Positions 1 through 32,000 of a stretch of 32,000 nucleotides of DNA are shown one piece after another; within the stretch, counting starts at the first letter, position 1; every line of letters starts with the position of its first letter. The translations under genes and the position numbers were made by a program. The notes under the pieces are model-generated. The model made no database searches. It was not told the DNA's origin and saw only the letters and a program-made list of their open reading frames with translations. The stretch comes from Candidatus Electronema halotolerans (lineage in GTDB: Bacteria; Desulfobacterota; Desulfobulbia; Desulfobulbales; Desulfobulbaceae): contig OW818675.1 in the NCBI GenBank assembly GCA_942493095.1, positions 1,740,001-1,772,000 of the forward strand, written 5' to 3'.

Positions 1-326
1 TGGATGTGGTCATGGTCGGCTCGCAGACCGGCACTGAGGAGGACTACCGCGAGCTGGAGGCGATCACTGATCCGGGCACAGTCATTGTCGATGATGCCAA
101 CCCGCTGGAGCTGAACAGCTTTCTCAAGGAAAAAGGCGTGGATATCTTTGTCGGCGGAGTCAAGGAGCGGCCTATTGCCTACAAGCTGGGCATTGGCTTC
201 TGCGACCACAACCATGAGCGCAAGGAGGCTCTGGCTGGCTTTGAGGGCATGCTCAACTTTGCCAAAGAGGTCTATTCCTCGGTCATGAGTCCGGTCTGGC
301 GGTTTGTGCCGAGGAAGACAGCCTGA
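1..326 (+). CDS. Nitrogenase component-1 family protein (NifE/NifD-like), C-terminal fragment; the 5' end lies outside the window
   Basis: The reading frame is open from the window edge (codons start at nt 3). The tail GIGFCDHNHERKEALAGFEGMLNFAKEVYSSVMSPVWRFV resembles the conserved C-terminal end of NifE/NifD-type subunits (..INxER..AGYxGM......SPVW). Only about 108 aa are visible, so the subfamily is uncertain. Confidence 0.55.
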   Translation, partial: DVVMVGSQTGTEEDYRELEAITDPGTVIVDDANPLELNSFLKEKGVDIFVGGVKERPIAYKLGIGFCDHNHERKEALAGFEGMLNFAKEVYSSVMSPVWRFVPRKTA

Positions 327-339
327 GCGGCCTGACTAT

Positions 340-2823
340 TCAAAAGGCAGGCTGTGCTCTTCCGCACTCCAGAACCCTGCCGTCTGTTGCGCACTGCGCT
401 GCTCCCTGTTCTCTGGTGATCCAGACCGCAATATGCCGCTCCTGCCAGAGGGCAAGATTTGTCGCTGCCGGGAAATGCTCCTGCCGATACCCTGTTCCGG
501 CGGAAACCACAATCAGCTCTGGTCTGACCGCTGCCAGAAACGCTTCGCTGTTTGAGGTGCTGCTGCCATGATGCGCGGCCAGAAGCATATCCGCCTGCAA
601 GTCCTCGTTTTTTTGGATAAGCAGTTGTTCGCTGCGCTTGCCGATGTCGCCGGGCAGGAGAAAAGCCCGTTGCCCGTGCTGATAACGAAGCACCAGCGAG
701 GCATCGTTGACATCCCCTCCCGGAGCTGCGCCGTGCAGGACGGTCAGAGCAAAGTCCTTGCCCTGCGCCAGCCGTTGTTTGTTCTCAGGAATCAGCACGC
801 GGATGCCCTGCCCTGCTGCCTGATCAAGAATCTGCTGATAATTCCCCTCCCGGTGCGCGTCACCGTTAATCCAGAGCTGCTTGGGCCGGAAATGGCAAAG
901 GATGAAGTCCATGCCGCTGAAATGGTCGCTGTGCGGATGGCTGATCACGGCCTGATCCAGCCGCCAGATGCGCTGGCTCCAGAGATACGGCCCGATGACC
1001 TGCTCGCCGATTTTGGCCGCTGTGCTGCCGCCGTCGGCAAGAATACGGGTGCCGTCCGGCAAATGGAGAAATGCCGATGAGCCTTGGCCGATATCCAAGA
1101 TTGTGACCTGACTGCGGCCCGGTCGTTCTGGCAGCCAGAGTCCCCACGTAAAATGGAGAACAAGGAGGGCTGCGCCGAGCAGCGCGGTTTTGCGACGATG
1201 CAGCGTCCAGAGCAGGAGCAGCAGGAAATACGCAAGAATTTCCCAACTGCTGGGCCTGATTGTCCAGACCGAAGCCCACGGCAGGGCGGCTCCTTGGCCA
1301 ACGCACCATTGCCCGGCTGCAAGACCGAGGCTGCCGATCTTGAGCAGCACGATGGCGAGCGGCGGAGAGATGAAAATGCAGGGAATGGCTGCCAAGCCCC
1401 ACGGCAAGGCCCAGAAGCAAAGCAGCGGCTCGATCAGCAGGTTCAGCAGCGGGCTGATCAGCGAAATGCGGTGGAAATGGAAGAGCATCAGCGGCAGGGT
1501 GCCCAAGGTTGCGGCAATGGAGGCCATGAATAGCGGCACCAGCCAGCGGGCAATAATGCCTTTTTTCTCTTCCGAATCTGGCGGCAGAATCTGGGGCAGG
1601 AAGAGAATCAAAGCGGCGACTGCACTGAAAGAGAGCTGAAACGAGGCCGTGAACAGGGTCAGCGGATTGCTGGCTAAAACCAGCAGGGCGGCGGCAGCAA
1701 GCAGGTGCAGCAGGTTGTGCTGGCGGCGGAGCAGCGCAGCGGCAAGGAGAATCGCGGCCATGACCACCGCCCGCAGCACCGGCGTGTTCATCCCGGCAAT
1801 CAGGGCGTAGGTGAAGAGCAGCGGCAGGGTGCCCAGCAGGGCCAAGCTCGGCAGATGGCTGTGCAGGAGCAGCCAGCGCGACCGTCCCAAGAGCCAGCGG
1901 AGCAGTGTGGCGGCCAGCAGGGCGAGCAGGCCGACATGCAGGCCGGAAATCGCCAAGATGTGCATGGTGCCGGTGGCCTTGAACTGCTCCAGCAGTTCCG
2001 GCGCGACCTTGGCCCGGCTGCCGATGAGCAGGGCTTCATATACGCCTGCCAGCTCAGGGCGGAGCTGCTGGCTAAGGAACAGGCCGATCTGCTGCCGAAT
2101 CCGCTCCGGGAACCAGCGCAGCCGCTGCCAGCCGCTTTTGCTCTGATCATTGATCGGCAGCACGTCCTGCCGCTCGCTGATCCAGCCGCTCAGGTAAATA
2201 TTTTCTGCTGCCAAATAGACGGGATAGTTAAAGGCACCGGGTGTCTTGAAGCGATGCGGCGGGCCAATTTTGGCCAGCAGCATCAGGGTTGCGCCAGGCC
2301 GCAGATCATCCGCCCGGCCCGGCAGGGACAGCCGCACTCTGCCGCGCACCGGCTGCCAGTGCTGACCCAGCCGAACCTCCTCGGTCTCCAGGACAAAGCG
2401 GGAAATGAGTTCCTTGCCCTGCTCAGTTTGCTTTGTGCCGGTTTCCACCATGCCCGCGAGCGTGCCGACCAGCGTTACCTGCGTCTGCTCATGAATCAGG
2501 GAGGCGAGCTGTCCTACAGCCTGCGGCGCGTTGAGCTGATGGCGGACATGCAGGTGTCCGGTGAGGAAAAACAGGGGCAGGCTGAGGAAGAGAGCAGCCT
2601 GCTTGCTTCTGAGCACAAGGGCCAGCGCGGCAATGAGCAGCAGAGCAAGGACTGTGGCGGGTTCAGCAAGCAGCGGATGCAGCTTTCCGGCGATGATGCC
2701 AAGGAGAAAGCAGGCGGTGACTGGCAGGAGGAGGTTGCGTTCGCACCAGCGGAGGGCTGCTGGAGGGGAACCTGAATCCGTGAATTTAATGCAATAAAAA
2801 TACACTTGACTTAAAATCAACAT
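340..2823 (-). CDS. comEC: DNA internalization-related competence protein ComEC/Rec2 (polytopic membrane core plus C-terminal metallo-beta-lactamase domain)
   Basis: 827-aa ORF with many Leu/Ala-rich TM helices in the central region. The C-terminal MBL motif is AVISHPHSDHFSGM, followed later by LLAAHHGS. The architecture is typical of ComEC/Rec2. The start codon was not verified. Confidence 0.85.
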   Translation of the reverse strand: MLILSQVYFYCIKFTDSGSPPAALRWCERNLLLPVTACFLLGIIAGKLHPLLAEPATVLALLLIAALALVLRSKQAALFLSLPLFFLTGHLHVRHQLNAPQAVGQLASLIHEQTQVTLVGTLAGMVETGTKQTEQGKELISRFVLETEEVRLGQHWQPVRGRVRLSLPGRADDLRPGATLMLLAKIGPPHRFKTPGAFNYPVYLAAENIYLSGWISERQDVLPINDQSKSGWQRLRWFPERIRQQIGLFLSQQLRPELAGVYEALLIGSRAKVAPELLEQFKATGTMHILAISGLHVGLLALLAATLLRWLLGRSRWLLLHSHLPSLALLGTLPLLFTYALIAGMNTPVLRAVVMAAILLAAALLRRQHNLLHLLAAAALLVLASNPLTLFTASFQLSFSAVAALILFLPQILPPDSEEKKGIIARWLVPLFMASIAATLGTLPLMLFHFHRISLISPLLNLLIEPLLCFWALPWGLAAIPCIFISPPLAIVLLKIGSLGLAAGQWCVGQGAALPWASVWTIRPSSWEILAYFLLLLLWTLHRRKTALLGAALLVLHFTWGLWLPERPGRSQVTILDIGQGSSAFLHLPDGTRILADGGSTAAKIGEQVIGPYLWSQRIWRLDQAVISHPHSDHFSGMDFILCHFRPKQLWINGDAHREGNYQQILDQAAGQGIRVLIPENKQRLAQGKDFALTVLHGAAPGGDVNDASLVLRYQHGQRAFLLPGDIGKRSEQLLIQKNEDLQADMLLAAHHGSSTSNSEAFLAAVRPELIVVSAGTGYRQEHFPAATNLALWQERHIAVWITREQGAAQCATDGRVLECGRAQPAF

Positions 2824-2824
2824 C

Positions 2825-2853
2825 TTGACATTTCAGGCAAAAAAGTGTAATAT
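2825..2853 (+). promoter_or_regulatory. Candidate sigma70 promoter: TTGACA, 17-nt spacer, TAATAT
   Basis: TTGACA lies at 2825-2830, the spacer tttcaggcaaaaaagtg is exactly 17 nt, and TAATAT lies at 2848-2853. The element sits in AT-rich intergenic DNA and points toward the downstream signalling operon. Confidence 0.45.
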
Positions 2854-2868
2854 ATTTCTGTCAGAAAT
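2854..2868. promoter_or_regulatory. Perfect 7-1-7 palindrome ATTTCTG-T-CAGAAAT immediately downstream of the -10 element (possible operator)
   Basis: atttctg (2854-2860), t, cagaaat (2862-2868) are exact reverse complements. The palindrome overlaps the expected transcription start of the candidate promoter. Confidence 0.3.
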
Positions 2869-3195
2869 TTAACTTAGCAGATGAAAAATGAAACGTTTTA
2901 TTCTCAATGGTTCGGTAATTTTTTTCAGCGCGTGAGGCGCAACGATGTTCAAAATCGACTATGCTGAATAAAAGACTTGAATAAAACTCAATAGTATTGG
3001 CTCTCCGATAATTTCCGGGGTTGTAATTCCAGTGCTTTTGGTGGTGCGAAAAAGTGATGGATGGCGAGCAGCACGGCCCGGAACGGCTGCGGGATTTGAC
3101 AGGCCTCTTGTTTTGTGGTATTTGAAGCAGGCTTCCTTGCCAAGGAGCACGGCGAATCCAATGCCTGACCTCTGCCATATATCCACCGCAGCCCC

Positions 3196-3510
3196 GTGCC
3201 GAATCTGAACAGAAAACAGCAGCCAGAGCCGTATGGTCAGACGGCGGTCATTCTTTTTCTCCTCCTGCTCTTCCTGCTGGCCGTGCTCTGCATCGGCATC
3301 GGCCTGAGCTGGCTGGAGACCCCGCCGTCAGCCTCCTCTCCGCCCGCTTCCGCAGCGGCAGCCTGCATTGAGCCGCAAAAAAAATCAGGCAGCTTGTCAT
3401 TCCATCAGTTCCGCCGTATCATGAAAAAAGAAGACCTGCGCAGCTTTGCTCTTTTTCCGTTGACTGACGGAACGGCAATGTCCTGCGGCCTCAATATGCT
3501 GAGAGGATGA
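3196..3510 (+). CDS. Hypothetical small membrane protein (one predicted TM helix)
   Basis: GTG-initiated 104-aa ORF with the hydrophobic segment AVILFLLLLFLLAVLCIGIGLSW. It has no recognisable family, no clear Shine-Dalgarno and low-complexity Ser/Pro/Ala content. It may instead be untranslated leader. Confidence 0.25.
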   Translation: MPNLNRKQQPEPYGQTAVILFLLLLFLLAVLCIGIGLSWLETPPSASSPPASAAAACIEPQKKSGSLSFHQFRRIMKKEDLRSFALFPLTDGTAMSCGLNMLRG

Positions 3511-3517
3511 TGACACC

Positions 3518-3901
3518 ATGAACGGAACCGTGGAAAGGTCTCCAGCAATTTTAGTCATTGATGACGACTTCGCCAATCGCAAAGTGCTGGAGATGGTGCT
3601 CAAGCGGTCTGGCTATCATCCGATGCTGGCTGGAGACGGGGAGGAGGGGCTGCGGCAGGCGCGGGAAACCTTGCCGGACTTGATTCTTCTTGATCTCTTC
3701 ATGCCGGGCGAGGACGGTTTTGAGGTGCTGACTCAGTTCAAGGAGGACGAGAGGCTCCGGGCGGTGCCGGTGGTCATCTTCACCGTGCTAGTCCGGGAGG
3801 AGTCAGAGCGGAAGGCCCTTGAGCTGGGCGCGGCGGCCTATGTCACCAAGCCCTTTGATGTCGATGAGGTGATCACCTGCATTCGCCGCATTCTGCCATG
3901 A
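3518..3901 (+). CDS. Response regulator, stand-alone receiver (CheY-like) domain
   Basis: Receiver motifs ILVIDDD, DLILLDLFMPGEDG (phospho-acceptor Asp), VVIFT and YVTKPF. The stop overlaps the next start (ATGA, 3898-3901). Confidence 0.9.
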   Translation: MNGTVERSPAILVIDDDFANRKVLEMVLKRSGYHPMLAGDGEEGLRQARETLPDLILLDLFMPGEDGFEVLTQFKEDERLRAVPVVIFTVLVREESERKALELGAAAYVTKPFDVDEVITCIRRILP

Positions 3902-5541
3902 TGCTGCCTTTTGCCGGGCAAAGCGCGCCGCCGCCGGAACAGAGCCTGTCCTGCGGCAGGGAGGAGCGCGTCTGCGTCCTGCTGGTCCTGTGCGCCTCCC
4001 TGCTCGGCCTCTGGTGGACGAGCCATCATAATTACCTGCTCTTCCACAGCTTGGTGGAGATGTACAATGTGGTGGTGCTCTGGGGAGTCTTTTTTGTCAC
4101 CTGGAGTGCCCGACGGCTGCTGCGCAGCAACTGTCTGCTGATGCTGGGCGTGTCCTCGCTCTTTGTCGGCTTTCTCTATCTGCTCCACATGCTGGCCTAC
4201 AAGGGCATGGGTGTTTTTTTCCAAGCTGATGCCAATCTGCCCACCCAGCTCTGGATTGCGGCCCGCCTGCTCCAAGGGCTGTCCTTTGCTGCCGCCGCAG
4301 CCAGCCTTTTTCGCCCCAAGTTAGATATCAGCGCGCCGCCGCTTGCCGCCTTCTGGGGACTGCTGACCCTGCTCTCCACCTGGCTGATTTTTACAGGCCG
4401 CTTCCCGGTCTGCTTTGTCGAGGGCAGCGGCCTGACCTTGTTTAAGCAAGCAGGGGAATGGCTAGCCATAGTCTTGCTGCTGACTGCCGGTCTGCTTATC
4501 TGGCTGCACCGGGAGCAGGTCAATGTCAAAATATTGCGCCTCCTCCTTGCCGCCCTGCTCCTGACTGCGGCGGCAGGCTTCATGTTCACCCGCTACGCCT
4601 CAGTCTATGGCCCGGCCAACATGCTGGGTCATTTCTTTAATCTCGGCTCCTCCTACTGTCTGTTCCGGGCCTTCATCCGCACTGGCATCACCGCGCCACA
4701 GGCCCTGCTCTTCCATGAGCTGAACCGTCGGCAGGAGGAGCTGGAGCAGAGCAAAGACAATCTGGAGCAGCAGGTGCGGCAGCGCACCGCCAATCTGCAT
4801 CAGAAAAACAAGGAGCTGGAGGAGAGCAACCAGCGGCTCAATGATTTTGCCTACAGCATTTCCCATGATCTGCGCGAGCCGCTGCGGGGCATGTACAACT
4901 TTGCCCATTTTCTGGCGGAAGATTACCGGGACAGCATTGACCAGGATGGCCGCGAGATGCTGGACACCATCATGCGGCTGGCCAAACGCTTGGATGCCCA
5001 GGTGCTGGCCGTGCTCAAATATTCCCGCATCGGGCGGCTGGACTTGGACCTGCATCCGACTGATCTTGACCGCCTGCTCGACGAGGTCATCGACAGCCTC
5101 CAAGGGCGCATCGCCGCTGCCAAGGTCAGGATCAAACGGCCCGAGCCGCTGCCGCACATCCTCTGCCATGCTGAATATGTCCGGGAGGCGTTCCACAATC
5201 TGATCAGCAATGCGGTTATCTACAATGACAAGGATATCAAAGAGATTGCAATTGGCTGGCATCCGCCTGGCTTCCTGCCTGCGGGCGTTCCCATGCAGGA
5301 GCGGAATGCGCCGGTTTTTTACGTCCGCGACAACGGCATTGGCATTCCAGAGAAGCATTTTCAAAAAATTTTTGGTATATTTCGTCGGCTGCACGGACAG
5401 GACAAATACGGGGGCGGCACCGGCGTGGGGCTGACCATTGCCCGACAGGTGATTGAGCGGCACGGCGGCCTGATCACCTTGAAGTCAGAGCCGGGCAAAG
5501 GCACCACCTTTTATTTCACGCTCTCCTCCGGGGAATCATGA
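3898..5541 (+). CDS. Sensor histidine kinase with a polytopic N-terminal membrane sensor region (MASE3-like, tentative)
   Basis: About 270 aa of TM helices are followed by a coiled coil. Kinase motifs are H-box [17 protein letters not shown]-box [11 protein letters not shown]1 VRDNGIGI and G2 [10 protein letters not shown]. Confidence 0.9.
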
Positions 5542-7790
5542 GGCAGATGTTCACACAGAACGAAACAGCAGACAAAGGCAGCAAACTGCGCCAGCGGGCC
5601 GAGGCCGCAGTTGCCGAACTTGAGGAAAAGGCCTATTCGGAAGATTCAGCCGACGTGAAACGTTTGGTCGAAGAGCTGAACATCTTTCACGTTGAGCTGG
5701 AAATGCAGAACGAGGAGCTGCGCCGCACTCAGGCCGCCTTGGAGCGATCCCGGCGGCATCTGGCCGACTTGTTCACCCATGCGCCAATCGGCTTTCTGGT
5801 TCTTGGCCGCAACGGCCAGATTGTTGAGACCAACACCTTGGCCAGAGAGTATTTCGGTCTTTCCGAACAGATGCTGACCAAGCGCACCCTTCAGTCCTTT
5901 ATCAGCCCGGACACTTTTCACACCTATATTGAGGCGGTGCAGAAGGTGCGGCGCGGCGAGACCAGAATCGCCCAGGCCGAAGTCAGACTCCGCATCACCC
6001 CGGATCAGCATTTCTGGGCTAGGCTGCGCATGGACATGATTGACGCTTATGATCAGGAGGAGAAAATTATTCTCTGCTCAATACGGAATATTGACAAGGA
6101 AAAGGCGGCGGAGCGGGTCCTGCTCAATGCCCGCGCCGAGCTGCTGACCCAGATTGAGTACCGGACCTCGGAGCTGGAGATTTCAGAACGCAAGTACCAC
6201 CTGCTGCTCAATCATGCCAATGACGCGATCATCGTCAGCCTGGCGAAAAACGGCATCATTGTTGAAGCCAACGAGCAGGCCTCCCGCCTGCTCAACATCC
6301 CGGTGCGGCGGCTGCTGGGCTGTCATTTGGCCAGCATTTTCTCGCCTGAGCAGGTGGCGGAGTTCTTCAACCTGCCGTCCGCTTCAGACGACAATGAAGG
6401 CGCAGCAGGCAGCGTGGTGGAGACGCTGGTCCGCAGCCTTCATGAGCAGCAAATTCCGGTCGAAGTCAGCACGGCGGCAGTGGACTTCCAAGGCGAGCAT
6501 TTTCTGCTGCATATCATGCGCGACATCAGCGACCGAAAACAGGCGGAAAAGGAGCTGCGGCAGGCGAAGCGACGGACCGAGCATGCCAACATGGCCCTGA
6601 TGTCAACCATCAGCAAGGCCAAGCGGCTGGCTGAGGAGGCGCGGGAGGCCAACCGGGCCAAGAGTCGCTTTTTAGCCGCCATGAGCCATGAGATCAGAAC
6701 CCCGATGAACGCCATCATCGGCATGACCGAGATTGTCCTCCAGAGCCAGCTGAACCAGGAGCAGCATCGTTTTCTCAGCATTGTCCGCAACTCTGCCGGG
6801 CGGCTGCTCGACCTGATCAACGACATCCTTGATTTCTCCAAAATTGAGGCGGGCAAGCTCAGTCTCTCGTCCGCACCCTTTTCCCTGAAACAAAGCCTGC
6901 TCTCAGTCCGGGACGAAATGCAGATTCTGGCCGAGCAGAAAAATCTCTATCTGCACTTTGATTTCAAAGGCTGCGTGGAGCATGAGCTGTTTGGTGATTT
7001 CAGCCGCATCAGGCAGGTTCTGGTCAATCTGCTCGGCAATGCGATCAAATTCACTGACGAAGGCTGCGTGGTCTTCAGCGTCGAGGTGCTGGATCCGCCG
7101 CCAATCACGACCCCGGAACCGGTCAGAGTCCGTTTTGTGGTCAGTGATTCCGGGCCTGGCATTTCCGAAGACCGGCAGACGGTCATTTTTGAAGCCTTTG
7201 AGCAGTCCCAGAAGGACAAGGGCGGCACCGGCTTGGGCCTGTCCATCTCCATGCAGATTGTCAAGATGATGGGCGGCGTGATTCAAGTTGACAGCAGTCC
7301 GGGCAAAGGCAGCTGTTTTTTCTTCACCCTCTCCCTGCCCACTGCCGAACCGCAGGCGCAGGGCGCTGTCCCCGCTTCCGCTGCCAAGGCGGCCCGGAAG
7401 CCGGTCCCCAGCTCCAAGCAGCTCTCTGTGCTCTTGGTTGATGATGTCGAGGCCAACCGGATTCTGGCCCGCCATCTCATGGAGCAGCGGGGCTGGCAGG
7501 TCTGCGAGGCGGTCAATGGACAGGAGGCCTTGGACCGGGTGGCGGAGCAGGACTATGATCTGGTCCTGATGGACGTGGAAATGCCGGTCATGAACGGCAT
7601 TGAGGCGACCAAGCAGCTGCGGCGGCAGGAGGCGGGCAATGGCGGCGGCCATCTGCCGGTGATTGCCATGACCGCCCATGCCCTCCAAGGCGACCGGGAA
7701 CGGATGCTGGCCTCCGGCATGGACGACTATGTGAGCAAGCCGTTGATCTTGGATGAATTCTTTCAAGCCATTGAACGACAGCTGCGGTGA
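5538..7790 (+). CDS. Hybrid sensor histidine kinase / response regulator with PAS domains
   Basis: Two PAS-like regions are followed by H-box [20 protein letters not shown]-box [10 protein letters not shown]1 VSDSGPGI and G2 [10 protein letters not shown]. The C-terminal receiver reads [11 protein letters not shown]...[14 protein letters not shown]...YVSKP. It joins the upstream gene through an ATGA overlap. Confidence 0.9.
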
Positions 7791-10699
7791 CTGATTCCAA
7801 CGCGCAGGAACAGACAGGCTGGGCCTGCGGCACAGTTGGCCTTGGTGCTTCGGCAGGCGGCTTGGAAGCCCTGATCAGCTTCTTTAAAGCCATGCCGACG
7901 GACAGCGGCCTGGTCTTCATTGTGGTCCAGCATCTGTCGCCGGACCGGAAAAGCGCCATGCCGGATTTGCTGGCGCATCACACCAGCATGAACATTTTTC
8001 CGGCAGAGCATGGCATGCGCGTCATGCCGGACTGCATCTATCTCCAGCCGCCCCAGACCAACATGACCCTGTTCAAGGGCGCCCTGCTCTTGGACAAGGT
8101 GACAGGCCAGCCCAAGCCGCATCTGCCGATAGATTTTTTTTTCCGCAGCTTGGCTGAGGACCAGAAGGCGCAGGCTGTGGCCATAGTCCTGTCTGGCACG
8201 GGCAGTGACGGCAGCCGGGGCATTGCCGCTGTCAGGCAGGGGGGCGGCATGGTCTTGGTGCAGACACCGGCAGAGGCTGGTTTTGACGGCATGCCGCAGA
8301 GTGCCGCCGCCACTGGCCTGGCTGACTGGATATGCCCGGCAGCGGAGATGCCGAAACGGCTTCAGGACTATCTGCGCCATCCCCGCCTCCGCCGCCAGGC
8401 AGAGGCATCTGCAGGCGAGGAGGCGGACATGACCAGAATCATCGCCCTGCTGCGCAGCCGCACCAATATTGATTTCAGTCTGTACAAGCCGGTCACGATC
8501 AGCCGCCGGATCAGCCGGAGAATGGCGCTGTCCCGCTGCCCAGCCCTGCACGATTATGTGGAGCTGCTCCAGATGCAGCCCTACGAGGCGGACCTGCTCC
8601 AGCGCGACCTGCTGATCGGCGTGACCCGTTTTTTCCGTGACCACAAGGAGTTCGACTATCTGCGGGAAAACATCATTCCCCAGATATTTGACAGCGCGGC
8701 AGAACAGGAGGAAATCCGGGTCTGGGATGCGGGCTGCTCCACTGGCGAGGAAGCCTACACGGTGGCCATGCTTCTCCATGACTACATGACCCGGAAACGG
8801 AAAGGCAGACGCTGGAAGATCAAGGTCTTTGCCACGGATTTGGATCAGCACGCCATTGCCAAGGCGGCCAGAGGCTTTTATTCCGAAGGCATTGCCGCTG
8901 ATCTGCCCCAGGACATTCTGGAACGGTATTTCAGAAAGACAGAGAACGGCTTCATTGTCCGGCGGCACATCCGGGAAATGGTCCTCTTTGCCCAGCAGAA
9001 CCTGCTCCAAGATTCGCCCTTCACCCGCTTGGACATGGCGGTCTGCCGCAACCTGCTCATTTACTTGCAGCCTGCGGTGCAGCAGGAGGTGCTGGCCCTG
9101 TTTCATTTTGCGGTCAAGGAAGGCGGCTTTCTCTTTCTCGGCAGCAGCGAGACTGTGACCGAGGACATGGCCGACAATTTCCTGGCCGTGAATCGGCATA
9201 TCCGCATCTACCGTCATGCAGGCAAGGGCCTGCCGCCGCCGAACCGGAACCTGCGGCTGGCCCAGTTTCCCACGTCCCTGCCACTCCGGCAGCCTGAGGC
9301 GGACGCAGTGCGCCAGCGCATGGACTTGGCCCAGCGGCTGGAGCTGCGGGAAGCCCATTATCAGCGCATTGTCGGCAGGATGGCGGCGGCCTGCCTGCTG
9401 GTCAGCCGAGAAGGGGAGATCATTGAGAGCTTTGGCCGGACTGAGCTGCTTCTTCAGCCGCAGCCCGGCAAGATGAACCTGCACCTCAGCGCCATGCTGA
9501 CTCCCACCCTGCTCCTGCCGGTCTGCACGGCCATGCGCGCCTGCCAGCATGAGGTCAAGGGCGAGATGGTCTATGACAACATCAAGATCAGCGAAACCAG
9601 CTCGATCCGCTGGCTGCTCCGGGCCGTGTTCCTGCCGGAGGAGCGGCTGTATCCGGCCAGCATCCTTGTTGCCTTGGAGCAGATGCCGGGCAGATCGGAG
9701 CGGGCCGGGCCGAAAAACAGTCAGCACGAGGAGGAAGTCAACCGGCAGCTACTTGATCTGAAACGGGAAGTTCAGTTCACCCGCGAAAGTCTTGAGGCGG
9801 CCAATGAGGCTCTGCAAACCTCGAATGAGGAGCTGCAGGCGGCCAATGAGGCCCTGCTGGCCTCGAATGAGGAGCTGCAGAGTGCCAACGAGGAGCTGAA
9901 CTCCCTTAATGAGGAACTGAGCACGGTCAATGCCGAATATCAGAGCAAGATCGCGGAGATGTCCGAGCTGTACAATGACTTGGACAATCTTTTTTGCAGC
10001 ACCGACATTGGCTTCATTTTTGTTGACCGGGAGCTGCGCATCCGCAAATACACGCCCTCCGTGGTCAAGGTGATCAACCTGATGCGGCAGGACTTGGGCC
10101 GCCGGATCAGCGACATGGCCGCGCCGCTCTTAGGTGATATTGAGGCCGAGCTGGCAAGCCTGCTCCTGACCCGGAAAAAAAAGGAGCGGGTGGTCCGGCA
10201 CAAGGAGGAGTTCTGGTATCTGGTCCAGTTCATTCCCTATATTGACGAAACCAATGAAGTCAGCGGCATGGTGATTTCCATTGTTGATGTCAGCGAGCAG
10301 AAGCGGGCCGAGGAGGCCCTGCGCCAGTCCAGCGAAGTTCTGGAGCAGATTTTGGCAGCCAGCCCGGCTCCGACCATGATGGTGACCACAGAGGGCGACA
10401 TCCGTTTTGCCAATGAAATGGCGGCGATCATGTTCACCCGGCCAGCCGAGGAGCTGGTGGGCCTGCCGCTCAGTTCCGAACATTTCCTCTTCACTGATCT
10501 GGAAGGCCGCGCCTTTGCCGAGGCCCAGGACTTTGTCCGGGCTGCTGCCGAGGCCAAGGAGGCCCTGATCATCCGCTTGCAAGGCAGAGAGAGCAGGCAG
10601 GAATATTTTCTCACGGTCAAGGCCAACAAACTGACCGCGCAGAACAGCCGTCTGAACGGCGTGGTCCTGACCTTCAGCGAAATCGCCCGGCAAAATTGA
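7787..10699 (+). CDS. CheB-type methylesterase / CheR-type methyltransferase fusion protein with coiled coil and PAS domains
   Basis: N-terminal CheB-like block [16 protein letters not shown]...[12 protein letters not shown]. CheR SAM-methyltransferase block [20 protein letters not shown]...[19 protein letters not shown] heptad coiled coil ([40 protein letters not shown]) is followed by PAS-like C-terminal regions. The GTG start overlaps the upstream stop (GTGA). Confidence 0.9.
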
Positions 10700-12906
10700 G
10701 CAAACGCATCATGAAAAGCGATAAGCAGAAAGCTGCCGTTTTGTCTGTGATAGTCCTGACAGCGGCCCTCTGCGGTCTGATGACCCTGACCCTCTGTCTG
10801 CTGCAGCGCACCACCCTGCGCCTGGAGGAGCAGCGGCTCCATGAGCTGGTCCACAGCCATGCCGTGCTGATCGAGGAATTTTTCCATATTCGGGAGCAGG
10901 TCTTCAAATCAGACCAGCAGGAACAGCATCTTGAGACTGTGCTGACCGGAGTCTTCAATGCCCATCTGCATGAGCACTGTTTTGGCGAGAGCGGCGAATT
11001 CCTTCTGGCTCGGCAGGAAGGGGAGCAGATTGTCTTCTGGCCCGGTCAGAAGCATCTGAGCAGCCTCCTGCCGCCGTCTGTGCCGCTGGACTCGCCCTTG
11101 GCCGAGCCAATGCGGCTGGCCCTGTCCGGGCAGCGCGGCACCATGACCGGCCTTGATTACCGGGGCAGAACTGTGCTGGCCGCCTATCAGTGGGTGCCGG
11201 AGATGCGCATCGGCTTAGTGGCCAAAATCGACTTGGCCGAAGTGCGCCGTCCCTTGTTCCAAGCAGGGGCAATCGCGGGCGGGGCCGCTCTGCTGCTCAT
11301 TCTGGCAGGCAGTTTTGTCCTGCTCCGCTTCAATCCGTTCCTGCGGCGGCTGGAGGAGGAAAAGCGGCTGGCCCAGAATTATCTCGACATTGCCGGGGCC
11401 ATGATCGCGGTTCTTGATCAGCAGGGCCGCTTGCAGCTAATCAACCGGCAGGGCTGCGAGATTCTCGGCGGCGAGCAGGAGGGCCTGCTGGGGCTGTTCT
11501 GGGTTGAGCACTGCGTGCAGGAGGAGGACCGGCAGCAGGCATCGGCAGCCTTGCAGCGGCTGCTGGACGGCAAGGAAGAGCAGATTGACGGCCTTGAACT
11601 GCACCTGCGGCGGATTGACGGCGGCCAGCGGATCATTGACTGGTCAGGCCGGACCCTGCGCGACCGGCGCGGCCATAAGATCGGCGCAATCTGCTCCGGC
11701 GCGGACATGACTGCCAAGCGGCAGTCAGAGCAGTCCCTGCATGAGGCGCAGGAGGCATTCCAGTCCACTTTTGAGCAGGCAGCCGTGGGCATTGCCCATG
11801 TCGCCCCGGATGGCCGCCTGCTCCGGGTCAACCGCAGGCTCTGCGCCATTCTTGGCTATCCGCAGGAGGAGCTGCTGGCCAAGACCATCATGGATATCAC
11901 CCATCCTGACCATAAGGAGCGCAGCTATGCCAAGGCCATAAACTTGGCCGCCGAGCCTGCCCAAGAAAATTACAGCATGGAAAAGCAGTATCTCCATCGG
12001 AACGGCAACGCGATCTGGGTCAACCACACAGTCTCCTTGGTCCGGGACAGCAAGGGGTATCCTTTGTACTACATTTCCGTGATTGAGGACATTCAGGCCC
12101 GCAAGGCGATGGAGGCGGTCCTGCACGAGCGCACTGCGCTGCTGGTGCGCTCCAACAAGGAGCTGGATGATTTCGCCTACATCGCCTCGCATGATCTGAA
12201 AGAGCCGCTGCGGGGCATCATGAGCTACAGCACCTTTCTTTTGGAGGATTACGGCGAAACCTTGGGCAGCGAGGGCCGTGACCGGCTCAAGACTATGGGC
12301 GATCTGGCCGGACGGCTTTCTGACCTCACTGATGATCTGCTCACCTTTTCCCGTGTCGGCAGATTAGCCTTGGCCTGCCGGGCCGTTGACCTCAATCAGT
12401 TAGTCGAAGATGTGCTGATCACGCTCCGAGTCGGCTTGGAGGAGGACCGGGTCACGGTGCGCATTGCCAAGCCGCTGCCGACCATCATCTGCGATGCGGT
12501 GCGGATGCGGGAGGTCTATTACAACCTGATCACCAATGCGGCCCGCTACAATGACAAAGAAGACAAATGGGTTGAAATCGGCGCGCTCCATCCTTGGAAC
12601 GACCCGAAACAGCTTCTGTTCTATGTCTGTGACAACGGCATCGGCATCCGGGACAAGCATCTCGGCAAAATTTTTACCATGTTCAAACGCCTGAACAGCG
12701 GCAATAAATACGGACGCGGCACCGGCGCAGGCTTGGCCATTGTCAAAAAGATCATTGAACGGCATGACGGCCATATCTGGGTGGAAAGCGCGGAAGGCGA
12801 AGGCACAGTCTTTTTCTTCACCTTGGTCGAGAAGCCGGACTGCGGAGTCTGGCTTGACAATGCAGCAGACGAGATCAGCTCATCACCAGGAGGAACGCCC
12901 AGATGA
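10696..12906 (+). CDS. Sensor histidine kinase with a periplasmic Cache-like domain and two PAS domains
   Basis: TM1 VLSVIVLTAALCGLMTLTLCLL, a periplasmic segment (..DYRGRTVLAAYQWVPEMRIGLVAKIDLAE..) and TM2 AIAGGAALLLILAGSFVLL. Two PAS regions are followed by H-box FAYIASHDLKEPLRGI, N-box NLITNAARYN, G1 VCDNGIGI and G2 GRGTGAGLAIV. The TTG at 10696 overlaps the upstream stop. The ATG at 10711 (MKSDKQ..) is an equally plausible start. Confidence 0.88.
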   Translation: MSKRIMKSDKQKAAVLSVIVLTAALCGLMTLTLCLLQRTTLRLEEQRLHELVHSHAVLIEEFFHIREQVFKSDQQEQHLETVLTGVFNAHLHEHCFGESGEFLLARQEGEQIVFWPGQKHLSSLLPPSVPLDSPLAEPMRLALSGQRGTMTGLDYRGRTVLAAYQWVPEMRIGLVAKIDLAEVRRPLFQAGAIAGGAALLLILAGSFVLLRFNPFLRRLEEEKRLAQNYLDIAGAMIAVLDQQGRLQLINRQGCEILGGEQEGLLGLFWVEHCVQEEDRQQASAALQRLLDGKEEQIDGLELHLRRIDGGQRIIDWSGRTLRDRRGHKIGAICSGADMTAKRQSEQSLHEAQEAFQSTFEQAAVGIAHVAPDGRLLRVNRRLCAILGYPQEELLAKTIMDITHPDHKERSYAKAINLAAEPAQENYSMEKQYLHRNGNAIWVNHTVSLVRDSKGYPLYYISVIEDIQARKAMEAVLHERTALLVRSNKELDDFAYIASHDLKEPLRGIMSYSTFLLEDYGETLGSEGRDRLKTMGDLAGRLSDLTDDLLTFSRVGRLALACRAVDLNQLVEDVLITLRVGLEEDRVTVRIAKPLPTIICDAVRMREVYYNLITNAARYNDKEDKWVEIGALHPWNDPKQLLFYVCDNGIGIRDKHLGKIFTMFKRLNSGNKYGRGTGAGLAIVKKIIERHDGHIWVESAEGEGTVFFFTLVEKPDCGVWLDNAADEISSSPGGTPR

Positions 12907-13364
12907 TCGCCAATGAAGCCGGAGGCAAGCACATTCTTTTGGTTGAGGACAGCGATGTGGATTATGAAACCGTGCTCAGGGCCTTCAGAAAAGGCAATCT
13001 GCACAATCCGGTCATCCGCTGCGAGGACGGTGACGACGCGCTTGACTATCTTCACCGCCGCAACCGCTTTGCCGCCCCCGGAGCCGCGCCCCGGCCCGCC
13101 CTGGTCCTGCTCGATCTCAACCTGCCCGGCACTGATGGCCGCGAGGTGCTGGAGGAGATGAAGAGCGATGAGACGCTGAAGGACATTCCGGTGATTGTCA
13201 TGACCACCTCCTCGGATCAGCGGGATGTGGAGCGGTGCTACAAATTTGGGGCCAACAGCTATGTGGCCAAGCCGGTCAGCTTTGAAGGCTACATGGAGGC
13301 GGTCAAGCGGCTCCACAGCTACTGGTTTGAGACCGTGATGCTGCCGGATGCCATTGGCAAGTGA
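12903..13364 (+). CDS. Response regulator, stand-alone receiver domain (Rcp1-like)
   Basis: Receiver motifs ILLVEDSDVDYE, LVLLDLNLPGTDG, VIVMTTS and YVAKPV. It joins the upstream kinase through an ATGA overlap. Confidence 0.9.
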   Translation: MIANEAGGKHILLVEDSDVDYETVLRAFRKGNLHNPVIRCEDGDDALDYLHRRNRFAAPGAAPRPALVLLDLNLPGTDGREVLEEMKSDETLKDIPVIVMTTSSDQRDVERCYKFGANSYVAKPVSFEGYMEAVKRLHSYWFETVMLPDAIGK

Positions 13365-14443
13365 GCAGGGGCATGGAAGAGCAGGTGCTTGGCCTGCTGA
13401 CCGGTCCCTGCGGCGTGACTGTAGGAGCGGGCATTGCTGCCGCAGTCTCCGGCGGCCCGGATTCAATGGCCCTGCTCCATCTGCTGGCCGCAGCGCAGGA
13501 GCGGCTCCAGCTTCGGCTGACTGCGGTCTGGATTGAGCACGGCCTGCGTCCGCAGGAAACTTCGCAGGAAAAAGCAACAGTTGCGGCAGCGGCGGCCAAG
13601 CTGGGCATTCCTTTTCTATCCCGGCAGGCGGATGCGGCGGCCTTGGCCAAGAGCAAGCGGCTTTCCTTGGAACATGCGGCCCGCGAGCTGCGGTACGCTC
13701 TGCTGCGCGAGGCGGCTGGCAACTGCGGGGCGGAATGGATTGCGGTCGGCCACACCGCCGATGATCAGGCTGAAGAAGTGCTGCTCCGCCTGCTGCGCGG
13801 CAGCGGTCGCAAGGGCTTGGCTGGAATGCAGATGCGCAGCGGCGCAATCATCCGCCCGCTTCTGCGCACCAGCAAGCAGGAGCTGGTTGACTGGCTGAAC
13901 GAGCGCGGCATCGCTTCCTGTTTTGATTCGTCAAACAATGACCGGAGATTTCTCCGCAACCGGGTGCGGCACGAGCTGCTGCCCTTCTTGGAGCAACATT
14001 TCGAGCCGGGCATCAAACAAGCCCTGCTCAAGACTGCGGACAGTCTGGCTGCGGATGAAGTGCTGCTGGAGGAGCTGACTGAAAAGGCCTTTCAGGAGAC
14101 AGTGCAGGAGCTGACTGGGCACAGCAGTCTGCTGCCGACCATGCGCCTGCTGCGTCAGCCCTTTCTCGCCTTGCCTGCGGCCTTGCAGCGGCGGGTGCTG
14201 GAGCAGCTGCTCTGGCGCATGCAGAGCCGGGCTGCATACAATCATATCATCCTGCTGCTGGAAGCGGCGGCTTCTGGCAGAACCGGCAGCGAGCTGCATC
14301 TCAGCCAAGGGCTGCGGGTCGGCGTGGGCCGCGACTGGCTGGAATTTTCTTATCCAGCTGGCCGCCAGAGCTGGCGGGGACGACTCAACCCAGAACAAGC
14401 TGAAGCTGCTCATGCTCCAGCGGCTCGTCAAATTCCAGACTGA
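13361..14443 (+). CDS. tilS: tRNA(Ile)-lysidine synthase
   Basis: PP-loop motif AAVSGGPDSMALLHLL, then VGHTADDQAEEVLLRLLRGSG and FDSSNNDRRFLRNRVRHELLP. The GTG at 13361 overlaps the upstream stop. The ATG at 13373 is an alternative start. Confidence 0.85.
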   Translation: MSRGMEEQVLGLLTGPCGVTVGAGIAAAVSGGPDSMALLHLLAAAQERLQLRLTAVWIEHGLRPQETSQEKATVAAAAAKLGIPFLSRQADAAALAKSKRLSLEHAARELRYALLREAAGNCGAEWIAVGHTADDQAEEVLLRLLRGSGRKGLAGMQMRSGAIIRPLLRTSKQELVDWLNERGIASCFDSSNNDRRFLRNRVRHELLPFLEQHFEPGIKQALLKTADSLAADEVLLEELTEKAFQETVQELTGHSSLLPTMRLLRQPFLALPAALQRRVLEQLLWRMQSRAAYNHIILLLEAAASGRTGSELHLSQGLRVGVGRDWLEFSYPAGRQSWRGRLNPEQAEAAHAPAARQIPD

Positions 14444-16670
14444 GCTTGTATTCTCCAGCAGCCTCCAGCGCAGCCGTTTTGGTTGGGGCAGGGTCCGCCT
14501 GCTTGATGGACAGCACTTGGCCCCGGACATCCAAGCCGTTGGGACTGCCAACCACAGGAATGGTGATCTGCATGGTCCGGCCCAGCAGCACCCGGATATG
14601 CTTCTGCTGCATCATGCGGAAGGTCATGGACAGGCCGCCTCTGGAGACATCGGCCAGCCTGCCTTTGAATTTCTGGCCAAGGGGGCGTTTGCCCGGCACT
14701 TCCAGAACCTGAAAATCAACCTTGCGGGAGACCTCATAGCGATCAAAGGCGCGGCGGTTGAGACCTTTGCGCTGAAGCAGGTCTCTTATGTTATTTGATT
14801 TATTATAAAACGTCTTTAATTTTTTCTCCAAGCCGGGATAGGCTTCCTTCCAGCGTTCAAAGCAGGCGCGCTTCAGCACGGAAATGCGGCTTTCTGTGAC
14901 CGCATTCATGCTCACAGTCCAGACCGAGGTGTCAAAGAAGTTTTCCCCAGCCAAGTCGCCGTCGCAGAGGCTCTTGATATAAATTTTCCGGTCATGCTTT
15001 TTATAAAAAACCCGGACCGTGCCATGATTGACAAAAAACAACTCATCATTCTGATCACCCTGCTTGACCAGCATCTCCTCCGGCTCCAAAGTGCGGTGCT
15101 CCAGTTCATGATAAATGGCGCTGAACTCCTCAGAACTCAGCTCATGCAGCAAGTTGGACCAAATATCCAAATAGCTGCGCACCTGCACTCCGCTTTTCGC
15201 CTCTTCAATCAGCTCTGAGGCCCGAATGATCTCGGCAATGGCGTTGGGGTTGATCTCGCTGAAGCGTTCCCGCAGCCGTTCCGCGTTGAAGATGTCCTCG
15301 TTCTGCACGCATTCCATAATCAGCTTAAGAAGCTGCTGGGCAGCCCCAGACCGGTTGCCGGACATGGCCATGCGGATGATGCCTGCCTCGCGGGCGGCAA
15401 AGGGATTGTTCTGGCTCGGCACATCCGGCGAGATGCTGCCGGCCCGCTTGTGCTTGCCGCCGGTATTGATGAACTGGATGGCCTGCTCCGCTGTCCGCAG
15501 AATCTGCTGCTCCACCTGACCAAGTTCTTTGCCAGTGCTGGCGGCGATGATTTTTTTCAGAGTCGGCACCGCCTTGACGGAACCAATCTTGCCCAAGGTG
15601 AGACAGATGGCAAGCTGGAGGTTCTGCCCGGCCCGATTTTTGATCAGAACCGCCTCATCGAGCAGAATAGCCAACGGCGCAACCAAGCTGCTGTCCGGGA
15701 TGTCGCCGATCAAGGCCACCACCAGCTCGGTCAGCTGCCGGGGCACTGTTTTCAGGGCCCTGAGGAAAAAGTCCTTTTTCCCCGGCGCATCAATCCGGCT
15801 GGCCGCCCGCAGCACTTCTCCCTTGACCCGGATATCCTCATGCTCAATAAACGAAGTCACGGCAGTGAAGCAGGCTGGCCCGCCCTTGTCGCCCAGCAGG
15901 CGGATGATGTTGCGGATCAGGTACCAGTCCTGGGTCTGCTCCAGCAGGCGGCAGAGGCTTTCCTCTGCTGGCGGGCCGATCTCGCTGAACAGTTTGAGCA
16001 GGACATCGGCCTTGTTTTCCTGATACAGTTTCAGGCACTGCGGCTCCAAAAGAAACTCGGCTGCTGACCGGCCAAGCACGGCAAAGAGCCGTCCGGCATC
16101 CACGCTTTTGTCCTTGTCATACAGATATTCAACTAAGAGCAGCTCCAGCAGGGGCCGGGTGGCCATGTCATTGAGCAGCCGCCCGATGCGGTCGCGGACA
16201 TGCTCAGGCGCGGCGGCCAGTATCTTTTCTGAGGAGAACGTCAACAAGGCGCGCCGGGCAGAGGCGTATTTGCCCATTTCAATCTGATAGGCGGCAAAGG
16301 CGGACAGGGCCGTGACAAGCTGCCAGACTTCGACCTCGTTTTCCAAGGCCGCGTGCAGGGCGCTTTCCGCCGCAGGCAGCATCTTGTCGATCCGCAGCCA
16401 TTCCTGATGCGCAATGAGCAGCTCCAAGGTGTCAGTCAGCTCGCAGGCCGCCTTCAGGCGCAGCTGGGGACTGTCGGCTTGCAGCGCGGCAGCGAGCTGG
16501 CCAAGCATTTTGTCAATCTGCCGATTGTTTTTTTCTGCCAGAAGATCGCTGATCACTGCTGACAGCATCGCGCCCTCTTCCTCCTCCAGCGCGGTCTGAG
16601 CATCGGTTGAAAAAGCGGCCTTTTCTTCTTCGTCCGCCGCTGACAGTGCATTGTTGCGCGTGACATCCAT
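14385..16670 (-). CDS. Multidomain signalling protein: N-terminal HEAT/ARM-like repeats, cyclic-nucleotide-binding-like domain, C-terminal PilZ domain
   Basis: HEAT-like segments LLGDKGGPACFTAVTSFIEHEDIRVKGEVLRAASRI and LTLGKIGSVKAVPTLKKII. The CAP-like beta-barrel region reads MLVKQGDQNDELFFVNHGTVRVFY...GDLAGENFF (about nt 14850-15125). PilZ motifs are RRAFDR (RxxxR, nt 14739-14756) and DVSRGG (DxSxxG, nt 14634-14651). Confidence 0.75.
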   Translation of the reverse strand: MDVTRNNALSAADEEEKAAFSTDAQTALEEEEGAMLSAVISDLLAEKNNRQIDKMLGQLAAALQADSPQLRLKAACELTDTLELLIAHQEWLRIDKMLPAAESALHAALENEVEVWQLVTALSAFAAYQIEMGKYASARRALLTFSSEKILAAAPEHVRDRIGRLLNDMATRPLLELLLVEYLYDKDKSVDAGRLFAVLGRSAAEFLLEPQCLKLYQENKADVLLKLFSEIGPPAEESLCRLLEQTQDWYLIRNIIRLLGDKGGPACFTAVTSFIEHEDIRVKGEVLRAASRIDAPGKKDFFLRALKTVPRQLTELVVALIGDIPDSSLVAPLAILLDEAVLIKNRAGQNLQLAICLTLGKIGSVKAVPTLKKIIAASTGKELGQVEQQILRTAEQAIQFINTGGKHKRAGSISPDVPSQNNPFAAREAGIIRMAMSGNRSGAAQQLLKLIMECVQNEDIFNAERLRERFSEINPNAIAEIIRASELIEEAKSGVQVRSYLDIWSNLLHELSSEEFSAIYHELEHRTLEPEEMLVKQGDQNDELFFVNHGTVRVFYKKHDRKIYIKSLCDGDLAGENFFDTSVWTVSMNAVTESRISVLKRACFERWKEAYPGLEKKLKTFYNKSNNIRDLLQRKGLNRRAFDRYEVSRKVDFQVLEVPGKRPLGQKFKGRLADVSRGGLSMTFRMMQQKHIRVLLGRTMQITIPVVGSPNGLDVRGQVLSIKQADPAPTKTAALEAAGEYKLSLEFDEPLEHEQLQLVLG

Positions 16671-16791
16671 GAGGCTGTATCAGGTTGAGGGTTGACGGTC
16701 CGCGCCTGAAAGACAGTTTCAGGCAGCCGCAGGTTTGCGGCATGGCTGATTAAAAGATAACATTCCTTGCGGCAAAAGACAAAGGCTCTTT

Positions 16792-17385
16792 TCAGGTTTC
16801 AGGGGTAATGATGCTGTGCTCCAGCAGCAGGCTGACGCAGCGGCTCACTGGCAGGCCAATGATATTGGCGCAGGAGCCATGCACAGAGCGAACCAGAAAG
16901 GCTCCTTTTCCTTGAATGCCATAAGCACCCGCCTTGTCGAGCGGCTCGCCAGTGCGGATGTAGGCGGCCAGCACTGCCTCGGAAAAGGCGGCAAAGGTGA
17001 CTTCGCTGCTTTCCGCCAAGGTTTTCGAGCAGTTCTCCGCCTGACAGACAAGGGCCAGCCCGGTGATGACTTGATGGCTGCGGCCCTGTAAACGCCGGAG
17101 AATCTCCAAGGCATGAGCGGCATCTTTTGGTTTGCCGATGATCTGGTCATCGACTGTCACCACTGTGTCCGCGCCAAGAATCCAGCTTTCCGGGTGCTGG
17201 GCGGCAATGGCAGCCGCCTTTTCCTGAGCCATGCGCCGGGCAAAAGCGGCAGGCTTTTCCCCGGGCAGCGGCAGCTCATCAATGCCCGCAGGCAGGCAGG
17301 TGAAGACAAGGCCCAGATCAGTGAGAAACTGCTGACGACGAGGTGAAGCTGAGGCGAGAATCAGGGATTTGCAGGCAGTGAACAT
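16792..17385 (-). CDS. maf: Maf-family nucleoside triphosphate pyrophosphatase (septum formation inhibitor-like)
   Basis: N-terminal LILASASPRRQQFL, then GADTVV and AGAYGIQGKGAF. Length is 197 aa. Confidence 0.9.
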   Translation of the reverse strand: MFTACKSLILASASPRRQQFLTDLGLVFTCLPAGIDELPLPGEKPAAFARRMAQEKAAAIAAQHPESWILGADTVVTVDDQIIGKPKDAAHALEILRRLQGRSHQVITGLALVCQAENCSKTLAESSEVTFAAFSEAVLAAYIRTGEPLDKAGAYGIQGKGAFLVRSVHGSCANIIGLPVSRCVSLLLEHSIITPET

Positions 17386-17444
17386 GGCGGAAGGGTGCTG
17401 AGGTTTGTTCTCACGAGCTGGATGACTGCGGCAGCGAAAAAATC

Positions 17445-17473
17445 ATGCCACAGAGCAATGCTTGGGGTATAAT
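17445..17473 (+). promoter_or_regulatory. Candidate sigma70 promoter for the M23 peptidase gene (ATGCCA, 17-nt spacer, TATAAT)
   Basis: A consensus TATAAT lies at 17468-17473. ATGCCA (4/6 match to TTGACA) lies at 17445-17450 with a 17-nt spacer. This argues against the ORF-track start at 17445. Confidence 0.35.
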
Positions 17474-17540
17474 GCCTTTCTTGCGTCATGCAGCGGCAAA
17501 GAGGAGGCCGCACGGAATAAACTCGGCAAGAAGAACGGAC

Positions 17541-18404
17541 ATGCTGAAAAGAATAGCATTATTTCTGCTGGTTGTTTGGCTGCCCTCCGGCTGCGCTGCG
17601 GCGCGGGATGAGAAATCCGCAGCAGAGCGGGCAGCTCAGGCCGCGTTCTGCTGGCCATTGAAAACCTTCCGATACTCGCGCAGCACAGGCGGCGGCTGGC
17701 TGGCTGCAAGAGGCCGAGGCTCCCAGCATCTGGGGGTTGACATGTTCGCTCCAATCGGCACGCCAGTGCGGGCCATTGCCGACGGCGTGGTCTATGACAT
17801 CTCCACCGGCGGCTGGGGCAGAGGCAATGTCGCCATCATGGTCAAGCACCGGCTGGCAGATGGCCGCTGGTTCATTGCCCTGTACGGACACATCAGAAAT
17901 TCCCAAGGTCTGCGCAAAGGCAGCCGGGTGCAGGCCTGCGCCCGCATCGGCGTGGTCGGCTCCTATAGCTGCGGCTCCCATCTCCATTTCGGCGTGATTG
18001 CTCCGGGCCGACTGCCTCATGCGCCTTACGGCACCAGCAAGCGGGGTGATCACAATAATTTTGTTGATCCGCTCCAGTTCCTGCGCAGCGGCCATCCCAG
18101 CGGCAGGCTGGCTGAATCGGCGGCGCAGGTCTTGACATCAGACAGCGCAGTCGCAGAAGAATCAGTCGCCCTCAGTTCTGCAAAAAAAGACCGCAGCCGC
18201 AGTCAGGTGCGGAACATTCGCTCCAAAAATAAAAAACGATCTGTTGCGGCAAGCAAAAAGAGCAGGGACAAAAAGCTGCTGCCCAAAAAAGCTGCTAAAA
18301 AGGCAGTCACACAGAAAAGCAAGCGCAGCCGTTCTGTTACAGGCAAGGTTCGCTCTCTGACAGGCAGTTCCAAGCGCGCTGTATCTGCTCATGGACGACG
18401 CTGA
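17541..18404 (+). CDS. M23 (LytM-type) metallopeptidase, probable lipoprotein, with a Lys/Arg/Ser-rich C-terminal tail
   Basis: The start was moved to MLKRIALFLLVVWLPSGC, a signal peptide with a lipobox-like LPSGC. M23 motifs are HLGVDMFAPIGTPVRAIADGVV and GSHLHFGV. The last ~80 aa are highly basic. Confidence 0.8.
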   Translation: MLKRIALFLLVVWLPSGCAAARDEKSAAERAAQAAFCWPLKTFRYSRSTGGGWLAARGRGSQHLGVDMFAPIGTPVRAIADGVVYDISTGGWGRGNVAIMVKHRLADGRWFIALYGHIRNSQGLRKGSRVQACARIGVVGSYSCGSHLHFGVIAPGRLPHAPYGTSKRGDHNNFVDPLQFLRSGHPSGRLAESAAQVLTSDSAVAEESVALSSAKKDRSRSQVRNIRSKNKKRSVAASKKSRDKKLLPKKAAKKAVTQKSKRSRSVTGKVRSLTGSSKRAVSAHGRR

Positions 18405-18960
18405 CCGGCTGGGCCGCATCAATCCGCCGTATCCACGGGTCTGCAAATGAGGCAAAAATTGTGGCAACCCGCTGCAAGGCCTCGATCTGCTCAAAGGCGT
18501 TGAGCTGCCCGCCCCGGCTGCGAATCCGCTCCGCCGACAACTCCGGCGGCATGGTCAGAAGAATGACCAAGTCCGGCTGCGGGGCAAAGCGGTTGCGCTT
18601 GAGAATAGCCTTGGCATCCAGCCCGTTCGCGCCCTGATAGGCAGCAGTGGAGTAATAGTAGCGGTCAGTGAGGACGATCCGACCGGCATTCAGAGCAGGC
18701 CGGATCACTTCCTTGACATGCTGCTTGCGGTCTTGGATGAACAGCTCCAACTCCTCCTCCGGGGTGCAGGCACCGCGATTGACATACAGCTCGCGGATGC
18801 GGCGGCCATAATCGCTGTCAGTCGGCTCGCGGGTGACAACCACATCCTCGCCCTGCGCCCGCAGCCAGTCAGCCAGCATTGGCAGCTGTGTTGTTTTTCC
18901 CGTGCCGTCGATGCCTTCAAAGGCGATCAGCAATCCTGTCCGTATGTTTCGTCGTCGCAT
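18337..18960 (-). CDS. tmk: Thymidylate kinase
   Basis: P-loop [14 protein letters not shown], then DRYYYSTAAYQG. The ATG at 18960 ([16 protein letters not shown]) was preferred over the GTG at 18999. It overlaps the pdxA stop (18927) by 34 nt. Confidence 0.9.
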   Translation of the reverse strand: MRRRNIRTGLLIAFEGIDGTGKTTQLPMLADWLRAQGEDVVVTREPTDSDYGRRIRELYVNRGACTPEEELELFIQDRKQHVKEVIRPALNAGRIVLTDRYYYSTAAYQGANGLDAKAILKRNRFAPQPDLVILLTMPPELSAERIRSRGGQLNAFEQIEALQRVATIFASFADPWIRRIDAAQPVSVVHEQIQRAWNCLSESEPCL

Positions 18961-19943
18961 TGCGCTCTGTTCTCTGCTATGTCCATTGCCATAAGCCACG
19001 CCGCCCGCAGGCTGGCAGCATCGGCAATGCCTTTTCCGGCTATGTCGTAGGCCGTGCCGTGATCAACTGAGGTGCGGACAATGGGCAGGCCCAGCGTCAC
19101 GTTCACCCCGTCCTGAAAGTGGAGCAGCTTGAAGGGGATCAGTCCTTGATCGTGGTACATGCAGACCACTGCGTCAAAGCCGCCGTTCGCCGCCTTATAA
19201 AAAATCGTGTCTGGAGGCCACGGCCCGCTGACCTCGGCCTCGCCCTTGTACTGGCGCAGGGCCGGTTCTATAAGGTCAATTTCCTCGCGGCCAAACAGGC
19301 CCTGCTCGCCGCTGTGAGGATTGAAGCCTGCCACGGCAATGCGCGGCTTGCTGCAACCGAAGTCCCGGCGCAGGGAATCAGCAGTCATGCGGATGCAGTC
19401 AAGAATCCCGTCCGCAGACAGCATGGTGCTGACCTTGGCCAATGGCTCATGAATGGTCACTAAAATCACCCGCAGGCGGCTGCCAGCCAGCATCATGCGG
19501 AAGCGGCGGGCATTGGTCAGCTCGGCCAGCATCTCGGTGTGGCCGGGATAATTCATGCCTGCATCGTGCAAGGCCTTTTTGGCAATCGGGCAGGTGACAA
19601 CTGCGGCAAACTCGCCTGCCAGCGCGCCCTGCGCCGCCCGGATGATATACTCAGCCATTGCGATGCCGGTTTCCTTGCTCGGCTGGCCCCAGCGCAGCTT
19701 GTCCGCATCAAGATGCGACAGCTCCAGCACCGGCACCGTGCCCGGCCTGATGCTCTCTCCTGCCTGCCAAGCAACCGGTTTAACTGTGCTCTCCAGCAGA
19801 GCGGCAGTTCGTTGCAGCACGCCCAGATCGCCAAGCACCACCGGCGGGCAGGCTTCATCCGCCGCCAGCCCGGCAAAGAGGCTGAGGATGATTTCCGGGC
19901 CAACCCCGACCGGGCAGCCCATCGTGATTGCAGCAGGTTGCAT
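18927..19943 (-). CDS. pdxA: 4-hydroxythreonine-4-phosphate dehydrogenase
   Basis: Motifs [23 protein letters not shown] and [18 protein letters not shown]. The start was moved to MQPAAITMG (ATG at 19943), which is preceded by GGAGG six nt upstream. Confidence 0.9.
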
Positions 19944-20010
19944 GATTGCCTCCGCCTTGAAAGTTCTGCCGCCTGATGCGGCGGAAAAACTATACTCTGC
20001 TCCGCCCTTC

Positions 20011-20039
20011 TTGCCAACCGGGAAAAATCCGGTTATGCT
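20011..20039 (+). promoter_or_regulatory. Candidate sigma70 promoter for dtd (TTGCCA, 17-nt spacer, TATGCT) with a palindrome in the spacer
   Basis: TTGCCA lies at 20011-20016 and TATGCT at 20034-20039. The spacer contains AACCGG-gaaaaat-CCGGTT. It sits in the 139-bp divergent pdxA/dtd intergenic region. Confidence 0.35.
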
Positions 20040-20082
20040 CTCCATTCAGGAGAAAGCAAGCTCATGGGCAAGGAGAAATTTC

Positions 20083-20532
20083 ATGCGGGCAGTGGTGCAG
20101 CGGGTCAGTTCAGCCAGCGTGACTGTGGCAGGCCGGAAGACCGGCAGGATTAACGCGGGTCTGCTGGTCCTGCTCGGCGTGCATAAGGAAGATGCGCCGC
20201 AGGATATTGCCTGGCTGGCGGAAAAGGTCGTCAATCTGCGCATTTTTGAGGATGAGGCCGGACTGATGAACCGCTCCCTTGCCGACACGGGCGGGGCCAT
20301 GCTTATTGTCTCGCAGTTCACTTTGCTCGGCGACTGCCGCAAAGGCCGCCGCCCCTCGTGGTCAGAGGCTGCGCCGCCAGAGCTGGCCAAGCAGTTCTAC
20401 CTTGAGTTCATTGAGGCGATCAAGCGTTGCGGCATCAGCACGGCCAGCGGCGAATTTCAGGCTATGATGGAAGTGAGCCTGTGCAACTCCGGCCCAGTGA
20501 CCATTCTTCTTGATTCACATAAACATTTTTAA
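20083..20532 (+). CDS. dtd: D-aminoacyl-tRNA deacylase
   Basis: Starts MRAVVQRV, then [15 protein letters not shown] and [23 protein letters not shown]. An AGGAG Shine-Dalgarno lies 7 nt upstream of the ATG at 20083. The 325-aa ORF-track version is an antisense-of-pdxA extension. Confidence 0.92.
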
Positions 20533-20578
20533 GAGCAGCGGAACGGCTGGCGGTTGTGGATAGGTTGAACTTGACAAA

Positions 20579-21160
20579 ATGGAACTGCAAATAAATGATA
20601 CTCAATTTAAAAATAGTTCAAATGCAGAAGTTGACATGGAACATCTGTTTGAAAATATATTTAAAAATATAAATGACTGGTTAAAGTTTGCGGAACAGAA
20701 GAATGTTACTTTATTGGTTTTGAATACAGGGATAGTTTGGGGTGTCAGCAGAATAATCAATAAAAATTTCTCTGAATCAAGTTTGATATTTAGCGGAATA
20801 GTTTTTGGCTATTTATTTAATTTTGTTTCAATAATAATATGTATAGCCTCATTTATGCCTGTTTTTACAGACAAATGGTTTAAGATGGAAGAAAAGAGAG
20901 AAAGTGACAATATTCTTTTCTTTTATGACATTGCCAAGTATTCTAAGAGGGAATTTTTAGAATTGGCAAAAAGGAAAGCTGGTATGAAAGAATACAAGTT
21001 TTCTGAAATAGAAAAAGACTATGCTGGTCAAATAGTAAACAATGCTGATATTGCATTAAGTAAATACAAGCAATTTAAAATTGCATCAAGGTTTACAATT
21101 ATTTCTATAATATTTTTCGTTATCTTTATAACGATTGCCTTGCTTGGAGATAAGCTATGA
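20579..21160 (+). CDS. Small three-TM membrane protein; candidate membrane effector of a cyclase-based (Pycsar-like) defence cassette
   Basis: Predicted TM helices are VTLLVLNTGIVWGVSRII, LIFSGIVFGYLFNFVSIIICIASFMPVF and FTIISIIFFVIFITIALLG. A ~70-aa charged helical segment lies between TM2 and TM3. GC is about 30%. The stop overlaps the cyclase start (ATGA). The N-terminal WLKFAEQKN...TM layout resembles the Pycsar-effector (DUF5706) / SLATT type from memory only. An alternative start is the ATG at 20636 (MEHLFENIF). Confidence 0.55.
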   Translation: MELQINDTQFKNSSNAEVDMEHLFENIFKNINDWLKFAEQKNVTLLVLNTGIVWGVSRIINKNFSESSLIFSGIVFGYLFNFVSIIICIASFMPVFTDKWFKMEEKRESDNILFFYDIAKYSKREFLELAKRKAGMKEYKFSEIEKDYAGQIVNNADIALSKYKQFKIASRFTIISIIFFVIFITIALLGDKL

Positions 21161-21969
21161 TTACTGAAACTCAATTGCCAGAAAAATATCGTGATATAAT
21201 AGATAATCAGGTTAAAAAATTTGATGAAAAATTCTCGAGAGAAATTTTTTCTCAGAAGATAAGGAAAATGGAAAGGATACCAAGTGCTGAGAATATTCCA
21301 ACTGAAGATTCTATAAGATGGATTCAAATTCCAGATGTAATATGCGTATTTGTTGATATGAAAAATTCAACCAAGTTGAGCGCATATAAACATGCAAGAA
21401 CAACAGCAAAAATATACACGTTGTTCACAGGGACGGCTGTAAGGATTTTCAGAGCATTTAATGCGTCTTATATAGATATCAAAGGCGATGGTATCTTTGC
21501 ATTATTTAATTATGATCAAGTTCATACATCTCTTGCATCGGCAGTTACATTTAAAACTTTTGTGCAAGATACTTTTTTAAAAAAAGTACATGAAATAGAT
21601 ACTGGAGTTCATATAGGGATACATCAGGCAACATTATTGGTGAGTAAGATAGGTCTTAAAAGAAATAAAAATAGAGATGATATGCACAATGAAGTTTGGG
21701 CTGGAAAAACTGTAAATATGGCGGTTAAACTTGCGAGCTTGTCAGAAAACAACGAAATAGTTGTATCAAATTGTTTTTATGAGAAAATAACATCAAGAGA
21801 AGCTCTTTATTGCTGCCGATGCTCATCAACTCAACTGTTATGGGAAGAACAAGATGTATCATCGGATGACAGATTTTCATTCGATAAAATAAATATATTA
21901 AAGTCACTCTGGTGTAAAAAACACGGAGCCGAATATTTACAAAATATCATAGATGCAGATAACTTGTAA
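21157..21969 (+). CDS. Class III nucleotidyl cyclase homologue (PycC-like candidate pyrimidine/purine cyclase) with a Cys/His-rich C-terminal extension
   Basis: The cyclase-homology-domain blocks occur in order. They are VICVFVD(67)MKNSTKL (metal Asp 1, nt 21355-21357), IDIKGD(111)GIFALF (metal Asp 2, nt 21487-21489) and GIHQATLLVSKIG..VWAGKTVN(187)MAVKLAS (nt 21715-21717 for Asn). A GGAGA Shine-Dalgarno lies at 21146-21150. GC is about 30%. Confidence 0.7.
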   Translation: MITETQLPEKYRDIIDNQVKKFDEKFSREIFSQKIRKMERIPSAENIPTEDSIRWIQIPDVICVFVDMKNSTKLSAYKHARTTAKIYTLFTGTAVRIFRAFNASYIDIKGDGIFALFNYDQVHTSLASAVTFKTFVQDTFLKKVHEIDTGVHIGIHQATLLVSKIGLKRNKNRDDMHNEVWAGKTVNMAVKLASLSENNEIVVSNCFYEKITSREALYCCRCSSTQLLWEEQDVSSDDRFSFDKINILKSLWCKKHGAEYLQNIIDADNL

Positions 21970-22200
21970 AGAATTATTCTCTCGTCATCCTTTTGAAATA
22001 CTGAGTTTTCTGCGAGCGGCAGATGACAGAAAATAGCTGCGAGATTGCTATTTTGACGAATACATTTTAAATATGGCTTTCACCGACTTCAACTCGCCTG
22101 ACGAAGTGCAGCAAGCATACAGCATCACGTATGCTAATAAGAATCCTGCGTTTGCCATGATGCACATCCTCACTCCATCCACCTGCACACATCATCGTTA

Positions 22201-22485
22201 ATGGCATTTCATTGGAACGAAAAGAAAAATGAAATATTGCGGAAAGAACGCGGCATCTCTTTCGAGCGGATCGTTGTTGCAATAGAGGAAGGGCATCTGC
22301 TCGGCATTCTTGAGCATCATAATAAAGAAAGATACGCGAATCAGATTGTTATTGTTGTGGAAATTGACGGCTATGCGGTCTGTGTTCCGGCAATCGAAGA
22401 AAAAAACGGCGACTTCTTCCTGAAGACGCTGTTTCCGAGCAGAAAATACACAAAGCAATACAAATTGAATGTGAAAAATGAATGA
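22201..22485 (+). CDS. BrnT-like (DUF497-type) toxin of a type II toxin-antitoxin pair
   Basis: The N-terminal FHWNEKKNEILRKERGISFERI matches the F-x-W-D/N-x-x-K-x-x-x-N-x-x-KHG-I/V-SFE signature of BrnT-type toxins. The C-terminal FLKTLFPSRKYTKQY parallels RIISARkAtkxErkxY. It overlaps the downstream antitoxin gene by 8 nt. Confidence 0.65.
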   Translation: MAFHWNEKKNEILRKERGISFERIVVAIEEGHLLGILEHHNKERYANQIVIVVEIDGYAVCVPAIEEKNGDFFLKTLFPSRKYTKQYKLNVKNE

Positions 22486-22750
22486 ACACGAAGAGAAAGA
22501 ATTGATCGCTTCAGTTGAAAACGAGGAGTGGACTTCTGTCAGCGATTTGGATTCTTTTAAAAAAAGACTGATGCGGGCCGCTGCTGAAACTACGGCAAAG
22601 GATTATCAAATCAATGTCAGAGTTTCCAAGCGGGATGCCGAGGCGTTAAAAACCAAGGCTCTGGAAGAAGGAATTCCGTATCAAGAGCTTGTGACCAGCA
22701 TTCTTCACAAGTACGTGACTGGCAGAATCGTGGAAAGGCAGGGTTGTTAG
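22478..22750 (+). CDS. CopG/RHH-type (BrnA-like) antitoxin
   Basis: The C-terminal ribbon-helix-helix segment INVRVSKRDAEALKTKALEEGIPYQELVTSILHKYVTG is typical of CopG-family antitoxins paired with BrnT-like toxins. Confidence 0.7.
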   Translation: MNEHEEKELIASVENEEWTSVSDLDSFKKRLMRAAAETTAKDYQINVRVSKRDAEALKTKALEEGIPYQELVTSILHKYVTGRIVERQGC

Positions 22751-22937
22751 CAACATTGCCGAGAGGCTGTACGAGTAGTGCGGAAAATGATGCAGCCAAA
22801 CAGAAAGTCTTGTTTGATAATCTGCTGGAAAAATGGGGCACTGTCCCGGACTCAGAGACGGACAGGATTCTCAATCAGCGGGAAACTGTAGAGCCGGAAG
22901 CTGATTTGACACCAGAACTTGTCAGCCGTCTGAAAAA

Positions 22938-23597
22938 ATGGATTACCAGCAAATGCCTGATCCCCAGCACATTGCCGCCCTTGAGCAGATCATCCGCTCC
23001 CGCCGCTCCATCCGCAGCTTTTCCGGCCACGTCCCGGAGGAGGTGCTGCGCAAGATTGTTGAATCTGCCGTCTATGCTCCGTATGCCGCCGGAACCGGCA
23101 TACCCTTGGCCGAAATCAGAAAGGTCTTCATCTTCCGGCAGGACAGCGCGGCAATAGCGCAGGCGCAGGAGATCATTGCCAGGCAGCTCCGCAAGGCTGC
23201 TTTTGGCATCAGCATCATGGTCCGGCTGCTCCCTTTTCTGAGCAGGAAGATGGGATTTTTTGCCAGGCAGATCAAAAATACGGCAGAAAATGGCATTCCC
23301 GGCCTGCGGCAAGGCTCATTTTATATCGTGGTGGCCGAGAAGAAGGGCTTTCCGGCGGTGGAACAGCAGGCTCTGGCTCATGTCATGCAGAATATCTGGC
23401 TGACCGCGACCGCGCACGGAGTCGGCTTTCAGCTCCTGTCCCTCACCGGCTCGCTGGCAAAGAACCGGCAGTTCATGGACTTGCTCGGCCTGCCGCCTAA
23501 GCAGTGGGCTTTGGCAGGCTGCCTTGTCGGGATGCCGAGCCGCCTGCCGACAACAGTCCGGCAGCGGGACCCAGAACCTTTCATTCACTGGCTGTGA
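22938..23597 (+). CDS. Nitroreductase family protein
   Basis: The N-terminal IIRSRRSIRSFSGHVPEEVLRKIVESAVYAPYA (RRSxRxF FMN-binding signature) and the size (219 aa) fit the nitroreductase fold. Confidence 0.8.
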   Translation: MDYQQMPDPQHIAALEQIIRSRRSIRSFSGHVPEEVLRKIVESAVYAPYAAGTGIPLAEIRKVFIFRQDSAAIAQAQEIIARQLRKAAFGISIMVRLLPFLSRKMGFFARQIKNTAENGIPGLRQGSFYIVVAEKKGFPAVEQQALAHVMQNIWLTATAHGVGFQLLSLTGSLAKNRQFMDLLGLPPKQWALAGCLVGMPSRLPTTVRQRDPEPFIHWL

Positions 23598-23628
23598 ATC
23601 CTTTCCAGCCAAAGCACAACAGTACAAC

Positions 23629-24579
23629 ATGAGAAAAGAAATCAAGATCGGCACCCGCGCCAGCCTGCTGGCGGTCACGCAATCGACTTGGGTCAAAGAG
23701 CAGATTGAGCGGCAGCATCCCGGCACCACGGTGGAATTAGTCAAAATCCTCACCAAGGGCGACAAAATTTTGGACGTGCCCTTGGCCAAGGTCGGCGGCA
23801 AAGGCTTGTTTGTCAAGGAGATTGAGGACGCGCTCTTGGACAGGCGGGTTGATCTGGCCGTGCATTCGATGAAGGACGTTCCTGCTGAACTGCCTGCGGG
23901 CCTGCATGTCGCCATTGTCCCGGAACGCGAAGTGCCTTTTGATGCCTTTGTGTCCGTGCGATACCAGACGCTGGCTGATCTGCCGCAGGGCGGAGCGGTC
24001 GGCACCTCCAGTCTGCGGCGCAAGGCCCAGCTTGCCGCTCTCCGGCCTGATTTGCAGATCAGCGACCTGCGCGGCAATTTGGACACCCGCCTGCGCAAGC
24101 TGGACGAAGGCATCTATGACGCGATCATTCTCGCCGGAGCAGGGCTGAACCGGCTGGGGCTGCAGGCGCGCATCACCGCCTTGTTTTCGTCAGAGCAGAT
24201 GCTGCCCGCCATTGGCCAAGGCGCGTTGGGCCTTGAGCTGCGCAAGGAGGACAGCGAGCTGCTGGATGCTCTACAGTTCCTCCATCATGCGGACACAGCC
24301 TGCGCTGTGACAGCCGAACGGGCCTTTCTCCATCGCTTGGAAGGCGGCTGCCAAGTGCCGATTGGCGGCTTTGCCACGGTTGCGGGCGGCACAGTCACCC
24401 TGACCGGCCTGATTGCCGCTTTGGACGGCAGGACAGTGTTCAAGGAGCAGCTTGCCGGGCCGGTTGAATCAGCCGCAGATATCGGCAGGACGCTGGCTGA
24501 AACCCTGTTGGCCGCAGGCGGCAAGGCAGTGCTCGACGAGGTCTATGAGGCAGGCCCGGACACGAAGCAGGGACAGTGA
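23629..24579 (+). CDS. hemC: Hydroxymethylbilane synthase (porphobilinogen deaminase)
   Basis: The start was moved to MRKEIKIGTRASLLAVTQ. Other motifs are GGKGLFVKEIE, DLAVHSMKDVP and ERAFLHRLEGGCQVPIG. Confidence 0.93.
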   Translation: MRKEIKIGTRASLLAVTQSTWVKEQIERQHPGTTVELVKILTKGDKILDVPLAKVGGKGLFVKEIEDALLDRRVDLAVHSMKDVPAELPAGLHVAIVPEREVPFDAFVSVRYQTLADLPQGGAVGTSSLRRKAQLAALRPDLQISDLRGNLDTRLRKLDEGIYDAIILAGAGLNRLGLQARITALFSSEQMLPAIGQGALGLELRKEDSELLDALQFLHHADTACAVTAERAFLHRLEGGCQVPIGGFATVAGGTVTLTGLIAALDGRTVFKEQLAGPVESAADIGRTLAETLLAAGGKAVLDEVYEAGPDTKQGQ

Positions 24580-24796
24580 ACAGCCTTCTGTCAAAGAAGC
24601 CGCCAGAATGGAAGGCAATGCCGGTTGTCAGGAAAATTCATCTGGCGTGGAGTCAAGTTCTCTTGAGAGTTGCCGGATAATTGCTTATCCTTCTCTGTGT
24701 CAACAAGTGCCCTGATAAATATGATCGATTTTTGACGCGAGATCACGTCTGTTTGATAAAGTTGCAGAAAATTCAGATGAACACAAAGGAGGAATC

Positions 24797-26077
24797 ATGT
24801 CTTACATAGCCGATTTTGAAAAAGCTTTGGAAGTTGGCCGTCCGCCGAACATCAAGGCTCTGTTTCCCAACTCCCGCGCCCTGATCGTCAGCGGCAAGGT
24901 GATTGACCGTGCTCTGCTGCGCAAGGGCAAGGCCATGACTATGGCTGCCAATGGCCGCAACCACTTGGTGATTCGCGGCGCGCTGATGGCGGCCCAGCGG
25001 GCGCAGGCGGCTCTGATCATTGAGATTGCTCGCTCCGAGGGCGGGGCCTCCTCCTACTGCGCCACCAACTACTGGAACATGGCCCGGCAGGTCGATGCGC
25101 TCTGCAACGAGATGGGCATCACCGTGCCAGTGGCCATCCACGCCGACCACTACGGCATCAAATCGCCTGCGGACATCGCCTTTGCCCGCACCGAGATACC
25201 ATCGCTCTTTGACGCGGGCATCACCTCCATTGCTGTTGATGCCTCGCACATGATGGATGACGACAATCTCTTGGCCAGTCTTGCCCTGAGCAGCGTCATT
25301 CCGCCGTGGGCTGGCTATGAAACCGAGGTGGGCGAGATCAAAGGCACGGCAGGGCTGTCATCTGCCGACGAGGCCCTCTTTCTTGTCCAAGGACTGAATG
25401 CGCATGACATCTTCCCGGACTGGATCGCCCTCAACAACGGCACCACTCACGGCATTGAGGCTTCGGACGCAGGCATTCAGGTTGAGTTGACCGGCGAAAT
25501 TCACGCGGCCTTGGAAAAATACGGCGTGTCCGGGGCGCAGCATGGCACTTCCGGCAACAGCTCGGAGCGGCTGCGGGCCATTGCCTCGCAGACCCGCACC
25601 ACCAAGGCCAATGTCGCCACTGCTTTGCAGATGATTTCTTGGGGCGTGGAAGTCAATGACTACGGCAATGCCATCCTTGATGCGGACGGCGAGTTTGTCA
25701 AGGTTCCCGGCCAAGGCATGACAGAAGAGCTGTGGGCGGATATGAAAGCGTATGCCAAGGACAAAGGCTGGTCCAAGGGCAATTACAAAAACCTGAACTT
25801 GACCTTTGAAAACCGGATCATGGGCCAGCCGCGAGAGATTCGGGAGCGCATGGCCCGCCGGGTCAGCGACTTCATTTTCACCATGCTGACCGAGGTCTTC
25901 AATGCCCAAGGCACAGCCCGCCACGCGGTCGATGCGATTCTGGAGGTAGGCTCCTATGACCTTGGCCCCAAGGTCGGGCGGATGGAATCGCCGGAGGACT
26001 GGACAGAGGAGAAAATTCGCGCCCGCGCTGCCGAGTTGGACACGGACAAAGGCCCGGAGGGTGATTTCTCGGATTGA
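24797..26077 (+). CDS. fba: Class II fructose-bisphosphate aldolase family protein (long form)
   Basis: Zn/catalytic signatures AIHADHYG, SIAVDASH, NNGTTHG and GAQHGTSGNS. A strong AAGGAGG Shine-Dalgarno lies at 24787-24793. Confidence 0.75.
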   Translation: MSYIADFEKALEVGRPPNIKALFPNSRALIVSGKVIDRALLRKGKAMTMAANGRNHLVIRGALMAAQRAQAALIIEIARSEGGASSYCATNYWNMARQVDALCNEMGITVPVAIHADHYGIKSPADIAFARTEIPSLFDAGITSIAVDASHMMDDDNLLASLALSSVIPPWAGYETEVGEIKGTAGLSSADEALFLVQGLNAHDIFPDWIALNNGTTHGIEASDAGIQVELTGEIHAALEKYGVSGAQHGTSGNSSERLRAIASQTRTTKANVATALQMISWGVEVNDYGNAILDADGEFVKVPGQGMTEELWADMKAYAKDKGWSKGNYKNLNLTFENRIMGQPREIRERMARRVSDFIFTMLTEVFNAQGTARHAVDAILEVGSYDLGPKVGRMESPEDWTEEKIRARAAELDTDKGPEGDFSD

Positions 26078-26089
26078 TGCTCTGCCGAG

Positions 26090-26135
26090 GCGGAGCTGCT
26101 TTGGTTTGCTGTAAAGAGCGGCTCCGCAGGTTTTG
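26090..26135 (+). terminator. Possible weak intrinsic terminator downstream of the aldolase gene
   Basis: The GCGGAGC (26090-26096) / GCTCCGC (26121-26127) stem is extendable with G-U pairs and is followed after 3 nt by TTTT (26131-26134). The short T-tract makes it weak. Confidence 0.3.
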
Positions 26136-26303
26136 ACATGGAGCAAAAAGCATGAAAAAAGATGGATAAGGCGCATCAACAACTGCTCCGTCAATGCTGC
26201 GGCTTTGATTGGGATGAAGGAAATGTTGAAAAAAATCGAATCAAGCATGATGTTGTTCCATCGGAGTGCGAGCAGATATTTTTCAACAGACCATTGCTGA
26301 TAC

Positions 26304-26310
26304 ATGATGA
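26304..26310. repeat. Target-site duplication, left copy (ATGATGA; 9 bp ATGATGACA if the IS end is set at 26313)
   Basis: An identical ATGATGA lies at 27203-27209. The boundary is ambiguous by 2 nt because CA/TG can belong to either the inverted repeat or the duplication. Confidence 0.75.
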
Positions 26311-26335
26311 CAGGTGATGGTGAACTGTGAGTGAT
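26311..26335. repeat. IS1-family terminal inverted repeat (left as drawn)
   Basis: CAGGTGATGGTGAACTGTGAGTGAT matches the reverse complement of 27178-27202 at 22/25 positions. Confidence 0.85.
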
Positions 26336-27072
26336 CAATTAAACAAAAGATTATTATTATAATCTTGAATGAACCTCCAGACAGATGCAGTTAAATTTTC
26401 GATGCTTCTCGAAAATGAAATGGTCTTTCTGACAAGTGCAGACAATCTTTGTCTGAATGTCAAATTGAGCCTTTCGATATGACTTGTTTTTCCGCTTCCT
26501 TTGCTGACAATTCTATGCCTTTCAGCTGGAAACACGCTCGAATAAGCGGCGAGTCCATCCGTAAAAAATATTCCGTTCTTTTTGCAATCTTCAGAAAGGG
26601 AGTCCCACAAGGCGGCTGCTCCTGCATTATCTCTTTTTCCAACATGATACCCGACAATAAGCTTTGTTCTTCTCTCGATAGCAAGCCATATCCAAATATC
26701 ATTTTCCTTGTCACCAACGAAAGTCCACATTTCATCGGCTTCGATGAAGATTTTTCCGTTGCGGGACATATTGAAAGCCTCTTTTTTGACTTCATTTCGT
26801 TTTTTTTTAACATATTCCTGAAGCCATCTTTTTGAGATGGAAACGGCTCTCGCAATCCCAGCCAATGAGATTCTTTCAACAAGAAGCTTATCAACTATGC
26901 GCCATTCAGCATCAGATATTGTTTTGTTCTGAGGATTCTCAACGAATTGACGTGAGCAGTCCTTACATAAAAATTTCTTTTTCCCATTCGCATTGGAGCC
27001 ATTTTTCACAATGACTGATGAACCACATCTTGGGCATTGCACAGCTTTCTTCTCCATGTTTGTTTTTTTCAT
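26335..27072 (-). CDS. IS1-family transposase (single fused ORF, 245 aa)
   Basis: N-terminal zinc finger CPRCGS...CKDCSRQF, then a helix-turn-helix region. DDE-type blocks are FIEADEMWTFVG, IFFTDGLAAYSSVFP and KTSHIERLNLTFRQRLSALVRKTISFS. Confidence 0.88.
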   Translation of the reverse strand: MKKTNMEKKAVQCPRCGSSVIVKNGSNANGKKKFLCKDCSRQFVENPQNKTISDAEWRIVDKLLVERISLAGIARAVSISKRWLQEYVKKKRNEVKKEAFNMSRNGKIFIEADEMWTFVGDKENDIWIWLAIERRTKLIVGYHVGKRDNAGAAALWDSLSEDCKKNGIFFTDGLAAYSSVFPAERHRIVSKGSGKTSHIERLNLTFRQRLSALVRKTISFSRSIENLTASVWRFIQDYNNNLLFN

Positions 27073-27177
27073 AATGACGGCTTGACATGCGCATCCGACG
27101 AAGAGCCGATGGGACAGAGAGCATCCCTTGCCGCCAGTATATTATATTTTCCATCAATTTCAACATATTTTCAACCC

Positions 27178-27202
27178 ATCACTCACGATTCACCATTACC
27201 TG
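27178..27202. repeat. IS1-family terminal inverted repeat (right as drawn)
   Basis: The reverse complement is CAGGTAATGGTGAATCGTGAGTGAT, with mismatches to the left repeat at positions 6, 15 and 16. Confidence 0.85.
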
Positions 27203-27209
27203 ATGATGA
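27203..27209. repeat. Target-site duplication, right copy
   Basis: ATGATGA lies directly after the right inverted repeat and extends to ATGATGACA (27203-27211). Confidence 0.75.
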
Positions 27210-27355
27210 CACGCTGCATTCAGCAGAAGAAAAGCGATTTTACGCACTCGGCAGAACTGACAGAGATAGACGGCTTTTTGTTGTTTTCACCATCAGGATG
27301 AATTTGATCAGAATCATTTCTGCAAGGGACATGAGCCGTAAGGAAAGGAAGATAT

Positions 27356-27628
27356 ATGGCGATGAAAAAAATTCCTAAATTTAAGAACGCAGACGAGGAA
27401 CGGGCATTTTGGCAGAAACATGACTCTGCGGAATTCATTGATTGGAGCAAAGCGGAACAGCTCGTTCTTCCTAAGCTCAAACCATCTGTTAAAAAAATAT
27501 CGCTCAGACTCCCTGAATCCATGCTGGAAGAGCTGAAGCTGCTGGCCAGAAAACGTGATGTTTCCTATCAGTCCCTGCTGAAGATGTTCTTGGCTGAACG
27601 GCTTGAAAAAGAGTTGGGCGCACACTGA
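27356..27628 (+). CDS. brnA: BrnA-type (CopG/RHH) antitoxin, apparently intact
   Basis: The sequence [23 protein letters not shown]...[39 protein letters not shown] is typical of BrnA. It overlaps the 3' end of the split brnT by 23 nt. The ATG at 27362 is an alternative start. Confidence 0.75.
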
Positions 27629-27647
27629 ATTTTTTCCCAAAAAGAGC

Positions 27648-28655
27648 ATGCACAAGATACTTGTCACCGGCGCGGCTGGATTTATTGGCCACAGTTTGTC
27701 CAAACGTCTGCTTGAGGCGGGCCGCACTGTTGTCGGCTTGGATAACCTCAACGACTACTATGATCCAAACCTGAAAAAGGCGCGGCTGGAGCAGCTTCTC
27801 GCGTTTCCCGGCTTCCGTCATGCGAATTTTGACATGGCTGACCGGGCCAAGATGGAGCAGCTTTTTGCCGCAGAGCAGTTTGATGCAGTCGTCAACTTGG
27901 CCGCTCAAGCCGGGGTGCGCTACTCGCTGATCAACCCGCACTCGTATGTTGACACCAACATTGTCGGCTTCCTCAATGTGCTGGAAGGCTGCCGCCACAA
28001 CAAGGTCAAGCATCTGCTCTATGCCTCGTCCAGCTCGGTCTATGGGGCCAACACCGCCATGCCTTTTTCCGTGCATGACAATGTTGACCACCCGGTTTCG
28101 CTCTATGCGGCCTCCAAAAAGGCCAATGAGCTGATGGCGCACAGCTACAGCCATCTCTACGGCCTGCCCTGCACCGGCCTGCGCTTCTTCACCGTCTATG
28201 GGCCGTGGGGCAGGCCGGACATGGCCTTGTTCCTCTTCACCAAGGCGATTCTGGAAGATCAGCCAGTCAACATCTTCAACAATGGCGACATGGAGCGCGA
28301 CTTCACCTACATCGACGACATTGTCGAGGGAGTGTTCCGGCTGATTGATCATCTGCCTGTGCCTGACCCAAACTGGAGTGGCGACCAGCCTGACTCGGCG
28401 ACCAGCTACTGTCCGTGGCGGCTTTACAACATCGGCAACAACGCCAAGCAGCAGTTGCTGCGCTACATTGAGGTGCTGGAGGACTGCCTTGGTAAAAAGG
28501 CGATTCGCAATTATATGCCCATGCAGGCGGGCGATGTCCGGGCAACGTATGCTGATGTTGATGACTTGGTGCGGGAGATCGGCTTCAAGCCGCAGACTGC
28601 GATTGAGACGGGCATTAAAAATTTTGTCGAGTGGTATCGCAGCTATTACGGTTGA
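27648..28655 (+). CDS. NAD-dependent nucleotide-sugar epimerase (UDP-glucuronate 4-epimerase-like SDR)
   Basis: The start was moved to [17 protein letters not shown] (Rossmann GxxGxxG). Other motifs are YASSSSVYG and the catalytic YAASKKANE (YxxxK). Confidence 0.88.
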
Positions 28656-28667
28656 GGCGAATATTCC

Positions 28668-29480
28668 ATGACCCTGCTGCAATCCTTTGTCCTCGGTCTT
28701 GTCCAAGGACTGACTGAATTCATTCCTGTTTCCAGCTCCGGTCACTTAGTGCTGGTCCCGCACCTGCTCGGCTGGCATTTTCCAAAAGATCAGAGTTTTG
28801 TTTTTGATGTGCTGGTTCAGCTCGGCACTTTGGCAGCAGTGGTCGTCTATTATTGGCAGGACTTGACTGCCATAGCCCGCGCTTTCCTCCTTGGCTTGGT
28901 GCGGCGGCAGCCTTTTGCCGAGGCAGATGCCCGCATGGGCTGGTTCCTGATTCTCGCCACTCTGCCAGCGGTCGTCGTTGGACTGTTAGCCAAAGACTTG
29001 GTGGAACAGGCCTTTGCCAGTCCGAAAATGACCGGAGTCTTTCTGCTCTGCACCGCTATCCTGCTGCTGATTGCGGAAAAAGCAGGCAATCGTTGCCGCT
29101 CCATGCAGGAGCTTGATTGGAAGGACAGCCTCTGGATTGGCTTTTCCCAAGTCTTAGCCCTGCTGCCAGGCGTGTCCCGCTCCGGCGCGACCTTGGCAGG
29201 CGGCATGACCCGGCATTTGGACCGGCCTGCCGCAGCCCGCTTCTCCTTTCTGATGTCCGTGCCGGTCATGGTCGGTGCAAGTGTGCTGGCCGCAAAAGAC
29301 CTGCTCGATCTGCCTGCGCTGCATGATTTCCTCCTGCCTCTGCTGCTCGGCTTTCTCACGGCAATGGTCTCCGGCTATCTTGCCATCCGCTGGCTGATCA
29401 CCTATCTGAGCAGACATTCCTTGCACATTTTTGCCGGATACTGTGCCGCAGTCGGCCTGCTGCTTGTGCTGCTGCTGTGA
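28668..29480 (+). CDS. uppP: Undecaprenyl-diphosphate phosphatase
   Basis: Motifs GLTEFIPVSSSGHL and LPGVSRSGATL in a polytopic 270-aa membrane protein. Confidence 0.92.
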   Translation: MTLLQSFVLGLVQGLTEFIPVSSSGHLVLVPHLLGWHFPKDQSFVFDVLVQLGTLAAVVVYYWQDLTAIARAFLLGLVRRQPFAEADARMGWFLILATLPAVVVGLLAKDLVEQAFASPKMTGVFLLCTAILLLIAEKAGNRCRSMQELDWKDSLWIGFSQVLALLPGVSRSGATLAGGMTRHLDRPAAARFSFLMSVPVMVGASVLAAKDLLDLPALHDFLLPLLLGFLTAMVSGYLAIRWLITYLSRHSLHIFAGYCAAVGLLLVLLL

Positions 29481-29487
29481 GAAACGC

Positions 29488-31344
29488 ATGTGCGGCATAA
29501 GCGGCTTCGCGGCCTGCTTCCCTTCAGTCAGCCGGGAGCAGCTCCGGCGGATGAACAGCAGTCTCAGCCATCGCGGCCCGGATGATGCTGGAATTCATAT
29601 TTTCAACGAATCCGGCAGACCGGAAAAGCCGTGCGTTGGTCTGGCCCATCGCCGCCTGAGCATCATTGATCTGTCCGCTGCTGGTCAGCAGCCAATGGGC
29701 AATGAGGACGGCAGCCTCTGGATCAGCTACAATGGCGAATGCTACAACTATCAGCCCCTGCTGCACGAACTGAGTAAAGAAGGTCATGCGTTCACTTCAG
29801 CAACAGACACCGAAGTCCTGCTGCACGGCTATGAGCAATGGGGCTTGCGCGGGCTGCTGGAGCGTCTCAACGGCATGTTTGCTTTCGCCCTCTGGGATCA
29901 GTGCAGTGGAGAGCTGATTTTGGTCAGAGACCGGCTGGGCAAGAAGCCGCTCTATTATCTCCAGCAGGAGGACGGCACGTTGTTCTTTGCCTCGGAGATC
30001 AAAGCCTTTGCCGCTGCTGGCGTTCTTGATGCCCAAGATATAGACGCAGCAGCCCTGATTCAGTTCTGGTCGTATGGCTACAGTACCGGTGCCCGGACCA
30101 TGTACAAGAAGGTGCGCCGGGTTCTGCCGGGCCATTACTTGGTCTGGAAGGATGGCGGCATTTCTCAGCATGAATACTGGGATGTCCGCTTTGGCCTTGA
30201 TCCGGCTCCGCAGCGGACAATGGACGATCTGGCCGACGAGCTGGAGAGTCTGCTGACCGATGCGGTGCGCCTGCGCCTGATTGCTGATGTTCCAGTTGGA
30301 GTCTTTCTGTCCGGCGGCATTGATTCCAGCCTGATTGCCGCCTTGGCCGCCAAGGTGACGCAGGGCGGCATCCGCTCCTTTTCCATCGGCTTTGCAGAGA
30401 AGCAGTTTGATGAAACCCAGTATGCGCAAGCAGTTGCCGAGCATCTGGGCATTGACAACACCCTGCTCCGGGTCGAAGACAATCTTCAGTCTTTCTTCCG
30501 GCCCATTGCCCTCCATTTTGATGAGCTGTTCGGTGATTCCTCAGCCATTCCAACGTGGTTTGTCAGTAAGTTGGCCAAAGAGCATGTCACGGTTGCATTG
30601 ACAGGAGATGCCGGAGATGAGCTGTTTGCCGGTTATGACAGCTATGCCAAAGCATTGAGCATCTGGGGAACAAAAGAGCAGCGCAGACTCTTCAAAGGCC
30701 GGGTCAGCAAGTTCCAGCAGCTTGTTGATTTTCTCCAGCTCCGCTTTGTCCCGAAAGAGCAGCGGCTTTTGGCTCTGGAACGAATCATGCCTGCAATCTT
30801 CCTCAAAAAGGTCTTGCAAGAAGGTGTTCTCAACCCAGTCACTATCCAAGATGCTCTCCACGACAGGAAACAGTGGCAGGTGCGGGCTGCTGGAGCCGAC
30901 CTGCTCAGTCAGCTCCAATATCTCAATCTAAAGAGCTATCTGCCAGATGATATTCTTGTTAAGGTTGACCGGATGAGCATGGCCCATGCCTTGGAGTGCC
31001 GCAGCCCCTTGCTTGACTACCGGGTTGTGGAGTTTGCCGCCCGACTCTCCTTTGCTCAGAAAATCAGCCCGGAAGGCAAAGGGAAATATCTGCTGCGTCA
31101 TCTCCTACAACGCTATCTGCCAGAGCAACTCATTGATCGGCCCAAGATGGGCTTTTCCGTTCCTTGGTCTGAGTGGTGCAAAGGGCCGCTGGGACAAGAG
31201 ATCAAGGAGCAATGGCGCAGCATGAACACGCCTTGGTTCCGCAGCGAGGCCGCAGACCTGCTCTTTCCTGAACGCAAGCTGGGCTGGCCTGCGCGGCAGT
31301 GGAATGCCTTCTGCATTGTTAACTTTTTTGGCAATCAGTATTGA
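29488..31344 (+). CDS. asnB: Asparagine synthase (glutamine-hydrolysing) family amidotransferase
   Basis: The start was moved to MCGISGF (N-terminal nucleophile Cys2). The GATase-II region reads RGPDD..HRRLSIID. The PP-loop is VFLSGGIDSS. Confidence 0.9.
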   Translation: MCGISGFAACFPSVSREQLRRMNSSLSHRGPDDAGIHIFNESGRPEKPCVGLAHRRLSIIDLSAAGQQPMGNEDGSLWISYNGECYNYQPLLHELSKEGHAFTSATDTEVLLHGYEQWGLRGLLERLNGMFAFALWDQCSGELILVRDRLGKKPLYYLQQEDGTLFFASEIKAFAAAGVLDAQDIDAAALIQFWSYGYSTGARTMYKKVRRVLPGHYLVWKDGGISQHEYWDVRFGLDPAPQRTMDDLADELESLLTDAVRLRLIADVPVGVFLSGGIDSSLIAALAAKVTQGGIRSFSIGFAEKQFDETQYAQAVAEHLGIDNTLLRVEDNLQSFFRPIALHFDELFGDSSAIPTWFVSKLAKEHVTVALTGDAGDELFAGYDSYAKALSIWGTKEQRRLFKGRVSKFQQLVDFLQLRFVPKEQRLLALERIMPAIFLKKVLQEGVLNPVTIQDALHDRKQWQVRAAGADLLSQLQYLNLKSYLPDDILVKVDRMSMAHALECRSPLLDYRVVEFAARLSFAQKISPEGKGKYLLRHLLQRYLPEQLIDRPKMGFSVPWSEWCKGPLGQEIKEQWRSMNTPWFRSEAADLLFPERKLGWPARQWNAFCIVNFFGNQY

Positions 31345-31374
31345 TCAATATAAATAATTACAAGGTGATTATCG

Positions 31375-32000
31375 AATGAAGCATGAAATATCAAATGATT
31401 TATGGAATATACTTATATGTAGTTACTGTGGATGTGAAATAGAATCACATGAAAATGGAGCTAAATGCTTTAAATGTAGTACTTATTATCCATGTACCGA
31501 CTATGGATCACTCGATCTTCGTTTAAAAAAGTGTAAAAAATATAGCCTCGAGTTTAACATAGGTAACGATCTGTTTCCAGATAAAAAAAATGATTTTAAA
31601 CCATTGCCTATAAATAAAGATAGTTGGATTGATTTTTCTAAAATCAATTATACAGGAAATCTTCAGAAGGAAATTATAAGTTTTTTTCCGAGACCAAAGA
31701 ATGATAAGAGCAAAATGCTTGACCTTGGTTGTGGTAAAGCTGTTCATAGAGAGATTTGTGAGCATGCAGGTTTTATTTGGACAGGTTTAGATTATTATTC
31801 AGATAACGCCTTAATATTAGCGGATGCTCATTCTCTACCTTTTAAGGATAATTCATTTGAATTTATCTTTTCATATGCAGTGCTTGAGCATATTAGATTT
31901 CCTTTTATAGTTATGCGTGAAGTTCATAGGGTCTTACAGCCTGGTGGAAAATTCATAGGTACAGTTGCATTTCTTGAGCCATTTCATGGCAATAGCTTTT
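31375..32000 (+). CDS. Class I SAM-dependent methyltransferase with an N-terminal Cys-rich zinc-ribbon-like segment; the 3' end lies outside the window
   Basis: This ORF is not in the ORF track because it has no stop in the window. My own translation is MKHEISNDLWNILICSYCGCEIESHENGAKCFKCSTYY...MLDLGCGKAVH (motif I)...LPFKDNSFEFIFS...VLQPGGKFIG. An AAGGTGA Shine-Dalgarno lies upstream. GC is about 33%. Confidence 0.75.

Follow-up and report, generated by a model that had tools for sequence, protein, structure and literature searches.

A predicted clade D Pycsar cassette, compact and AT-rich, in the genome of the cable bacterium Candidatus Electronema halotolerans

Introduction

Two adjacent AT-rich genes in the chromosome of Candidatus Electronema halotolerans raise the questions of what they encode, whether they are foreign to this organism and whether they constitute a defense system of a new kind. 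They are contained in a window of 32,000 nucleotides (assembly GCA_942493095.1, contig OW818675.1, positions 1,740,001 to 1,772,000 of the forward strand), to which all positions given below refer. Both are read from the plus strand, ORF1 at 20579-21160 (193 aa) and ORF2 at 21157-21969 (270 aa). In the closed cable-bacterium genome they were deposited as "hypothetical protein" and "guanylate cyclase domain-containing protein", such that the Pycsar system goes unrecognized. A first-pass annotation made from the DNA sequence proposed that the pair is a horizontally acquired Pycsar module, in which a cyclase of the class III type is paired with a membrane effector, and that it might represent an undescribed subtype. 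Profile, sequence and structure comparisons strongly support the first of these proposals; the second is weighed below.

Composition and translational coupling of the cassette

The chromosome contains approximately 59% G+C whereas both ORFs contain only 28-32%. By gene, the G+C content is 0.589 in dtd, 0.284 in ORF1, 0.320 in ORF2 and 0.592 in the nitroreductase gene, and at third codon positions (GC3) the values of 0.27 for ORF1 and 0.24 for ORF2 contrast with 0.71-0.73 in the flanking genes. The G+C collapse had been recognized previously by hand counts of 39/60 at 20101-20160 and 18/60 at 20581-20640, both of which are exact. ORF1 and ORF2 did not arise by chance, because at the base composition of the cassette the probability of an open frame is approximately 1e-8 for 193 codons and 1e-11 for 270 codons.

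The claim that the genes form an operon was based on two elements, both of which are present: a GGAGA Shine-Dalgarno sequence (21146-21150) internal to ORF1, and the ATGA at 21157-21160, in which the start of ORF2 overlaps the stop of ORF1 by 4 bp. The same 4-bp overlap occurs in the nearest relative and in many related loci. Upstream, a candidate promoter (Table 1) would, if real, support the ATG at 20636 as the start of ORF1; seven promoter-like sites were found in the region, compared with 8.4 expected in shuffled sequence. The scan for promoters and terminators, evaluated against the shuffled expectation, revealed no terminator 3' of ORF2.

Table 1. Features of the cassette (positions within the window)
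Feature	Position	Strand	Basis
pycTM, Pycsar membrane effector (predicted)	20579..21160	+	Pfam PF18967, PADLOC, hydropathy, AlphaFold
pycC, predicted uridylate (cUMP) cyclase, 270 aa	21157..21969	+	PADLOC, Pfam, PDB, Foldseek
Asp67 codon, first metal-binding Asp (AnPycC D62)	21355..21357	+	mapping onto 8JSZ
Asp111 codon, second metal-binding Asp (AnPycC D106)	21487..21489	+	mapping onto 8JSZ
Zinc ribbon Cys220/Cys222/Cys253/His256	21814..21924	+	equivalent to AnPycC C221/C223/C260/H263
Translational coupling region	21146..21160	+	read from sequence
Candidate sigma-70-like promoter TTGACA-17-AATGAT	20571..20599	+	weak evidence
Transferable module extent	20589..21985	+	blastn vs L083, L084, L085

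ORF2 as a clade D PycC cyclase

ORF2 matches the PADLOC PycC model PDLC00763 nearly end to end (residues 1-269 against positions 1-266 of 268; E = 1.5e-113), and ten further PADLOC PycC models are also matched. The score against the Pfam Guanylate_cyc profile PF00211 is 30.9 bits (cut-off 21.9). In the PDB, AnPycC (8JSZ) is matched with 2e-66 and 49% identity over 243 aligned residues. A Foldseek search with the AlphaFold model of ORF2 placed 8JSZ at the top, with a TM-score of 0.82, followed by BcPycC (7R65) with 0.71; these two structures outrank all housekeeping cyclases. The nucleotidyl-cyclase fold ascribed to ORF2 from its sequence motifs is thus upheld by profiles (PF00211 and PDLC00763) as well as by structure. 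In the protein, the class III cyclase core is preceded by an N-terminal helical extension and followed by a zinc ribbon at the C-terminus. In the model, helices 9-23 and 28-33 precede the core, helix 257-269 forms the C-terminus and the pLDDT is high over the zinc-ribbon region.

The functional residues of AnPycC, the cyclase of the clade D Pycsar system AnPycsar of Anabaena sp. (Hou et al. 2024, PMC11224242), can be mapped onto ORF2. D62 and D106 are the conserved metal-coordinating residues of AnPycC, and the triple mutant F60A/K104A/F109A was used to verify the residues required for cUMP production (PMC11224242). F60 and K64 correspond to Phe65 and Lys69 of ORF2, and K104 and F109 to Lys109 and Phe114. 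The match with AnPycC comprises F65, D67, K69, K109, D111, F114, S194, C220, C222, C253 and H256. An AnPycC zinc-site mutant, C221A/C223A/C260A, lost both cUMP production and defense, and the Cys3His zinc ribbon is essential and specific to clade D, with no counterpart in clades A, B, C or E (PMC11224242). In an alignment with 20 relatives of ORF2 (47-85% identity), conservation is complete for D67, D111, F114, C220, C222, C253 and H256 and nearly complete for S194, and the columns of F65, K69 and K109 are not invariant. The residues D67, D111, N187 and K191 are as listed in the first-pass annotation. An N-terminal insertion of seven residues, REIFSQK, is common only to ORF2 and its nearest relative.

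By sequence, ORF2 is a full-length PycC with an intact catalytic center, comprising D67 and D111, whose function is predicted. It belongs, on the same grounds, to clade D, named "Pycsar-2" in a newer scheme; the clade definitions, which are those of Tal et al., were taken from Hou et al. (2024) and from a recent preprint (10.64898/2026.08.12.744502). The product is predicted to be cUMP from the 49% identity with AnPycC and from the presence of the F60/K104/F109 equivalents.

ORF1 as the PycTM effector

ORF1 scores 34.9 bits against the Pfam PycTM profile PF18967 (gathering cut-off 27.2). Its best PADLOC match is "Effector 2TM" (PDLC00668, 7.6e-44), and three PADLOC PycTM models are matched with 6e-27 to 1.5e-21. 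The effector role assigned to ORF1 is borne out by these profiles, by which it is the PycTM of the Pycsar system. A PDB sequence search with ORF1 as the query returned no match, and a Foldseek search of its model against a PDB library predating the PucTM hexamer yielded nothing significant, the best hits being unrelated helical proteins (E = 0.36).

The AlphaFold model of ORF1 is all-helical (pLDDT 82.6). The earlier claim of three transmembrane helices agrees with the three hydrophobic segments, all of which lie within long helices of the model, and with the literature, which describes the family of ORF1 (pJV1-spdB3) as 3TM (preprint 10.64898/2026.08.12.744502), but less well with Kyte-Doolittle hydropathy, in which only two segments are strong (~68-96 and ~172-190) and one is weaker (~42-59). 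The PADLOC label of the matched model is likewise "2TM". Since the loop 97-171 contains 17 Lys/Arg residues and the loop 60-67 only one, both the 97-171 loop and the conserved motif FKNINDWLKFAEQKN near the N-terminus are predicted to be cytoplasmic. The start codon is uncertain. The protein has 193 aa if translated from the ATG at 20579 and 174 aa if translated from Met20 (ATG 20636), which is the start in the deposited annotation and in the Logan gene call; the conservation of residues 7-19 in the nearest homologue counts against Met20.

Comparison with known systems

AnPycsar (AnPycC and AnPycTM) is the closest characterized system. It made cUMP and protected E. coli, and phage resistance by abortive infection was reported (PMC11224242). 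Like the cassette, it consists of two genes, and the two cyclases have in common N-terminal helices, the metal-binding Asp pair, the F/K/F residues of cUMP synthesis and a Cys3His zinc ribbon. It differs in its host, a cyanobacterium rather than a cable bacterium of the Desulfobulbaceae, and in the seven-residue insertion near the N-terminus, which is found in ORF2. In the cyanobacterial loci retrieved, PycTM is mostly encoded downstream of the cyclase whereas in the cassette it is encoded upstream. The Pycsar-2 subclade is described as having a single cyclase domain, an N-terminal helical extension and TM effectors instead of CNBD-TIR effectors (10.64898/2026.08.12.744502), and the cassette agrees with this description.

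The nearest relative, an uncharacterized metagenomic gene pair (P0122/P0002, in L083-L085), shares with the cassette the gene order, the 4-bp overlap and 83% DNA identity. Its proteins of 188 and 270 aa are 75% and 85% identical to ORF1 and ORF2, respectively, and it too is an AT-rich cassette in GC-richer flanks. The flanks themselves are different, with a periplasmic-binding-protein gene downstream, and a BrnT/BrnA-like pair is absent. BcPycC of Burkholderia cepacia, a clade B cUMP synthase, resembles ORF2 in its fold and in its dimer-forming N-terminal helix, but the two are only 19% identical (Foldseek); BcPycC has no zinc ribbon and its partner is a CNBD-TIR NADase (PycTIR). PucsarTM (EcPucC and EcPucTM), compared by its description, likewise combines a Pycsar-related cyclase with a 3TM effector of the pJV1-spdB3 family; unlike the cassette it makes cGMP and belongs to another subclade, which is sister to Pycsar-1. 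Each protomer of EcPucTM (PDB 37HR) contributes three TM helices to a hexamer, and the effector confers an abortive-infection-like phenotype; the guanine-compatible base pocket of Pucsar involves E/G118 and K195 of PfPucC (PDB 37UE; preprint 10.64898/2026.08.12.744502). CBASS systems with 2TM effectors share with the cassette the effector model that best matches ORF1 and the logic of abortive infection by a second messenger, but they contain a CD-NTase instead of a class III-type cyclase. CBASS was rejected as an identity of the locus: in a PADLOC scan of four ORFs there was no match to a CD-NTase model, and ORF2 matched PycC models only.

The pairing of the two genes is widespread. In 74 of 80 genome loci with related cyclases, from many phyla, the cyclase gene adjoins a PycTM homologue in the same orientation; most of the other six loci are truncated or very divergent. 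The PycTM family was collected with an iterated HMM from the ORFs of the 80 loci; a word-indexed search with ORF1 gave seven proteins.

Horizontal acquisition and genomic context

The only DNA in common with the nearest relative is the stretch 20589..21985, with 83% identity over 1399 bp, and it is located there in a different genomic context. In L083, the cassette contains 27-32% G+C and its flanks 45-58%. Three further cable-bacterium loci, compared by way of their dtd orthologues, lack Pycsar 3' of dtd; in these, however, synteny is not kept on either side and the cargo at this position varies, so that they provide no clean empty site. That the cassette is foreign and was horizontally acquired by Candidatus Electronema halotolerans is strongly supported, because its G+C content of 0.28-0.32 differs from the surrounding 0.59, because the same module occurs in another context and because it is absent after dtd in these three loci.

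The cassette, of approximately 1.4 kb, is compact and AT-rich, does not itself encode mobility functions and is found in genomic surroundings that are unrelated to one another. Here it adjoins toxin-antitoxin-like genes. A search for insertion signatures at the cassette revealed neither tRNA genes nor Rfam matches, and the direct and inverted repeats flanking it were only short AT-rich chance matches. No close relative was found in the phage collection, in which there was a single match at 26%, and the plasmid search gave only distant homologues of actinobacteria and Paenibacillus at 26-34%; among the phages and plasmids searched, the transfer vector was not identified.

Proposed mechanism

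The cassette is very probably a canonical two-gene clade D Pycsar anti-phage system that was acquired horizontally and acts as follows. By homology, the most likely mechanism is that cUMP formed upon infection opens a PycTM assembly, which aborts the infection. PycC would form a head-to-tail homodimer, stabilized by the N-terminal helices and the C-terminal zinc ribbon, and would be activated upon phage infection. It would then convert UTP to 3',5'-cUMP with the aid of two divalent metal ions coordinated by Asp67 and Asp111. The cUMP would be sensed at the cytoplasmic side by PycTM, a 3TM protein of the pJV1-spdB3 family that probably forms an oligomeric, hexamer-like assembly in the membrane. 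PycTM would compromise the inner membrane such that death or growth arrest of the infected cell precedes phage release. Family membership, the conservation of catalytic, specificity and zinc residues, the operon structure and the foreign origin were read directly from sequence and structure. The nature of the product (cUMP), the triggering by phage, the formation of an oligomeric pore and the abortive outcome are extrapolated from characterized homologues, and the notion of a PycTM pore or hexamer comes from the preprint on a related branch (EcPucTM).

Alternative interpretations

That the cassette represents an undescribed Pycsar subtype was suggested by the position of the effector gene ahead of the cyclase gene, by the supposedly very small size of the effector and by the presumed divergence of the cyclase, which has Lys191. 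The weak match to the generic Pfam cyclase profile (30.9 bits), the failure of Pycsar to be recognized in the deposited annotation and the absence of an NCBIfam model for either protein, with no meaningful match in a scan of both ORFs, might be taken in favor of such a subtype. However, ORF2 matches PDLC00763 from end to end and a characterized enzyme with 49% identity, and the three presumed peculiarities turn out to be the norm for clade D ("Pycsar-2"). Lys191 does not indicate divergence, as it is invariant in the 20 relatives and AnPycC also has Lys at this position ("NMAAKLASL"). The effector precedes the cyclase in approximately 40 of the 74 paired loci (L007, L014 and L019 were counted as effector-first by their coordinates, their cyclase ORFs reaching upstream in-frame starts) and in the closest relatives, and a 2026 paper refers to the order TM then cyclase as "a typical Pycsar system" (PMC13069673). 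Nor is an effector of 174-193 aa very small, since PycTM homologues adjoining related cyclases are mostly 160-220 aa in length. An undescribed subtype is therefore scarcely credible.

The nucleotide specificity of ORF2 is deduced from homology, and among Pycsar-related cyclases specificity has diversified; cGMP is the product of a sister branch whose effectors are of the same 3TM family (preprint 10.64898/2026.08.12.744502). The cassette might accordingly be Pucsar-like, with cGMP or cAMP as the activator of the TM effector. This is highly improbable: the nearest characterized enzyme is a cUMP producer whose F60, K104 and F109 have conserved equivalents in ORF2; the N-terminal helices, the C-terminal sensor or zinc ribbon and the TM-only pairing fit "Pycsar-2", which is modeled to favor UTP; and Pucsar is a sister of Pycsar-1, not of "Pycsar-2" (same preprint). 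At present the cassette might play no part in phage defense in this host, being either a foreign relic that is inactive or silenced or a selfish module of an addiction-like kind; this, too, is very unlikely. Its GC3 is far from that of its neighbors, and a cassette so much richer in A+T than its host could be poorly expressed or silenced; moreover, the promoter signal in the region does not exceed chance, toxin-antitoxin-like genes are adjacent and AnPycsar is toxic to E. coli when overexpressed (PMC11224242). Against this, both ORFs are intact, the catalytic and zinc residues are all kept and the translational coupling is preserved. The copy in another genome encodes both proteins in full length at 83% DNA identity, which suggests that the cassette is under purifying selection. 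Finally, the short N-terminal insertion might alter the trigger or the preferred nucleotide, or the system might have a role at the level of the filament; nothing in the data favors either, and both are quite unlikely. Cable bacteria are centimeter-long multicellular filaments whose cells share periplasmic conductive fibers. If such a role existed, the collapse of the membrane of an infected cell by PycTM would act as a filament-level "circuit breaker" in a multicellular conductor.

Significance

The preferred reading, a clade D Pycsar system, means that the cassette is of an already-described type, newly recognized here, and no new variant. No paper linking Pycsar with cable bacteria was found in the literature search. 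The identification adds little new biology and neither opens nor resolves a general question, but it corrects the functional annotation of two genes in a closed cable-bacterium genome and places on record a Pycsar module that is AT-rich and, at approximately 1.4 kb, very compact. It may be of interest with regard to the phage pressure to which uncultured cable-bacterium filaments are exposed.

Layout and composition of the cassette

ORF calling of the window recovered both genes exactly where the first-pass annotation had placed them, and the ATGA overlap at 21157-21160 and the GGAGA at 21146-21150 were read in the sequence. The two genes thus form an operon. The hand-counted G+C contents of 39/60 at 20101-20160 and 18/60 at 20581-20640 are exact. 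Over whole genes, G+C is 0.284 in ORF1 and 0.320 in ORF2, as opposed to 0.589 in dtd and 0.592 in the nitroreductase gene on the other flank; at third positions it is 0.27 and 0.24, respectively, versus 0.71-0.73 in the flanking genes. The chance probability of an open frame of 270 codons at the composition of the cassette is about 1e-11. The deposited proteins of Candidatus Electronema halotolerans, a cable bacterium, are 100% identical and are named 'Guanylate cyclase domain-containing protein' (ORF2) and 'hypothetical protein' (ORF1).

Cassette genes and neighbouring features of the window
Feature	Coordinates	Strand	Properties
ORF1 (putative pycTM)	20579-21160	+	193 aa
ORF2 (putative pycC)	21157-21969	+	270 aa
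Two small overlapping ORFs	22201-22750	+	94 and 90 aa; G+C 0.41-0.45; just 3' of the cassette
IS1-family transposase	26335-27072	-	DDE_Tnp_IS1, 2.5e-21; InsA zinc ribbon
BrnT	27037-27378		50.4 bits; residues 58-103 alone match, to the C-terminal half of the model
BrnA	27356-27628		CopG_antitoxin, 1.5e-31
ORF running past the window end	31358-32000	+	at least 214 codons; low G+C, 0.40
761-aa protein	14385-16670 (offset from 3229-5514 of the fetched locus L001)	-	HEAT_2 (weak) and cNMP_binding domains

The cyclase

ORF2 belongs to the PycC family. It matches the PADLOC PycC model PDLC00763 end-to-end (E = 1.5e-113; residues 1-269 on positions 1-266 of 268) as well as 10 further PADLOC PycC models; the Pfam Guanylate_cyc match is weak (30.9 bits) yet above the gathering score of 21.9. 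A sequence search of solved structures placed the 'uridylate cyclase' 8JSZ at the top (E = 2e-66), followed by 7R65 (1.7e-5). 8JSZ is AnPycC, a cUMP-producing clade D PycC of Anabaena sp. that together with AnPycTM guards E. coli against phage (Hou et al., PMC11224242). Only clade D conserves the C-terminal zinc ribbon seen in AnPycC (C221/C223/C260/H263), on which activity and defence depend (PMC11224242). Residue-by-residue mapping of the 8JSZ alignment revealed 49% identity over 243 positions and the retention in ORF2 of all AnPycC residues named in that study: F60, D62, K64, K104, D106, F109 and S195 correspond to F65, D67, K69, K109, D111, F114 and S194, and the zinc ligands to C220, C222, C253 and H256. 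D67, D111, N187 and K191 are present as previously read; across an alignment with 19 relatives (47-85% identity), no substitution occurs at D67, D111, K191 or any of the four zinc ligands.

The AlphaFold2 model of ORF2 (pLDDT 88.6, pTM 0.86) retrieved 8JSZ first (E = 1e-28, TM 0.82) and the BcPycC cUMP synthase 7R65 second (TM 0.71), both ahead of every housekeeping adenylyl or guanylyl cyclase. The protein consists of an N-terminal helical extension, the cyclase core and a C-terminal sensor/zinc-ribbon, and its partners are TM-only, which fits the 'Pycsar-2' subclade, modelled as UTP-preferring (2026 preprint, 10.64898/2026.08.12.744502).

The membrane effector

ORF1 scores 34.9 bits with Pfam PycTM (PF18967, 'Pycsar effector protein'; cut-off 27.2) and matches the PADLOC 'Effector 2TM' models (7.6e-44 and 1.5e-35) and PycTM models (6e-27 to 1.5e-21). 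In its hydropathy profile, the hydrophobic segments at about 68-96 and 172-190 are strong, that at about 42-59 is weaker; the AlphaFold2 model (pLDDT 82.6) consists only of helices, at 4-59, 68-90 and 143-192. PycTM has been described as a pJV1-spdB3-family protein with three TM segments, and EcPucTM, a related effector, forms a hexamer with a central channel and three TM helices per protomer (10.64898/2026.08.12.744502), so that the earlier count of three helices is reasonable. No similar solved structure was found in sequence and structure searches of the PDB. Because the 97-171 loop contains 17 Lys/Arg residues and the 60-67 loop only 1, the positive-inside rule places the large loop and the N-terminal region in the cytoplasm. 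The N-terminal region carries the invariant motif FKNINDWLKFAEQKN, and it is on this cytoplasmic side of the protein that a cytosolic nucleotide would be sensed.

The start codon of ORF1 is uncertain. The 193-aa form competes with a start at Met20 (174 aa), which is used by the deposited annotation and by the gene call and would be suited by a promoter-like TTGACA-17-AATGAT at 20571-20599. Promoter-like sites in the cassette region did not exceed chance frequency in a promoter scan. Residues 7-19 are kept in the nearest homologue.

Relatives and gene order

To find PycTM homologues, an iterated HMM started from ORF1 was run on the ORFs of eighty genome loci with ORF2 relatives (Gammaproteobacteria, Cyanobacteria, Bacteroidota, Chloroflexota and Acidobacteriota, among others). 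In 74 of the 80, a co-oriented homologue adjoins the cyclase; about 40 of these pairs are effector-first and about 34 cyclase-first. The closest relatives are mainly effector-first, often with the same 4-bp overlap, and the nearest pair (85% identity in the cyclase, 75% in the effector) has a layout identical to ORF1-ORF2. TM-then-cyclase has been termed 'a typical Pycsar system' (2026 NAR paper, PMC13069673).

The proposal of a Pycsar-like cyclase and membrane-effector module therefore stands; that of an undescribed subtype is refuted, as each of its supposed peculiarities is usual among relatives. Lys191, taken as a sign of divergence, is also Lys in AnPycC, the effector-first order is common, and PycTM homologues beside related cyclases are mostly 160-220 aa. 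Judged by its sequence, the cassette is an ordinary, recognisable clade D Pycsar, previously unannotated.

In seven loci (L010, L011, L022, L023, L050, L055, L056), about 0.75 kb separates a clade-D-like PycC from PycTM and codes for another cyclase, a divergent one of 233-255 aa in which the FxD and GD motifs are kept. The 2026 Pucsar preprint (10.64898/2026.08.12.744502) already notes Pycsar loci with multiple cyclases.

Origin and genomic setting

The suspected horizontal acquisition is borne out by the deviant G+C content and by the same AT-rich module in a second genome, that of the nearest relative, in which the cassette likewise has 27-32% G+C and flanks richer in GC. DNA similarity to this relative is limited to 20589-21985 (83% over 1399 bp); the transferable unit therefore comprises the two genes only, without a mobility gene. 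No tRNA gene, Rfam match or meaningful flanking repeat marks an insertion at the cassette. A phage search revealed no close relatives, and a plasmid search only distant ones (26-34%), on actinobacterial and Paenibacillus plasmids.

The small ORF pair at 22201-22750 lies outside the shared DNA, and the low-GC patch is therefore a small composite island. Its 94-aa ORF, the first, has a weak BrnT-toxin-like match (21.8 bits, under the 34.5 cut-off) and its 90-aa ORF matches CopG_antitoxin/BrnA (28.4 bits, at the cut-off of 28); the pair probably represents a divergent toxin-antitoxin of the BrnT/BrnA type. Another BrnT/BrnA pair, this one clear, follows the IS1 transposase in a second low-GC patch (26335-27628, 0.43-0.48); as its BrnT matches only in part, the start of that gene may be set wrongly, or the IS may have truncated it. 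The ORF at the window end, directly after an asparagine-synthase-like gene (29431-31344), encodes an N-terminal CxxC...CxxC and a SAM-methyltransferase-like 'LDLGCGKAV' and may be another acquired gene. The gene of the 761-aa cNMP_binding protein, with host-like G+C, lies several kilobases upstream, set apart from the cassette by the housekeeping genes maf, tmk, pdxA and dtd; a link to Pycsar signalling is improbable.

In three other cable-bacterium loci (L086, L087, L088; Ca. Electronema sp. V4 and JC), the cargo after dtd differs from that of the window and contains no Pycsar: two carry a SLFN_AlbA_2/HATPase_c_4 gene (402 aa) and a ParA-like ATPase gene (CbiA/AAA_31), the third DUF1847. Because synteny is poor on both sides, none provides a clean empty site. 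Together with the Pycsar and toxin-antitoxin genes described here, these loci suggest that what follows dtd in cable bacteria is a variable cargo, possibly related to defence.

Proposed mechanism and its alternatives

By analogy with homologues, phage infection would activate a dimeric PycC, which would cyclise UTP to 3',5'-cUMP at a two-metal site formed by Asp67 and Asp111. cUMP would then bind PycTM on the cytoplasmic face, the PycTM membrane assembly would open or disrupt the membrane, and the infected cell would die before phage release. A purine-producing, Pucsar-like system is possible in principle, since nucleotide specificity has diversified in the superfamily (10.64898/2026.08.12.744502), but the closest characterised relative and the specificity residues conserved in ORF2 speak against it. 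Also worth considering is a silent relic or an addiction module, given a composition mismatched to the host, the lack of a detected promoter and the adjoining toxin-antitoxin-like genes. Arguing against this possibility are the intactness of both ORFs, all key residues and the translational coupling, and their conservation in the second genome.

No paper in the literature library searched combines Pycsar with cable bacteria, so that the value of the cassette is modest and confined to annotation and the ecology of cable-bacterium phages.
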